From a virus (lineage: Duplodnaviria > Caudoviricetes), in the IMG/VR virus record IMGVR_UViG_3300025127_000033, positions 1 through 60,242 of that record: 60,242 bases of DNA. One strand, given 5' to 3'. Position numbers and translations under genes: made by a program. Each line of letters opens with the position of its first letter. The stretch's first letter is position 1. Shown here in pieces: positions 1 to 60,242 of this stretch. The notes below the pieces were generated by a model. That model was not told where the DNA came from. It did not search any database and was given only the letters and a program-made list of their open reading frames with translations.

Positions 1-83
1 TCAGCTACCTGATGATGAGTTTATTATCAGCAAATACACTTACACTGTAGATGGTCAATTCGTTGTTTACTCAGGATGGGTGG

Positions 84-806
84 ATGAAGAGGATTAACTG
101 GAACGAAGCGATACCATATATGTTCTGTATATTCCTTGCGTTTATGCTATTAAACAAGTGTGAGCAAGAGAAGGAGTATAAGCAGGAGATACAGCGAATC
201 AATAATAATAATGTTGCGCTACTAGACACTATCCGAAACTACATGGATGACGATGGAATGTACGCTGCTGATATCAGGGCACTGAACTTAAAGCTGGATG
301 AGCTAGGCGACAGCATATCAGTAGACAGATCTCAACCACCGGTAACCATAACCAATCAGACAACAGAGATACGAGAGACTATTGAAGTCCCTGCGTTTAT
401 ATATGACACCATTACTATAGTAAACACCGACACGTTCTATAAGCAGATATATGTGGAGCGCACAGATACGTTCGGCAAGAGCAACAGATCCATCGAGGTG
501 ACTATACCTACTGATGGCGTAGTAGTGGCAGATGCTATAATAAACTTGGAGCAGGACATATGGGTTGAGAACACGGTAGAGCAGAACAATAAGACAGGCG
601 AGGTATTCTTTAGAATGAGAACTGACTACCCAGGAGTTACGTTCAATAATGCCAACGCTATACTAGTAGAACCGAAGCAACTCGTTAAGGTACGAAAATC
701 ATTTGGCGTTGGTTTTCAGACAGGCATAGGCATCACAACAACGGGCAAACCAAGGCATTACATAGGTGTGGGTATACACTATTCGCCTAAGTTTTTACAA
801 TGGTAA
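84..806 (+). CDS. Membrane-anchored coiled-coil protein with C-terminal beta-strands; putative spanin-like lysis protein (allele A)
   Basis: ORF 51..806; ATG at 84 overlaps the upstream stop. N-terminal TM (AIPYMFCIFLAFMLL), coiled coil, C-terminal FGVGFQTGIG...YIGVGIHY..W; lies next to holin genes. Confidence 0.55.
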   Translation: MKRINWNEAIPYMFCIFLAFMLLNKCEQEKEYKQEIQRINNNNVALLDTIRNYMDDDGMYAADIRALNLKLDELGDSISVDRSQPPVTITNQTTEIRETIEVPAFIYDTITIVNTDTFYKQIYVERTDTFGKSNRSIEVTIPTDGVVVADAIINLEQDIWVENTVEQNNKTGEVFFRMRTDYPGVTFNNANAILVEPKQLVKVRKSFGVGFQTGIGITTTGKPRHYIGVGIHYSPKFLQW

Positions 807-814
807 AAAAGTAT

Positions 815-822
815 TAATTTTA
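815..822 (+). promoter_or_regulatory. Putative -7 promoter box TAATTTTA, 5 nt before ATG 828
   Basis: Variant of Bacteroidota TAnnTTTG; same spacing pattern as several other late genes. Confidence 0.4.
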
Positions 823-827
823 AGGGC

Positions 828-1088
828 ATGAAACTGATAACGAAAGAGACCGTTGTCGGCATGCCAATGTCAACCTTTGTATGGATAATGGGAATTATAT
901 TCTCAGTATTCGTGGCATACTTTGAATTGAAAGCTGAAATAGATGAGGCCAAGAAGTTGCCTCCTCAAGAAGTATCCGCTGAAGAGATTAAAGTTTCTCT
1001 TGACGGAATTCAAAGACAGCTTGATGTAATGAATACTAAAATCGACAAACTAGATGAAAGACTTTACGAGCTCAATTCTGGAGAGTAA
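828..1088 (+). CDS. Single-TM coiled-coil protein (holin/antiholin-like)
   Basis: TM segment TFVWIMGIIFSVFVAYF followed by heptad repeats; lysis-gene context. Confidence 0.55.
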   Translation: MKLITKETVVGMPMSTFVWIMGIIFSVFVAYFELKAEIDEAKKLPPQEVSAEEIKVSLDGIQRQLDVMNTKIDKLDERLYELNSGE

Positions 1089-1308
1089 AGGTTGGGAGAT
1101 GTTTCGTGCTGGCTGGAGACCGACTATAGGTTGGGTGTGCGGGTTGGCACTTTTATACAACTTTATCGCTAGAGATATTATTGTTATCTTCACAGAACGC
1201 TTGGGAGAGCCTGTGCAGATGGACCATTTAATAACTGTCCTTGTAACAATGCTTGGTCTAAGCGGAATGAGAACATACGAAAAAGTAAAAAATGGGGAAA
1301 ATATCTAA
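1054..1308 (+). CDS. Holin (GTA 3TM-holin-like)
   Basis: GWRPTIGWVCGLALLYNFI and LVTMLGLSGMRTYEK motifs typical of the 3TM holin family. Confidence 0.8.
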   Translation: MKDFTSSILESKGWEMFRAGWRPTIGWVCGLALLYNFIARDIIVIFTERLGEPVQMDHLITVLVTMLGLSGMRTYEKVKNGENI

Positions 1309-2344
1309 CACTTCAAAGTATCCAACGGTAACACCTGCTAGTGCAGATTACATGGTTGCAACAGACGTTAGTGATGAAAACAACACTAAGACAGTAACGG
1401 TAGGGTCTATGGCGACTCCAATGTTGGGAGCACTATCATCTGATACTCCAGCTATAGACGACAAGTTGATTGGGTTAGATACTAGCGATAGTGATAACGC
1501 TAAGAAGTTTGTGGTATCAGATGTGTTAAAGACTCCTGTTTCTGCTACAGCGGCTATAGATGACAAGTTAATTGGTTTAGATACAAATGACAGTGATACG
1601 CCAAAAAGATTAACGGTGTCTGATGTTTTGAAATCTCCTGTTTCTGCTACAGCAGCTATAGATGACAAGTTAATTGGTCTAGACACAAATGATAGTGATA
1701 CACCAAAAAGACTTACAGTATCAGATGTGTTAAAGACTCCTTCGGCTGTTACGGCGGCAACAGACGATTTTTTATTATCTCTAGACACTAGCGACAGCGG
1801 AAACCCCAAGAAAGTATTAGTTTCAGACTTAACGGCATTATCCTTAGCACAAGGATATGATTCAACATTTGCTGCTAGCACTAATGTTAATCAAGTTTTA
1901 GCCCCTGGACTTACTTCAGGAAATGCTCAAGTTCTTTTTGGTTCTGTTCAAACAACAACCAATGTTGATTTAGCAGCCGATGGAACAATAACTATAAAAA
2001 CAGGTGGGGATTATTTTATCAACTTGTTTTTTCAGGTAGGTAATGTTAGTAGCACGGCCTCTACAATACATGTGTTGCAAGAATATGGAGGTGTTTCTTC
2101 GACTACGTCTCATTCATTCACTAAAATATTACCCGCTTCTACTGTCTTGGACCCCGTTAAATTATCTTTCTTTCTTAAAGTTCCATCAACAGGTTCAGGA
2201 GCAGCTCCAAGAACACTAAAGTATTTCATCGCTGCTGAAGCTGCGTCAAATGCAGGATTTATTTCATCATCTACAACTGCGTTTGCTCATGGTGGCACAT
2301 CTGTTTCTCCTGCTGTAAGTATTGGCATTTTCAAGAAGCAGTAA
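1292..2344 (+). CDS. Virion fibre/decoration protein with 34-aa tandem repeats and C-terminal beta-sandwich
   Basis: Repeats of TPVSATAAIDDKLIGLDTxDSDxxKxxxVSDVLK; S/T/A/G-rich C-terminal domain. Confidence 0.6.
   Translation: MGKISNTSKYPTVTPASADYMVATDVSDENNTKTVTVGSMATPMLGALSSDTPAIDDKLIGLDTSDSDNAKKFVVSDVLKTPVSATAAIDDKLIGLDTNDSDTPKRLTVSDVLKSPVSATAAIDDKLIGLDTNDSDTPKRLTVSDVLKTPSAVTAATDDFLLSLDTSDSGNPKKVLVSDLTALSLAQGYDSTFAASTNVNQVLAPGLTSGNAQVLFGSVQTTTNVDLAADGTITIKTGGDYFINLFFQVGNVSSTASTIHVLQEYGGVSSTTSHSFTKILPASTVLDPVKLSFFLKVPSTGSGAAPRTLKYFIAAEAASNAGFISSSTTAFAHGGTSVSPAVSIGIFKKQ
1445..1830 (+). repeat. Intragenic 102-bp (34-codon) tandem repeat, about 4 copies
   Basis: GCTATAGAyGACAAGTTrATTGG recurs near 1451, 1553 and 1655; a fourth degenerate copy near 1757. 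Confidence 0.9.
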
Positions 2345-2562
2345 TGCAAATCAGAAAAATTTCAATAGGGGCGGACTACAAGAGTAGTGCGATGCACTAT
2401 ATCCTTGGACAGGATGTGCTAGGTGGTGGATATAAAATACATCTTATAGACTTGGAGGGTGCTGAGTATAAGATATGGATTCAAAGGGGTGACGAGGTTC
2501 TGCTTTGGAAGTCTTTTGGGCCAACAATGCCTGTGTCCGTAGAATATAATATAAATTTTTAA
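2344..2562 (+). CDS. Hypothetical phage protein
   Basis: 72-aa ORF coupled by TAATG to the upstream gene and abutting the next gene. Confidence 0.8.
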   Translation: MQIRKISIGADYKSSAMHYILGQDVLGGGYKIHLIDLEGAEYKIWIQRGDEVLLWKSFGPTMPVSVEYNINF

Positions 2563-3132
2563 ATGCAATCAATTCATTCGTTTTTAGTTAAACCTAAAGG
2601 CGGACGGAGATACAACAACACAAAGAAGATAGGTGACGTTGATTTTATTTTAAGTATATCTCCTGAAGACCATATGGTTACAAACAGAGAGGCAGAGGTT
2701 CTCTCCGTTCCAATAAATTATGATGGCGACGTAAAGGTCGGTGATACTATCTTGGTGCACCACAATGTTTTCAGAACATACTACGACATGAAGGGTAACC
2801 ACAGGAGTGGTAAGAGTTTCTTCAAGGACGACCTATTCTTGGTTGACCACGATCAGTTTTTCTTATACCATGATGGCGTTGACTGGAAGTGTCCAGGCAA
2901 ATATTGCTTCATACAGCCGGTAGGACCTGAGCAATCTTGGCTATTTAATCCGCTCTCACATCAGCCACTTATTGGTAAGATTAAGTATATTAATAAGGAG
3001 CTCGTTGACTTAGGTCTTAGCGTTGGGGACAGGATATCTTTTGAGCCTGATAGCGAATATGAGTTTAAGATAGATGGTGAGGACCTGTACAGGATGTTTA
3101 CCGAGAACATTACGATTCAGTGGAAAAAGTAG
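2563..3132 (+). CDS. Putative GroES/Cpn10-like fold protein (possibly two tandem domains)
   Basis: AEVLSVP..DVKVGDTILV and GKIKY...GLSVGDRISF resemble Cpn10 beta-barrel motifs. Confidence 0.45.
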   Translation: MQSIHSFLVKPKGGRRYNNTKKIGDVDFILSISPEDHMVTNREAEVLSVPINYDGDVKVGDTILVHHNVFRTYYDMKGNHRSGKSFFKDDLFLVDHDQFFLYHDGVDWKCPGKYCFIQPVGPEQSWLFNPLSHQPLIGKIKYINKELVDLGLSVGDRISFEPDSEYEFKIDGEDLYRMFTENITIQWKK

Positions 3133-3299
3133 AAAGGTGGCTTCAATGCGGATGCAAATTGAAAAGAATAAAAGGAAAGTACAGATGGCAGAGATGCCCT
3201 GATGCAATATGGATTTATGAGCAATTCGAAAAAACAGGAGATTGGAGCTGGGACAAAAAGTACAGCGAACACTTCAGAGATAAAGAAAAAAATTATTGA
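3120..3299 (+). CDS. Unlisted 59-aa ORF (GTG start), Cys/Trp-rich
   Basis: Hand translation: VEKVERWLQCGCKLKRIKGKYRWQRCPDAIWIYEQFEKTGDWSWDKKYSEHFRDKEKNY. Overlaps the upstream stop and the 5' end of the next ORF. Confidence 0.45.
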   Translation: MEKVERWLQCGCKLKRIKGKYRWQRCPDAIWIYEQFEKTGDWSWDKKYSEHFRDKEKNY

Positions 3300-3528
3300 T
3301 GCAGGTTATAAGGCCGTGCAACAACTCATCAAGGTGGCTGAGGAAAATATCATCAAGCCAGATCCTGATGATGAACTTGCTGCTGACAGGCTGAAGAATG
3401 CTGCCGCAACAAAGAAACTAGCCATATTCGATGCGTTCGAGATACTATCAAGAATCGAGGCAGAGAAAGAGGCACTTAACGAAGTTAAAAGTTCAACTAG
3501 AGGTTTTGCTGAACGAAGGTCAAAATAG
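3202..3528 (+). CDS. terS: Putative terminase small subunit
   Basis: Helical protein directly upstream of the large terminase; start may be ATG 3217. Confidence 0.55.
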   Translation: MQYGFMSNSKKQEIGAGTKSTANTSEIKKKIIDAGYKAVQQLIKVAEENIIKPDPDDELAADRLKNAAATKKLAIFDAFEILSRIEAEKEALNEVKSSTRGFAERRSK

Positions 3529-5749
3529 TTTATATCGAGTTGTAGACTCAGGCATCCCCAAGCAAGTCATAAGACAGAAGAACAAGGGGAAGAGCTGGAA
3601 GTATGGCTACGATGAGAAGTATGATATTATAATCATCTCAAAAGATGGTACGCTAGGGGAGGTTTACAATATTAATGGACTTATTATAGGTCTACCCGAA
3701 CAACCCAAGAATGTATACTCTAGGAGCAAAAAGAAAGACGAGCAGTATTGGGAACGCAAGGAATATCCTAGACAACTGCATAGAATAAAGTCAATCTTCC
3801 AATGGAATGAGATGTTGTCCGACTTTAAGTCGATGTGGGTTGACTATATCGAGCAGGAGTTTGACAATCGGGAGAATGGTTTTTGGTATATGAACCATGG
3901 TGAGCCAACCTATCTTACAGGTTCTCATTACATGTACTTGCAGTGGACTAAGATTGACGTTGGGTATCCTGACTTTAGGGAGGCCAACAGAATATTCTAC
4001 ATATACTGGGAGGCCTGCAAGGCGGATAAGAGATGTTTTGGAATGTGCTATTTAAAGATTAGGCGTTCAGGGTTTTCATTTATGGGTGCTTCGGAGTCTG
4101 TAAATGTTGGAACGTTGGCCAAGGACTCTAGGCTTGGGGTGTTGTCAAAGACAGGAGGTGATGCTAAAAAACTATTTGTAGATAAGATTGTACCGATAGC
4201 CAACAACTATCCATTTTTCTTCAAGCCGATACAGGACGGGATGGATAAGCCAAAGACTGAGTTGGCGTTCCGTGTTCCAGCTTCTAAGATTACAAAGAAG
4301 AATATGCACGAGGTTATGGATGACGATATGGATGGCCTTGACACCACTATTGATTGGAAGAACACAGCAGACAACAGCTATGATGGTGAGAAACTGAAAC
4401 TACTAGTACACGACGAGAGTGGTAAGTGGGAAAAGCCTGAGAACATTCTAAACAATTGGCGTGTAACTAAAACTTGTTTGAGACTAGGTAGCCGTGTCGT
4501 TGGCAAGTGTATGATGGGGTCAACCTGTAACGCACTAAATAAAGGAGGCGACAATTTTAAGAAGCTATATATGGATTCCGACCCATCCACAAGAAACCCC
4601 AACGGACAAACGAAGAGTGGCTTATATTCTTTATTCATTCCTATGGAATGGAACTTCGAGGGTTATATAAATAAGTTTGGGTGGCCCGTGTTTGATGATC
4701 CTGTCGTTGAACTAGAGGGAGTGGATGGTGAGATGATATCTACGGGTGCTATTACATATTGGGATAACGAAGTGAAGTCTCTGAAGTCTGATGGAAATGC
4801 ATTGAATGAGTTTTATCGTCAGTTTCCAAGAACAGAGTCGCACGCTTTTAGAGATGAGAGTAAGTCATCCATATTTAATCTTACCAAGATATATCAGCAG
4901 ATAGACTATAACGATTCTGTAATAAAAGAGCATTTCGTCACAAGGGGTAAGTTCTATTGGAAGGATGGTCCTGATAGCAAAGTGGTTTGGAGCCCCGATA
5001 ATAATGGCAGGTTCTTATTGTCTTGGATTCCCCCAGCTCATTTGCAGAACAATGTAATTATAAGGGGCGGAAGAAGATACCCTGGCAACGAGCACATGGG
5101 ATCTTTTGGGTGCGACCCTTATGACATATCTGGAACTGTAGGAGGGGGAGCATCTAATGGTGCTCTTCATGGGCTTACTAAGTTTCATATGGACGAGGGC
5201 CCTTCTAATGAGTTCTTCCTAGAGTACATTGCTAGGCCACAAACAGCAGAGATGTTTTTTGAGGATGTATTAATGGCCTGTGTGTTTTATGGAATGCCAA
5301 TACTTGCAGAGAATAATAAGGCTAGGCTACTATATCATTTTAAGAATAGAGGATATAGATCATTCTCCATGAACAGGCCCGACAAGGCCTCTAACAAGCT
5401 CTCTAAGACCGAAAGAGAGATAGGGGGTATACCTAACTCATCTGAGGACGTAAAACAGGCTCACGCATCCGCCATAGAGTCGTATATTGAAAAATATGTT
5501 GGGCTTGATATGACAGGAGAGTTTAGAGAGATGGGGGACATGGGTTCAATGCCTTTTGTGAAAACTCTAGAGGATTGGGCAAAGTTTGATGTAAACAACA
5601 GGACAAAGTATGATGCGTCAATTAGTTCAGGGCTAGCTATTATGGCTAATCAAAAACACCTATATAAGCCTGAAGTAAAACAATCAAAAATAAAGATTAA
5701 CTTTGCAAGGTATAATAACAAGGGTAGTAATAGCCAATTATTAAGATAG
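3431..5749 (+). CDS. terL: Terminase large subunit
   Basis: Walker A-like KIRRSGFS, Walker B LLVHDE, coupling motif GST, nuclease GCDPYD; precedes portal. True start may be TTG 3506. Confidence 0.9.
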   Translation: MRSRYYQESRQRKRHLTKLKVQLEVLLNEGQNSLYRVVDSGIPKQVIRQKNKGKSWKYGYDEKYDIIIISKDGTLGEVYNINGLIIGLPEQPKNVYSRSKKKDEQYWERKEYPRQLHRIKSIFQWNEMLSDFKSMWVDYIEQEFDNRENGFWYMNHGEPTYLTGSHYMYLQWTKIDVGYPDFREANRIFYIYWEACKADKRCFGMCYLKIRRSGFSFMGASESVNVGTLAKDSRLGVLSKTGGDAKKLFVDKIVPIANNYPFFFKPIQDGMDKPKTELAFRVPASKITKKNMHEVMDDDMDGLDTTIDWKNTADNSYDGEKLKLLVHDESGKWEKPENILNNWRVTKTCLRLGSRVVGKCMMGSTCNALNKGGDNFKKLYMDSDPSTRNPNGQTKSGLYSLFIPMEWNFEGYINKFGWPVFDDPVVELEGVDGEMISTGAITYWDNEVKSLKSDGNALNEFYRQFPRTESHAFRDESKSSIFNLTKIYQQIDYNDSVIKEHFVTRGKFYWKDGPDSKVVWSPDNNGRFLLSWIPPAHLQNNVIIRGGRRYPGNEHMGSFGCDPYDISGTVGGGASNGALHGLTKFHMDEGPSNEFFLEYIARPQTAEMFFEDVLMACVFYGMPILAENNKARLLYHFKNRGYRSFSMNRPDKASNKLSKTEREIGGIPNSSEDVKQAHASAIESYIEKYVGLDMTGEFREMGDMGSMPFVKTLEDWAKFDVNNRTKYDASISSGLAIMANQKHLYKPEVKQSKIKINFARYNNKGSNSQLLR

Positions 5750-8212
5750 ATGCAGAAAGTTAATGTAGATATACCATCGGCCTATTTCCCCGACCAGTTT
5801 GTTTCTGATGAAAAGAAAGCAACCCCTGAGTTCGGTTTAAGGATTGGGCAATCAATACAATACGAATGGTTTAGGAAAGATGGTAATCGGGGTAGATACT
5901 ATGACAGGTATCGAAAGTTTCATAAAATGAGACTGTATGCTCGTGGAGAGCAGTCGATATCTAAGTACAAAAAAGAAATAGCTGTTGATGGTGACCTTAG
6001 TTATTTAAATCTAGACTGGACACCTGTTCCTATTATACCTAAGTTTGTTGACATCGTTGTCAATGGAATGACAGATAGAATCTTTGATGTAAAGGTAAAG
6101 GCTCAGGATCCTACCTCAATATATAGAAGAAACACATATCAAGAAAGATTACGTTCTGAAATGCTTGCCAAGCCTATATTAGATGAAATGGCAAATCAGT
6201 TTGGTATTAACCCTTTTACATTTAAAGACGACGAACTTCCAGAGAGCGACGAAGAACTAGACTTGATAATGCAGCTAAATTACAAGCCATCTATAGAGAT
6301 TGCTGCTGAAACTGCCATATCTACTATACTAGAAGATAATTTCTACGAGGACATCAAAAAAAGAATAAACTATGATATTGCCGTATTAGGCATGGGTGTT
6401 GCAAAGCATGAGTTTAATGAAGGATCTGGTGTTGATGTGAAGTATGTTGATCCTGCTGATGTTATACACAGTTATACTGAGGACCCGTACTTTAAGGATT
6501 GTTTCTATTGGGGAGAGGTTAAAACCGTTCCGGTAAATGAGTTGCGTAAGATAGACCCGTCCTTAACTAACGAAGATCTATCTGAGATATCAGAATATAG
6601 CTATGGCTTTTATGATTATAACAATGAGCCTAGCACTTATGGAGATGATACTTTTAGAAAAGACACTGCAACACTTCTTTATTTTAACTACAAAACAACA
6701 AACACGTTTAAGTACAAAAAGAAAGTAGGGGAAAACGGTGCTGTTAGAATGATTGAAAAACCATCTGATTTTAATCCTCCACAAGATATGATTGAGGATG
6801 GAAAGTTTGAGGTTGTAGAGAAAACTATTGACGTTTGGTATGAGGGTGTTATGGTAATGGGCACGAACATTATGCTCAAGTGGAATCTCATGGAGAATAT
6901 GGTTAGGCCTAAATCTTCATCCCAACACGCAATGCCAAACTATGTGGCTGTTGCACCTAGAGTTTATAAAGGAAATGTAGAGTCTTTAGTAAGAAGAATG
7001 ATTCCTTTTGCTGATCTCATTCAGATTACACACCTCAAGTTGCAGCAGGTTATGAATCGCATGACTCCAGATGGAGTGTTTATTGATGCCGATGGCCTTA
7101 ACGAGGTTGACTTAGGCACAGGAGCAGCTTACAACCCTGAAGATGCACTTAGGCTTTACTTTCAAACAGGATCTGTTGTTGGTCGAAGTTATACTCAAGA
7201 TGGCGACTTTAACAATGCTAGAGTTCCTATTCAACCTATTACTGGTCACTCAGGAGGTCAAAAAATGTCTGCTCTAATAAATAACTACAATCACTACCTA
7301 AGAATGATTAGGGATGTGACCGGATTAAATGAGGCTAGAGATGGATCAACCCCTGATTCAAACGCTTTGGTTGGTGTTCAAAAATTAGCAGCAGCTAATT
7401 CTAATACTGCAACAAGACACATTCTCGATGCATCTCATTTTGTTACAAGAGAATTATCTCAGGCCATATCAATACGTCTTTCCGATGCTATGGAGTACAT
7501 GGATCATGCTGAGGAGTTGGCTATGCAGGTTGGAAGACACAAGTCTGAAATTATAAAAGACATTTCAGATTACTATATGTATGACTTTGGAATTTTTATT
7601 GATGTTGCGCCTGATGAAGAAGAAAAAGCTATGCTAGAGCAAAACATTCAGATAGCAATTCAAAAGGGGGATATTGGCCTTGACGATGCCATCGATATTA
7701 GAGAGGTTAAAAACACCAAAATAGCAAATCAACTCCTAAAGGTTAAAAAGTCAAAGAAACAGGAAAAGGAGCAGAAGAATATGGCTATGCAACAGCAAAT
7801 GCAATCTCAAATGGTCATGCAACAACAACAAGCAGCAGCTCAAATGGATGTTCAGAAAAAAGAGATTGAATCTCAAATGAGAGCAAAAGAAATGGCAATT
7901 GCAGCAAGAATTGACATGGAAAAAGCAATGCGTGAAGCAGAGATAAAATCTATGTTGATGGCAAGGCAGTTTGAATTTGACTATCAATTAGCTAACCTCA
8001 AGGAATCTAAACTTGAGGAGAGAGACAAAATGAAAGAGACTGGTAAAGAAGCTAGAATAAGCAAACAAAACACTCAGCAGTCAAAACTTATTAATCAAAG
8101 AAAAAACAATTTGCCACCAATGAACTTTGAAGATAGGCAAGCTGATGTTAAAATGAACTTCCCAAATATGATAGAAAATTTGGATATGGAAGAAAGTAGT
8201 AATTTTGAGTAA
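5750..8212 (+). CDS. Portal protein
   Basis: 820 aa after terL; PIIPKFVDIVV motif and Q/M-rich C-terminal coiled coil as in P22-like portals. Confidence 0.85.
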   Translation: MQKVNVDIPSAYFPDQFVSDEKKATPEFGLRIGQSIQYEWFRKDGNRGRYYDRYRKFHKMRLYARGEQSISKYKKEIAVDGDLSYLNLDWTPVPIIPKFVDIVVNGMTDRIFDVKVKAQDPTSIYRRNTYQERLRSEMLAKPILDEMANQFGINPFTFKDDELPESDEELDLIMQLNYKPSIEIAAETAISTILEDNFYEDIKKRINYDIAVLGMGVAKHEFNEGSGVDVKYVDPADVIHSYTEDPYFKDCFYWGEVKTVPVNELRKIDPSLTNEDLSEISEYSYGFYDYNNEPSTYGDDTFRKDTATLLYFNYKTTNTFKYKKKVGENGAVRMIEKPSDFNPPQDMIEDGKFEVVEKTIDVWYEGVMVMGTNIMLKWNLMENMVRPKSSSQHAMPNYVAVAPRVYKGNVESLVRRMIPFADLIQITHLKLQQVMNRMTPDGVFIDADGLNEVDLGTGAAYNPEDALRLYFQTGSVVGRSYTQDGDFNNARVPIQPITGHSGGQKMSALINNYNHYLRMIRDVTGLNEARDGSTPDSNALVGVQKLAAANSNTATRHILDASHFVTRELSQAISIRLSDAMEYMDHAEELAMQVGRHKSEIIKDISDYYMYDFGIFIDVAPDEEEKAMLEQNIQIAIQKGDIGLDDAIDIREVKNTKIANQLLKVKKSKKQEKEQKNMAMQQQMQSQMVMQQQQAAAQMDVQKKEIESQMRAKEMAIAARIDMEKAMREAEIKSMLMARQFEFDYQLANLKESKLEERDKMKETGKEARISKQNTQQSKLINQRKNNLPPMNFEDRQADVKMNFPNMIENLDMEESSNFE

Positions 8213-8222
8213 AATTTAATTT

Positions 8223-9335
8223 ATGGAAATCAAAGTAAGAGACCTTGGCTCTGAGGAGGCAAAGTCAAGTCAACAGATTGAGCAGGAGCTATTAGATAAG
8301 CATGAGCAATCTTTGAATGAAGAAAAACCGGTTGCAGAAACTGTTGAAGTTGTAAAAGAAGAGGTGGAGGTTCAACAGGAAGAGCAACCAAAAGAAGAAA
8401 AGTCACTTAGTGACGAAGATGTTCTTTCATATATATCTGAAAGATATGGCAAAAAAATAGACTCTTTTGATGAGTTAGTGACTGAAAGAAGCGAATCGCC
8501 AGATTTGCCTGAGGATATTGCGGCATACTATAAGTACAAGCAAGAAACAGGTCGGGGAATGGATGATTTTGTTAGATTAAATAAATCTTCTGACGATATG
8601 GATGATGATGATTTACTTCTTAGTTACTACATGGAAACAGAAGAGGGACTTGATCGATCTGACATTGAGGATATGATATATGATAAGTTTCATATGGATG
8701 AGGATACGATGGAAGAAAGAGAAATTAAGTCTAAAAAAATAGAAAGGAAAAAAGAACTCGCTAAAGCCAAAAAACACTTTAATTCTCAAAGGGAAAAATA
8801 CAAAGCACCGCTTGAGTCAAGCGCATCTTTGTCTGATGAGGATAAAAAAGCTTTAGAGGATTATAGAGAGTATCTTAATAGTGCCAAAAACGAGAAACAG
8901 GAAGCGGAAAGGCGAGCCGAGTGGTTTACCAAAAAAACTTCTGAGGTTTTCAGTGATGATTTCAAAGGTTTTGATTTTAGCATTGATGAAAAGGCCTACA
9001 CGTTTTCTCCAGGTAACGCAAAGGATTTGAAAAAGGCTCAGTCTGATATATACAACTTCATTGGTAAGTTTATAGGCGATGATGGGTTAATTAAAGATTC
9101 TTCGGGTTATCACAAAGCACTATCAGTAGCCATGAATCCTGATAAATTCGCCAAGTTCTTTTATGAGCAAGGGCGAGCCGAGGCTATAGAAGGTGACGCA
9201 AAGCGTGCGAAAAACATCAAAATGGATGTTCGTCAAACGCCAAAGGTAACTTCTGACGGAGGATTCAAAGTTCGTGCTGTAGACTCAGGTCGAAGCAGGG
9301 GCTTAACGATAAAAAGTATTAACAAAAAAACCTAA
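8223..9335 (+). CDS. Putative capsid scaffolding protein
   Basis: Highly acidic coiled-coil protein between portal and capsid; TAATTTTG box at 8200-8207. Confidence 0.65.
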   Translation: MEIKVRDLGSEEAKSSQQIEQELLDKHEQSLNEEKPVAETVEVVKEEVEVQQEEQPKEEKSLSDEDVLSYISERYGKKIDSFDELVTERSESPDLPEDIAAYYKYKQETGRGMDDFVRLNKSSDDMDDDDLLLSYYMETEEGLDRSDIEDMIYDKFHMDEDTMEEREIKSKKIERKKELAKAKKHFNSQREKYKAPLESSASLSDEDKKALEDYREYLNSAKNEKQEAERRAEWFTKKTSEVFSDDFKGFDFSIDEKAYTFSPGNAKDLKKAQSDIYNFIGKFIGDDGLIKDSSGYHKALSVAMNPDKFAKFFYEQGRAEAIEGDAKRAKNIKMDVRQTPKVTSDGGFKVRAVDSGRSRGLTIKSINKKT

Positions 9336-9345
9336 AACCTAAAAT

Positions 9346-10791
9346 ATGGCTGGTTCATTACAGGCGGGGTCTGTTGCATTAACCCCACACGGTAGTAAAG
9401 TTGCTTTGGCATCTAACTACATCAACGATTTCAAATTCTTAGATCAGTATCTACCTGATACTTATGAGAAAGAATTTGAGAGATATGGAAACAGAAGCGT
9501 TGCTTCTTTTATGAGAATGGTAGGTGCTGAGATGCCAACTAACTCTGACCTTATCAAATGGGCGGAGCAGGGTCGTCTCCACGTTAAATTTGAAGGTGCT
9601 ACTGCTAACAACTTTGTTAGTGCTGGTACAACTAGTGCAAGATTTGACATTGTTGTAGCTGGTTCTCCTTCATCTGTTCCGGTAAGAGTTGGACAAACTC
9701 TTGTTGTTGCTGATGAGGCTGCTGGCTCTAGCAAAACTGATAAAGTTATTGTAACTGGTGTATCTGGTGCTACGATTACTGTTGCTGCTTATGCTGCTAC
9801 TCCTTCAATCACTACCGGTTCTACAGTAACTGCATTCATCTATGGTTCTGAGTTTGGAAAAGGAAGCACAGGAATGGATGGCTCTATTGAAGCTGAAGAT
9901 AACATCTTCGAAAACAAGCCAATCATTCTAAAAGACAGATATGCTGTCAACGGTTCTGACATGGCTCAAATCGGATGGGTAGAGGTTACAACTGAGAATG
10001 GTGCTACAGGTTACCTATGGTATCTAAAATCAGAGCACGAAACAAGACTTCGCTTCGAAGATTACTTGGAGACTGCTATGGTTGAGGCTGTTCCTATGGA
10101 AACTGGTTCTGGTGCTACAACAGCTGTAACTCCTAATACTACTGCATACTCTTCATTACCTGCTGGATCTTCATTAGCACAAACAGGTGGTTCTGAAGGA
10201 TTATTCCACGCAGTAGAGAATAGAGGAAACGTTTGGAGCGGTGGTAACCCAACTACCCTTTCTGACTTTGACTCTATCATTCAGGTTCTTGACAAGCAAG
10301 GTGCTATCGAAGAAAACGTATTGTTCTTAAACAGACAATTTTCTTTCGACATCGATGATATGCTTGCTGCTCAGAACTCTTATGGTGTAGGTGGTACTTC
10401 TTACGGTCTTTTCGACAACGACGAAGAGATGGCATTGAACCTCGGATTCACAGGATTCCGCAGAGGATATGACTTCTACAAGTCTGACTGGAAATACCTC
10501 AACGATGCCACTATGAGAGGAGGCGTAAAAGCTGGAAACATCAACGGTATTCTTGTACCTGCTGGTTCTACAACTGTTTACGACCAAATTCTTGGCAAAA
10601 ACGCTCAGCGTCCGTTCTTACACGTAAGATATCGTGCGTCTGAGTCTGAGGACAGAAGATATAAAACTTGGATGACTGGTTCTGCTGGTGATGTAAGAAC
10701 TTCTGATCTTGATGCAATGGAGGTTCACTTCTTATCAGAGCGTGCGCTTTGTGTTATGGGAGCGAACAACTTCGTTATCTTTAAGAACTAA
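9346..10791 (+). CDS. Major capsid protein
   Basis: 481 aa after scaffold and followed by a terminator; IKWAEQGRLH and final RALCVMGANNF typical of marine Bacteroidota podovirus capsids. Confidence 0.85.
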   Translation: MAGSLQAGSVALTPHGSKVALASNYINDFKFLDQYLPDTYEKEFERYGNRSVASFMRMVGAEMPTNSDLIKWAEQGRLHVKFEGATANNFVSAGTTSARFDIVVAGSPSSVPVRVGQTLVVADEAAGSSKTDKVIVTGVSGATITVAAYAATPSITTGSTVTAFIYGSEFGKGSTGMDGSIEAEDNIFENKPIILKDRYAVNGSDMAQIGWVEVTTENGATGYLWYLKSEHETRLRFEDYLETAMVEAVPMETGSGATTAVTPNTTAYSSLPAGSSLAQTGGSEGLFHAVENRGNVWSGGNPTTLSDFDSIIQVLDKQGAIEENVLFLNRQFSFDIDDMLAAQNSYGVGGTSYGLFDNDEEMALNLGFTGFRRGYDFYKSDWKYLNDATMRGGVKAGNINGILVPAGSTTVYDQILGKNAQRPFLHVRYRASESEDRRYKTWMTGSAGDVRTSDLDAMEVHFLSERALCVMGANNFVIFKN

Positions 10792-10807
10792 TATTTCTTA
10801 ATTAATG

Positions 10808-10831
10808 GGGGGAGGCAACTCCCCCTTTTTT
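10808..10831 (+). terminator. Rho-independent terminator after capsid gene
   Basis: GGGGGAG-GCAA-CTCCCCC followed by T6. Confidence 0.9.
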
Positions 10832-10844
10832 AAATTCTAATCAA

Positions 10845-11576
10845 ATGAAAGATAAAATATACGTGCTGACGCAAGATAGAGCACCACTAAACTTCTTGTT
10901 GGCTTCAAGACACACACACCGAAGTCCTTTGTTACATTTTGACGGAACAACAAACAGAGCCCTTAGATATGCTCGCAACCAAAAAAGCCCATTCGAAGAT
11001 GAGCAAGATGGCAACGCTATTTTAGAACCAATCATCTTCAAGGATGGCTTTCTACATGTTCAATCTACAAACCCTGTTCTTCAACAATTTATGGAGCTTC
11101 ACCCAGGCAATGGAGAGATATTTATGGAGCTTGATAACGAGAAAAACGCTCAAGATGAGCTAGACGTTATAAATGCCGAGGTAGATGCCTTAATAGCTGC
11201 TAAGACCCTTGATATTCAAACAATGGAGACATTGGGTCGAGTATTCTTAGGCCTTAACACGGATAAAATGTCATCTGCTGAATTGAAGCGAGATGTGATT
11301 TTGTTTGCTAAAAATAACCCTGTTGAGTTCTTGGAGGCATTAGAGGATCCTATGCTTGAGATTCAAGATATAGTAGCTAAGATTTTTGAGGAAGGATTGT
11401 TGTCTATGCGTAACAAGAACAAAGACATTTACTTCAACCTTCCTGGAAACAAAAAGAAACTTACTAGCGTTCCTTATGGAGAAGACCCACAGCACATTGT
11501 GGTATCATTACTTCAGCAGGATGGTGAGCTTTTAAATATGTTCGAAAAACAATTATCTAATAAAAAGGGTGAATAG
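10845..11576 (+). CDS. Hypothetical morphogenesis-region protein
   Basis: 243-aa ORF with A-rich start context, directly after the capsid gene. Confidence 0.8.
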   Translation: MKDKIYVLTQDRAPLNFLLASRHTHRSPLLHFDGTTNRALRYARNQKSPFEDEQDGNAILEPIIFKDGFLHVQSTNPVLQQFMELHPGNGEIFMELDNEKNAQDELDVINAEVDALIAAKTLDIQTMETLGRVFLGLNTDKMSSAELKRDVILFAKNNPVEFLEALEDPMLEIQDIVAKIFEEGLLSMRNKNKDIYFNLPGNKKKLTSVPYGEDPQHIVVSLLQQDGELLNMFEKQLSNKKGE

Positions 11577-11590
11577 TAAATATTTATTTA

Positions 11591-11653
11591 TATATTTGAC
11601 TCGATAGATAGTTCATAATTATTGTTTAGAGAGCCCTCCGGGGCTCTTTTTTT
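11591..11653 (+). ncRNA. Candidate ~50-nt small RNA (own -7 box plus terminator)
   Basis: TATATTTG at 11591-11598, then a ~30-nt body containing GTTCATAATTATTGTTT, then a terminator hairpin. Confidence 0.35.
11630..11653 (+). terminator. Rho-independent terminator
   Basis: AGAGCCC-TCCG-GGGCTCT followed by a T run. Confidence 0.9.
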
Positions 11654-11659
11654 ATTTAT

Positions 11660-11667
11660 TATATTTG
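11660..11667 (+). promoter_or_regulatory. -7 promoter box TATATTTG, 4 nt before ATG 11672
   Basis: Exact TAnnTTTG match directly after a terminator. Confidence 0.6.
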
Positions 11668-11671
11668 AGCT

Positions 11672-12289
11672 ATGGAAAAATATTTACGTATAAACTCACT
11701 AGCTATAGCCAAGGGCACAGGCACGAGCACTGCCCCTGACACAAACAATGAATTAAAAGGTGCAGCGGGCACTGATTTTACAGCAATGGGTGTTGAAGCA
11801 GGAGACTTTGTCTTAACTTCAACAGGAAAAGACAATGGACCTGCATATGCTCTTGATAAAGTAGTAAGCGTAACTGACGCTGACGAATTAATACTAAACA
11901 CACATAGTACCTTTGCGATACCTACAGACAACCAGTTTACAGTATACGACAAGGATACTCGAAGAGATACCATTATTAGATGTAGTGACATTGCATCTAT
12001 AGTTCAGGTCGGAGGACCAAGAGAATTCGCTGCGGGATCTCCAATTGTTTGCTTGGTATATAATGGCATTGAGATTCAGTATGCGAGCGGGGCTATGTTA
12101 ACGATTGTATTTGAAGGTAACGACCCAAGCGAAGCAAAAGCAGGGGCTTTTTATGATGCTCTTATTAATCAGATAGAAACACACTTGCAGTCTAAATCAA
12201 CTGAGGTAATGGCAGACTTTGTCATTCCTCAAGGCTCAGAAGAGTTTGTAGCTATACAGAGGGGTTCAGCATCGGTTGTAGTTTCTTAG
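11672..12289 (+). CDS. Putative virion structural/decoration protein
   Basis: 205 aa; carries the DF..xGVxxGD beta-module also seen in other virion proteins here. Confidence 0.65.
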   Translation: MEKYLRINSLAIAKGTGTSTAPDTNNELKGAAGTDFTAMGVEAGDFVLTSTGKDNGPAYALDKVVSVTDADELILNTHSTFAIPTDNQFTVYDKDTRRDTIIRCSDIASIVQVGGPREFAAGSPIVCLVYNGIEIQYASGAMLTIVFEGNDPSEAKAGAFYDALINQIETHLQSKSTEVMADFVIPQGSEEFVAIQRGSASVVVS

Positions 12290-12331
12290 TATATTTGCAG
12301 AGTATTTTTTTTACCATAAATTTTTTTTACC

Positions 12332-12640
12332 ATGGATACAAAGTATTTAGAAGTAACTGTCAAGAACGAGCAAACTCAGTTGGTTCGTATCAATGACATT
12401 ATTATTGTAGAGCAGGCAAGCACTGCTAAAGTTGAAATCACCTATGTTGGTGGCAAGAAAGTGACTATTAATCACGACGCTATGGCTGCTAACAACGAGG
12501 AGGTTAGAGATAGAGTTGAGTCAACAATTGTTGATGCGTTGCAAACAAAGTGGAGAGATATTGTTCATCCTCTTTCTTTAGCAGGAATTGCTGACGCTGG
12601 AGGTGCTGTACCTGAAGTAACATCTATTGATATTGCTTAA
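12332..12640 (+). CDS. Small putative structural protein
   Basis: 102 aa; TATATTTG box at 12290-12297 upstream, terminator downstream. Confidence 0.75.
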   Translation: MDTKYLEVTVKNEQTQLVRINDIIIVEQASTAKVEITYVGGKKVTINHDAMAANNEEVRDRVESTIVDALQTKWRDIVHPLSLAGIADAGGAVPEVTSIDIA

Positions 12641-12664
12641 TAAACTATATTTTTAGTTTTAACT

Positions 12665-12689
12665 AGGGGTCGGTTTCGACCCCTTTTTT
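12665..12689 (+). terminator. Rho-independent terminator
   Basis: AGGGGTCG-GTTT-CGACCCCT followed by a T run. Confidence 0.9.
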
Positions 12690-12708
12690 ATTTTGTATCT
12701 TTACCGTT

Positions 12709-13692
12709 ATGATTAATGAGGTTCGTCAAACTGTACTCGCATTAGCGAATAAAAATAATTACGGATACATCTCAAGAAGGGACTTCAATCACTTTGCAAG
12801 ACAAGCCCAGCTAGAGATTTTTAAAGAGTATATGTATGATTACAATACTCACATTGATAAGCAAAATAAAAGAGTTGCAGCCAATGCTGGTGTCGCCACA
12901 AGTATAGCTAGTAATGAAGACTATGCCAACATAGCTGAAAGAAAAAGACAGGTCATAGAGATATTTTCAACTCTAGCCCCACTAGGTAACGCTACCGATG
13001 GGCATGTGTATGATAAGCCTAGCGACCTGTATCTTCTTAATAAACTCTTTTTTTATGATACTGAAAGGATATCGGGCACAAAGGAGAGTGCAGTTAGTAC
13101 AAATAAACTAGTAGACCCTTCACTTACGGGGTTATCTGCATTTGGCAACACAGCTTCTGCGGGTGACTTGGTTGTGAACACTGACGATAACACTTTGGCT
13201 TTTGTGGTGGAGGTAGAGAGTGGGACTTCACTAAAGATTACCGATGACATTTTTGGAGCGGGAGCACTTAAGTACAAGATATTTAATCCTACTAAGTATA
13301 GTGAGATTGAGATACAAGACCCGTCTCAAATATTTAATCTAGCGGCATCTACGTTAGTTAATCCATCTACTATGTTCCCATCTTGCCTGATGCAGGCTGA
13401 CAACATCATAATGTATCCTAACACCATAACAAACCCCGGCAGCGTAATAGCTCAGTATGTTAGGAATCCCAAAGACCCTAATTGGACGGGTGTTACTGTA
13501 ACGGGTGCTGCAAACCCACAAGAGGTGCTTAATGCATCTGCTGCGGACTTTCAAGACTTTGAGTTGCCTAAATCAGAGATTCCCTATCTTATATCAAAGA
13601 TTTTATTGTTAGCCGGAATGTCAATAAGGGAAATAGATATTACCCAGTCAACAGCAGCACTAGCTGTTATGAACGCAAACGAAAATAGATAA
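12709..13692 (+). CDS. Tail adaptor/ring (tail tubular-like) protein
   Basis: N-terminal NKNNYGYIS..DFN.FA.QAQ and C-terminal YVRNPKDPNW...DFELP, as in ring proteins of Bacteroidota podoviruses; position in the module. Confidence 0.65.
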   Translation: MINEVRQTVLALANKNNYGYISRRDFNHFARQAQLEIFKEYMYDYNTHIDKQNKRVAANAGVATSIASNEDYANIAERKRQVIEIFSTLAPLGNATDGHVYDKPSDLYLLNKLFFYDTERISGTKESAVSTNKLVDPSLTGLSAFGNTASAGDLVVNTDDNTLAFVVEVESGTSLKITDDIFGAGALKYKIFNPTKYSEIEIQDPSQIFNLAASTLVNPSTMFPSCLMQADNIIMYPNTITNPGSVIAQYVRNPKDPNWTGVTVTGAANPQEVLNASAADFQDFELPKSEIPYLISKILLLAGMSIREIDITQSTAALAVMNANENR

Positions 13693-14615
13693 TGCCATAT
13701 TTAACAGGATATCAATACTATGAAAATGCAGGAGCAGTTCCTGAAAATGCCAACTGGGGATCGTATCAGTATGTGCCGCTAAAGGACATTGTCAACAATT
13801 TCATGATGATGTACACGGGTAACAACGAGATCCTAGCCAATGTATCTAGGGCTCAGGTTATATTTTACGCTAAGCGTGGCATTCAAGAATTAAACTATGA
13901 TGCATTTAAAGAGATAAAAGCACTTGAGTTAGAGGTTTGTGATAATCTGAGGTTTGTATTACCTCCTGACTTTGTCAATTGGATAAGAATATCTTTATAT
14001 CAAGATGGAGCTTTGTTCCCATTAACAGAAAATATTCAAGCCAACAGCGCAATATCTTATTTGCAAGATAATGATTGCAGGATTTTGTTTGACGAAACAG
14101 GAGAAATATTACAGCCTGAGCAATCTGAATTGGACTTAGACAGGATAGCTGGTGTTGAAAGAACTTTATACCTAAATGAGGGTAGTAGGTTTCACGGAAG
14201 AGAAGGTATGTTTATTGATGGGAGGTGGTATTTTGATTATAATATTGGGGCTAGGTTTGGCCTTAACTCTGAAACGGCAAATGCTAATCCAACATTCAGA
14301 ATCGATAGAAGATCTGGAGTTATAAATTTCTCGTCTCACATGGCTAATGAAACTTGCTTATTGGAATATATTTCTGATGGCATGGAAGGCGGAGATGACT
14401 CCTTAGTGAGTGTGAACAAGCTATTCGAGGAGTATATATACGCATACATAAAATATATGATAGTCAACTCTAGGGTGGGTATTCAAGAGTATGTTGTCAG
14501 GAGGTCTAAAAAAGACAAGACTTCTTTGCTTAGAAACGCTAAAATACGATTGAGCAATATTCACCCAGGAAGGCTACTAATGAATTTAAGGTCTCAGGGT
14601 AACGTAATTAAATGA
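13692..14615 (+). CDS. Second ring/adaptor structural protein
   Basis: LPPDFVNWIRIS and LEYISDG motifs; translationally coupled between ring and nozzle genes. Confidence 0.6.
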   Translation: MPYLTGYQYYENAGAVPENANWGSYQYVPLKDIVNNFMMMYTGNNEILANVSRAQVIFYAKRGIQELNYDAFKEIKALELEVCDNLRFVLPPDFVNWIRISLYQDGALFPLTENIQANSAISYLQDNDCRILFDETGEILQPEQSELDLDRIAGVERTLYLNEGSRFHGREGMFIDGRWYFDYNIGARFGLNSETANANPTFRIDRRSGVINFSSHMANETCLLEYISDGMEGGDDSLVSVNKLFEEYIYAYIKYMIVNSRVGIQEYVVRRSKKDKTSLLRNAKIRLSNIHPGRLLMNLRSQGNVIK

Positions 14616-17600
14616 GAGAACGTAGGGAATTTACCGCAGGTAAAATGAACAAGGGGTCGGATGAAAGAATCGTCCCTGCAAGTCAATATACAGATGCAAT
14701 GAATGTCAGGGTCAATAGTTCGGGTGACTCTGGCGAACTTGGTGCTGTGCAGAATGTTGAGGGTAGCCGTAGGCTAACTGAACTTGAGTTTGCAGGCACT
14801 AGGCTTTCTTTTGATACGGTGTGCTTGGGTGCTTTTGCTGATGACGCAAACGAAACCATATATTGGTTTGTCCACGATCCGGGAGGCACTAACAATACAG
14901 GTGCTACGACCACGCCAATGGATATGATTGTTTCGTACAATATGAATACGGAGCAGTTGTTGTATCATGCCATATCTGTAAGCGTGCTAAACTTTAGTGC
15001 TTCTCATTTAATAAATGGCGTAAGTAAGATTGGAGACTTGCTGTTCTTTACAGACGACTTCAATCCACCGAGAAGAATCAACGTAACAAGGAACTATCCT
15101 TTTCCTAGTGGTGGGACTTTAGCTGATAACGTTACAGAGGATGATTTTAGCGTTATACAAAAGCCACCATCAAGTGCTCCAACTATTAATATGCTCAAGA
15201 CGGGCACTGATGAGAACTTTATAGAGGACAAGTTTATAGCATTTGCATACAGGTTTAGATACAGAGACGGAGAGTATAGTGCGTTGTCTCAGTTTAGCGA
15301 GGTGGCATTTGAGGGTAATAAGTTTGACTTCGATAGGGGATCTTATGATAATGAGGGGATGCTTAATAGATTTAACTCTGTTGAGGTAACCTTTAATACG
15401 GGAGACAAGAGGGTAACAGACATACAACTATGCTACAAGATTAGCGACACAAATGTTGTAAACGTAATACAGAACTATGACAAAGCTGAGTTTGGATTAC
15501 CAGATAATATTGACCACACAATTACGTTCGACAATAGTAAGATATATACCGCACTGCCTCAAAGCCAGCTGCTGAGACTATTTGATAACGTACCTAGATT
15601 TGCTAAGGCGCAAACCATTATTGGTGGAAGGCTAGTTTATGGCAACTACGTTGATGGGTTTAATCTGCTAGATAGCGATGGGGCCAAGGTTAAAATGACT
15701 TACACCGCTGAAAGGAGGGAACTACCTATTGTAACAACGGTTAATGAGACGGGGTCAGAAATTACGCTGTCAAATTTAAACTATAACATTAGTGGCGGGT
15801 CGGTAACTGTAGATAATGCTCAGGCAACTGTTGACTTTTCGAGCCAACCTTTGACTCAAGGGTCAATTTTTAGTTTGGTGTTTAACTTTTCTAGAGAGGC
15901 ATCGTCTACTTATGTAGCTACTTCGTCTGAGCCAAGCACGTTTTCTTTTGAAATGTTTTACGAACTAACAAAAGACTACAGCTCAGTATATGACTTATTT
16001 AACAGTGCCGAGTTTAAATTGGCCTTGGGGTTTGATATAACCTCCCAGGGTTACACCAATATAACGAACATAGACACTTCTAAGTCTGTGACGGACAATA
16101 ATTTCTGTAATACAACAGACAACTTTACAGAGCAATATATGTGTGCTTATGAGAGCACAAGAAGCAGAACGGGAATGTCCATAGTTGCAAACGGGATTGA
16201 GGCTATTGGAACAAGCATAAGCAGTCTAGTTGAAACAAGACAGATACAGGTTACACCCACGCTAGGCAGTAATGATGTAACATTTAAGTTTCCTGCGTTC
16301 AAGTTAAATCATTCTAGTTTAGACTTTTTTGAATATTTCACCATAGCCACTATGGATTACTCTGCGTTCGAGGCTGATTCGGGCAAGAAGTCTTTACATA
16401 GTAACAGGGACTATACTGTTGGGATAGCCTACATGGATGAGTATAATAGATCTTCAACGGTATTGACTTCACAGAACAATGACTTTTTTGTTTCACCATC
16501 TAATAGTAATGAAAGGAATGCCGCAAGAGTGAGAATACCTGTCACTCAAAAGCCACCAACATGGGCTAGCAAGTACAAGTTTTTTATGAAAAGCTCTAGT
16601 GGTGACCACGAAACCATATATAGCGATATAGTATACTTGGATGACACTAACGGCACAGCGTATTTTAGGCTGGAGGGTGACAACCAAAACAAAATGAAAG
16701 AAGGGGATAGACTTATTGTTAAGTCTGACTCAGCAGGGGCTTTAGATAACTTGGTTGAGTGCACCGTTTTGGGTGTTGAGTCGTTTGAGGAAAATGGTCT
16801 CCCTGTATCAGTTAACACTCCTGCGGGGCTTTATATGTCCATTAAACCTGATGGAGACTTTGATGTTAGTAGTGCGGAGACATCTGTTATAAATATAGAG
16901 CCCAAGCCTAATGGCGTTCAAACAAAAAACAACAAGCAAGACCCATTAAGATTTAAACTATTTACATCTGGAGGAAACGACATACCTATCACTACAGGTA
17001 GTATCATATCTATGAAGATAAAGCACCACAGAGAGGGGTCCTCTGATAACTGTAAAGGGTTTTTTGATGAATACATAATGGATGAGTTTGTTGCTCAATC
17101 CGACTACGCAAACTTTAAAGAGTTTTTCGACGGGCATTTGGGTGGTATAAGTTTCGAAAACCTAAAAGTATCTTCCGGTGAGATAGCACTTAATACAAGA
17201 TACGACCCGTCGATAGGGGATTCTTTCTTTCAGTCGGGAACAAACAACATATTTGGCAGTGATCCTAACGGAGAGCATGAGTTTCAGTTTATAAGACAAT
17301 CTAATGGCGGATTAGAACTACATACTCGTGCTGGTAGAAAGGGTTGTACTAGTGGTAAAAAAGCAAAAAGTAAAGGCGTTATCACTATTATAAGTTCTAA
17401 TGGAACTTTCATATTTGAAACAAAGCCAATAGAAATAAACGATGATATATATTTTGAGGGTAACCAAACTTTTGATATAGGCGTTGATGGTACTGGCAAA
17501 AGAATTCACAAGGGTAATACGCAAGATCAGAATACAGCAACAAGTGCTGATGCTATATGTGACTTAAATTTCTTCAATTGTATAATGTTTCCTAATGGAG

Positions 17601-20488
17601 CAGAATCTATGAAGGCTAGCGACAGGCAGGTTGCACATAAGATTGTTTTAGGAGAAAGAGTTTCTTCTGTATCTGAAACGGAATACAAGGAGGAGGATAG
17701 GTTTGCTTCGCTCACATTCAGTGATATTTTTGTTCAAGAGACAAATCTTAATAGACTAAATGAATTCAACCTTGGAGTGGGCAACTTTCAAGATCTTGAC
17801 AGGGTGTTTGGTGAAACTATGGTTTTGTCTGACATTGGAAACGACCTCTTGGTTTTACAAGAGGACAGGGTGTCTCACGTCGTAGTAGATAAAACGCTAG
17901 TAACAACATCTTCAGGTAATGTGGTATTAACTGCCGAGGGGGACAAGTTCTTGGGAACTCAAGTGGCTAGGGTTGAGGAGCATGGGATAAGCAGAAACGC
18001 AGAAAGCTTTTCAAGGCATGGATCTGATTATTTCTTTACTGATGCCAAGAGGGGTGCTGTAATACGATTAAATGGAACTACTTCAAACAATCTCCAAATG
18101 GTCGTTATATCAGATGCAGGACTTCGGTCTTACTTTAGAGATAAACTCAAGGCAAACATAAACACGCAACATATTGGAGGTTTTGATGAGCATTCAGATG
18201 AGTATGTATTGGCGGGAACTGATGTGGCTTTGCCTGAAAGAACCGTGATAGAACCTTGCGATATAATCGTAACTAGAAAACTAGAGGCCGTGAACAGCAC
18301 GTCTGCTACAACTAGAAAGACAGAGGTTGACTTTGGAGACACTGTTGGGGATATAGCAATTACCATAGAGGTGGATGATATTGCTCAATTTGTTTCCGAG
18401 GGGTCATCAACCAACAACCCAACAATAAAGAAAACGGGAACAGCAACAGGCACAGCTACAAACAAATTGATAGATTCAGGAGGTTTTGGTGGTGTATTGG
18501 TTAATGACCAGGTTAGAATAGACGGAAACATAGCAACAGTGTCTAACCTAGATTCCGACACTCAACTTACGATAAGTTCAGACATTGCATCAACCGGGAA
18601 AAGATATGAGATTTATGCTTTTGCTGAGGGAAGGAAACTCATAGACACTAACGCCACCTTTGTAACGGATGGTGTTGCCACCAATGATGTTATTGTAAAC
18701 AAAACAACGGGAGCTACTGGAAGTGTAAAGTCTATTAACTCTGAAACAGAGATTGTACAAAATGGGGGCGGGGTTGTTTCATTGGCTGACGGATATACAA
18801 TTAAGAGAACCTCTGCGGGTAACATAACGCCAACTATTACTTGGGATGGCTCTACTAGAGGTGGTAGCGGCTCTGCTATAAACAGTGATACAACCTTCAA
18901 CTTTACGAAGAGTAAGTCTAAGCCAAACAACGTTACGATTGACATATCTTATCCTCAGGCTGTGATGGGTGAGTTTATAATTAAAGCTCCTTGTCCAGAT
19001 CCAACACTATTGAATGTGGTGTATGTTGTTCTTAACAGCAATGAAAGTGATGGACAACAAGTGGGGTATGCATTTTCAAGAATAGAAAGCGGAGGGTACT
19101 CAGACTTAGAAGGGGGGCAGTTTGTTTTAGGAACAGGAACAGACGCTACTGTCGTGAGTAGTTTTATTCAGAAGGCAGGATTGCCTGGAGAGGGGATTAT
19201 ACCCGTCAGTGGCGATACGGTAAGAATGGCTGCGTTTAATAATGGGTCATTTGTTTTAGATGATATGACTGCTGCTGACCCTGTCCATAGGTTTAGAATA
19301 CTCGAGACATCCGTGCAGTATACGGCATCTCAAATTCAAACAATACTAGCTGACTCTGAACTGAAGCCACCATTGTCTGTTTCCGCAAACAGCGCAGGTA
19401 ATGGATACTTTGCTGACTTTAATTATGTAAGAGAGAGCGGAGAAAACTACTTGTATCTAATATGGGATTTAAGGAATGTAAACAGGCCAGCTGATTTTAA
19501 TGTGGTTTCTCCTGTAAGTTCATTTGATGACAACCTAAATACCGTGTGTTGCAATACAGGTAGCACACAGCTATATATTGATGCGGATGATCCATTGAAG
19601 GTTAAGGGAGTGTTTACGGATAGGGACTTGGCGAACATTGCAAACGACGGCCTGTACAGTAGAGGTAATGGAGTGGCTTATCACATTAATGGTGGTGGAT
19701 TGTCTGAAATAGTTGACTGCCCTGTTTGTGCTACCGCTTGCGCTACGTCGGCATCTACTCCATTTGTGCCAGCTCAAGTATTTTCAAACCAAGAGTTGTA
19801 CAGGTTCCCTGTTGAACTTGGAAGTGGAACGGGTGCTGTTACCATAAGAATAAAACCTAATGTTGATTTGTCTGGAGCTTTGTCGGCTACGGATCACGCA
19901 GGTATGTTGATAGCTAGTTTAGGAACAAGCACATTTAACTCGTACACTTCATCCGTGGATGGGTTTGTTGAAAAGTTTTGGTCTCATAGCGGCAAGATTG
20001 CTCCACTACCTTCTTCGGGTTCTGCTTCAGTTCCGTTTACGGTTATAGACTATAACGGGTCTTCATATACTAACGATGGTGTTCAGAATGTGTCAATAGA
20101 TACATCAGAAGTAACTGCTGCTACAAATGTGGCCGAGTATGTAATGATTGTTCCCAAGACATCAGCATCTCCATCTAGGTTGTTGCTAAACTTCTTCTGC
20201 GTCAAGGCAACTCTGTTCCAAATAACAGCAAGCTGCGCTGCTGCACTTCCATCGTTTACAGGATTCTTTAATGCATCAAGTTCTGTTACAGCATGTGCGG
20301 GAACGCCTGGGACGACATACTACCACTCAACATTTAGCGGTGGGTCTGGAGGTACACCTGTGCTACACGATATTATATTTACTAATTCTAATGGCTCAAC
20401 AAGAGCGTCAGCAGGTTTCTACAAGGTAGGTACTGATGTACTGACTGTTGATTCTAATGGAGTCGTAACAAATAAATCATCATGCTAA
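14612..20488 (+). CDS. Tail nozzle/stabilisation protein (P22 gp10/crAss muzzle-like) with long C-terminal accessory domains
   Basis: Starts F.AGKMNK..DER.VP..QY.DAMN; propeller-like motifs LLFFTDDFNPPRRIN, HGISRNAESF, YFFTDAKRGAV; 1958 aa. Confidence 0.75.
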   Translation: MRERREFTAGKMNKGSDERIVPASQYTDAMNVRVNSSGDSGELGAVQNVEGSRRLTELEFAGTRLSFDTVCLGAFADDANETIYWFVHDPGGTNNTGATTTPMDMIVSYNMNTEQLLYHAISVSVLNFSASHLINGVSKIGDLLFFTDDFNPPRRINVTRNYPFPSGGTLADNVTEDDFSVIQKPPSSAPTINMLKTGTDENFIEDKFIAFAYRFRYRDGEYSALSQFSEVAFEGNKFDFDRGSYDNEGMLNRFNSVEVTFNTGDKRVTDIQLCYKISDTNVVNVIQNYDKAEFGLPDNIDHTITFDNSKIYTALPQSQLLRLFDNVPRFAKAQTIIGGRLVYGNYVDGFNLLDSDGAKVKMTYTAERRELPIVTTVNETGSEITLSNLNYNISGGSVTVDNAQATVDFSSQPLTQGSIFSLVFNFSREASSTYVATSSEPSTFSFEMFYELTKDYSSVYDLFNSAEFKLALGFDITSQGYTNITNIDTSKSVTDNNFCNTTDNFTEQYMCAYESTRSRTGMSIVANGIEAIGTSISSLVETRQIQVTPTLGSNDVTFKFPAFKLNHSSLDFFEYFTIATMDYSAFEADSGKKSLHSNRDYTVGIAYMDEYNRSSTVLTSQNNDFFVSPSNSNERNAARVRIPVTQKPPTWASKYKFFMKSSSGDHETIYSDIVYLDDTNGTAYFRLEGDNQNKMKEGDRLIVKSDSAGALDNLVECTVLGVESFEENGLPVSVNTPAGLYMSIKPDGDFDVSSAETSVINIEPKPNGVQTKNNKQDPLRFKLFTSGGNDIPITTGSIISMKIKHHREGSSDNCKGFFDEYIMDEFVAQSDYANFKEFFDGHLGGISFENLKVSSGEIALNTRYDPSIGDSFFQSGTNNIFGSDPNGEHEFQFIRQSNGGLELHTRAGRKGCTSGKKAKSKGVITIISSNGTFIFETKPIEINDDIYFEGNQTFDIGVDGTGKRIHKGNTQDQNTATSADAICDLNFFNCIMFPNGAESMKASDRQVAHKIVLGERVSSVSETEYKEEDRFASLTFSDIFVQETNLNRLNEFNLGVGNFQDLDRVFGETMVLSDIGNDLLVLQEDRVSHVVVDKTLVTTSSGNVVLTAEGDKFLGTQVARVEEHGISRNAESFSRHGSDYFFTDAKRGAVIRLNGTTSNNLQMVVISDAGLRSYFRDKLKANINTQHIGGFDEHSDEYVLAGTDVALPERTVIEPCDIIVTRKLEAVNSTSATTRKTEVDFGDTVGDIAITIEVDDIAQFVSEGSSTNNPTIKKTGTATGTATNKLIDSGGFGGVLVNDQVRIDGNIATVSNLDSDTQLTISSDIASTGKRYEIYAFAEGRKLIDTNATFVTDGVATNDVIVNKTTGATGSVKSINSETEIVQNGGGVVSLADGYTIKRTSAGNITPTITWDGSTRGGSGSAINSDTTFNFTKSKSKPNNVTIDISYPQAVMGEFIIKAPCPDPTLLNVVYVVLNSNESDGQQVGYAFSRIESGGYSDLEGGQFVLGTGTDATVVSSFIQKAGLPGEGIIPVSGDTVRMAAFNNGSFVLDDMTAADPVHRFRILETSVQYTASQIQTILADSELKPPLSVSANSAGNGYFADFNYVRESGENYLYLIWDLRNVNRPADFNVVSPVSSFDDNLNTVCCNTGSTQLYIDADDPLKVKGVFTDRDLANIANDGLYSRGNGVAYHINGGGLSEIVDCPVCATACATSASTPFVPAQVFSNQELYRFPVELGSGTGAVTIRIKPNVDLSGALSATDHAGMLIASLGTSTFNSYTSSVDGFVEKFWSHSGKIAPLPSSGSASVPFTVIDYNGSSYTNDGVQNVSIDTSEVTAATNVAEYVMIVPKTSASPSRLLLNFFCVKATLFQITASCAAALPSFTGFFNASSSVTACAGTPGTTYYHSTFSGGSGGTPVLHDIIFTNSNGSTRASAGFYKVGTDVLTVDSNGVVTNKSSC

Positions 20489-21360
20489 TAAGAAAAGGAG
20501 ACAAAGGAGAAGAAGTAAGACAGATTCAGAGAGAGCTCGATATCGAGGCTGATGGCATTTTTGGCCCTGTAACTGAGTCTGCTGTGATGAGGTTTCAGGT
20601 TGAAGAACATTTAGATGTAGATGGCATAGTAGGGCCTAAGACTTGGGCCGCTTTATTTGGATTGACCACAGACATTCAAGAGTCACTAGACAGTCAACAC
20701 GGAATTGTTATTAACCATCACATACTACCAAAGGGTCAATACCTTAAAGGACCAACTAAAAAAGAATGGCTGTTCTTACACCACACAGCAGGATGGCATA
20801 ACCCATATCGCACTATTGACCATTGGGGCAGAGACAGCAGGGGCAGAATCGCAACCGAGTTTGTTTTAGGCGGGCCATCTATATTTAACGATGATTCGCA
20901 ATACGATGGTGAGATTGTAAAGTGTATTCCTGATGGGGGATATGCTTGGCATTTAGGAAGGAACGGATTCCAAGAGATGCATACAAATAGTGTGGGCATA
21001 GAGGTGTGCAACTTTGGATACCTAAAAGATGGGAAGACTTATGCCGGTCACACTGTGCATCCAGATCATTGCGTTGAGCTAGCAAAAGAGTTTAAGGGGT
21101 ATAAAAATTGGCACAGATACTCTGACGTTCAGATTGAGTCTTTGCGTAAGCTAATATTGTTTATTGCAGACAGAGACAACATAGATGTCAGAGAGGGCCT
21201 CCCTGCCCTTATAAAAGAAAAAGGAGCTGATGCCTTCGAATGGAACGAGAAAGCCTACTACGGGCAAGTTAGGGGCCTTCTATCGCATTCTAACACCAAT
21301 AAGGGTAAGAGTGATATGTTCCCACAGGAAGAATTATTAACCATGCTAACAGAACTATAA
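20482..21360 (+). CDS. Endolysin: peptidoglycan-binding domain plus N-acetylmuramoyl-L-alanine amidase (Amidase_2-like)
   Basis: DGIFGPVTESAV..FQ...L.VDGIVGPKTW (PG-binding); LHHTAG, AWH, SVGIEVCN, LLSH...KSD (zinc amidase). Confidence 0.92.
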   Translation: MLIRKGDKGEEVRQIQRELDIEADGIFGPVTESAVMRFQVEEHLDVDGIVGPKTWAALFGLTTDIQESLDSQHGIVINHHILPKGQYLKGPTKKEWLFLHHTAGWHNPYRTIDHWGRDSRGRIATEFVLGGPSIFNDDSQYDGEIVKCIPDGGYAWHLGRNGFQEMHTNSVGIEVCNFGYLKDGKTYAGHTVHPDHCVELAKEFKGYKNWHRYSDVQIESLRKLILFIADRDNIDVREGLPALIKEKGADAFEWNEKAYYGQVRGLLSHSNTNKGKSDMFPQEELLTMLTEL

Positions 21361-22205
21361 TGGCGTACACAGTAACATATAGCCCTAGTTTACCAGAGAG
21401 AGGGGGATGGCCTTCATTTTATGGATACAATCCTGAATTTATGATTGGGATGAATAGCGACTTCTTTACGTTCAAGAATGGCAACATTAACATACACAAC
21501 CAAAAGGCAAGCCTAAGGTCTACGTTTTACTTAGAGGAAAGCATTGATGGTGACACAAGCATTACTCCATTTACTACGCCATATGTAGAAACCGTGTTTA
21601 ATGAAAAGCCACTAGAAACAGATGTTTACAAAGCCTTAAGAGTTAGTGCCACCGTTCCTATTGGAGGAAACCTAGCGGCAACTACAACTACTGATCTTCA
21701 CAATGGTACTGTGGGGTCTGACCAGTTTGAAAAGAAAGAAAACTCATTCTACTCATACATAAGACAGCCCATAACAGACACTCAAGTGGATATGCGGTTT
21801 GCTCAAGGGATAGGTGTTTGTAATGCCAATACTGTAGCAAATAGTATACAATTTGACTTGGCGAGTATAAATAGTATGGTTGGGATAGGAGACAGAATAT
21901 TAACCTCTGGAACACTAACTGACCTTAACAATGATGGCAACGCTGTTGAAACGCCAAACCAAACTCCCACGTTCTTGGGAACTGTTACTGCGATTACACA
22001 ATCAGGCACGACTACCACCATAACAACAATTGGAGGTTCAGCGGCATCTAGTGGTAATTTTATATACTCTGTTCCAGATCCTGCAACAGATGACGAGTCT
22101 CACGGCATAACAGGTCACTATATGGTTACTAAAATAGACATGAACTCTCAAGCACTTATTGAGCTATACGCTGTAGAAGCAGACAAAATGAAAAGTAATC
22201 CGTAA
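21360..22205 (+). CDS. Tail protein resembling the C-terminal part of nozzle/stabilisation proteins
   Basis: GWPSFYGYNPEFMIG, ETVFNEKP, FEKKENSFYSYI, GITGHYM motifs. Confidence 0.6.
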   Translation: MAYTVTYSPSLPERGGWPSFYGYNPEFMIGMNSDFFTFKNGNINIHNQKASLRSTFYLEESIDGDTSITPFTTPYVETVFNEKPLETDVYKALRVSATVPIGGNLAATTTTDLHNGTVGSDQFEKKENSFYSYIRQPITDTQVDMRFAQGIGVCNANTVANSIQFDLASINSMVGIGDRILTSGTLTDLNNDGNAVETPNQTPTFLGTVTAITQSGTTTTITTIGGSAASSGNFIYSVPDPATDDESHGITGHYMVTKIDMNSQALIELYAVEADKMKSNP

Positions 22206-22215
22206 CTTAGCGGGT

Positions 22216-22593
22216 ATGGATATTCGACTCGTTAATGACTCCGATTACGAAATGTTGTGTGATTGGTGGGAAGGTTGGGGTTGGACACCACCTCCAAAAG
22301 ATTTTTTACCCACTATAGGGGTCGTGGTGGAGGAGGTTGCAGCGGGTTTTCTTTATGTGACTAACTCCAAGGTTTCTTGGGTTGATTGGATTATATCCGA
22401 CAAAAATTATAGAGGCGAAGATAGGGATGATATAATAAACGTAGTGTTAGCGTCTTTAGAAGAAATATCAAAAGATTACGACGCTAAGTTTTTATATGCC
22501 CTAATAAAGCACAAAAAACTAATGGAAAAGTATGAATCGATGGGGTATGTGAAGGGGGATTCAGACGCAGTGGAAATGATAAAAAGTATATAA
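22216..22593 (+). CDS. GNAT-fold-like virion assembly protein (T7 gp13/P22 gp14-like position)
   Basis: MDIRLV..SDY..L..WW, VAAGFLY, KYESMGY; precedes the ejection proteins. Confidence 0.55.
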   Translation: MDIRLVNDSDYEMLCDWWEGWGWTPPPKDFLPTIGVVVEEVAAGFLYVTNSKVSWVDWIISDKNYRGEDRDDIINVVLASLEEISKDYDAKFLYALIKHKKLMEKYESMGYVKGDSDAVEMIKSI

Positions 22594-22594
22594 T

Positions 22595-23347
22595 ATGCCA
22601 GGATTTACAGCAGTAGCAACAGGAATTAGTATGGCGGCAGCCTTAGGACAAGGCGCAGGAAGCGCAGCTCAGGCAGCTAAATTTAAGAAAGATCAAAAAA
22701 GAGCTGAAAGAGCCGCCGCCGCCGCAATGGCTCAAGCTAGACAAGCACTAACAAGAAATGTTCAGGAAGAACAAAGAGTCAGGACAATGGCATTTGATAC
22801 TGCTTTGCGAAGACAACAAAGCCAAACCGCACAGGCTATCGATGCACTTCAAGCATCAGGAACAAGAGGTGTGTTAGGTGGTTTACAAGCTGTTCAAGCT
22901 CAGGCCACGGAGGCTGATTTAGGAATATTAGCCGGCATGGAGGCAAGAGAGGATGCTAGAGAGCAGGCCATATTAACTCAAGAACAAGCCAATATACAAT
23001 CAGGAATAGAACTTGATAAAGCAGAGGCTCAAGGAGCAGCGGCAGCAGCAGCAGCGGCTGAATCGGCAAGGGCAAAAGCAATTAGTTCTGCTGTTCAAGG
23101 ATTTGGAGCAGCGGCAGTTAAAGCCACAGACTTTGCTGCCTTATACGACACCACGGCATCGGAAAGGCTTGGAGCGGAGGTCTTTTCTATGGGAGACGAG
23201 AGTATGTTTGCCACACTATTGGGAGATAGTTATTCTGAAGACATGACTGATAATCAGTTGAAGGACGCTCTTATGGGGCTACCGGCAGGAACGTTGAGAT
23301 CAGAACTTCGTAATAGAAGAAGAACAAATACATTATTAAACAGATAA
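22595..23347 (+). CDS. Putative internal virion/ejection protein 1
   Basis: A/Q/G-rich helical protein with a glycine-rich hydrophobic N-terminus; first of three genes of increasing size. Confidence 0.65.
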   Translation: MPGFTAVATGISMAAALGQGAGSAAQAAKFKKDQKRAERAAAAAMAQARQALTRNVQEEQRVRTMAFDTALRRQQSQTAQAIDALQASGTRGVLGGLQAVQAQATEADLGILAGMEAREDAREQAILTQEQANIQSGIELDKAEAQGAAAAAAAAESARAKAISSAVQGFGAAAVKATDFAALYDTTASERLGAEVFSMGDESMFATLLGDSYSEDMTDNQLKDALMGLPAGTLRSELRNRRRTNTLLNR

Positions 23348-23358
23348 ATTATTAGATA

Positions 23359-24888
23359 ATGGCTAAAAGTTATTTCGGATTTGAACAACTTACTGGGTAC
23401 TCCCCTGTTATAGACTTTCAAACAGTACGTGAAGGAATTGATAAAGAACTCACGGAAATAGGCAAGGAAAGGGAGGAGAAGAAAAGGGTAATTGAAGAGA
23501 ACACCAAGGCCGCAATGGACGCTATTAATGAGGACAAGGGCACAGGTGAGTTAACAGATTTAAACAGAAGTCTTCATAATGTTGCAGATCAAATAAAGGA
23601 TCAAATTTTAGTTCAATATGATTTAATGAGAACCGGCAAAGTAAGGCCGTCTGCATTCAATAAGTTTGTGGAGGGAAGTAAAGCCTCTATAAGCAACATA
23701 AGGACAATGTCTGAGTCATATCAGCAAAGAGCACTTGATATACAAAAGCCTGGAGTAGCTGCATTAGAAGTTCATCTAGCTCAAGATGTTTTAGATTTAA
23801 ACTTTTTCTCGGAAAACGCATTCTTTTCAAACCCATCGACAGGCGACATATACTTAGCAGCCATTAATGAAGATGGAAGCATAAAACTTGATGAAAAGGG
23901 CAATATAGTCAATAAGAAGTCTCCTTATTATATGCAAAGCACAAGGCAAACTACTCTTATGGAAACAGACTTCGATAGCGAGGTAAATGAAATAGTTCAG
24001 CAATATGGTATTGATGCGACTACTGCTCCAGGAGAAGTTAGTGGACTTGTTGATGCGGCATACAAAGATATACAGACTAGGGTACATGCTTTAGATAACC
24101 TAGAGGTGGGAGACTTGCTGTCTCAGATGTTACCTGATAGCAGATTTTCTTATACCGATAGTAAAGAGGAAGCACAGCAGTCTGTTCAACAATGGAGCGA
24201 TTTAAACAGCAGATATTCGGAACAATATTTAATTGTTCAAAATGAAGACTCAACTGACGATGAAAAGGCGGCTGCTCAAAATCAAATGAGGATAATTAAA
24301 CAGGAAATGGACAATGTAAAGCTTTTTATGTATGCAGCGACTCCTGAGTCGGGCTCTCCTGGTATTATTGACATAGAGGTTGATGACGTTCACAGATTGA
24401 TAGCCCATGATGTTTATGAGACTATGTTCAGGTCTAAGATAGGCACTGCTACAAATGCAGAATTAGTTCAGCAAAGAGATCAGGGTAGAAGCGATGATCG
24501 AAACCTAGCAAACAACTATTATAGACAAATGAAGGATGCTTGGACAATGATAAATAGTGGTGATGCTCAACAAATTCAGTCTGGAGTTAGTAAAATGGTT
24601 TCTATATATAGAGGTTTGGGAACTAATGTTGTCACTGGAGCTGTGACAGCTAATGGCTATTTTGAACTTACAGATTCGGATGGTAAGCAATTTATTGCTG
24701 CCAATCTTAAGCAAGAAAATACGGCTATAAATGGATTTAACTCGCTCATAGTTGGACTAGGTGGAACTAGATTAGGAACTCACTTTAGTAATAAAACTAC
24801 TGACAGATCTCCGTTTTCTTTTGAGTGGTCAGCACCTCCAGCTGGTGTGGAGATAGGAACTACACAAGAAGCGGTTGTAACTAAATAA
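23359..24888 (+). CDS. Putative internal virion/ejection protein 2
   Basis: 509-aa helical protein between the small and the giant internal protein. Confidence 0.55.
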   Translation: MAKSYFGFEQLTGYSPVIDFQTVREGIDKELTEIGKEREEKKRVIEENTKAAMDAINEDKGTGELTDLNRSLHNVADQIKDQILVQYDLMRTGKVRPSAFNKFVEGSKASISNIRTMSESYQQRALDIQKPGVAALEVHLAQDVLDLNFFSENAFFSNPSTGDIYLAAINEDGSIKLDEKGNIVNKKSPYYMQSTRQTTLMETDFDSEVNEIVQQYGIDATTAPGEVSGLVDAAYKDIQTRVHALDNLEVGDLLSQMLPDSRFSYTDSKEEAQQSVQQWSDLNSRYSEQYLIVQNEDSTDDEKAAAQNQMRIIKQEMDNVKLFMYAATPESGSPGIIDIEVDDVHRLIAHDVYETMFRSKIGTATNAELVQQRDQGRSDDRNLANNYYRQMKDAWTMINSGDAQQIQSGVSKMVSIYRGLGTNVVTGAVTANGYFELTDSDGKQFIAANLKQENTAINGFNSLIVGLGGTRLGTHFSNKTTDRSPFSFEWSAPPAGVEIGTTQEAVVTK

Positions 24889-24891
24889 GAT

Positions 24892-27800
24892 ATGGCATTA
24901 ATATCGACAAAAGTAAAGGAGCTTCATACGTTTTTATATAACGCAGGGCTCACTGACCTAACAGAATCTGTTTTCAGAAAAGAATTTGAGGATGTTAGGT
25001 TTCAAGATGAGGTGTTTTTAAAAATGACATCCACTGACCCTCCCGCATATGTAGGCTCAAAGGAGCACTTTATTGCCAACTATGTTGTTACAAGTGAAGA
25101 CCGGTTGCCTGAAAAATTAAGTACGTCTCAAATATCTATTTACGATGATGATGGGGTTGAGCAGACTTTAAAAAGAAGGTCAGACAGAATTGCTCAGTCA
25201 AGGGATGTGACTAATGCCATTAATGGACTAAGAACCACGTTGTCAGACATGTCAACCAATAGTGCTTTTTCAGATAGAGCAAAAGAGGCAGCTAGTGGTT
25301 TAAGTATTACAGGATCAGGCGATTTATATAATATAGTAGATGCCAATGGAGCAACAATTTCTACGATAGATTATTCTGGGTTTACTTCATATAGTGAAAG
25401 ATCAAATATTCTAAATAATGCTTTGACAGATGTTTCAGACTACCTTCAGCAGTTTGATATAGATGCTTATAAAAATTTGATGGGTGGTAATGGTCTTAAT
25501 TATTCCTATGTAGGGCCTAACTCTAGAAGGGTTAGGCTTAAAAAGGCTGGAGACTTTGAACTTACTGAGCTCCCTCCTGCTCCAGCCAAAGGAACAAGAC
25601 TTTCAAAAGCTGGAGACTTTGAACTTACCACTGTATCAGACATTGTAGAAGAGCAGCAAGAACTAGAGGAAGAGGGAGGTAGTTTAGTTGCTGCGCCAAC
25701 GATGACCGGAGCCATAACCGCTGAAGACATTTCTCATTATAGCTCAAGGTTCGGCAATTTAGGTGCGAATGGATTTGAAAATATTCAGTTAGCAAAGGGT
25801 GAAGTTAGTTTTGAGTATGCAGACATTATGCTCAACAAGGGTGATTTTAGCCTAAATGAAAGAATAAAAGAAATAAATGAGGCTGGAGGCACTGAGATAA
25901 CAATAAATGGACAAGTATATAATATAGAAAGCGTTACACCAAAGGGAGAAGCAGGAGGTAATTTGTCATTGGTGCTTGTGGGTAAAACCAAACTAACAGA
26001 AAGAGAAGAGTCAAGGCTTACTACCATACAATCTGAACTAAAAGCAAGAGAGGTTGATCTTGAGTATTTTAGAAGCAATCCGGATCAAATTGATGTAGAC
26101 CAATTAAACTACCTAGAAGAACGATTTTCTGAACTAAAAGAAGAGGAAGATCAGTTATTAGATAAGTCTGAGGGGCAAAGCCAAACTATACAATTAACCC
26201 AACTAGGAGGTATTCAGCAATTTGCAATAGGGTCGGAAAGCATATCTCAGGGCGAAGGAGTAGCTGGTTCTGTTAATAGAGTTTTAGAGGGGAGTAGAGA
26301 AATAATTAACGACAGCACTCCTGAGGGAATTAGTGAATTTTCTCAAGAGGTTACAACTAAAGTTATCGAACAAGTTAATGCATTACCAGAAGATGCAGAG
26401 ATGACTATGACTCTTTATGAAAATGGAGAAACAGTTACAAGGAATGCAGAAAGCAAAGCGGAGTATTCAAACTACTTAATAAGTAGGTATTTTAATGAAG
26501 CGTATAAGGGCATAGAAAAAGTTGAAGAACTCAAAGATGTTGTTGCGTCGGTAGAAGCCGGAACATACATAAGAATAAACGGTAATGATTACGACATGGA
26601 CCCCTTTGACCAGCAATCATTCTTACTTGAGGACGCTGACTATATGCTTAGTGATTTACTTGTAGCACTAACAACTAGGGGTAAGGGCAGCGCAACTGGT
26701 ACGATATCAATGCTTTTTGCCCCCACAGATGTTCCAAAGTCAGATTTAAGAACCATAAGAGGCATAACTGACTACCGGGAATTGGAAACCTGGTATACAT
26801 TTAAAGGCGATAGCAAAGGCGAGGCTACTAATTATTATAATGATCGACAAGAAGAAATTGAAAAGTTTCAGAAAAACCTAGCCATTTATTACAACTACTA
26901 CGCTGACCTATATCAATTATCTATGCTTAATGGTGATGCTGCATCAGCAGCTAAAGCCAAACTATATGCCGATAATATAGAGGAAGTGTCTAACAATATG
27001 TTCAGCAGTGATAGGTTTAAATCTTACGTATTCGTTACAGACTACCTGGACTCTGAGAAAAAAAGAATAGAAAACTCAAGTTGGGCTACTAGAACTTTAT
27101 ACAACTCCGCAGCAACAGTTACAAATTCTGCATCAAATTTAGCTGAGAGTGTTATGAACCTTACTGCTGGCGCAGCAGGGATTGCTGGTGCTGGTGATTT
27201 CTCACAAAACCTGTACAATCTTAGTGAGGATATGGATCAGTTTTACAACACATATTCTGACTTCTCAAAAACATCTAAGTTTCAAGGAGCAGATATGGGT
27301 GGTGGTGATTATGTGGAGTATGAAGGTTACAGGGTTTATGTAGATGGAGATGGTAATCCTACAAAAGTATATACCGAGGACTTACAGCACGTTGGTCAAT
27401 TTGACAAGACACAGATTATTAATAAGATATTAGAGGATGCATCTTTTCAAGATCGAACTGTTAAATCATCAAATTGGTGGTCAGGCTCTAGTGCAACGGG
27501 ATATGTAGGTGCTGCAATGGGCTCAGTGTCTGACCTTTATTTTGCGGGTGCAGGTACAAAGTTGTTTATGGGTGCAGGTAGAATCGCTAATGTTGCGAGG
27601 CCACTGACATCAAAATTACCTAAAGCGTCTTTCCTAAGCACTAACAAAGCTATGATGGTGAAACAAAGGCTGACTCAAGCCACAGTGTTTACCGGCATGA
27701 TGTACAATGACATTAAGAATGAGGCAAGGGCTTCTGGGTTTACAGAAGAGGAGGCTAATAGATATTCTTGGGCTGTTAGTGGAAGTATAGGTGCTGTTAA

Positions 27801-30800
27801 CGCCTTAATCTTCCCGGGTACGGAGCAATTTTTCGGTGGGCTAACCAATACTACAGCAAGAACCACTATTCTTGCTGCAAGCAAAAAAATTGGTACAGAC
27901 AAACTAACGGCTGCTGGAATGAAAAAAGCTGCTGAAGTTACGATAGGTGCTAAATTAAAATCAGCTAGTAAGGGCTTTATTGTTGAGGGTGCTAAAGAAA
28001 CATTGGAGGAGGTTGTTTTTGAGAACGCAGCACAAATGCTGTATCACAACTATGCAGCTGAACTTTCTGAAAATGAGATTGAAGCCTACAAGGTTACAAT
28101 GGATGATGCTAGAAATACTGCGATTATTTCCTTTGCTGTTGGCGGTTCGGCAGGTGGCATGAATGCTAAGAGCGAAATATCCAATATAAATAATATGGCT
28201 AGGATGGATTTTGATGATCTCATGTTCGAAATAGCGAAAAAGCCATCATCAGCAAGAAGTGAAATAGAAAGACTTCAAAAGAAAGGAATTATAACTTCAG
28301 ATGTTGCAGCGGAACTTACTACAAACTTGGAATATGCTGAAAGGTCTATAAATAATATGTCGTCCAAACTGAGAGAGAAACCTTACATATCTGCTGTGTA
28401 CAGAGCTGAAATGAGGGCTCAAAGACTAGATGCCGAGGCTTCAACTGAATCAAATGAAACAATAAAAGAATATAAAACCAACCAAGCAAAATCACAAAGA
28501 GAGTTGGCCCAAGCATTAACCGTGGTTGAAGCTGCTAGGCGAACAGGAGATTCAGCTTACATATTAAATGGAAAGGTTGTTTCAAGAACTGAAATGGACA
28601 ATTTTTTCGCCAACAAAGATGCAAGCTCTCCGCTGCTCAAAAATGCCACGTATGAAATCATAAACGACAATGACTTGTCGAATGAATTGACCGCAAGGTT
28701 TGAAGAAAGCTATAAGGAAACTAATATATCTGCCATTGTTCGTCAAGGCAAGCAAACATCCACATTAAAGCTATCTAGAAGTGAAGAGATAAAACAAAGA
28801 AAAAGAGATAGAGAAAATCAGAAAAATGGCAGAATGGATGCTATTGCACAGGCGAGTCAAGAAATTGAAATCAATCAACAAAGAATAAATAGATTTGAAG
28901 ATAGTCGCCAGGAAGATGGATCTTTTGTATTTGACTCAAAGCCTGAGGATGGCATAAAGTACACTGAAAAGGAGGTTGACGGCAAGACTCAATATGTTGT
29001 CTCGAAAAGAGAGGGAGAGAAGTTCATAAGAAATACAAAGGCTGAAATATCCAAACAAGAGGGATTTATTGAGCTTAACGAGTACACTCAAAGCCTAGAA
29101 GATTCTCTTGACGAGCAGAGAGTTGATATGGGAGACGTTTCTTTTGTTGACGCATTTTTAGCAAATCAGGAAAAATTGGTTGCTGATGAAAAAGCAAAAG
29201 GCGTTAAGAATAGAAAAGGCAATTACGAATTCAAGGAAAAGCCGAGAATGCCTCACACAGAAAAAAAGAAGGGTATACTTTCTAGAAGAACTGTATATGA
29301 GGTTTCAAAGGAAGATTTTGAAGCGTATGATGGTTCAATAAACAATCAAGAGCGAACATTAATTTCTGCTCTAAAAAAGGTTTCTGTTGGAGATATTAAG
29401 GGAATGACGGATGCCGAGGTAAAATCTGCATTGGATTTTCTGAATAAGAATGGGGAGGTTGATTTAGTGAAAAAAATCAATGATGCCAGGGGAGCTGTAA
29501 CACAGCAGGGCGAGGGCGATGTGACTCAAGAAACAGCAGAAGATGCCGAACCAACCGAGGATGCCACCACGGAAGAGGCTCCAGTTAAAAAAGCAAAGCC
29601 AAAGAAAAAAGCACCTGTCAAAAAGAAGACTCCTGCAAAGAAGAAGGCAGAGCCAAAAAAAGAAGAAGAGGCTCCGGTGGATACTGAAGACATAGCTAAG
29701 TTCAAAGAAGAAACGCAAAAGATTCTTGATAGTGATAAAAGTTTGGCAGGAAAGAAAACTGCTCTATCAGCTTTGGTGAGGAAATACGCCAAAAGATTAA
29801 ACCTTGTTGGTCAAGATGCCGCCATAGTAGATCGTATCAGAAGAGCTAAATCTCAAAGGGTTATGGCTAATGCTGTAAATGATTTTTCTAATAAAGCCAC
29901 TAGAAGAGCTCAGATACCTGGAGACTCTAAGGTTGTAAACACCGCTGTAGAACTCAAGAAAAAATTAAGAGAGATAAACTCTGCAATCAGGAAGACTAAG
30001 TCGAGTGTGAACAAGAAAATGCAAGAACTTACCAAGGGCGTTAAGCAAACCTTGAAAGAATCTGGTATAGATAGTCGAAGTAAGGTTTACAAACAGATTT
30101 TAAATAAACTAGCCACTCTTAATATAAATAGCCCTAAATCAATACTTCGGTTCGAAATGTACGTTGACAAGGTTGTGGGAGACGCTAAGTTTGAGCAGAA
30201 ACTTAAGGATGCTAACATTATAAGAAAGAAGGTCAAGAGACTAGCTAGGGGAAATAGTGTAAGCGTAAACTTAACGGAGGCTGCGAAAAGTTACGCTAAA
30301 CTAGACCCATTGATGGTTGAGAATATTGACGCTCATATTGAGTTGGGTAAAAACATTGCTAAAGGTCTTGAGAACGTAAGGCTAGACAAGGAGGGTAACG
30401 TGGTTGGCAATGAAGTGTTTAATAAAAATCAAGTTGAAAATTATGTAAAGGCTGAAACATCTAGGCAAGAAGATATTAATGCAGAAGAAACGAAGATAAT
30501 TTTGGAAGCATTAGGTATAGATACCTCTAACTTAACAAACGCTCAGGCGAAAGAGATTCTTGATGCTCAAAAAGAAGTTAAGGAAACAGGTAAAGCTAAA
30601 ACAAATGATTTTATTGATAAGGTTTCTAGGGCGTTCAACCAATACAAGGTCAACCTTGTGGCAGAAGCCAAGAGGAGAGGTCTTACCAAGTCTCAAATTG
30701 ATGCCGTCAAAAGATTCTCTGAGGTTGATCTCACAATATTAAACAACGAGAATAAAAGAGAGACGGTAATCAAGGCGATGAATATCATGAATAATTTCTA

Positions 30801-33546
30801 TGAGAATGGAGATATCGCTGGAATGGATGCTATTTCTTTGGCATATGAAGGTGCTAGAAACGTCAAGGCAGACGTGAAGAGAGGTGTTTCGGGCAGAAGG
30901 TCTACTTTGATTGGTAGGTTTTACGGCAGCGTTGTCAATCAGCTTGCAATGGAGTTTGAGAGAGTTTTTGGGGGTCAAAACGAAGGGTTCAAAATATTAG
31001 AAGCGTCAGGCGTAAATAAATTAGTGTCAGGGGCTGCTAGTGCTAGAACAATCGTAAACAATTATTTTAATGAGTACAATAAACTCCGAAAGAATAAGTA
31101 TCAAACAGCAGAGAATACTTTTGAAAGAGGTATATACGCTTTTGTTGCTAGAGTTGATAGTGGCGTTGAGACCGCAGAAGCATTCAAAAGAAGAAAGGGT
31201 CTAGTAGAACAATCTTTAGAGAAGTACAAAACCACGGACGAAAAAACATATAAAGTTCTTCAGAAGGTGTATGACAAGATTCTTAAAGATGCTAATTCTT
31301 TTCAGGAAGTAGAGGCCAAGATGGATGCTGAGAACATAAAGCTTGTTAATTACTACAGGAATAAGTTCAGCGAAAACTTTTCAGAGTTTCAGGAGATGAA
31401 CCTATCGCTAAGAAACAAGAAACTTGATCCGGATCAAAACTATTTTCCCGACTTATACTTTTCTACGGAGGGAGTTAAAGTAAGTGTGGCAGCCAAATTT
31501 CATAAACTTAATTATGATTCAGAGTCATCAGCCGGTATAGAAACAGAGAGGCCATATAAACTACCTAAGGACAGGAATATAAACTTCAATTTTGATGAGG
31601 TAGCTTACAACAAGATGAACGAGATGGTGGTTGATACAAAAACAGCAGCCGCTCTCGCTCAAATTGATGCATACATGAACTCTCCTGAGTTTGAAACTAT
31701 AGCAGGAAGCGAAAAGAATGCTGCAAGGCTAAGAGACAGAGTGAATGGCTATAGAGAGAATGTCAAGGGAGACAATCATTATGTTTCGGCAATAGAGAAG
31801 GATGCTCAAACAGCCATAATGAGATATCTAGATCCAATATTTAAGCTTGGGTATGCGAAGGCGTTATTTAGCACAATGCAGCCTGTCAAGCAAGCAGCTA
31901 GTGCATTAGTGAACACGCTATTTCAGGCTCCCTTAATGTTGATGAAGCCTGATTCTGCAAAAACATTTGTTCCTGGAAGTGCAATAAATAAGGCCATCAA
32001 TAGATCGGGAATGGCAATCGCCAACAGAGGTGCAGATACTAGGTATGAGGAGAATACCGAAGAGAAAGTTGCACTTCAGTTGTCTAAGTCTAGGTCTCTC
32101 GCATCCAAGGTGTACCTTGCGTTAGGTGTGCCATCTGAAGTTGCTCTTAAGGTGTCTGTTGGTGCTGCTGACTCAGCGGCAGCTCGTGCTTCATTTATAG
32201 CATTCTATAAAAAGAGGCTTAAAAAGATGGGGTTGACACATAAAAATATCGACTGGGCCAATCACCAGTGGAATGAGGAGGCAGCCTCATATGCGGATAT
32301 GATGGTCTCAAGAAACCAAGCACCTTCAGATACTAGATTGCGAGGCGAATTATTCACAAAGAAAGGAATGGGATTGAGTCTTCTGAGAAAAACTATTTTA
32401 CCATTCTCAAACTTTATAATGGCTCAGAAGGCAAGAATGTACTCTGATGTTAGAGCTTTAACAAACCCTAGAACAACACGAGAAGACCGGGTAGCAGCAA
32501 GTGGGTCGTTGGCAGGTACTGCGGCAGAGATGGCTGTATACCACGCTATAGGATACGCAGTGGGCAGAGTCATTATGAATAAGGTGGCAGAAGTGCTTGG
32601 ATATGAAGAGGAAAAAGATGGAGAGATGGTGGACTTCTTAGGATATGCTATACCTAAAAAAGACTTTGAGCAGTTTATGGCATACAGAGGATCTACAATG
32701 TTTGCGGATGTGTTTTCTCCTATACCAATAGCAGATAATGTTGTTAAGCGAGTAGCAAACTATGTTATCGAGGAAACTACAGGAAAAGAGGATTTTATTA
32801 AGATTTGGGATAGTGAGAATCAAACAACAGATTACTTAGGTACTGCTGGAATAGCCGTTGAAGGCTTTATGGAGATGTACGACACTTATCAATTATATAC
32901 TACTGGAGAGTATGAAGATGAAGACTTGCTAGGAAATAAGGTTGTCAAGAGGATATCTCCTGAAAGTCAAAGTATTTTGAAAGATCTTTACATCTATCAA
33001 TCATTGGCTGCATTTGGATTAATACCAGTTGATGCGGAGCGATATGTTAGCAAGGTCAAGTCATACGCCAAGAGGATGGGGCCTGACCATAAATTTAGCG
33101 ATGCTTACATTGAGCAGCTGTATGGAGAGGTTATGGAGAAACACGACCTTACAGTAGATCAAATGAAGCAATATGTTTCTTACTCTGTAGATGATAACGG
33201 AAGACGATCAGGAGAATGGAATCCTAGTATTAAATACGATGACAAGACAAAAGCGTATTTACGCATCCACAATAGAGAGAAGTACCTTCTTTATCAGGAT
33301 ATTGACAATGCTATGAAGGCTGCTGAGAAGGAGAGGGTAGACTCAAGAACAATAGAAAGAGCATTGGAGTATTTTACAATAAAGCAACTATACGTCCTGA
33401 AGGAAAACGAGCCCGAGCAGTATGAGGTTATAAGAAAAAAATATGACCTCAGAGACAATCAGATAGATGACCGAATGCAAGAGTTGGTAGATGTTGAAGA
33501 CGAGATAATAATGCGAATGCAGGCTAGGAATCAAACATCACGTTAA
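24892..33546 (+). CDS. Giant putative internal virion/ejection protein 3 (2884 aa)
   Basis: Last gene of the late operon; G/A-rich membrane-active middle segment, coiled coils, K/A/P-rich linker; no RNA polymerase catalytic motif seen. Confidence 0.65.
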   Translation: MALISTKVKELHTFLYNAGLTDLTESVFRKEFEDVRFQDEVFLKMTSTDPPAYVGSKEHFIANYVVTSEDRLPEKLSTSQISIYDDDGVEQTLKRRSDRIAQSRDVTNAINGLRTTLSDMSTNSAFSDRAKEAASGLSITGSGDLYNIVDANGATISTIDYSGFTSYSERSNILNNALTDVSDYLQQFDIDAYKNLMGGNGLNYSYVGPNSRRVRLKKAGDFELTELPPAPAKGTRLSKAGDFELTTVSDIVEEQQELEEEGGSLVAAPTMTGAITAEDISHYSSRFGNLGANGFENIQLAKGEVSFEYADIMLNKGDFSLNERIKEINEAGGTEITINGQVYNIESVTPKGEAGGNLSLVLVGKTKLTEREESRLTTIQSELKAREVDLEYFRSNPDQIDVDQLNYLEERFSELKEEEDQLLDKSEGQSQTIQLTQLGGIQQFAIGSESISQGEGVAGSVNRVLEGSREIINDSTPEGISEFSQEVTTKVIEQVNALPEDAEMTMTLYENGETVTRNAESKAEYSNYLISRYFNEAYKGIEKVEELKDVVASVEAGTYIRINGNDYDMDPFDQQSFLLEDADYMLSDLLVALTTRGKGSATGTISMLFAPTDVPKSDLRTIRGITDYRELETWYTFKGDSKGEATNYYNDRQEEIEKFQKNLAIYYNYYADLYQLSMLNGDAASAAKAKLYADNIEEVSNNMFSSDRFKSYVFVTDYLDSEKKRIENSSWATRTLYNSAATVTNSASNLAESVMNLTAGAAGIAGAGDFSQNLYNLSEDMDQFYNTYSDFSKTSKFQGADMGGGDYVEYEGYRVYVDGDGNPTKVYTEDLQHVGQFDKTQIINKILEDASFQDRTVKSSNWWSGSSATGYVGAAMGSVSDLYFAGAGTKLFMGAGRIANVARPLTSKLPKASFLSTNKAMMVKQRLTQATVFTGMMYNDIKNEARASGFTEEEANRYSWAVSGSIGAVNALIFPGTEQFFGGLTNTTARTTILAASKKIGTDKLTAAGMKKAAEVTIGAKLKSASKGFIVEGAKETLEEVVFENAAQMLYHNYAAELSENEIEAYKVTMDDARNTAIISFAVGGSAGGMNAKSEISNINNMARMDFDDLMFEIAKKPSSARSEIERLQKKGIITSDVAAELTTNLEYAERSINNMSSKLREKPYISAVYRAEMRAQRLDAEASTESNETIKEYKTNQAKSQRELAQALTVVEAARRTGDSAYILNGKVVSRTEMDNFFANKDASSPLLKNATYEIINDNDLSNELTARFEESYKETNISAIVRQGKQTSTLKLSRSEEIKQRKRDRENQKNGRMDAIAQASQEIEINQQRINRFEDSRQEDGSFVFDSKPEDGIKYTEKEVDGKTQYVVSKREGEKFIRNTKAEISKQEGFIELNEYTQSLEDSLDEQRVDMGDVSFVDAFLANQEKLVADEKAKGVKNRKGNYEFKEKPRMPHTEKKKGILSRRTVYEVSKEDFEAYDGSINNQERTLISALKKVSVGDIKGMTDAEVKSALDFLNKNGEVDLVKKINDARGAVTQQGEGDVTQETAEDAEPTEDATTEEAPVKKAKPKKKAPVKKKTPAKKKAEPKKEEEAPVDTEDIAKFKEETQKILDSDKSLAGKKTALSALVRKYAKRLNLVGQDAAIVDRIRRAKSQRVMANAVNDFSNKATRRAQIPGDSKVVNTAVELKKKLREINSAIRKTKSSVNKKMQELTKGVKQTLKESGIDSRSKVYKQILNKLATLNINSPKSILRFEMYVDKVVGDAKFEQKLKDANIIRKKVKRLARGNSVSVNLTEAAKSYAKLDPLMVENIDAHIELGKNIAKGLENVRLDKEGNVVGNEVFNKNQVENYVKAETSRQEDINAEETKIILEALGIDTSNLTNAQAKEILDAQKEVKETGKAKTNDFIDKVSRAFNQYKVNLVAEAKRRGLTKSQIDAVKRFSEVDLTILNNENKRETVIKAMNIMNNFYENGDIAGMDAISLAYEGARNVKADVKRGVSGRRSTLIGRFYGSVVNQLAMEFERVFGGQNEGFKILEASGVNKLVSGAASARTIVNNYFNEYNKLRKNKYQTAENTFERGIYAFVARVDSGVETAEAFKRRKGLVEQSLEKYKTTDEKTYKVLQKVYDKILKDANSFQEVEAKMDAENIKLVNYYRNKFSENFSEFQEMNLSLRNKKLDPDQNYFPDLYFSTEGVKVSVAAKFHKLNYDSESSAGIETERPYKLPKDRNINFNFDEVAYNKMNEMVVDTKTAAALAQIDAYMNSPEFETIAGSEKNAARLRDRVNGYRENVKGDNHYVSAIEKDAQTAIMRYLDPIFKLGYAKALFSTMQPVKQAASALVNTLFQAPLMLMKPDSAKTFVPGSAINKAINRSGMAIANRGADTRYEENTEEKVALQLSKSRSLASKVYLALGVPSEVALKVSVGAADSAAARASFIAFYKKRLKKMGLTHKNIDWANHQWNEEAASYADMMVSRNQAPSDTRLRGELFTKKGMGLSLLRKTILPFSNFIMAQKARMYSDVRALTNPRTTREDRVAASGSLAGTAAEMAVYHAIGYAVGRVIMNKVAEVLGYEEEKDGEMVDFLGYAIPKKDFEQFMAYRGSTMFADVFSPIPIADNVVKRVANYVIEETTGKEDFIKIWDSENQTTDYLGTAGIAVEGFMEMYDTYQLYTTGEYEDEDLLGNKVVKRISPESQSILKDLYIYQSLAAFGLIPVDAERYVSKVKSYAKRMGPDHKFSDAYIEQLYGEVMEKHDLTVDQMKQYVSYSVDDNGRRSGEWNPSIKYDDKTKAYLRIHNREKYLLYQDIDNAMKAAEKERVDSRTIERALEYFTIKQLYVLKENEPEQYEVIRKKYDLRDNQIDDRMQELVDVEDEIIMRMQARNQTSR

Positions 33547-34234
33547 TAGCAGTGTGTCCTCCTATGACAACGCCACAGGCGATAGCTGGCTTCTTATAGT
33601 TGCGAGCATAGGCTTGAGAATACGAGTCCCTATCTATGCCACAACCCACCTGCATGGCAAAAATATTTTTGTGCTGTCCGCATAGATGCTCGACGTAGCA
33701 CTGCGTATGAATGTGCCCTTGAACACAGCTAATCATATCGTTCTTAACTCTAGTACGGGCAGTCCCCCCCTCGCCATGTACGTATTGCACGCCATCAATA
33801 ACAAAGCGGGGCTGCCAATCCCAGTTAGTGCCAAGCACTTCATTGTAGGATTTAATCCAAGCTTTTGGTATGTTAGATGAGAACGCTTTCCGGGCTATGA
33901 GCCGGTCATGATTGCCTATACAAACCGTGGCGGTCTTAAATGCTTTGCTCCACTCCTGAACCTTCTCTATTGCAAAGTCAAGCTCCATCCCTCCTGAGAG
34001 TCCATTTGGGTCTGTCTCATGGTATGAGGCATAGTGATTATCGATGATGTCCCCACAGAAGTGTACGGCATTACAGTTAAATTTTTGATAAGTCTCTACG
34101 CAGAAATCAAGATATCCTGGAGCGCAAAAAGGCTCGTGAATATCTCCTACGATTAACAAACGTTTCTCTTTGCTTGTAAGGTTGTTGTAGGCGGCTAGTC
34201 TTTGCCCACTCAGCCTAGGTCTAACTTCAGTCAT
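33524..34234 (-). CDS. Calcineurin-like metallophosphoesterase
   Basis: GDIH, GDIID, GNHD, HG and GHIH motifs. Confidence 0.9.
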   Translation of the reverse strand: MTEVRPRLSGQRLAAYNNLTSKEKRLLIVGDIHEPFCAPGYLDFCVETYQKFNCNAVHFCGDIIDNHYASYHETDPNGLSGGMELDFAIEKVQEWSKAFKTATVCIGNHDRLIARKAFSSNIPKAWIKSYNEVLGTNWDWQPRFVIDGVQYVHGEGGTARTRVKNDMISCVQGHIHTQCYVEHLCGQHKNIFAMQVGCGIDRDSYSQAYARNYKKPAIACGVVIGGHTAINVMFDS

Positions 34235-34391
34235 TGTCTATGGATTTAAGTATTTCAGTGATTTCTTCTACTATCTCTTCAACCACATCGTACTCTTCGT
34301 CCGCCCAGGCTTCGTAAAGACTATTGACCAGATCATGAAGTTCTTCCATCGTCGTCAATATGTGTAGAAACCTGTGTGCGTGTCGTATCAT
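34227..34391 (-). CDS. Unlisted 54-aa acidic protein
   Basis: Hand translation: MIRHAHRFLHILTTMEELHDLVNSLYEAWADEEYDVVEEIVEEITEILKSIDND. Fills the gap with overlapping start and stop. Confidence 0.7.
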   Translation of the reverse strand: MIRHAHRFLHILTTMEELHDLVNSLYEAWADEEYDVVEEIVEEITEILKSIDND

Positions 34392-34633
34392 TACCTATCC
34401 ATTGCCCTCATCATAGTATCGCCAAGCGTCTTATCTATCTTGCTTATACCCCTGTATATGCGTTTAGACATCATCTTGACGTTTCTTTTTTCTTCTAAAG
34501 TAGAGTCGATTCCAAGGTTTGTGTACATAACACAATCCATTTCTAAAAGGGCATCAATCTTGCGTCGGTCTGCCCAGGTTTTATATCCGATTATCTTTTC
34601 GATTTTATTTTCAAGTTTCGGATTCATTGTCAC
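34391..34633 (-). CDS. Hypothetical protein
   Basis: 80-aa ORF coupled to its neighbours. Confidence 0.75.
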   Translation of the reverse strand: MTMNPKLENKIEKIIGYKTWADRRKIDALLEMDCVMYTNLGIDSTLEEKRNVKMMSKRIYRGISKIDKTLGDTMMRAMDR

Positions 34634-35060
34634 AATTTATTGACTTATTGTCAAAAGATTCTAGCAACTTTTCAACAAACATTATTTTTTTGCCTATTGT
34701 TGTAAACGATTCTATTGATTCTAGGATGCTTATAGCCCTATTTCTTGAGCTTGTTTGTTGTCCATTTTGAACCAAACTTTCCGTGTGGCCGTATTCGCTA
34801 ACATACGTTTCATCAGTAGCAAGTAAACTTTTATGAGTTTCTAATCCATGTATGATGGTTGCGTGGTGTCTTCCAAAAATTCTACCTATTTGACTCAGGC
34901 TCGCACCATACTTGTAATACAATATGTTGTACGCCATGCATCTAACTCTAACCAGCTCATGCTTTCTTGTTTTACTTAATAGACTGTCTACATCTACATT
35001 GTTAATCTCCGCAATTTGATTCTTTATTGCCTCGAATGTTCCCGTTCTGTTCGATTTCAT
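34611..35060 (-). CDS. DnaA domain IV-like helix-turn-helix DNA-binding protein
   Basis: LLSKTRKHELVRVR..AY...SLSQIGRIFGRHHATIIHG closely matches the DnaA C-terminal HTH signature. Confidence 0.8.
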   Translation of the reverse strand: MKSNRTGTFEAIKNQIAEINNVDVDSLLSKTRKHELVRVRCMAYNILYYKYGASLSQIGRIFGRHHATIIHGLETHKSLLATDETYVSEYGHTESLVQNGQQTSSRNRAISILESIESFTTIGKKIMFVEKLLESFDNKSINCDNESET

Positions 35061-35340
35061 TTATAGTTTTGTTTAGGTTTAAGTAATCTAAATATTCGTC
35101 TGATGTTATCTCATTAATATCTAGTATATAAAAAGGGTCTATGCCGTCATTATAATATTCTAGCTCCATGAACATGTCTTCGCTGTTTTGATCCTTTACT
35201 ATGAATCCCACTGAGTTAGGCTCTTCTATAGTAATTGGAAGTTCTTCTGCGTTTGACATAACCATGTTAACTGTAGATTGTCTTATGTCTCTTGGTAAAT
35301 CAACTAGCCTCTCAATAAGGAAGTCATTTATCTGGACCAT
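35002..35340 (-). CDS. Hypothetical acidic protein
   Basis: ORF 35002..35481; likely start ATG 35340 overlapping the end of the VRR-NUC gene. Confidence 0.7.
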   Translation of the reverse strand: MVQINDFLIERLVDLPRDIRQSTVNMVMSNAEELPITIEEPNSVGFIVKDQNSEDMFMELEYYNDGIDPFYILDINEITSDEYLDYLNLNKTINEIEQNGNIRGNKESNCGD

Positions 35341-35569
35341 ATACCTCGGTCCTGCATCCGTGTCGCTCAAGTTCTCTGAGTCTGTATTCTTGTAGTTTTG
35401 ATAGTTTCCCATTTTTAGTTTTAATTTCAGAAAATAATACATCCGCTCCAGGTGGTATCGCAATGAGATCAGGAATGCCATTCTTATTCGTTTTTATAAG
35501 TTTTATAACGTAATAACCATCAGCTTCGAGTTCTTTGATTCTTTTGAATTGGATTTGTTGCTCTCGCAT
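35324..35569 (-). CDS. VRR-NUC domain nuclease
   Basis: EQQIQ...GIPDL...FSEIK...GKLSKLQ PD-(D/E)xK pattern. Confidence 0.85.
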   Translation of the reverse strand: MREQQIQFKRIKELEADGYYVIKLIKTNKNGIPDLIAIPPGADVLFSEIKTKNGKLSKLQEYRLRELERHGCRTEVYGPDK

Positions 35570-35610
35570 ACTTTAAGATACTAAAGTCCGAAGTAAATAA
35601 AATCAACTGA

Positions 35611-36093
35611 CTATTTAATAAAGCAGACCCAATGCGTTTGCATTTTCTTGCCTGACTTGTGTCCGTACAATGGCTTCTTGTCGGTAAGCTTTAAGATGTC
35701 CTTAATTGGGAACTGAACCTCATTCCATTTAAATATCAAAGTTCCATTTGGCTTTAATACCCTGAAGCATTCCTTAAACCCTTGCCTAATCATATCCTGC
35801 CAATCATCTTGCAGAGAGCCATACTTCTTAGTTATTTGAGATTGTGACTTCTGTTTAATATGTGGGGGGTCAAAGACAACGTGATAAAATGAGTTGTCAG
35901 GTTGTTTAATATCTGTGAAATCTCCTATTATATCAGGATTAATAATGTTGGTTTTTGTACCACAAGGATAGTGGTCAATGTGAGTTTCACATCTTCTGTC
36001 AAGATACAAAGCTCTTTCATCGTGCTTATCAAACCACATCCCTTTAGGGCCACAACATACATCCAATACTATCTTTTCTTTATTTATATTCAT
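35611..36093 (-). CDS. SAM-dependent (amino-type) methyltransferase
   Basis: LDVCCG SAM-binding motif, VVFDPPH catalytic-type motif, ECFRVLKPNG. Confidence 0.85.
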   Translation of the reverse strand: MNINKEKIVLDVCCGPKGMWFDKHDERALYLDRRCETHIDHYPCGTKTNIINPDIIGDFTDIKQPDNSFYHVVFDPPHIKQKSQSQITKKYGSLQDDWQDMIRQGFKECFRVLKPNGTLIFKWNEVQFPIKDILKLTDKKPLYGHKSGKKMQTHWVCFIK

Positions 36094-37337
36094 AAAAAAT
36101 CCTTTTTAAAGTGTGATAATGTGTAGTCCTTCTTGCCACTAACCGTCTTGTAAATCTTTGTCTCTATGCCCTTCTCAGCAAAGACCCAATAGATATCATT
36201 CTTGAGTCTGTCTTTTGTGGTCATCCTATCCCTAGATTGCCAGTACGATGTCGCACTGAAGTCTATGTTGTAATATACTAAAGCATCCGCCTCTCGCAGG
36301 CTTATGCCCTCCCTACCACTTACAATCTGTAAGGCGATGTTCTTATCGCTTCCATTGAAGTCGTCAAGTTCAGTGCATAGGCTGTCTCCAAATATTTCTT
36401 TCAAGGCATTCAGCTCTTCCTTGAATTTGTAGAAGATACCTATCTTCTTATCCTTGAACCTTTCTTTGATAAACTCAGCCTTATTGTAGTCCAGGACCAT
36501 ACTATTGCCGCTTTCAAACTTAACAGTTCCGCTGCACATCTGATGAATCTTGCTCATTAACTTGACAGCAGTATCTGCAAGAATAACCTCTTCTGATCCC
36601 TCAATGACCAGATCACGCTTTAGTCTGTGCATTAGGTCATATGTACTGTCGCACATCTTAACCCTTAGAACATTCTCTTGGGTATCAACCTCGAAACCAG
36701 CGTCTTTCTGAGAAAACGATATCATATACGGCTTCATAAGTTCCATAGTACCCTTGGTTGCTCCACTGTAGTCCTTAACTCTGTGATGCCCTAGGTTTCG
36801 CTCCTTGATTATAACATACCTATCCGCAAACCTGTAGAAGTTCTTGAACTCTGAAAATGGGTTGCCGGGTATACCATAAACCTGATGAAACATCTGTGAA
36901 TAGGATTCGGGGGTTGGCGTACCTGATAACAGGATTACCTTCGCCCTCGTCTTTTTGATGAGTGTGAACACACCCTTCGCCCTCTTGGATGGTTTAGGGA
37001 ATGCCCCAAGCCCGTGAGCCTCATCCAAAACCACAACATCCCATTTGGTTTGAGGTGCTTTGTGCATCGACTCGTAGTTAATAACTGTGATGTCGTAACC
37101 GGGTGCATACATATTGTAGTCACCTTGTATTGAGCTGATTGCTTTCTTCTTGGTCAAGAACAGAACGCTCTTTGCCCCAAGCTCCTTGCATATGCCTAAA
37201 CTAGTAAGTGTCTTCCCCGTCCTGACCTCCATCGCCAAATACACAAAGCCGTATTGATTTATCTTCTCTACAGCACTATGTATTATCTCTTCTTGGTAGT
37301 GCCTAAAACGGAACATCGTCATTCTTTTCATTTCCAA
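36090..37337 (-). CDS. Superfamily 2 (SNF2/DEAD-like) helicase
   Basis: Q motif HYQ, Walker A MEVRTGKT, Walker B LDEAH, motif III SGT, motif VI QSRDR. Confidence 0.9.
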   Translation of the reverse strand: MEMKRMTMFRFRHYQEEIIHSAVEKINQYGFVYLAMEVRTGKTLTSLGICKELGAKSVLFLTKKKAISSIQGDYNMYAPGYDITVINYESMHKAPQTKWDVVVLDEAHGLGAFPKPSKRAKGVFTLIKKTRAKVILLSGTPTPESYSQMFHQVYGIPGNPFSEFKNFYRFADRYVIIKERNLGHHRVKDYSGATKGTMELMKPYMISFSQKDAGFEVDTQENVLRVKMCDSTYDLMHRLKRDLVIEGSEEVILADTAVKLMSKIHQMCSGTVKFESGNSMVLDYNKAEFIKERFKDKKIGIFYKFKEELNALKEIFGDSLCTELDDFNGSDKNIALQIVSGREGISLREADALVYYNIDFSATSYWQSRDRMTTKDRLKNDIYWVFAEKGIETKIYKTVSGKKDYTLSHFKKDFL

Positions 37338-39699
37338 ACAAAATCCACTTACCCTCCATGTCCTTGCCTTCCTCTACATTGGAATACTTGAACGTTCCAT
37401 ATGCCCTGAGCCACCGATGGAACTTTATCCTGGACACAGACATCTTGGCCTTAGGTGCGAAGTCGGGATAGTCATCAGTAAACCTCATGTACAACTCATT
37501 AGCACGCAGCCTAATGTTAGGCCTTATTAGGTCTGATGGCTTTGCCCCGTCTATCAAGCCACACCATTCAATGAACTCGTGGCAGGTCTCAGCACTGAGC
37601 TTACGTATGGCAAGGTTAACGAACTCACTCTTGATAAGGCCATCTTTCATATACATCTGTAGGCACGATATCATGTAGTTGTCGAAGTCACACCACTCAT
37701 CATCATCCCAATCCCCGAACATCAGCTTTCCGAACTCATCTAGTGGAGTGAAGTCCTTGCTATAATGCTGATGAAGTTCTAACTCCCACTTACGTCGCTC
37801 AAAGGAATTACCCTTACCCTTGATGGCGTAGTTGGTTGTGATGGCAATCTTGGGCGACCTCTTAAAGGGTATCTTGATGGCATCCTTGTTCTTCTTCTCT
37901 AGAGTTAGCCCCTCAGTAACCACCGAGAACAGCCGCTCAAAGTTAAACGCCTTGCGTACATCATCGAAGCATAGTATCTGAGTGTCCGCTGACACCAATT
38001 GATATGCAAACGAACGCTCGAACGTAAATGACTTACCATCAATAGTGACTAGCTTCTTCATTTGAGATAGGGCATTCATTACGATACCCTTTCCCGTTCC
38101 ACCCTCAGGGTTATCGCTTATCACCTCGTCATTTAATATGACTGCTGGGCAGTACGACATGTTCTTGTATCCATGCATAAGGAAGCCAATGGTAGACTCC
38201 ATAGATAGAATACGATTCTCGTCCTTGCCACATATGTTATGAATGAACGTCTTGTAATCGCATTCCCTAGGCTTGCACATCAGGAAGTTCCTATCAATTA
38301 CGTGGTCTTTCCAAACGTATCCGCCCAGATCCATATAGTCGATAGGTATTATCTCCTTTGGCGTAACCTTTACAGCACAATTACGATAGTACAGGTAGCT
38401 TGAGTCCTTCTCGTCCTCAATGAAGTATACATCGATAGATGATAGCAAGGTCAGGAACTCCTCTCGGAAATACTTAACGCTCTCAGCAAAGTAGTTGTAC
38501 ACCGACAAGTCCTCCAGGTCTAGCACGTAATTCAGAACGAAGTCCTTTATCTCCTTCTCTGAGGTGTGGTCAATCAGGTTGTTGGTCACCTTTACAAAGA
38601 CATAGTTCTTACTACCCTCAGGGTTGTACTTATAGAACCCGTTATCTTCCAGGAACAGTTTAAACGACAGAGGTACGATGCTCACCTTACCCTTATCCGA
38701 TTTAGTCCAGAACATCTGCTCCTCTTGTTCTTGCTCAACCGACTTAAGGATGCCATCAATATCCACCCCTTTCTCCTCTAATGGCTCAAGCTGGCATCGT
38801 ATATCTTTTTTTGATACACCCGACCTCATCTTGTCTCTGACGTACTGCATCTTGTCTTGGTCTTCGTAGTATCGACTACCGAACTTTGCCGTGTGACTAT
38901 ATGCCGAAACAATGGTGGCCATGATTTCCTCCTCATTGAAACCTTCTGCTGCATATTGACGTAAATAAAACTCGGCAAGACTCCTATTTATTCCAAAATC
39001 ATTAAACGCAGCCGCTAATATGTAAACGTTATGATTCCTTTGCCCCTCGACCATTGGGTACTTCTTCTCCCACCACTTCACCAGTATGTCAATGATTTTG
39101 TTTTCATCCGTGATTGGTATCGAGGGCTTGTCCCTGTTCTTCATCAGCTCCGTGTAACTATCTTCCTCGACCTTATCCCAAACGGAACTATTCTCATTGA
39201 TATGGATCAAAGGGTCATAGGACTCGTAGCATACACGACTAACGTTCTTGCACGTCTTATCAAACTTATCGGACTTGAAGTATTTCTCAAGGCTATTGAA
39301 ATAGTTCTTGTGATTGCTTTCATCAGCTGGAACTTTCACCAATACTTTAAGACCCTTGCCCGATGGAGAAAGGAATACTGAGTATACAAACTTGTTTTGC
39401 TTGAACTTCTCCTTATCCTCTAGCAGGTCCTTTTGCCTGTCGTAGCCATCGAAGTCTAAACACATAAGGCCACTATGCTTAATCAAAGCGTTGTCTGCTC
39501 TCTTCTTGAAAGTCCCGGAGAAACATATAGCTGGTAAATCCTGCTTCAATTGATTTCTCCTTGACTTGTCTCGCTCCCCACGAATGTCCTTTATTACATC
39601 CCTGGAAGCCCCCTCCCTGATTCTTTCTAAGATGTGCAGCACATCCCTCTCAAAGGGTTGTGTTGTATCTTTTATGTTCTTAAATATAGAAATTGTCAT
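37303..39699 (-). CDS. Primase-helicase (BT4734/VirE-N-like primase, PriCT-like domain, SF3-like P-loop helicase)
   Basis: LKQDLPAICFSG, CLDFD, SPSGKGLK, GQRN, Walker A GGTGKG, Walker B CFDD, ITTN. Confidence 0.85.
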   Translation of the reverse strand: MTISIFKNIKDTTQPFERDVLHILERIREGASRDVIKDIRGERDKSRRNQLKQDLPAICFSGTFKKRADNALIKHSGLMCLDFDGYDRQKDLLEDKEKFKQNKFVYSVFLSPSGKGLKVLVKVPADESNHKNYFNSLEKYFKSDKFDKTCKNVSRVCYESYDPLIHINENSSVWDKVEEDSYTELMKNRDKPSIPITDENKIIDILVKWWEKKYPMVEGQRNHNVYILAAAFNDFGINRSLAEFYLRQYAAEGFNEEEIMATIVSAYSHTAKFGSRYYEDQDKMQYVRDKMRSGVSKKDIRCQLEPLEEKGVDIDGILKSVEQEQEEQMFWTKSDKGKVSIVPLSFKLFLEDNGFYKYNPEGSKNYVFVKVTNNLIDHTSEKEIKDFVLNYVLDLEDLSVYNYFAESVKYFREEFLTLLSSIDVYFIEDEKDSSYLYYRNCAVKVTPKEIIPIDYMDLGGYVWKDHVIDRNFLMCKPRECDYKTFIHNICGKDENRILSMESTIGFLMHGYKNMSYCPAVILNDEVISDNPEGGTGKGIVMNALSQMKKLVTIDGKSFTFERSFAYQLVSADTQILCFDDVRKAFNFERLFSVVTEGLTLEKKNKDAIKIPFKRSPKIAITTNYAIKGKGNSFERRKWELELHQHYSKDFTPLDEFGKLMFGDWDDDEWCDFDNYMISCLQMYMKDGLIKSEFVNLAIRKLSAETCHEFIEWCGLIDGAKPSDLIRPNIRLRANELYMRFTDDYPDFAPKAKMSVSRIKFHRWLRAYGTFKYSNVEEGKDMEGKWILFGNEKNDDVPF

Positions 39700-39702
39700 T
39701 TC

Positions 39703-39852
39703 TTATGATGATTTTATGACGATAAAAGTTATATATATCAAAGGTTATGACGACCTGACGACTTTACATCCCAAAATATTCGTTGTAAAAACAAATTCAG
39801 ATATAAAAAATATTATTAGTGTTGGTAACCAAAAAGTCGTCATATGGTTGTC
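39703..39852. promoter_or_regulatory. Iteron-like element A (candidate replication origin)
   Basis: Direct TGAyGAy repeats (39703-39766), 66-nt AT-rich spacer, inverted AAAGTCGTCAT (39833-39843); directly upstream of primase-helicase. Confidence 0.55.
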
Positions 39853-39854
39853 CT

Positions 39855-39880
39855 AAAAAAGGGGAGCCGTAGCCCCCCTT
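39855..39880 (-). terminator. Rho-independent terminator
   Basis: Minus strand GGGGGGC-TACG-GCTCCCC followed by T6. Confidence 0.85.
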
Positions 39881-39901
39881 GCTTTAGAAAGATGAGCTTT
39901 T

Positions 39902-40132
39902 TTAAAAAGGTTGCTCCTCCTTTACTTTAGGCTCGTAGGTATCTAGTTCCACATAATAACTGCCACCCTTGCTTTGATTGATGTTGAGGTTTACCCAACC
40001 ATTCTTTGTACGGTCTTTAATAAACTGGATAGCATCTTCTGCTTTCAAGCTCATACGTCCGACAACGAAGTCAGGTGCGTTCTCATTACGTTTGAATGAG
40101 AATCCGTTTGCGAAAATTTTCTCTTTTGACAT
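39902..40132 (-). CDS. Putative small ssDNA-binding protein
   Basis: Beta-rich 76 aa ending in acidic EEQPF; next to annealase and exonuclease genes. Confidence 0.5.
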   Translation of the reverse strand: MSKEKIFANGFSFKRNENAPDFVVGRMSLKAEDAIQFIKDRTKNGWVNLNINQSKGGSYYVELDTYEPKVKEEQPF

Positions 40133-40143
40133 TTTAATTAGAT

Positions 40144-40881
40144 TTAAAGTTCCTCCACAATATAATGATTCTCGATTGATTCGGTGGAGGATTCCCCGAA
40201 AAATCGATTATAAATTTCTGAAGCCTCCTTCACCTTCTGCTCTCCAGATCGCAGAAATTCATCAGAACAATGGAACTGACCCATTGCCAGCGTGTTCTTA
40301 TCGATAACCCAAAACTCCATAGGCACACCAAACAGGTGCTGATATATGTAGGCTTGGCTATCGTAGTTGAACTTGTATGCTGAGTTCCTGAAGCTGCTGA
40401 TGCCCGAAGTAGTCTTTAGATCAATGATCCTGTTGCTACTCAAAATGTCAGCCTTACCCTTCCAAGGTAGACCAAATAGACTACCAACCTCAGGAGTCTC
40501 GAATATGTTGCCATCCTCGTATATGCCCTCGAAAAAGTCGAAGTTACTCTTGATGGCCTTAACCATCTCATCCACCTGGTCTTTCTCATGGCATAGCATA
40601 GCGATATTGCCGTCTCTCGTGGCCTCCTTGTACACCTTAGTAGACCTTGTGGTTGCTTCTACACAAGTAATCGTTTCAGCCTTCTCAGGCTCAAGTATAG
40701 CCCAATGGAAGTAACGTCCCATAATAAGAGCCTTGCTGTCTGACTTACCCTTGCGAAACATCGCTGGGTTGTTCAGTAGTGTAGAGATGTCGGAGTTGGA
40801 CAGCCACTTCTGCCCAAACTCTCCATAGTACATCTCATCATTCTTGAGCTTTGATACTGCACTCATATGACCCCTAGACAT
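40144..40881 (-). CDS. PD-(D/E)xK exonuclease (RecE/DUF3799-like)
   Basis: LSNSDI, GRYFH..ILEP, KGKAD, IIDLKTT, Y..QAYIYQ. Confidence 0.85.
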   Translation of the reverse strand: MSRGHMSAVSKLKNDEMYYGEFGQKWLSNSDISTLLNNPAMFRKGKSDSKALIMGRYFHWAILEPEKAETITCVEATTRSTKVYKEATRDGNIAMLCHEKDQVDEMVKAIKSNFDFFEGIYEDGNIFETPEVGSLFGLPWKGKADILSSNRIIDLKTTSGISSFRNSAYKFNYDSQAYIYQHLFGVPMEFWVIDKNTLAMGQFHCSDEFLRSGEQKVKEASEIYNRFFGESSTESIENHYIVEEL

Positions 40882-41455
40882 TCTTCTTGAGTTCTTTGAT
40901 TACCGCCTGAGACAACTTAGCATACTTGGTTTCAAGATTAGATACCAATTCATCAAACTGAACCTTGCCTTTGTTTGCATTTACATACTGCTCAACCTTT
41001 CCCCAATTGGAATCACCAACCTTTAGCGTTGGCTTCTTGTTGGTCTTCTTAGGTGGATCATCTTGATTATCTCCAGGTAAGTCCTCACCTGTCCACAACT
41101 GCAATCCCAATCCATGCATGGCAATCGCCTTAGCAGTTGATCTTTGGATTGTTTTGTTGACATCGAATGCCGTCATGGTATCTACAGATATAGCCTTGTT
41201 CCGGTAGTCCATCACGGGAAGCATATCAATATGCTCTAGCCCATCAATGGTAATCCCGACCTTGACATATGCCGTATGCCCATCACTGAAGAAGTTCAAC
41301 CCAGTATGCTCATGCTCGTACACTGTACGCTGTGCATCAGGATAATGCTTCTTAATTAATGACCAGGCATCTGCCCATGACACATAATTTAACTGACCCT
41401 TTCTCTTTACCCGGTCCTTAATTGGTATACTACTTAATTTCTGGAAAACGTTCAT
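40874..41455 (-). CDS. ssDNA-annealing protein (Sak3/DUF1071, Rad52-like)
   Basis: KGQLNYVSWADAW, LPVMDYRNK, NKTIQRSTAKAIAMHGLGL. Confidence 0.85.
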   Translation of the reverse strand: MNVFQKLSSIPIKDRVKRKGQLNYVSWADAWSLIKKHYPDAQRTVYEHEHTGLNFFSDGHTAYVKVGITIDGLEHIDMLPVMDYRNKAISVDTMTAFDVNKTIQRSTAKAIAMHGLGLQLWTGEDLPGDNQDDPPKKTNKKPTLKVGDSNWGKVEQYVNANKGKVQFDELVSNLETKYAKLSQAVIKELKKNV

Positions 41456-41828
41456 AAAATCTATTTAATTTATTATTAGCAAATAAAGCCCACTTATCAT
41501 CTGACCTTTCCGCCAAATCGTGGTACTTGTTTAAATATAGTTGTTTAACTCCTGCTACCCAACCATTTTTCAATAAAAGTTCAATGGACTCCTCGGTTGC
41601 TGGACGATAGTTTGACCTGCTATGTGAGCCCGTTTCTACTACACTTACCTCGCCATCCTTGTTTTTACTGATCTTGTATCCTGCAAAAATGCAGGCGTTG
41701 TCAAAATGAATACCTTCAGAGGCATCCATTGCTTCTAGGTACAAATCATTAATTACTCTCCCCATATGATATATCTTATCAGTGCAGCAGCATATGTAAT
41801 TAGGCCCAGTATAACCACACCATGGCAA
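41430..41828 (-). CDS. Hypothetical protein
   Basis: 132-aa ORF; alternative start ATG 41765. Confidence 0.7.
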   Translation of the reverse strand: MPWCGYTGPNYICCCTDKIYHMGRVINDLYLEAMDASEGIHFDNACIFAGYKISKNKDGEVSVVETGSHSRSNYRPATEESIELLLKNGWVAGVKQLYLNKYHDLAERSDDKWALFANNKLNRFYERFPEIK

Positions 41829-41838
41829 TATACATCTA

Positions 41839-42150
41839 CTAACTGCATTCGTTAACTATTTCGTTTATCATATCATTCAGGTCGTCGCTATTCTTAGCCA
41901 AGACATGAACCTTCTCAATGGCGTACCCGATAGAGTTGTACACTGGAGACATCTTGCCGTCAGTAGCCATAGTTATATATGGTATGATGTAGCTTATGCC
42001 CATCCCCATACGATGACAACTGTAATACAATAGATGCCTTGCATCAACTACGGGCTTTGCCCTAGCTCCTGATAGAATCTTCTTCTCGGGAACTCCTGTA
42101 CGCCTGGACACAACTCCAACGCACCGATCAAACTTCTCTTTATGATTCAT
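41839..42150 (-). CDS. Second DnaA domain IV-like HTH protein
   Basis: ILSGARAKPVVDARHLLYY resembles the DnaA-C basic loop and first helix. Confidence 0.55.
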   Translation of the reverse strand: MNHKEKFDRCVGVVSRRTGVPEKKILSGARAKPVVDARHLLYYSCHRMGMGISYIIPYITMATDGKMSPVYNSIGYAIEKVHVLAKNSDDLNDMINEIVNECS

Positions 42151-42333
42151 TTAATTTGATTTGCGCTCAACGTCTTGAGCGTTTACATTAACGTCATCAG
42201 ACTCGTCAGTCTTGAGACGACCAGCATACATGACAGCTGCGTGGTGCAGGTCATCATTGAGTGTCTTTACGAATTGCATATACCTTACGTAGAAATCTAT
42301 CGTTGCATCTACCTGTGCTTTACTCATTTTCAT
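42151..42333 (-). CDS. Hypothetical protein
   Basis: 60-aa ORF abutting its neighbours. Confidence 0.7.
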   Translation of the reverse strand: MKMSKAQVDATIDFYVRYMQFVKTLNDDLHHAAVMYAGRLKTDESDDVNVNAQDVERKSN

Positions 42334-42543
42334 TTACTTAATTTCAAATTGCCATTTACTCGCCATAAGAATTGCATTGAGCTCATCCTTGACATTACTA
42401 ATATTATCTCGAATCTCTAACCTAGTATCGTTATCCATGACATCCATCAATTGATACATGTCTAGTAGGTTATCCTTTATGATGCCAACGTGTTGCATTA
42501 TGCTTGTCATCCTTTCTTTCTTCTGATGTTTACTTAATTCCAT
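42334..42543 (-). CDS. Hypothetical protein
   Basis: 69-aa helical ORF with A-rich start context. Confidence 0.7.
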   Translation of the reverse strand: MELSKHQKKERMTSIMQHVGIIKDNLLDMYQLMDVMDNDTRLEIRDNISNVKDELNAILMASKWQFEIK

Positions 42544-42561
42544 TTAAATTATTGAGGTTAA

Positions 42562-43431
42562 CTAATCCAATCTTTCGATTGCTTTGAATATGGGATACAC
42601 TACCTGCGGTACTATTGCGTTGCCGTATCCTTTGATTGATTCTTTTCTCCACTTAGGAAAGGTGATACCGTCCAATTCACGGGGAATCCCATCATCTCCG
42701 CACAGAACAGGGGGTTGAGATGGGAAGGAGTCCCAGTGCGTTGATATCCGACCTCTGCCATCTCCTCGCCTAGATTGCTCTTGCCCCTGTCCCTCAGTGC
42801 ATGGCGTTCGTCCTGAACCTTGGGTGTTGGCAACATCATGCTGCTTACTTGGGTAGCTAAATTCGGCATAGTCGTTCCGTTGGGATACTTCTCCATCCGC
42901 TTTTGAAATGTCTCCAAGTTTACTACGTCCTCCCTGGTCGTTGGCGTGAGCAACAAACCATACCCTATCTCTTTTGTGCGGGGCGTTGACGCTTGCAGCT
43001 GGAAGTATAAACGAGATGACTTCGAAGCCTTCATTTTCCAAGTCAGCTTGCACCTCATCGAAAACCAATCCTCCATTCCAACTAAGCAGTCCACGAACGT
43101 TTTCGCCCACGACGTACCTTGGTTTAATTTCTCGTATTGCTCTAAGCATTTCCGGCCAGAGGTGTCTATCGTCGTTTTTACCTTCTCTCTTACCTGCGAC
43201 GGAGTAAGGTTGACAGGGGAATCCCCCTGAGAGGATGTCGATTTGTCCCCTGTGAATAGTAAAGTCTGTTTTTTTAATGTCTCCATATGATACTGATTTA
43301 GGAAAATGATGTTTTAATATTTTGCGTGGGAAATCTTCCCATTCGCAGTGGAATACGTTCTGCCAACCCATCCATTGAGCTGCCAGATCAAACCCACCTA
43401 TACCTGAAAATAAACTACCATGTCTCATCAT
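42562..43431 (-). CDS. C5 cytosine DNA methyltransferase, alpha-type polypeptide
   Basis: Motif I SLFSGIGG, IV GFPCQ, VI ENV, VIII HKRDRVW, X YGNAIVP; no motif IX in this frame. Start 43431 or 43428. Confidence 0.92.
   Translation of the reverse strand: MMRHGSLFSGIGGFDLAAQWMGWQNVFHCEWEDFPRKILKHHFPKSVSYGDIKKTDFTIHRGQIDILSGGFPCQPYSVAGKREGKNDDRHLWPEMLRAIREIKPRYVVGENVRGLLSWNGGLVFDEVQADLENEGFEVISFILPAASVNAPHKRDRVWFVAHANDQGGRSKLGDISKADGEVSQRNDYAEFSYPSKQHDVANTQGSGRTPCTEGQGQEQSRRGDGRGRISTHWDSFPSQPPVLCGDDGIPRELDGITFPKWRKESIKGYGNAIVPQVVYPIFKAIERLD
42612..43286 (-). CDS. Nested alternative-frame polypeptide (beta subunit carrying TRD and motif IX) of the C5 methyltransferase
   Basis: 224-aa ORF wholly inside the MTase gene, same strand, other frame; LLTPT/LPTP TRD-like segments and motif IX-like LNPLFCAEMMGFPVNWT. 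Confidence 0.75.
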   Translation of the reverse strand: METLKKQTLLFTGDKSTSSQGDSPVNLTPSQVREKVKTTIDTSGRKCLEQYEKLNQGTSWAKTFVDCLVGMEDWFSMRCKLTWKMKASKSSRLYFQLQASTPRTKEIGYGLLLTPTTREDVVNLETFQKRMEKYPNGTTMPNLATQVSSMMLPTPKVQDERHALRDRGKSNLGEEMAEVGYQRTGTPSHLNPLFCAEMMGFPVNWTVSPFLSGEKNQSKDTATQ

Positions 43432-43798
43432 CCTCCTCGTATTTGTCTTGACAGAAATAACCTTGGTCAGGGCACGTTTGATTGTGCTCTCCAACCCAAG
43501 GCGAATCATACTGCTCGTTAAGTGTCGGTGATATGAATGGATTATCACTAAACGCCAAGTCTATACCAATCTGCCGATCATTGTTCACATCACCCGTCAA
43601 CCCCTCAACGCGATTCATCTCTGCGAGCAACTGATAAAAGTCCTTGCCACCGAACACACCATACCCATCGTACTCATGCTCTGTCCACACGTTCCCCTTC
43701 TGGTCTCGCATATACACTGTCCGTGGCTTGTAGCCCTCAGCGTGTCTGTTGCGGATACTTCTTCCCGTATCCATTGTAATCCAACTAAACATTCCCAT
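43415..43798 (-). CDS. Hypothetical early protein
   Basis: 127 aa; YDGYGVFGGKDFYQLLA motif. Confidence 0.8.
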   Translation of the reverse strand: MGMFSWITMDTGRSIRNRHAEGYKPRTVYMRDQKGNVWTEHEYDGYGVFGGKDFYQLLAEMNRVEGLTGDVNNDRQIGIDLAFSDNPFISPTLNEQYDSPWVGEHNQTCPDQGYFCQDKYEEDDETW

Positions 43799-43803
43799 AA
43801 ATT

Positions 43804-44118
43804 CTATTTTAAGTTTTCAATTAAATAATCCTTGACGAAATCTTCTAGGTATCCGTCTCTTACCTCATCCCAAAAATCAACCTTCCACACTCTGTCATAC
43901 GAAGAATCAAGGTGTGATGGCCCTAACAACTCACGATGGTCTAACCCCTCGTCGTAGTAGAACTGCTCTATATTTTCCATTGGTATTAACTTCTTTTGCC
44001 ATTTGATAGGCACTGCGGTATCATCGAGCGTGAATACAACCTCCAAGTCCACCAGGTTACCCCTAGCAATCTCTTTGATTTCTTCAATCCAAAAATCTTT
44101 TAAGTGTAGTTTATTCAT
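43804..44118 (-). CDS. Hypothetical acidic protein
   Basis: 104-aa ORF; upstream TTCACACTCACTA motif. Confidence 0.75.
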   Translation of the reverse strand: MNKLHLKDFWIEEIKEIARGNLVDLEVVFTLDDTAVPIKWQKKLIPMENIEQFYYDEGLDHRELLGPSHLDSSYDRVWKVDFWDEVRDGYLEDFVKDYLIENLK

Positions 44119-44212
44119 AATTTAATTTTAGTGAGTGTGAATGCACTCTTTTTGAAAGTAATTTTAACAATTTTACAAATAATAATTTGCAATAACAAAT
44201 TTTTAACATCTG

Positions 44213-44563
44213 TTAACATTCTGCTTCAAAGGATAGGTAGTCCTCCTTTGGATTGTCATCAAACCACTGCTTGATTTTCATACCCATTCGGTAGTCAGCA
44301 TAATCTTCTAAGTCTCTCCTTTCTGGAGTCTGAGCGAAATGCGATTTCGGCTCGTAGCCTTCTCTCATTATTGCCTCCGCTCTCTCTAAGCATCCGCTCT
44401 TCTCAATAGACTTGAGCTCCTTTACGATGTCATCGTAACATCTCCTAGATACTGAATAACTTATCACATTACTTTCAACTGCACCGAATCGTTCTCCAGC
44501 GTCGCTGCCTTGAACACCGAACATAAACTTACCTTCTATATCTCCTGTATAATATCTTCCCAT
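44213..44563 (-). CDS. Hypothetical protein
   Basis: Likely start MGRYYTGDIEGKF at 44563 within ORF 44213..44608. Confidence 0.75.
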   Translation of the reverse strand: MGRYYTGDIEGKFMFGVQGSDAGERFGAVESNVISYSVSRRCYDDIVKELKSIEKSGCLERAEAIMREGYEPKSHFAQTPERRDLEDYADYRMGMKIKQWFDDNPKEDYLSFEAEC

Positions 44564-44568
44564 AATTT

Positions 44569-44808
44569 CTAATTTAATTCCTTTGCTATTTTTAACATTG
44601 TACTCCACAATAGAGTGTTATCCTCCTTACTCATGGCATCCCACCACTCTGAGTTGTCGTCGAGAAACTCGTCAAAGTCAAACGACAATGCCGTTGGGCA
44701 GTTAAGATCTGGTGTACCATCTTTGTTTGCCGGGTAGACTATAGAGTTTATAACGTCTACAAAACTCCCAACTGATTTAAGTTCTACTAAGTGTCTTTTG
44801 TACTTCAT
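44569..44808 (-). CDS. Hypothetical protein
   Basis: 79-aa ORF with A-rich start context. Confidence 0.75.
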   Translation of the reverse strand: MKYKRHLVELKSVGSFVDVINSIVYPANKDGTPDLNCPTALSFDFDEFLDDNSEWWDAMSKEDNTLLWSTMLKIAKELN

Positions 44809-44813
44809 AATTT

Positions 44814-44927
44814 TTATTTTAGATTATATTTTTTTTCAAATTCTTGTTTAGTCATCTTGCCCTCAAGTAGGGCAAGGTAATCACGAGTTATATCCTCGCC
44901 AGTCTTAGTGTTTATTACTTGCATCAT
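44814..44927 (-). CDS. Small hypothetical protein (MMQVINTKTGEDIT...)
   Basis: 3' part of ORF 44814..45047; ATG follows directly on the stop of an upstream mini-ORF. Confidence 0.6.
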   Translation of the reverse strand: MMQVINTKTGEDITRDYLALLEGKMTKQEFEKKYNLK

Positions 44928-44929
44928 TT

Positions 44930-45016
44930 CTAATTTAAAAGTGCTGCCCAAATCCATAGTATAATAGTTACTACGGCTACCCATTTCCAATCTATTATTT
45001 CTATCCTGTGTTTCAT
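44930..45016 (-). CDS. Unlisted 28-aa single-TM peptide
   Basis: MKHRIEIIDWKWVAVVTIILWIWAALLN; 2-nt gaps to both neighbours. Confidence 0.55.
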   Translation of the reverse strand: MKHRIEIIDWKWVAVVTIILWIWAALLN

Positions 45017-45018
45017 AA

Positions 45019-45108
45019 CTATAAAATGATAAATGATAAAATCCCAAGTGCTACGATTGCGAAGCATATGGCTGTCATAAAAATGTCGAATAATGTTTCT
45101 TCACTCAT
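45019..45108 (-). CDS. Unlisted 29-aa single-TM peptide
   Basis: MSEETLFDIFMTAICFAIVALGILSFIIL; ATGA overlap with the upstream stop. Confidence 0.6.
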   Translation of the reverse strand: MSEETLFDIFMTAICFAIVALGILSFIIL

Positions 45109-45299
45109 GATTCCTTCTTTAATTGTTGTGAAATAATTTGCTGATTGCGAATGGATAGGTCTTCAATCGCCACAACCTCTTCGTTTCCGTACAAATCATC
45201 AATAGCTTCTTGCTTATTGCCGTAGATGATTACCTCTCCACTCTTTTCGAAGCGTAACATTGTATCGTTGGCTCTGTCGTAAATAATATAATCTTTCAT
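45105..45299 (-). CDS. Hypothetical early protein (ends KES)
   Basis: 64 aa; ATGA-coupled. Confidence 0.75.
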   Translation of the reverse strand: MKDYIIYDRANDTMLRFEKSGEVIIYGNKQEAIDDLYGNEEVVAIEDLSIRNQQIISQQLKKES

Positions 45300-45553
45300 G
45301 ATTCCTTGTATTTATATTCTAAAAATTCACACCTATCAATTACGCGTTCATCGATTATGTCACACACCTCGTTGTACACGTCATTCAATATATCCTTGGC
45401 GTCCTCCTCTGTACACTCGTACCGATCAGTGACGGTGCATATGTGACAAACATCTATCACGTACCCTAAATCCTCAAGCGTTTTCTTGGCTTGACTAAAC
45501 TGCTCTGTCTCAGTACTGAGCAGCGTTACTATTCTTGCTAAAAGTTTCTTCAC
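45296..45553 (-). CDS. Hypothetical early protein (ends KES)
   Basis: 85 aa; GTG start overlapping the upstream TGA. Confidence 0.75.
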   Translation of the reverse strand: MKKLLARIVTLLSTETEQFSQAKKTLEDLGYVIDVCHICTVTDRYECTEEDAKDILNDVYNEVCDIIDERVIDRCEFLEYKYKES

Positions 45554-45738
45554 GATTCCTTATTTATGTTAACTAATACCCACTCGTGTGAGCCTTCCTT
45601 CTTAAACTCTTCAATTTCTTTTTCATCCTCAAGGTAGAAGAAGATGTCATCGTCATCCCAGCCTACCTCTCCAATCTTCATAACTACATCTTGAATGTTT
45701 CCGTTGTCAATCCATCTTATTGTTGCATTATATCTCAT
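45550..45738 (-). CDS. Hypothetical early protein (ends KES)
   Basis: 62-aa acidic ORF. Confidence 0.75.
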   Translation of the reverse strand: MRYNATIRWIDNGNIQDVVMKIGEVGWDDDDIFFYLEDEKEIEEFKKEGSHEWVLVNINKES

Positions 45739-45752
45739 ACTTCCTTATTTAA

Positions 45753-45974
45753 TTATCCTAATTTTATAAACTCACCTTTCCATTCGTATCTTAAAGCCAT
45801 TGGCTCATCGCCTATATCATAACCTATGGTGCGAATATTATCTCTCTTCTCACTGAGTATTTTTTTTAGTTGTTTCCATGCCTTTGTGGACGCTGGACGG
45901 TAGCAATGCTGCGTATGAAAATGATACCTCTTACCCTCATAGGTCTCGTAATAAAATATTGTTAAGTAGCCCAT
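45753..45974 (-). CDS. Hypothetical early protein
   Basis: 73-aa ORF, TAATG-coupled. Confidence 0.7.
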   Translation of the reverse strand: MGYLTIFYYETYEGKRYHFHTQHCYRPASTKAWKQLKKILSEKRDNIRTIGYDIGDEPMALRYEWKGEFIKLG

Positions 45975-46090
45975 TATTTCTCTTCTGTTAGTTTATTAAG
46001 TAATTCGATATGCTCTCCCCAATCATCGCCATATTGTTCATTATCCATTAGAAATGAAATAACTTCGTTCAATAATTTATTGTCTTTCAT
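45974..46090 (-). CDS. Unlisted 38-aa protein
   Basis: MKDNKLLNEVISFLMDNEQYGDDWGEHIELLNKLTEEK; fills the gap exactly. Confidence 0.6.
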   Translation of the reverse strand: MKDNKLLNEVISFLMDNEQYGDDWGEHIELLNKLTEEK

Positions 46091-46098
46091 AATTATAT

Positions 46099-46848
46099 TT
46101 AAGAGTTAAAAATAAATGGGCTGTCTACTACAAAGCCAAGTTGAATGCCCTCCTCCAACCTAGCCTTAGTTCCTTTGAACCGAAGTCCGAGTATGTACTT
46201 ACCTCTCTTGCCAATCATAATGTCATCCGCCACGTCACCATCCACGACATCGAACCCTCGCCAGGTCTTCGGCAGTGCTTCACCTTTCTTGAGGTTGAAC
46301 ACCACAGACACAGGCGTATTATAATCTGTCATCGATGTCTCTGCATCATCCCAATTCTGCCCATCGTAACTGAACGTCAGTAGGTAGTTAGTACCTGCGA
46401 AACGCTTGACACGATTTGGATTCTTGGTGTAGTCATAGAACTGAAGATTCTTGTACTGCAATACGTCAACCTTCTGCATTGCTCGCAGCATAGACACGAA
46501 GTCCAAGTCACTTGTGCCGTTCATACGCACGGCAGTCGTGTGTTTTCGTTTGGCTAGTCGCTCCAGATCATTGTTCAGCTGAGTAAGGAACGCACGTTTG
46601 TCACTGAAGAAAAAGTTTGTCTTGTTCCTCCGAGCCACACGTACACTACTGAACTTGCCACGCCCCGCCTCAGATAGGCAGGGCTTCATACAAGTCTTGG
46701 CATGTGAACAGACGTTCCGTCCGAAGTCATTGTCCTTATACGGGGACATATACATAATGGCAGTAGGCGTTTCACTTTTGGATGTCTTCGCATTCGTACT
46801 GCCTGGTTTGAGTAAGCGATTCCGCTTGTAGTATTCTACGTAATTCAT
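46099..46848 (-). CDS. GP88-like Cys-motif protein (possible Fe-S/radical-SAM-like enzyme)
   Basis: NAKTSK, CxxxxxCxxxC (CSHAKTCMKPC), VRMNGTSD, QFYDYTK, VVDGD motifs. Confidence 0.6.
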   Translation of the reverse strand: MNYVEYYKRNRLLKPGSTNAKTSKSETPTAIMYMSPYKDNDFGRNVCSHAKTCMKPCLSEAGRGKFSSVRVARRNKTNFFFSDKRAFLTQLNNDLERLAKRKHTTAVRMNGTSDLDFVSMLRAMQKVDVLQYKNLQFYDYTKNPNRVKRFAGTNYLLTFSYDGQNWDDAETSMTDYNTPVSVVFNLKKGEALPKTWRGFDVVDGDVADDIMIGKRGKYILGLRFKGTKARLEEGIQLGFVVDSPFIFNS

Positions 46849-47117
46849 TGCTCTCTTTTTTGGACGATAAAATAAATTCGCTCCTTCTCTGAAATGTCGA
46901 AGTCAATATCAAACTCTTGATTGTCTTTCTTGACATGATGCATCATATCAATCAGTTCTGAAACTGATTCATCTTCCAATTCAGAATCACCATACCACTT
47001 ACCCCATCCTCTGATACAGCATACTAACTCATTGTCGTCTTGAGAATAAAACTCAAGGTCACGTTGGTAGACAGGATGTAGTCTACGTCTAATCGAATAA
47101 AAAACTTGTCTCATCAT
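46845..47117 (-). CDS. Hypothetical protein, paralogue of 47114-47416
   Basis: Shares the IRxWGxW...SEK pattern with its neighbour. Confidence 0.75.
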   Translation of the reverse strand: MMRQVFYSIRRRLHPVYQRDLEFYSQDDNELVCCIRGWGKWYGDSELEDESVSELIDMMHHVKKDNQEFDIDFDISEKERIYFIVQKREQ

Positions 47118-47416
47118 ATCGTTTTTATAATTATAAAATCAATCCAATTCTTCTCACTCATGTACCAATGGACATTGAAGGCTGGGTACTTGTTGTGAAT
47201 GTGCTTTACTATGTCTATCATAGCAGACCTAGAACTATCACATAGAACCATATCACCATCACCACCTTCTTCCCAATCGTAATCCCAATTACCCCAATGT
47301 CTGATTGAACATTCAATTTTACTTGGACTTGAATCATTTATTGCAAGGTCTTGCCCGACCTCACGTCTCAGTGAATTAAAAACCTCTCTCCACTCTAGTA
47401 TATAAGACTCTCTCAT
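47114..47416 (-). CDS. Hypothetical protein, paralogue of 46845-47117
   Basis: CSIRHWGNW...MSEKNWIDFI. Confidence 0.75.
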   Translation of the reverse strand: MRESYILEWREVFNSLRREVGQDLAINDSSPSKIECSIRHWGNWDYDWEEGGDGDMVLCDSSRSAMIDIVKHIHNKYPAFNVHWYMSEKNWIDFIIIKTI

Positions 47417-47448
47417 ACTTTACTATTTAACATTAACAAATTGAACTT

Positions 47449-47949
47449 CTAGTTCTTACCAATAATTCCGATTTCATCAATCGTATTCCAATCGCACACT
47501 CTCAGTGCGCCTGCATCGTTACCCTCATCGTCTCGCTGTGGCATAATACACATTCCGTTACTCAATACGAGCACGACTGGCGAACCACTCCAATCACGAG
47601 GCATGTCATTTGGGTTGAGCCAAATTACCCTCTGAATCATCTTACCCACTAAGGACTGTGCAAGGTTGTCTGTTTTCTTCTGCTCCCTTCGCTCCTTGAT
47701 GATTGCTCTATGAACCTTTGGGTCTTCGAGGTATGTCTCCGCTAAGTCCCCAGCCGCATACTTGTTCTTCGCCACCTTTTCTATCAACCCCTCGCTAATC
47801 CACTTGGCAAGTTGTTGGTCATAGAAAGGTTCACTTTTGTATATCTTTTCCCTAGCCCACCACACGAACCCATAGAAGTCTCTGCGTGTGAAAAATTTGC
47901 CGTGTGATACGGCTTGTTCGATAATTTCGTATTTGTATGTATTTTTCAT
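47449..47949 (-). CDS. Hypothetical early protein
   Basis: Likely start ATG 47949 (ATGA overlap); C-terminal PQRDDEGNDAGAL. Confidence 0.75.
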   Translation of the reverse strand: MKNTYKYEIIEQAVSHGKFFTRRDFYGFVWWAREKIYKSEPFYDQQLAKWISEGLIEKVAKNKYAAGDLAETYLEDPKVHRAIIKERREQKKTDNLAQSLVGKMIQRVIWLNPNDMPRDWSGSPVVLVLSNGMCIMPQRDDEGNDAGALRVCDWNTIDEIGIIGKN

Positions 47950-48143
47950 TGTTCTCCTTTTAAGATTAATAAACTGACAACACGGAAGTATTGCCCTGCC
48001 ATAAGAATGAGGAATCCATTGAAGGCTAAAGTCTTCAACTCCTCCATATTTTCGCAAAAGTCAATATTGCCCAACACCATAAGACAGGCGCAGACAATAC
48101 AGACATAGTTCAGCGAATTAAAAAAACGTGCTATATTATACAT
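47946..48143 (-). CDS. Small two-TM membrane protein
   Basis: Two hydrophobic segments; preceded by a tRNA-like element and a hairpin. Confidence 0.65.
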   Translation of the reverse strand: MYNIARFFNSLNYVCIVCACLMVLGNIDFCENMEELKTLAFNGFLILMAGQYFRVVSLLILKGEQ

Positions 48144-48178
48144 AGATTATGATTTATAACGCACACCATTGTACGTTG

Positions 48179-48222
48179 AACCACGCAGAGGAATCGAACC
48201 TCTATTTATTCCAAACGTGGTT
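48179..48222 (-). ncRNA. Mini tRNA-like element 2 (acceptor-like stem plus T-arm)
   Basis: Minus strand AACCACG-[12 nt]-AGAGG-TTCGATT-CCTCT-G-CGTGGTT, followed by hairpin AACGTAC..GTGCGTT. Confidence 0.6.
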
Positions 48223-48231
48223 TTGGTACGC

Positions 48232-48414
48232 CTAAACGTCCCATTCGACTAGACCTAATTCGCCTAAGTCTACTTCGCCTATTTGTTCCATAAGCATGGC
48301 AATCTGGCGATCTGCTTCTTCACGGATTTCCGCCAGGCGAGTCTCCCTTGCTTCTTCAAGGATGTCTAAATGTCTGTTCAACTGAACAGAACTTGAGAAA
48401 ATAAAATTTGTCAT
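48232..48414 (-). CDS. Hypothetical coiled-coil early protein
   Basis: Likely start ATG 48414, downstream of the terminator at 48476-48499. Confidence 0.65.
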   Translation of the reverse strand: MTNFIFSSSVQLNRHLDILEEARETRLAEIREEADRQIAMLMEQIGEVDLGELGLVEWDV

Positions 48415-48475
48415 AGTAATAAATAGTGAGTGTGAAAATGATTTCACGTTAAAAAATCCCCTAACTATAGGGCAT

Positions 48476-48499
48476 AAAAAAAGGGACATAAATGTCCCT
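48476..48499 (-). terminator. Rho-independent terminator/attenuator after the first early gene
   Basis: Minus strand AGGGACA-TTTA-TGTCCCT followed by a T run. Confidence 0.8.
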
Positions 48500-48528
48500 A
48501 TCAAAAAATCATCTGAAGTCTGGCAGTC

Positions 48529-48894
48529 TTACTTTTTCTTAGCAACTTTTTTGCTTTCGATAAACTTACCAATCGCTTGAATAAAGAAGTACATGGAGAT
48601 TGCATCTTTGCGCTTTCCGTCTTTTGAATTCTTGCGGTATTCAGACATGAATTCCATTATCTTATTTGGATTTCCTTTACCTAATATTTGCTCTACCGTT
48701 ACTGATGTACCAAATTTTTCGTTTCTATCTTTTACAATAGCACGAATGGCTTTTTTACCAAGTTCATCATGAATGAAATATTTCATGTGACCACTCGGTG
48801 AAAGGTAGGTCTTGTTAATGAAATCTCTATGCTCTTTTGTGAGAACAGAAGTTAATGAAACGGTTTTCTTTGTGTTTGTCTTAATTTTTGACAT
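48529..48894 (-). CDS. Basic hypothetical protein, putative first early gene
   Basis: 121-aa K-rich ORF just downstream of tRNA-like element 1. Confidence 0.8.
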   Translation of the reverse strand: MSKIKTNTKKTVSLTSVLTKEHRDFINKTYLSPSGHMKYFIHDELGKKAIRAIVKDRNEKFGTSVTVEQILGKGNPNKIMEFMSEYRKNSKDGKRKDAISMYFFIQAIGKFIESKKVAKKK

Positions 48895-48932
48895 GATAAA
48901 TAATTAAATAATTAAAGTGCAATATTGCACAG

Positions 48933-48976
48933 AACCGTGCTAAAGAGTCGAACTTTAGTAAAGACCGTCCACGGTT
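48933..48976 (-). ncRNA. Mini tRNA-like element 1 (acceptor-like stem plus T-arm)
   Basis: Minus strand AACCGTG-[11 nt]-CTAAAG-TTCGACT-CTTTAG-CACGGTT, followed by palindrome GTGCAATATTGCAC (48917-48930). Confidence 0.6.
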
Positions 48977-48979
48977 TTA

Positions 48980-49492
48980 AGACCTAAGAAATAATTTTCT
49001 TTCGATGCGCTATTCTAAGTAACAGATAAACTTAACCCCTAACTTTCGTGTTGGGTGTTCCTTTTCGGATGTTGCCGCACATTGGCTATCTTGTGAATGA
49101 CTATTAGCGCCGCCTTCATTCGTCACAAGCGCCGTACACTTTCCCATTGATAATTTACTCCTACCTAATTGGCGAAATACTTTTCGTAAATCTTTTCCCT
49201 TTTATCTGTTGGGTTCTCCCCCAACAAACGCAACCATTCAAACCATTTGACATAGCCCTTGCGTGACTATAGACCCGAATGATATCGATAAAGTACTTCA
49301 TATTTCCCAATACCGAAATGCCCTTGCGTGACATATTGGCTTAGATTTCGTTCTCCTAACGTGTACTATTCAAGATGTTAAATAACGATATTACTTTCTC
49401 CATGAATGAGTGGTGAGTAATAACCCTTGTAGATATCAAAAGAAATAATATCAAGATTATTAGAGCACCTTGCCATTCCCACCGCCGTAATA
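48980..49492 (-). ncRNA. Candidate large structured non-coding RNA (~500 nt), family not recognised
   Basis: No ORF of 60 aa or more; nested long-range helices, two identical GCAA-tetraloop hairpins, G-U pairs mostly consistent with the minus strand; follows a promoter. Confidence 0.55.
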
Positions 49493-49497
49493 CAATA

Positions 49498-49529
49498 CAA
49501 AGATATACGAATACTTTTTACTTATGCAA
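49498..49529 (-). promoter_or_regulatory. Bacteroidota housekeeping-sigma-type promoter (putative main early promoter)
   Basis: Minus strand TTG-N21-TATCTTTG, matching the -33/-7 consensus; A/T-tract repeats upstream. Confidence 0.65.
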
Positions 49530-49539
49530 CTATTTTGCA

Positions 49540-49930
49540 AAAAAAAATTTCAAAAACTATAGGGCAGTCGGTGTAATCCTTTGGCATTCAATCAATTATG
49601 AAGTAAAAAAAATTTCAAAAAAATGCATATATATTGACTGGGGAGAGCAAAAATGTACACGTATACGCATAGAATGTGGTTATACTATGTCGCAAAATGT
49701 GCGAAGAAAAAACGTAAAACTTCGAAGTAAAATTGAATGGAATTTGTGCTGAACTTTTAGGTCATGATTTACGTAAAACTTTGGCGTAAATCTTTGGTGA
49801 AATATGAACGTAAAACGTCGAAGCGTTGCGTATACAAAATTTACAGGACATAGACAAAAAAAGATATTAACATATTAACATAGGGTAGTAATAAAAACGG
49901 CAAAAAATTGACCAAACGTTTGTTTGGTAA
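49540..49930. repeat. AT-rich non-coding region with short repeats (candidate genome end/packaging region)
   Basis: AAAAAAAATTTCAAAAA twice (49540, 49605); ACGTAAAAC three times (49712, 49771, 49808); inverted repeat ACCAAAC/GTTTGGT at 49911-49928. Confidence 0.6.
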
Positions 49931-50046
49931 AAAGCAAAAACAAGGCAGGGGGTCATTTTATTAATTATAAAAAAATTACAAAACGCTATAGAACCCGAAA
50001 CCTACAGGTGTCTCGTGAATTTTATACTTTTACAAAAACAAAGACA

Positions 50047-50226
50047 ATGGAAGGATTACGAATTCAGAACGGCAGGTTAATCAATGACAGACCTGATTCA
50101 ATTACAGGGTTGCAGAGAATGGCCCGCATGAAGAAGGCTATTAAGAGACAAGAGAAGATCTCTATGATGGTAGATGCAATGCGTCGCAAAGACATGCTGG
50201 ACGATATTAAATCACTGAGCAAGTAG
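50047..50226 (+). CDS. Small basic hypothetical protein
   Basis: Likely start ATG 50047 (MEGLRIQNGRLIN) after an A-rich leader. Confidence 0.65.
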   Translation: MEGLRIQNGRLINDRPDSITGLQRMARMKKAIKRQEKISMMVDAMRRKDMLDDIKSLSK

Positions 50227-50857
50227 TATAGAAGTAGTTATCACTATCTTCGGTTATCCACTTCTCGTGCCCCTCAGCATTGTATGTCTGGGTGCATACC
50301 TTGTAGTCAGGCTTCTTGGGGAAATCTTTCGTGGTGAATGATGGTTCGATCCATCGCACCCTATTGTTAGGTTGCAGAGCAAAGCACCCATTATCTAGTA
50401 TTATTATGTGATGCGACTTATGTTCGTGCGGAGTCTCACTTAGTGTGAGGTCAGCATTCTCATTTGTCTCACATGCCCATTGTATTGTACATAGGTATTC
50501 ACCATCGTACCATTTACGGTCCTTCATAAACACCGATGCTGTCGCATCTGCTATATATGCCAACTCCACAACGGAGAACGTCTTACTAAAACTATTCCAT
50601 AGACACAGCTGGTGAAACGGCATATGTGGCACATCATGAGGATTAGCATCCTTATCTATCAATGCAGAGCACGGAAGTTTATCTCTCATTACGCCATTCT
50701 CAAGAAGAACCTGGAACAGGGGCACTTGACCCGGCAAGCATCTAACGGATACAATCCGCCCTAGTAAGAACTCACCGTGATGAGATTTCATATCGTATAA
50801 GTATTCAGCACGTACCCACACATCTACAGGTGGGAAACTAGATTCTATGTAAGCCAT
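50207..50857 (-). CDS. Hypothetical phage protein
   Basis: 216 aa; EHKSHH and LQPNNR motifs. Confidence 0.8.
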   Translation of the reverse strand: MAYIESSFPPVDVWVRAEYLYDMKSHHGEFLLGRIVSVRCLPGQVPLFQVLLENGVMRDKLPCSALIDKDANPHDVPHMPFHQLCLWNSFSKTFSVVELAYIADATASVFMKDRKWYDGEYLCTIQWACETNENADLTLSETPHEHKSHHIIILDNGCFALQPNNRVRWIEPSFTTKDFPKKPDYKVCTQTYNAEGHEKWITEDSDNYFYTTCSVI

Positions 50858-51020
50858 TTATATAGTTTATTATTAAGTTAATCGCTTGCCTATCGTCTTT
50901 AGACTTGCTTATGATATCATTAATCTTTGCTGCAATATAATATCTTTCAGACGATGCAGCCCTGTTTTTGGCCGACTGTATAAACGGAGTTATACTTTCG
51001 TCCCATCTTGGATTTTGCAT
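50838..51020 (-). CDS. Hypothetical protein
   Basis: 60-aa ORF overlapping both neighbours in operon fashion. Confidence 0.6.
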   Translation of the reverse strand: MQNPRWDESITPFIQSAKNRAASSERYYIAAKINDIISKSKDDRQAINLIINYINGLHRI

Positions 51021-51190
51021 GATACTAGTTTATAGGTTGTATTATTATCAGAGTTCCTGTTGAGTATGTTAACCAGCTCCATCGCTTCGCTAGCCCTCTC
51101 AATCTGAAGCACCTCACTCATTCCATTTAGCATATACACGTTTATGGACTTTGGCCCTACGTATACTTCCTTTAATATCTTATACCCCAT
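50990..51190 (-). CDS. Hypothetical protein
   Basis: 66-aa ORF. Confidence 0.65.
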   Translation of the reverse strand: MGYKILKEVYVGPKSINVYMLNGMSEVLQIERASEAMELVNILNRNSDNNTTYKLVSCKIQDGTKV

Positions 51191-51824
51191 AGTCGTATCT
51201 ATCTTTTATTAATGTCAATGTATCTCCTTTTACTAGGTCAGGGTCTATAGGCACACCCAAGAACCGAACCTCAAAGTGGAGGTGTGGCCCTGTCGACCTG
51301 CCTGTTGATCCTATTATCCCTATCCCATCGCCTGCGCTCAAGGTGTCGCCCTCTTCTACTAGCAGTGACCAGTGATGAGCGTAGTAAGTCTCCAACCCAT
51401 TGAAGTGTCTCACCACAACTAAGTTACCGTACCCGCCATTGTACCCTCTCTGAGCATACCGAACTACTCCATCCCATACGGATCTGGAGGTGTCCCGGTT
51501 ACATCCTGCGTAGTCTATTCCGTAGTGCATCCTGCCCCATCTCCATCCATAGCCACTAGACACATGACCCGTTGAGTGGAACTCAAACGAATCTAGGTGT
51601 AGTGTTATGGAGTCAACGGTGCTGTCGTGCTGGTAGTGTATATACGGACAATAGTCATTGTACATGGTGTCCAAAAAAAGAGGAGGCTCTTCAACCTGAA
51701 CGGTATCCGTAACCTCCTCCCCTACACATAAAAAAGAATCCGTTGTAAACTTATCTCTATTATGAAATAGTATGGCAATATCAATCAACAATATTCCCAC
51801 AGCTATGGTTAGTATATTATTCAT
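51180..51824 (-). CDS. M23 family metallopeptidase with N-terminal TM anchor
   Basis: HYGID (HxxxD), GYGNLVVVRH, TYYAH, GSTGRSTGPHLHFE (HxH). Confidence 0.92.
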   Translation of the reverse strand: MNNILTIAVGILLIDIAILFHNRDKFTTDSFLCVGEEVTDTVQVEEPPLFLDTMYNDYCPYIHYQHDSTVDSITLHLDSFEFHSTGHVSSGYGWRWGRMHYGIDYAGCNRDTSRSVWDGVVRYAQRGYNGGYGNLVVVRHFNGLETYYAHHWSLLVEEGDTLSAGDGIGIIGSTGRSTGPHLHFEVRFLGVPIDPDLVKGDTLTLIKDRYDYGV

Positions 51825-52065
51825 CTTCTCTATATATTATATATGATGGCAGCTTTGAGTTTGGATCATAGGCTACCCTTATCGTGCCCCAGTCATTTGT
51901 AAGCGTATAGACTATCGTGCTGTCTATCAGCTGAGTCATAACCCTATATCCGTCACGCTTAGATTCCTTCATAAGTTGCTCTTGCGTCAATCCAAAATAC
52001 GAATGTTGCCCGTAACAACAAGACGTAAGTAAAAAAATATTAATTACCTGAAAGATGCATTTCAT
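51817..52065 (-). CDS. Hypothetical secreted/lipoprotein-like protein
   Basis: Signal-peptide-like N-terminus MKCIFQVINIFLLTSCC. Confidence 0.65.
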   Translation of the reverse strand: MKCIFQVINIFLLTSCCYGQHSYFGLTQEQLMKESKRDGYRVMTQLIDSTIVYTLTNDWGTIRVAYDPNSKLPSYIIYREDE

Positions 52066-52222
52066 AGTGATGACATGCTTCAGTGAGTAAGAAATATACT
52101 TCTTGATCCTCCCTCATTGCAGAATACAATATATCAATAAGTTGACTCCTAGTTCCGGTAAACTGAAAGGACATTAGTCCTCCAGTTTCGCCTTCGATTA
52201 AAATTGTTACTTTATCCTCCAT
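52040..52222 (-). CDS. Hypothetical protein
   Basis: 60-aa ORF immediately downstream of the tRNA. Confidence 0.7.
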   Translation of the reverse strand: MEDKVTILIEGETGGLMSFQFTGTRSQLIDILYSAMREDQEVYFLLTEACHHYEMHLSGN

Positions 52223-52235
52223 ATTTTTCTTTTAG

Positions 52236-52309
52236 TACTCCCATCAGGACTCGAACCTGAAACCTACTGCTTAGAAGGCAGTTGCTCTATCCAGTTGAGC
52301 TATAGGAGC
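52236..52309 (-). tRNA. trnR: tRNA-Arg (anticodon TCT)
   Basis: Full cloverleaf: GCTCCTA/TGGGAGT acceptor, D-arm GCTC..GAGC, anticodon arm ACTGC-CTTCTAA-GCAGT, T-arm TCAGG-TTCGAGT-CCTGA; CCA not encoded. Confidence 0.95.
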
Positions 52310-52313
52310 AGTA

Positions 52314-52485
52314 TTATGACGAAAGTTATCATATTTTATGACGACTTTATGATGATAGAATCCTTATATATCAACATTTATGACAAGATGACGACTTTAG
52401 TAGTCAAAAAATTAGTATTAAAAAAATATTTGAAGAATAAATATATAAGAGAGTATATCGTGGAAAAAAGTTGTCAGGTCGTCAT
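52314..52485. promoter_or_regulatory. Iteron-like element B (homologous to 39703-39852)
   Basis: 52336-52399 aligns without gaps to 39703-39766 (50/64 identical); 67-nt AT-rich spacer; inverted arm AAAGTTGTCAGGTCGTCAT. Confidence 0.6.
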
Positions 52486-52523
52486 GTTTTATTTCTATAT
52501 TAGTGGCATAAATTAAATCTAAT

Positions 52524-54113
52524 ATGAATTACCAACCAAAGAACCTGTGCTTTGACCAGGAAGGACGTGAACGTCTAGTTAGTGGCATAGAACAGATCGC
52601 TAAAGCGGTCAAGTCAACTCTCGGTCCGAGAGGTAACACAGTACTGATAGAATCTAACGAGCATACGCATGGCATTACAGTCACGAAGGACGGAGTCACC
52701 GTGGCTCGCTCCATCGACCTCCTCGACCCTGTCGAGAATCTCGCTGTTCGCATTGTAAGGGAAGCAGCCGATAGGACGGCCCTATCGTCTGGTGATGGAA
52801 CTACAACAGCCATCGTCCTTACGGAAGCCATAGTGAAAGAGGGACTAAGGCTGATTGAGCCCCACCATAATGTGACTGAAGTTCTAAGAGCCCTTAACAA
52901 GAAGGCTGAGGAGATAATAAAGTCGCTAGATAAGGAGTCAATTAAGGTAAACCAAAAGAAATTGCAGGATGTGGCTACTATATCCGCCAACAATGACGAA
53001 GAGATAGGCAAGGTTATTGCCGACACCTACAAGAAGGTAGGGTTGAAGAACGGAGTTGTTACCGTAGAGAAGAGTCAGACATCAGATACTACCTCAGAGG
53101 TCACCCACGGAATCCAGCTTGATAGAGGATACACCTCTCCGTTGTTTGTGAACGACCAAAGAAGGGACGAGTGCATACTAGAAGACGTGCATGTTCTTGT
53201 AACAGACCAAGAGATATCGAATCTGATAAGCATAGAGAACGTTTTGAAGCAGATTATTAACGATCAGAAGAAACTTTTGATTATTGGAACGTGCTCACAG
53301 AACGTTATTAACACCTTAGCAGCCAATGTAGTCAGAAATGGACTAAAATTCTGTAATATCATACCACCTGACTTCGGATATCGTAAGCATGAGCTCATGG
53401 GAGACATTGCATTGGCTCTTGGGGCTACATATTTGTCTGAACAGACGGGTGATAACATACAATTTGCGAATTATGGCGACTTAGGGCACGCAGAAAAGGT
53501 TATTGTGGGTCGTGATAAGACAATTATCATAAGAAGCGAAGAGTATAACGACGAAATCAAGCAGAGAGTAGAAGAATTAGAGGTTCAAAGAGAGGAAGCA
53601 CATAAAAAACAGGACAAGGACTTCATTTCTAAGCGTATTGCGGGGCTCCAAGGAGCCATTGGGGTGATTTATGTGGGTGGTAACTCGGATTTAGAGCAAA
53701 AAGAGCTCTATGACAGGGTAGATGATGCTGTATGTGCGGTTAAGTCAGCCCTAGAGGAGGGAATATTACCTGGTGGAGGGGTTGCGCTGTACAATAACTA
53801 CTGCGAGGTTGATGGGGATGATGAGGCTAGTGTAGCATGTAAGATTATGTGCAACTCGCTTACGGCTCCTATCACTCAGATACTAGAGAATGCAGGGTAC
53901 GACCTAGACGACATTATTGATGGCGGATTCTTTGGAGGTGTGCAGGGGTACGACGTAAAGAACAATCAGTATGGAGATATGATTGATATGGGGATTGTTG
54001 ATCCGGCAAAGGTGACGAAGAACGCATTGCGTAACGCAGTGTCGGTTGCCACAACAATACTTAGTACAAATGCAATAATAACTTTAGCAAGAACATATGA
54101 AAGCGGTGAATAA
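52524..54113 (+). CDS. groEL: Chaperonin GroEL (Cpn60)
   Basis: TLGPRG, VTKDGVTVA, GDGTTT, EEGILPGGG, GIVDPAKV. Confidence 0.97.
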   Translation: MNYQPKNLCFDQEGRERLVSGIEQIAKAVKSTLGPRGNTVLIESNEHTHGITVTKDGVTVARSIDLLDPVENLAVRIVREAADRTALSSGDGTTTAIVLTEAIVKEGLRLIEPHHNVTEVLRALNKKAEEIIKSLDKESIKVNQKKLQDVATISANNDEEIGKVIADTYKKVGLKNGVVTVEKSQTSDTTSEVTHGIQLDRGYTSPLFVNDQRRDECILEDVHVLVTDQEISNLISIENVLKQIINDQKKLLIIGTCSQNVINTLAANVVRNGLKFCNIIPPDFGYRKHELMGDIALALGATYLSEQTGDNIQFANYGDLGHAEKVIVGRDKTIIIRSEEYNDEIKQRVEELEVQREEAHKKQDKDFISKRIAGLQGAIGVIYVGGNSDLEQKELYDRVDDAVCAVKSALEEGILPGGGVALYNNYCEVDGDDEASVACKIMCNSLTAPITQILENAGYDLDDIIDGGFFGGVQGYDVKNNQYGDMIDMGIVDPAKVTKNALRNAVSVATTILSTNAIITLARTYESGE

Positions 54114-54375
54114 CTACGTAATAATCGAGAAGATTCAGGAAGAGCTCAAGAACGAGAGCGGTTTATTATTGTCTGAGGACGATGCGTTGCACTTCAGATA
54201 CAACAAGGGTGTCGTTCTAGGAGCTGGAGACAAAGTCACCTGCGTAAAGGAGGGTGATGTTATATACTACGACAAGAGCGCAGGTCATGATGCCATGTTT
54301 GACGGAATGGTTATTACCGTTATACGTGACCGTGACGCTGTAATTGTATGCGCTCCTGATTCAGCTTCTCAATAA
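54097..54375 (+). CDS. groES: Co-chaperonin GroES (Cpn10)
   Basis: ESGLLL mobile loop, GVVLGAG, VKEGDVIYY. Confidence 0.9.
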   Translation: MKAVNNYVIIEKIQEELKNESGLLLSEDDALHFRYNKGVVLGAGDKVTCVKEGDVIYYDKSAGHDAMFDGMVITVIRDRDAVIVCAPDSASQ

Positions 54376-54742
54376 ACCTACGATATCTTTTGGCTTGGTA
54401 ACCAGCGTCATTACGGTAGAGGGCGTTCGACTCGTCGAACACCTCTCCGTTAAGGCGTTTGTACATTTCATTTATAGCCAACTTGCCCTTTACTGTCATT
54501 CGGTAGGTAGTGTCTTTAATCTTCTTACCCTTCATAATCATCTTGATCCAACCGCTATCCATAAGCCGGGCTTGTCTTGATTTATCCCACGATAATAGTT
54601 TGCTGAAGTTTTTGATGTCGGACTGCTTGAATGTTCCCTCGTCATAAAGGAATAGAAGCATATCTAAATCGGCTTGTAGTAATCCATGCTTGGCTTTCAT
54701 CCATTCTCGAACAGGCTTCCAGTACTTAAGTGTATTTTCCAT
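54320..54742 (-). CDS. Winged-helix (MarR-like) DNA-binding protein
   Basis: LDMLLFLY...RLMDSGWI...YRMTVKGK pattern. Confidence 0.6.
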   Translation of the reverse strand: MENTLKYWKPVREWMKAKHGLLQADLDMLLFLYDEGTFKQSDIKNFSKLLSWDKSRQARLMDSGWIKMIMKGKKIKDTTYRMTVKGKLAINEMYKRLNGEVFDESNALYRNDAGYQAKRYRRFIEKLNQERIQLQRHGHV

Positions 54743-54756
54743 ATCTTTGCTAAGAT

Positions 54757-54999
54757 ATGAGTAGAACCTCAGAATATTATAAGAAAAACCCTAAGGCTCG
54801 CAAGAAAAGGCTTGAGTACCAAAGAGAGTACAACAAGCGAAAGAAGGAGAAGAAGAAAAGGAGCTTGCTTAATAAGGAGAATAGGAAGAGGGGTACTTAC
54901 GGCAATGGCGACAAGAAGGATGTATCTCATAGAAAAGATGGATCCACGTTCTTGGAGGCGCAGAGTAAAAACAGAGCAAGAAACAGATCAAGAGCATGA
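54757..54999 (+). CDS. Basic protein with degenerate HNH-like motif
   Basis: GDKKDVSH...SKNRARN; TATCTTTG box at 54742-54749. Confidence 0.55.
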   Translation: MSRTSEYYKKNPKARKKRLEYQREYNKRKKEKKKRSLLNKENRKRGTYGNGDKKDVSHRKDGSTFLEAQSKNRARNRSRA

Positions 55000-55262
55000 A
55001 AAACGAAGAACCGAAAAGTAAACCAAACTTACCTAAGTACAGAAAGGTAAAGGGAACATCTTATGATTTTAAGAAGGACCTTGAAATGAGTACGGGCTCA
55101 TTAGACCAACCTTATATTGTTTATGACATGCACTTTAAAAGCAAACCATCAAAGAAGCATATTGATAAGATAAAGGCAAACACTTCAATGCGAAACACTT
55201 TTATTGATAAACTTATTAATAATTTCTATGAAGGAGAAGCCTTTAAAAATTCTTTGAAATAG
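54996..55262 (+). CDS. Basic hypothetical protein
   Basis: 88 aa; ATGA-coupled. Confidence 0.65.
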   Translation: MKNEEPKSKPNLPKYRKVKGTSYDFKKDLEMSTGSLDQPYIVYDMHFKSKPSKKHIDKIKANTSMRNTFIDKLINNFYEGEAFKNSLK

Positions 55263-55280
55263 ATATTAACCTTAACAACT

Positions 55281-55517
55281 ATGGCAAACGGAAAGAAAAG
55301 AACGGCAAAGACCATCGAGACAGGTGGCATAAAGAAAAGTCCACTTATAAATCCAATTGATTATGAATCTATTAATTTTAGGAACGCGGATATTCGTAGG
55401 CTAACGGAAGCAAAACCCGTTACAGGTAAGCTAACAAAAGCTCGTAGGCTAACGGAAGCAAAACCCGTTACAGGTAAGGTGTCTTCGAATTATGGTCTAG
55501 CTCCAAAATATAGATAA
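55281..55517 (+). CDS. Basic hypothetical protein with internal duplication
   Basis: RRLTEAKPVTGK occurs twice. Confidence 0.7.
   Translation: MANGKKRTAKTIETGGIKKSPLINPIDYESINFRNADIRRLTEAKPVTGKLTKARRLTEAKPVTGKVSSNYGLAPKYR
55394..55478 (+). repeat. Perfect 37-bp direct repeat, two copies (period 48)
   Basis: TCGTAGGCTAACGGAAGCAAAACCCGTTACAGGTAAG at 55394 and 55442. Confidence 0.95.
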
Positions 55518-55681
55518 TGGCAAAAGGTAGAACTAAAAAGAAAGGAAACAAAATTTGTCCCGCAGGCATAGCGTGGGCTAAGAGAACGTTTGACACATAC
55601 CCATCAGCGTATGCGAATATGGCGGCCTCTAAGTATTGTAAAGACCCGAACTATGCTAAGGGTGCAAAAGGTAAGAAGTAA
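55517..55681 (+). CDS. Unlisted 54-aa basic protein
   Basis: MAKGRTKKKGNKICPAGIAWAKRTFDTYPSAYANMAASKYCKDPNYAKGAKGKK; TAATG-coupled. Confidence 0.8.
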   Translation: MAKGRTKKKGNKICPAGIAWAKRTFDTYPSAYANMAASKYCKDPNYAKGAKGKK

Positions 55682-55806
55682 TGGACGCTAAAAAATTAAG
55701 AGAGATATCATCTCAACTAAAGAAAGCATCAGCGATGCATAAGGGTCAGGCTGCGAAGATTGACCGAATGTTAAAATCATTATCTAAAGCTAAAAAGAAG
55801 AAATAA
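55681..55806 (+). CDS. Unlisted 41-aa basic protein
   Basis: MDAKKLREISSQLKKASAMHKGQAAKIDRMLKSLSKAKKKK; TAATG-coupled. Confidence 0.75.
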   Translation: MDAKKLREISSQLKKASAMHKGQAAKIDRMLKSLSKAKKKK

Positions 55807-55973
55807 TGCCAACAGTAAAATACAAGTGCCCTGATACGGGTAAAAACATGACGGTTAAGTTTCCATACACTGCTACAGGCAAGGCTCAGGCTAGTGCGCT
55901 AGCAGACTTAATGAAAGGAACAAAAAAGGATAATCCAGGTTACGGCATGGAAAAAAAGTCAATGGGATACTAA
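55806..55973 (+). CDS. Unlisted 55-aa basic protein
   Basis: MPTVKYKCPDTGKNMTVKFPYTATGKAQA...; TAATG-coupled. Confidence 0.75.
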   Translation: MPTVKYKCPDTGKNMTVKFPYTATGKAQASALADLMKGTKKDNPGYGMEKKSMGY

Positions 55974-55974
55974 T

Positions 55975-56106
55975 ATGAAAAAGTTAACACCAGCACAGCA
56001 AAAGATTGCTAAGATGGCAAAGCCATACGACAAGATCACATCTGAAGATTTCAAGGCTCTACGCAAGAGCAACAGAAAGAAGAAAAAGAAAAATGGGAGA
56101 GCTTAA
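55975..56106 (+). CDS. Unlisted 43-aa basic protein
   Basis: MKKLTPAQQKIAKMAKPYDKITSEDFKALRKSNRKKKKKNGRA. Confidence 0.75.
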   Translation: MKKLTPAQQKIAKMAKPYDKITSEDFKALRKSNRKKKKKNGRA

Positions 56107-56344
56107 AAAATGGAGGGAACAGAAATGGGTAAGGATAGGAACGGACGGGTCGATATTGGGAGCTTGCGGAACGAGCAAAGACAAGAAGAACCCAGACCGC
56201 TGTCTTCCTCTAAAGAAAGCTCGAAGCATGAGCAAGGCGGAACGTGCTGCCACTGCAAGGAAAAAGAAACGTGCGGGTGCAAAAGGGAAGACTGTGGTTG
56301 CAAACACTCGTGCAGGAAGAGTGACTAAAAAGTATACTAGATAA
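56093..56344 (+). CDS. Basic protein (LKKW..QKW..RCLP family)
   Basis: Likely start ATG 56093 within ORF 56006..56344. Confidence 0.8.
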   Translation: MGELKKWREQKWVRIGTDGSILGACGTSKDKKNPDRCLPLKKARSMSKAERAATARKKKRAGAKGKTVVANTRAGRVTKKYTR

Positions 56345-56346
56345 GT

Positions 56347-56640
56347 ATGCCTAGAAAAAAGAAAGACCCTAGAGTGGGGACAGGCAAAAAGCCTAAGGGT
56401 TCAGGTAGAAGACTATATACAGATGAAAATCCGAAAGATACTGTCAGAATTAAATTTGCGACTCCTAGTGATGCTCGTGCTACTGTTGCTAAGGTTAAAA
56501 AAATTAAGAAGCCGTTCGCAAGAAAAATTCAGATACTAACCGTAGGAGAGCAGAGAGCCAAGGTTATGGGCAAGTCTGAGGTCGTCAGAATATTTAAGAG
56601 AGGTAAAGAAGCCATAAGGCGGAAACATAAAAAAACATAA
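56347..56640 (+). CDS. Basic hypothetical protein
   Basis: GTGKKPKGSGRRLYTDENPKDT motif. Confidence 0.8.
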   Translation: MPRKKKDPRVGTGKKPKGSGRRLYTDENPKDTVRIKFATPSDARATVAKVKKIKKPFARKIQILTVGEQRAKVMGKSEVVRIFKRGKEAIRRKHKKT

Positions 56641-56656
56641 TCACTATCTTTAGGGT

Positions 56657-56830
56657 ATGAGAAAATTAAACGAAATATTAAAATGGGCTACTGGCGACTT
56701 AGCGGTAGCAGTGTATGCTGCAATAATTGCAGGAGTTTTATTGGCTAAAGGCGTAACAATTATAGGTGGTGCTGGACTAGGTATCGCATCTGTTAAACTT
56801 TGGTCAGCAGTAAAGTCACTTATAAAGTAG
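56657..56830 (+). CDS. Unlisted 57-aa two-TM membrane protein (holin-like)
   Basis: MRKLNEILKWATGDLAVAVYAAIIAGVLLAKGVTIIGGAGLGIASVKLWSAVKSLIK; TATCTTTA box 4 nt upstream. Confidence 0.7.
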   Translation: MRKLNEILKWATGDLAVAVYAAIIAGVLLAKGVTIIGGAGLGIASVKLWSAVKSLIK

Positions 56831-57121
56831 ATGGCCGATAAATCCAAAATGGCATGTAATAAACCTAGACCCTCGGACAGGGCTGGGAAGAAGAAGATGG
56901 TTAAGGCTTGCTCAGGGGGCAAAGAAAAGCTAATCCATTTTGGTGCTAAGGGATATGGTCACAACTATTCTGCTGCGGCAAGGAAGTCGTTTAGAGCAAG
57001 ACATAAATGCTCTACAGCAAAAGACAAACTGACTGCTCGATATTGGGCATGTAAAACTCTTTGGGCTGGTAAAGGCGGATCAACGAAGTCTTCACCAAAG
57101 AGTAGAAAAGGAAAGTACTGA
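56831..57121 (+). CDS. Basic protein (IHFGAKGY..SFRARH..YW family)
   Basis: 96-aa K/R-rich ORF. Confidence 0.8.
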   Translation: MADKSKMACNKPRPSDRAGKKKMVKACSGGKEKLIHFGAKGYGHNYSAAARKSFRARHKCSTAKDKLTARYWACKTLWAGKGGSTKSSPKSRKGKY

Positions 57122-57282
57122 TGAAGTCAAGAGGATTAGGAGATAGCATAGAGAAGTTCACTAAGGCCACGGGGATCAAGAAGGTTGTCGAAAAGGCATC
57201 TGAGGTAACAGGTAAACCTTGTGGATGTGGTGAGCGTAGAGATACACTGAACAGGCTATTCCCTTACAAGAAAAATAGTTAA
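57121..57282 (+). CDS. Unlisted 53-aa protein with GLGD...CGC..R motif
   Basis: MKSRGLGDSIEKFTKATGIKKVVEKASEVTGKPCGCGERRDTLNRLFPYKKNS. Confidence 0.8.
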   Translation: MKSRGLGDSIEKFTKATGIKKVVEKASEVTGKPCGCGERRDTLNRLFPYKKNS

Positions 57283-57287
57283 CTTTG
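57280..57287 (+). promoter_or_regulatory. -7 promoter box TAACTTTG, 4 nt before ATG 57292
   Basis: Exact TAnnTTTG match. Confidence 0.6.
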
Positions 57288-57291
57288 CGCT

Positions 57292-57858
57292 ATGGCATAC
57301 CAAAAATTACAAACAGAAAGAGCGATAGACGTAATACCTACTACGGGCTCAACAACAATAATTCCAGACCCAGGTAAGTTAATAACTTCAAATCTTACAG
57401 GAGTTGACGCATCAACAGCAGCAGCGACTGGTTCAGCATCAAATGATGCAACTTTAACTGATACGGGAAAAGACTTTGTGGCCTTGGGAGTAAAATCAGG
57501 AGATATCGTCAAGATAGCAATTGCTGCTGGTGACACAAAATATTACACCATTAAGTCTGTGGCGACAACAGTTTTAACTTTGCTTAGTGGAACTGGAGCA
57601 CTTGATGAAACTTTGGCGACGAAAACAGCTGGACTGCTCAACGTTATTTATAGTGTATTTTCTGGCGAAGGCACTGAGCCTTGTGTTTTATACGTAGGTG
57701 GGGCTGGTAATATTACTGTAGAGACCGCTGGAGGTGACGAAGTAACTTTCAAGGGTGTCCCCGCAGGAACATTTATTCCCGTACAGGTCACTAAGGTTTT
57801 TAATGTAAACTCTGGGGCTCCAACAACAACCGCCACTGACATCATAGCTCTACGATAA
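57292..57858 (+). CDS. Head spike base-like protein
   Basis: C-terminal LYVGGAGNITV..AGGDEVTF..VPAG..IPVQV.KV...TTATDIIAL resembles the RcGTA head-spike base family. Confidence 0.65.
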   Translation: MAYQKLQTERAIDVIPTTGSTTIIPDPGKLITSNLTGVDASTAAATGSASNDATLTDTGKDFVALGVKSGDIVKIAIAAGDTKYYTIKSVATTVLTLLSGTGALDETLATKTAGLLNVIYSVFSGEGTEPCVLYVGGAGNITVETAGGDEVTFKGVPAGTFIPVQVTKVFNVNSGAPTTTATDIIALR

Positions 57859-59204
57859 TGATAGCCAACGCCATATATATTGGCAGGAGAGTTCTTGCAG
57901 CCATATCGTCTGGTGTAAGTGTAAGTGGAGTTGGTAACGCTGGTACGCAATCAAATATCATAACTGGAGATATCGATGCCAACATAAATGGTAGAGGTGT
58001 TGAACTTCAATTAGGTCGATATGTATATATATTCGCACAAGCAGGCAACGCAGACAACCAAGATTTAACAGCGATTGGTGTAACGCAAAGTGGTTCAACT
58101 CTGACCACTAGTTCATCCACTACAGCCGTTTTTAATGGCACAGCTGACTTTGACCCTTACGCTAGGGGACAAGCTTTTGGTATGATTAGATTAACAGACT
58201 CTAAATGTGTTATGATATGTCCCGAAGTAGGAACAGGGAACGTATTTAAGGTGTGTACATATAATGGTGGGACAAATAACGTAACCATAGACTTCACAGT
58301 CAATGATGGAGACACAAACAACTATATAGATAGGCTACCTAAATTTGCAGTTATAAATAAGCCAAGTGCCAATGTGTATACAATTGCATCCGTTGGTTTA
58401 ACAAAGGCAGGTGCGTTTCCTTATGCGAGGGTTTGGGATTTAGACATAAGTTCACAAACAATTACAAGTCGAGGTATACTTTACCCAATGGGCACAGGTC
58501 CAGCCGCTGGTAATGGTATGAGTCAGCTAGTCAACTTAGGAACGGTAGGAGGCAAGCATTGCTTTGCTATATTTTACGTAAAGTCAGCAACTTCGTCAGG
58601 TCTATTGTATTACGCTGTATACGAGTACAACGCAAGCACCAATACGCTTGTAGAGGCTATAGGTGATACCCTATATAAAAGCGGCTCTAATCACCCTATG
58701 CTTGATGCTCCTTGGAGCATAGAAGATGGTAGGGCTCCTTTAGCGTATTTAGATAGGATTAACTATGATGTAGAATTAACTACTTGTATTTGGGATGGCA
58801 CTACTTTAACTATCGGTACACCTGCAAGTTTTGGTGACAGTAACAGGCGAGGTCTTGAGCATACTTTGCGTAAATATTATAATGGCCAAGAAGACAGTAA
58901 AACTCAATACATAATGGGACTCGGCTTTTGGAATAGTGGTTCAAGCACAGGTGATGTTGAAGTATTTCCTGTGTACTATAATTCAAGTGCAAATACCTGG
59001 GACGTATCAAAATACAACTCATCTGATTCAGATATTGTATTAGAAGACACAAGCAATCCAACAAGTGGGCACTCAATGCGACAGCCATTTGTAGGTCAAG
59101 CTGACACAGGCCACGGAATAGCCTTAGCTGCTTTTAGAACACAAGGTATAGGTACACAATTTAGAGGTGTAGTAATGAATAACTTTGAAATAACAAATTC
59201 GTAA
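57858..59204 (+). CDS. Putative head fibre/receptor-binding protein (beta-propeller-like)
   Basis: 448 aa, G/S/T/N-rich, coupled to the spike-base gene. Confidence 0.55.
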   Translation: MIANAIYIGRRVLAAISSGVSVSGVGNAGTQSNIITGDIDANINGRGVELQLGRYVYIFAQAGNADNQDLTAIGVTQSGSTLTTSSSTTAVFNGTADFDPYARGQAFGMIRLTDSKCVMICPEVGTGNVFKVCTYNGGTNNVTIDFTVNDGDTNNYIDRLPKFAVINKPSANVYTIASVGLTKAGAFPYARVWDLDISSQTITSRGILYPMGTGPAAGNGMSQLVNLGTVGGKHCFAIFYVKSATSSGLLYYAVYEYNASTNTLVEAIGDTLYKSGSNHPMLDAPWSIEDGRAPLAYLDRINYDVELTTCIWDGTTLTIGTPASFGDSNRRGLEHTLRKYYNGQEDSKTQYIMGLGFWNSGSSTGDVEVFPVYYNSSANTWDVSKYNSSDSDIVLEDTSNPTSGHSMRQPFVGQADTGHGIALAAFRTQGIGTQFRGVVMNNFEITNS

Positions 59205-59467
59205 TGAAATTTTTAGTAACAGAATCAGACAGACAGATTTGCTTAATAGCAGATAATATTATACTAGAGGATGATGGCGTGTACTATGCCTGGAATGACG
59301 CTACCCCACATAAAGTTCAGAGAGCTAACTCGACGGATACGCTAGAAATAGTTGACGTTCCTGAGGGCACTCAGCTACCTGATGATGAGTTTATTATCAG
59401 CAAATACACTTACACTGTAGATGGTCAATTCGTTGTTTACTCAGGATGGGTGGATGAAGAAGTTTAA
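59204..59467 (+). CDS. Small acidic protein (fibre-assembly-like)
   Basis: 87 aa after the fibre gene; LPDDEF..KYTY..GQF. Confidence 0.6.
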   Translation: MKFLVTESDRQICLIADNIILEDDGVYYAWNDATPHKVQRANSTDTLEIVDVPEGTQLPDDEFIISKYTYTVDGQFVVYSGWVDEEV

Positions 59468-60242
59468 TTGGAACGAAGCCATACCATATATGTTCTGCAT
59501 ATTCCTTGCGTTCATGCTACTAAACAAGTGTGAGCAGGAGAAGGAGTATCAGCAGGAGATACAGCGAATACAAAACAACAACGTTGCACTATTAGACACT
59601 ATCCGAAACTACATGGATAGCGATGGGCTATATGCTGCCGATATCAGGGCACTGAACTTAAAGCTAGATGAGCTAGGTGATAGCATAGCAGTCAATAGGT
59701 CTCAGCCACCTGTAACCATAACCAATCAGACAACAGAGATACGAGAGACTATTGAAGTCCCTGCGTTTATATACGACACGATCACAATAGTGAACACCGA
59801 CACGTTCTATAAGCAGATATATGTGGAGCGCACAGACACGTTCGGCAAGAGCAACAGGTCCATCGAGGTGACCATACCTACCGATGGTGTGGTAGTGGCG
59901 GATGCCATAATAAACCTAGAGCAGGACATATGGGTTGAGAACACGGTAGAGCAGAACAAGAAGACAGGTGAGGTGTTCTTTAGAATGAGAACTGACTATC
60001 CAGGAGTTAGGTTCAACAATGCCAACGCTATACTAGTAGACCCGAAGCAACTCGTTAAGGTACGAAAATCATTTGGCGTTGGTTTTCAGACAGGTATAGG
60101 CATCACAACAACGGGTCAAACAAGGCATTACATAGGTGTGGGAATCCACTATTCGCCTAAGTTTTTACAATGGTAAAAAAGTATTAATTTTAAGGGCATG
60201 AAACTGATAACGAAAGAGACCGTTGTCGGCATGCCAATGTCA
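59371..60242. repeat. Imperfect terminal direct repeat, right copy
   Basis: Matches 1-872. Confidence 0.97.
59454..60176 (+). CDS. Putative spanin-like protein (allele B of 84-806)
   Basis: Same length as allele A, about 13 amino-acid differences. Confidence 0.55.
   Translation: MKKFNWNEAIPYMFCIFLAFMLLNKCEQEKEYQQEIQRIQNNNVALLDTIRNYMDSDGLYAADIRALNLKLDELGDSIAVNRSQPPVTITNQTTEIRETIEVPAFIYDTITIVNTDTFYKQIYVERTDTFGKSNRSIEVTIPTDGVVVADAIINLEQDIWVENTVEQNKKTGEVFFRMRTDYPGVRFNNANAILVDPKQLVKVRKSFGVGFQTGIGITTTGQTRHYIGVGIHYSPKFLQW

What the first reader, a model, noticed from the sequence alone, without database searches (positions are those of the whole stretch)
48980..49492. Candidate ~500-nt ornate non-coding RNA as the first product of the early promoter
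Seen: ORF-free region between a consensus promoter (49498-49529) and tRNA-like element 1. Complementary pairs (plus coordinates): 49021-49030/49201-49210 (10 bp, closes ~170 nt), 49280-49286/49432-49438, 49389-49395/49416-49422, 49292-49296/49363-49367, 49307-49312/49334-49339, 49090-49096/49123-49129, 49207-49213/49220-49226; minus-strand ATTTAC/GTAAAT; a 12-bp helix ATCATTCGGGTC/GGTTTGAATGGT whose five G-U pairs work only on the minus strand; and a possible pseudoknot 49105-49110/49007-49012. Some helices are mutually exclusive. Known: phages carry large structured RNAs such as GOLLD and ROOL, often near tRNAs; I cannot match this one to a family. Inference: a possibly undescribed large ncRNA whose 3' end is cut at the tRNA mimic (MALAT1/mascRNA-like logic), perhaps a decoy/sponge, antitermination or anti-defence RNA.
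Basis: partly seen in the sequence, partly recalled or inferred. Interest (0 to 1): 0.85.

Follow-up and report, generated by a model that had tools for sequence, protein, structure and literature searches.

The report
Structured 515-nt early phage RNA
A marine phage starts its leftward early transcript with about 515 bases of non-coding RNA whose folded shape, rather than its sequence, has been kept in evolution, and it matches no known RNA family.

Summary
The stretch is real non-coding sequence on the minus strand. It lies between a conserved promoter-like site (49529-49498) and a tRNA-like minihelix (48976-48933).

Folding the window alone is unimpressive: z = -1.43. Comparison with the only relative lineage found (L002/L119, about 90% identical, no indels) is decisive:
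- The consensus fold has 149 pairs with 12 compensatory double changes and none broken.
- Column shuffles give 1.4 +/- 1.1 such changes, at most 5 (0 of 200 reach 12).
- With the same sites but random letters the mean is 4.8 and the maximum 9 (0 of 150).
- One 12-bp long-range helix carries four of the changes.

Four of five small minus-strand ORFs have stops in the relative. Rfam gives nothing.

The RNA is therefore real and apparently undescribed, but known from only two or three lineages. Whether it is released at the tRNA-like element as a separate RNA, or acts as a cis leader for the 121-aa gene and the terminators behind it, is inferred and untested. No RNA data were available.

The parts
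49498..49529 (-). Promoter-like site: TTG, 21 bases, TATCTTTG. It also reads as TTGCAT-16-TATATC.
   Evidence: Read directly. One substitution against L002 across it, while the DNA further upstream is 72-84% identical with indels. The TAnnTTTG motif is the only one on the minus strand between 55031 and 39268. The motif is not enriched genome-wide (18 and 31 hits per strand). The consensus itself is recalled, not from a call.
49390..49491 (-). 5' domain: one long imperfect hairpin (alignment A2 columns 7-108). It starts at about the expected transcription start.
   Evidence: 34 pairs. Two compensatory pairs (cols 10/105 A-U to G-C; 22/92 A-U to U-G) and two one-sided changes that keep pairing.
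49088..49376 (-). Central multi-branch domain (columns 122-410). It contains both GCAA hairpins and the long-range helix.
   Evidence: Closing helices at columns 122-130/400-410 and 132-137/359-364 are invariant, so unproven. The inner helices carry 7 compensatory pairs.
49168..49311 (-). Best-supported substructure: a 12-bp helix, 49300-49311 with 49168-49180, enclosing a three-way junction.
   Evidence: 4 of its 12 pairs changed on both sides and stayed paired (cols 187/330, 188/329, 190/327, 193/323).
49313..49339 (-). Hairpin 1: stem with bulged A and GCAA tetraloop. Core GUCACGCAAGGGC at 49320-49332.
   Evidence: The exact 13-mer occurs twice in the window, 65 nt apart, and nowhere else at up to 2 mismatches. 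It is invariant in L002.
49251..49271 (-). Hairpin 2: second copy of the same GCAA hairpin. Core at 49255-49267.
   Evidence: The stem pair at cols 230/244 changes A-U to G-C in L002.
49204..49229 (-). 10-bp hairpin GUUUGUUGGG/CCCAACAGAU.
   Evidence: The apical pair changes G-C to A-U in L002 (cols 278/285). L119 adds G-C to G-U at col 286.
48982..49086 (-). 3' domain (columns 412-516): closing helices plus four small hairpins.
   Evidence: 3 compensatory pairs (cols 419/490, 421/488, 444/460). This part folds differently when L119 is added, so its topology is the least certain.
48933..48976 (-). tRNA-like minihelix 1: 7-bp acceptor-like stem, 11-nt linker, 6-bp T-like stem, loop UUCGACU.
   Evidence: Found by my stem-loop scan. 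In L002 the shape is kept with 6 pairs changed on both sides. ARAGORN and the Rfam tRNA model do not call it.
48917..48930 (-). Small hairpin GUGCA-AUAU-UGCAC followed by a U/A-rich tract, 22 nt before the ATG.
   Evidence: Listed as terminator-like. L002 has different hairpins at the same place. Its role (weak terminator or 5' stabiliser of the mRNA) is inferred.
48529..48894 (-). First early ORF: 121 aa, lysine-rich, no known family.
   Evidence: No PHROG or Pfam match. One homologue cluster at 95% identity among 5.8 billion proteins. AlphaFold model is all-helical with low confidence, pLDDT 59.8.
48459..48499 (-). Two tandem intrinsic-terminator-like hairpins that close the short unit.
   Evidence: a 7-bp stem followed by TTTTTTA, then a 5-bp stem followed by a T-rich tail (GATTTTTT). 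The bin 48400-48499 is 99% identical in the relative.

Best explanation
SHOWN
- The minus strand from about 49491 to 48977 specifies a non-coding RNA of about 515 nt.
- It folds into three domains: a 5' hairpin domain, a central multi-branch domain with two identical GCAA-tetraloop hairpins, and a 3' domain.
- Selection has kept the base-pairing, not the sequence.

INFERRED
- It is the first thing transcribed from the leftward early promoter at 49529-49498.
- The tRNA-like minihelix that follows it, 5 nt after the last helix, is recognised by the host's tRNA-processing enzymes. RNase P would cut on its 5' side and a 3' tRNA-end nuclease on its 3' side.
- The folded RNA is thereby released as a separate, stable molecule, and the mRNA of the 121-aa gene is left with a hairpin at its 5' end.

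GUESSED
- The released RNA acts in trans as a scaffold or decoy early in infection. The two identical hairpins would serve either as binding sites for one ligand or as tetraloops that hold the fold together.

The confidence of 0.45 is for this whole model. For the shown part alone, that a conserved RNA structure exists, I would say about 0.9.
For: STRUCTURE
- RNAalifold on the gap-free 520-column alignment of window and L002 gives 149 pairs, 12 compensatory, 7 one-sided and 0 broken, at -115.7 kcal/mol.
- 200 column shuffles give 1.4 +/- 1.1 compensatory pairs (max 5) and -90.2 +/- 5.9 kcal/mol. None of the 200 reaches either observed value.
- With the substituted sites kept but the letters randomised, compensatory pairs average 4.8 (max 9); 0 of 150 reach 12.
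- In the count of structure pairs all 324 cells are paired. 18 pairs changed on both sides, minihelix included, against 0-2 when partners are slid by 1-3 columns.
- The structure predicted from L002 alone has 7 compensatory, 8 kept and 9 broken pairs when tested on the window.
- The structure predicted from the window alone has 3, 6 and 14, against a null of 0.7, 9.5 and 21.6. P = 0.03 for compensatory pairs and 0.007 for few broken pairs.

STRAND
- The plus-strand consensus energy is only -84.3.

NOT CODING
- The 57-, 40-, 32- and 26-aa ORFs have stops in L002.
- The 45-aa ORF differs at 9 of 45 residues, with substitutions 2/4/4 by codon position.
- A third lineage (run X2) has a 1-base insertion inside that ORF.
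- No tblastx match to relatives' genes.

BOUNDARIES
- The first helix starts 7 nt after the promoter motif. The last helix ends 5 nt before the minihelix.

MINIHELIX
- Its shape is kept with 6 double changes.
- A second copy sits between later genes.

BACKGROUND
- RNase P cleaves tRNA-like structures, the phage C4 antisense RNA precursor and operon mRNAs (review PMC11143913; passages seen).
Against: - Single-sequence folding is not better than shuffles (z = -1.43).
- Only two independent lineages could be read in full. L119 and run X10 are L002-like, and run X5 equals the window.
- RNAalifold avoids broken pairs by construction.
- The two independent single-sequence folds share only 68 pairs, out of 164 and 166.
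- The 3' half refolds when L119 is added, so the topology is provisional.
- The long closing helices never vary.
- The stretch evolves faster (87-91% identity) than neighbouring genes, which are mostly 94-99%.
- It is absent from closer and farther relatives that share the neighbouring gene, so it is dispensable for the phage group.
- No evidence of transcription, processing, stability or trans action.
- The minihelix stack is 7 + 6 = 13 bp, not the 12 of tRNA.
- ARAGORN and the Rfam tRNA model do not accept the minihelix.
Confidence: 0.45

Rival explanations
1. The structure is a cis-acting leader and stays part of the mRNA. It would control the 121-aa gene or let RNA polymerase read through the hairpin at 48930-48917 and the two terminators at 48499-48459. 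That layout resembles lambda pL-nutL-N-tL1, or the HK022 put RNAs just downstream of early promoters. The two identical GCAA hairpins would be the protein- or polymerase-binding sites, and the lysine-rich 121-aa protein a possible partner.
For: - Layout: promoter, leader, small basic orphan ORF, two strong terminator-like hairpins, then more genes on the same strand.
- No further TAnnTTTG motif on the minus strand down to 39268.
- The exact 13-nt hairpin core is repeated 65 nt apart.
- All the structural evidence fits this reading equally well.
- The lambda and HK022 parallels are recalled knowledge, not taken from a call.
Against: - 515 nt is far larger than known nut or put elements.
- The hairpin core occurs nowhere else in the genome, so there is no second 'nut' site.
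- ORF121 has no recognisable RNA-binding or antiterminator family. Its only lead is a weak Myb/SANT-like resemblance, score 0.84, below the tool's 0.9 line.
- A tRNA-like minihelix right after the structure is not explained by this model.
Confidence: 0.33
2. The pairing acts at the DNA level, for example as a replication origin, a packaging site or single-stranded-DNA hairpins, and not in an RNA.
For: - The 1.3-kb gene-poor stretch also holds repeats typical of control regions: ACGTAAAACTT-like x3 at 49712-49827.
- Watson-Crick compensatory changes are symmetric between strands; the plus-strand fold still shows 9 compensatory pairs.
Against: - Many pairs are G-U on the minus strand and would be A-C on the plus strand. 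Consensus energy is -115.7 against -84.3.
- The structure begins exactly at a conserved promoter and runs in the direction of the downstream genes.
- The repeats lie upstream of the promoter, outside the structured part.
Confidence: 0.04
3. It is ordinary intergenic or 5'-UTR sequence without a selected structure, and the compensatory pattern is chance or an artefact of fitting a fold to two sequences.
For: - Single-sequence z-score is -1.43.
- There are only two lineages.
- The fold was chosen by a program that rewards covariation.
- Identity is lower than in the flanking genes.
Against: - Both shuffle controls used the same program and never reached the observed count: 0 of 200 and 0 of 150.
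- Four double changes sit in one 12-bp helix.
- There are no indels in 520 nt, while the intergenic DNA just upstream has several.
- The only indel seen in a third lineage, behind 49114, falls in a predicted hairpin loop.
Confidence: 0.06
4. One or more short proteins are encoded here, for example the 45-aa ORF at 49147..49010 or the 57-aa ORF at 49334..49161.
For: - Start-to-stop ORFs of 26-57 aa exist on the minus strand.
- The 45-aa frame is open in both lineages.
Against: - Four of the five ORFs have stops in L002.
- The 45-aa ORF changes 9 of 45 residues through 10 substitutions and loses its stop in L002.
- Run X2 has a frameshifting insertion in it.
- No stop-free frame longer than 74 codons exists in either lineage on any of the six frames.
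Confidence: 0.02

Closest known systems
GOLLD and ROOL (large ornate RNAs of phages and prophages)
   Same: A large, many-helix non-coding RNA encoded by a phage and sitting next to tRNA-type sequence. GOLLD and ROOL are described as often lying near tRNA islands, with tRNAs sometimes inside the GOLLD linker (bioRxiv 10.1101/2024.12.08.627333; passages seen).
   Different: - No similarity to either Rfam model at E up to 10.
- About 515 nt.
- Sits directly behind an early promoter and in front of a protein gene.
- Followed by a truncated tRNA mimic rather than real tRNAs.
- Known from only two or three lineages.
- No evidence of multimer or cage formation.
MALAT1-mascRNA and other RNAs matured by RNase P at a tRNA-like structure (phage P1/P7 C4 RNA precursor, operon mRNAs)
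   Same: A long RNA is followed immediately by a tRNA-like fold that could define its 3' end through RNase P. RNase P substrates of this sort are listed in PMC11143913. The MALAT1 case is recalled, not from a call.
   Different: - Cleavage is untested here.
- The mimic lacks D and anticodon arms.
- It lies inside a protein-coding operon, and a second copy lies between later genes. That looks more like the tRNA punctuation of mitochondrial transcripts (PMC3790967; abstract seen in the listing).
Lambda nutL/boxB with N, and HK022 put RNA (leader RNAs that make polymerase terminator-resistant)
   Same: Position just downstream of an early promoter. Small hairpins with GNRA-type loops. A small basic first gene followed by terminators. 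The comparison rests on recalled knowledge.
   Different: - Five to seven times larger.
- No boxA/boxB match.
- No second site elsewhere in the genome.
- No arginine-rich motif was identified, and no family match for ORF121.

Membership tests
Any Rfam 15 family (including GOLLD, ROOL, OLE, HEARO, riboswitches, ribozymes, introns, 6S, tmRNA, RNase P RNA) | Score at or above the family's gathering threshold with its covariance model | tested here: not met
   The whole window at gathering thresholds gives only tRNA-Arg at 52236-52309. 48400-50300 at E up to 10 gives 10 weak hits of 12.8-21.5 bits, all far below their thresholds. None lies in 49020-49502, and only rli23 (48902-49019, 18.2 bits) reaches into the finding's interval.
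tRNA (for the element at 48933-48976) | Cloverleaf with D arm, anticodon arm, T arm and acceptor stem | tested here: not met
   ARAGORN finds only tRNA-Arg. There is no Rfam tRNA hit at E up to 10. Only the acceptor-like and T-like stems with a UUCGAYU loop are present.
tmRNA | tRNA-like domain formed by the two ends, with pseudoknots and a tag reading frame in between | tested here: not met
   ARAGORN reports no tmRNA. The minihelix is contiguous, with an 11-15 nt linker, and lies after the large RNA rather than around it.
RNase P-matured RNA (works-like claim, not homology) | A coaxial acceptor/T-stem stack with a T-loop immediately 3' of the RNA to be released | tested here: met
   7-bp plus 6-bp stems and a UUCGAYU loop, kept in L002 through 6 double changes. 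The stack is 13 bp, not 12.
RNase P-matured RNA (works-like claim, not homology) | Cleavage at the 5' side of the mimic in vivo or in vitro | not testable with these tools
   No RNA run holds the sequence. Read laying gave DNA contigs only.
Lambda-type nut site with N protein | boxB hairpin repeated at the head of each early operon, plus an arginine-rich N-type protein | tested here: not met
   The hairpin core occurs only twice, both times in this leader. ORF121 has no family match.
Conserved structured RNA (general criterion) | Compensatory base changes in excess of matched controls | tested here: met
   12 observed. Column shuffles give 1.4 +/- 1.1, with 0 of 200 reaching 12. Same sites with random letters give 4.8, with 0 of 150 reaching 12. 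Slid partners give 0-2. Only two lineages were available.
Protein-coding gene | An open frame kept between relatives, with a substitution pattern showing purifying selection | tested here: not met
   Stops in 4 of 5 small ORFs. The fifth changes 9 of 45 residues and carries a frameshift insertion in run X2.

The most novel reading that the evidence does not exclude
This is the founding member of a new class of large, multi-domain phage RNA. It would be made as the very first product of infection. The host's own tRNA-processing enzymes would cut it free at a built-in tRNA-like minihelix. It would then act in trans as a scaffold, cage or decoy, with its two identical GCAA hairpins as the contact points. 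The same minihelices would punctuate the early operon.
Probability: 0.3. Interest if true: 0.8.

Novelty: new variant of a known kind. Interest (0 to 1): 0.62.

Why it matters
Structured bacterial and phage RNAs above 400 nt are few, and each new one has opened new biology. This one has a clear start (a conserved promoter), a clear possible end (a tRNA mimic) and strong compensatory evolution, so it is ready for direct tests:
- a Northern blot or RNA-seq
- an RNase P cleavage assay
- chemical probing
- cryo-EM

If the minihelices really are processing signals, the phage would be using tRNA punctuation to cut up its early transcript. I found no report of that for a double-stranded DNA phage in the literature searches, which were listings only.

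The limits matter too. The RNA is confined to a very small clade of marine phages, the host is unknown, and nothing is yet known about expression.

Tried and rejected
HOMOLOGUE SEARCHES
- blastn of 48900-49600 against 50,697 GenBank phage records: no match.
- blastn of 48900-50206 against 81 IMG/VR loci around relatives of the neighbouring gene. Only one contig (L002 = L082) holds the leader. L003-L005 share short pieces upstream only.
- tblastx of the leader against the same loci: nothing below E = 1.
- nhmmer with the 3-sequence alignment over all held loci: only L002, L082, L092 and L119, plus the second minihelix.
- Covariance model R1 (172 positions) over 83 other loci: best hit 17.1 bits, E = 0.2. 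Over the whole records behind L003-L007: best E = 0.98.

PATTERN SCANS
- IMG/VR double-hairpin scan: 10 stretches, only L092 (the same contig) true.
- Metagenome scan: 51 stretches, only L119 true; the rest are tandem or dispersed repeats.
- Minihelix pattern: same contig only.
- Two conserved 18-19-mers: same contig, plus L155, which shares only 19 nt.
- GTDB genome scan: two tandem-repeat loci, unrelated.

RNA EVIDENCE
- No RNA holder was listed by the look-up of sequencing runs; all 24 runs are DNA.
- Read laying showed parts without cover. It truncated the list of differences (149 not shown), so the third lineage (X2) could not be read out in full.

ORF121
- No PHROG or Pfam match.
- AlphaFold model of low confidence, so no fold search was run.
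- The Atlas gave a lead only.

REJECTED READINGS
- A CRISPR-repeat mimic was considered for the two hairpins spaced 65 nt apart. The metagenome loci with the same 11-mer are plain tandem repeats, not arrays related to this RNA.
- A 7-bp extra helix, columns 112-118 with 250-256, carries one double change. I record it as a possible pseudoknot only.

LITERATURE
- Searches gave no description of this RNA.
- I saw listings, plus passages of two papers. Supplements were not opened.
Full report
WHAT THE WINDOW IS
The window is a complete 60,242-base virus record. Its genes lie on the plus strand up to about 33.5 kb and again from 52.5 kb. Genes between about 33.5 and 52 kb lie on the minus strand. 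DNA runs that hold it are marine or estuarine metagenomes. A Shine-Dalgarno word precedes only 3 of 45 long ORFs.

THE STRETCH AND ITS SURROUNDINGS
Read on the minus strand, the locus runs in this order:
- a gene of PHROG 3704, ending at 50207;
- about 680 nt of gene-poor DNA with three ACGTAAAACTT-like repeats and A/T tracts;
- a promoter-like site, TTG-N21-TATCTTTG, at 49529-49498;
- the stretch in question;
- a tRNA-like minihelix at 48976-48933;
- a small hairpin at 48930-48917;
- a 121-aa ORF at 48894-48529;
- two terminator-like hairpins at 48499-48459.
The finding's interval has no ORF of 60 aa or more. It holds only ORFs of 26-57 aa.

KNOWN FAMILIES
Rfam 15 at gathering thresholds finds only the phage's tRNA-Arg at 52236-52309. 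A permissive scan of 48400-50300 at E up to 10 gives ten noise-level hits. None lies between 49020 and 49502; only the weak rli23 hit (48902-49019, 18.2 bits) reaches into the finding's interval. ARAGORN finds no tmRNA and no further tRNA.

SINGLE-SEQUENCE FOLDING
The minus strand folds to -122.5 kcal/mol against -114.3 +/- 5.7 for shuffles. That is z = -1.43, and 8 of 100 shuffles fold as well. The plus strand gives z = -0.61. On this test alone the finding would fail.

RELATIVES
- 394 IMG/VR stretches encode relatives of the neighbouring PHROG 3704 gene, and 80 loci were kept.
- Only one contig (L002 = L082 = L092) holds the leader, at 87% identity over 1,243 nt.
- L003-L005 have a neighbouring protein 90-98% identical, yet different early genes start soon after the control region.
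It differs from L002 at one base of the leader.
- Laying contigs of four DNA runs showed three things:
  - a copy identical to the window (X5);
  - an L002-like copy (X10);
  - a third, intermediate lineage (X2). It has 19 differences and one inserted base behind 49114 within 48979-49382, where L002 has 39 differences. Its full list of differences was cut off.
- So only two lineages can be compared base by base.

NOT CODING
- Window and L002 align without a single gap from 49517 to 49017, and 53 substitutions lie between 49500 and 48975.
- The 57-, 40-, 32- and 26-aa ORFs all carry stops in L002.
- The 45-aa ORF stays open but changes 9 of 45 residues, with substitutions spread 2/4/4 over codon positions, and loses its stop.
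- The X2 insertion falls inside that ORF.
- No frame on either strand is stop-free for more than 74 codons.
- tblastx finds no protein-level likeness to relatives' genes.

CONSERVED STRUCTURE
RNAalifold on the two sequences, with the minihelix included, predicts 162 pairs. 18 of them changed on both sides and stayed paired: 12 in the leader and 6 in the minihelix.

For the 520 leader columns alone there are 149 pairs: 12 compensatory, 7 one-sided and none broken, at -115.7 kcal/mol. RNAalifold seeks such pairs, so I ran controls with the same program:
- 200 shuffles of columns, keeping conserved and variable columns in place, gave 1.4 +/- 1.1 compensatory pairs (max 5) and -90.2 +/- 5.9 kcal/mol (best -107.9). 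None reached the observed values.
- A harder control kept the 52 substituted sites and the transition count and drew only the new letters at random. It gave 4.8 +/- 1.8 (max 9). 0 of 150 reached 12, and 1 of 150 reached the observed energy.
- The count of structure pairs gave 100% of 324 cells paired. With the 3' partners slid by 1-3 columns, 34-41% of cells paired and 0-2 double changes remained.
- Structures predicted from one sequence only, and so not fitted to the other, are weaker but point the same way. The L002-only fold tested on the window has 7 compensatory, 8 kept and 9 broken pairs. The window-only fold tested on L002 has 3, 6 and 14, against a null of 0.7, 9.5 and 21.6 (P = 0.03 and 0.007).
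- The plus strand reaches only -84.3 kcal/mol, because many pairs are G-U on the minus strand.

ANATOMY
Column c of alignment A2 corresponds to window position 49498 - c.
- A 5' hairpin domain at 49491-49390 has 2 compensatory pairs.
- A central domain at 49376-49088 is closed by two helices that never vary. It contains:
  - hairpin 1 (49339-49313);
  - a 12-bp helix, 49311-49300 with 49180-49168, carrying four compensatory pairs;
  - hairpin 2 (49271-49251), with one compensatory pair;
  - a 10-bp hairpin (49229-49204), with one;
  - a hairpin at 49133-49106, with one.
- A 3' domain at 49086-48982 has three compensatory pairs.

Hairpins 1 and 2 share the exact 13-mer GUCACGCAAGGGC: a stem with a bulged A and a GCAA tetraloop. 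The two copies are 65 nt apart and occur nowhere else in the genome.

The first helix begins 7 nt after the promoter motif. The last ends 5 nt before the minihelix.

Caveats on the topology:
- The two single-sequence folds share only 68 pairs.
- The 3' half refolds when L119 is added.
- The topology outside the helices with double changes is therefore provisional.
- A further 7-bp pairing, columns 112-118 with 250-256, has one double change and may be a pseudoknot.

- One is confirmed by covariation (49207-13/49220-26).
- One is kept through a one-sided change.
- Two are invariant. The 10-bp pair closing 170 nt also occurs by chance in 6 of 60 shuffles.
- Three helices and the proposed pseudoknot lose pairs in L002.

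THE tRNA-LIKE ELEMENTS
- Element 1 has a 7-bp acceptor-like stem, a short linker, a 6-bp T-like stem and the loop UUCGACU.
- In L002 the same shape is built from different letters, with 6 double changes.
- The L002 version closely resembles element 2 of both phages, which lies at about 48220-48175 between the second and third early genes.
- The shape is therefore under selection and the module has been exchanged.
- Neither ARAGORN nor the Rfam tRNA model accepts these elements.

RATE OF CHANGE
The leader is 87-91% identical per 100 nt. Neighbouring genes are mostly 94-99%. The DNA upstream of the promoter is 72-84% identical with indels. So the sequence is free to change, the pairing is not, and length is kept.

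HOW IT MOST LIKELY WORKS
Shown: a non-coding, strand-specific, conserved fold that fills the space between a conserved promoter-like site and a conserved tRNA mimic.

Inferred:
- Transcription from that promoter.
- Cutting at the mimic by RNase P and a 3' tRNA-end nuclease, which would release an RNA of about 515 nt. RNase P is known to accept tRNA-like structures, a phage antisense RNA precursor and operon mRNAs (PMC11143913; passages seen).
- An mRNA for ORF121 that then starts with a hairpin.

Guessed: a trans-acting scaffold or decoy role.

Odds:
- About 0.9 that the conserved RNA structure is real.
- About 0.45 for the released-RNA model as a whole.
- About 0.33 for the main rival, a cis-acting leader. 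It rests on the layout of promoter, leader with two identical GNRA hairpins, small basic orphan gene, two terminators and more genes with no further TAnnTTTG word on that strand down to 39268. That layout recalls lambda pL-nutL-N-tL1 and the HK022 put RNAs, a comparison I make from memory.
- The two models are not exclusive.

COMPARISON WITH THE KNOWN
It works like, but is not a member of, the large phage RNAs GOLLD and ROOL. Those are also phage-borne and found by tRNAs (10.1101/2024.12.08.627333; passages seen). The Rfam models were tested here and the criterion was not met. The coupling to a tRNA mimic resembles RNase P-matured RNAs. The second mimic between later genes resembles tRNA punctuation of organelle transcripts (PMC3790967; abstract only, in the listing).

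VERDICT
This is a real and apparently undescribed structured RNA of about 515 nt, with unusually clear boundaries. It is known from a very small clade, and nothing is known about its expression.

Noticed in passing
window 48175-48220 (-): A second tRNA-like minihelix (ACCACG..AGAGG-UUCGAUU-CCUCU..CGUGGU) lies between the second and third early genes. The matched 45-nt element sequence is letter-for-letter the same in L002. L002's first minihelix is of this type rather than the window's type, so the module seems to have been exchanged.
   Followed up: partly
window 48459-48499 (-): Two tandem intrinsic-terminator-like hairpins sit right after the 121-aa ORF. More minus-strand genes follow, and I could find no promoter word between them. 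Read-through or antitermination may be needed.
   Followed up: partly
window 49712-49827: Three direct repeats of ACGTAAAACTT-like sequence lie upstream of the early promoter and are largely kept in L002. There are also two copies of an A/T-rich 15-mer at 49541-49555 and 49606-49620. These may be operator or iteron sites of the control region.
   Followed up: no
window 49990-50226 (+): This block is 95-99% identical to L002 although it lies beyond the end of the PHROG 3704 gene. It holds a plus-strand ORF (49924..50226, 100 aa from TTG) with no family match. It may be a small divergently read regulator gene.
   Followed up: no
window 51-806 and 59421-60176 (+): Two 251-aa ORFs of equal length have identical 22-nt upstream sequences at the two ends of the record. 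This suggests a terminal repeat or an assembly overlap of a circularly permuted genome, although the record is classed as linear.
   Followed up: no
L135 and L142 (metagenome contigs): Hairpins carry the same loop words (UCACGCAAGGGA) on quite different stems (GAGUUGU/ACAACUC), repeated within each contig. These contigs are unrelated to the window by blastn. The recurrence of this loop motif is unexplained.
   Followed up: no
window 50207-50857 (-): The PHROG 3704 protein (labelled ferredoxin; labelled PurM in some records) has about 40% identical relatives in Synechococcus, Prochlorococcus, Pelagibacter and Flavobacterium phages. That is a marine phage auxiliary gene with conflicting annotations.
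   Followed up: no
window, all long ORFs: Only 3 of 45 ORFs of 100 aa or more have a Shine-Dalgarno word within 22 nt upstream. Most starts are preceded by A/T-rich sequence.
   Followed up: partly
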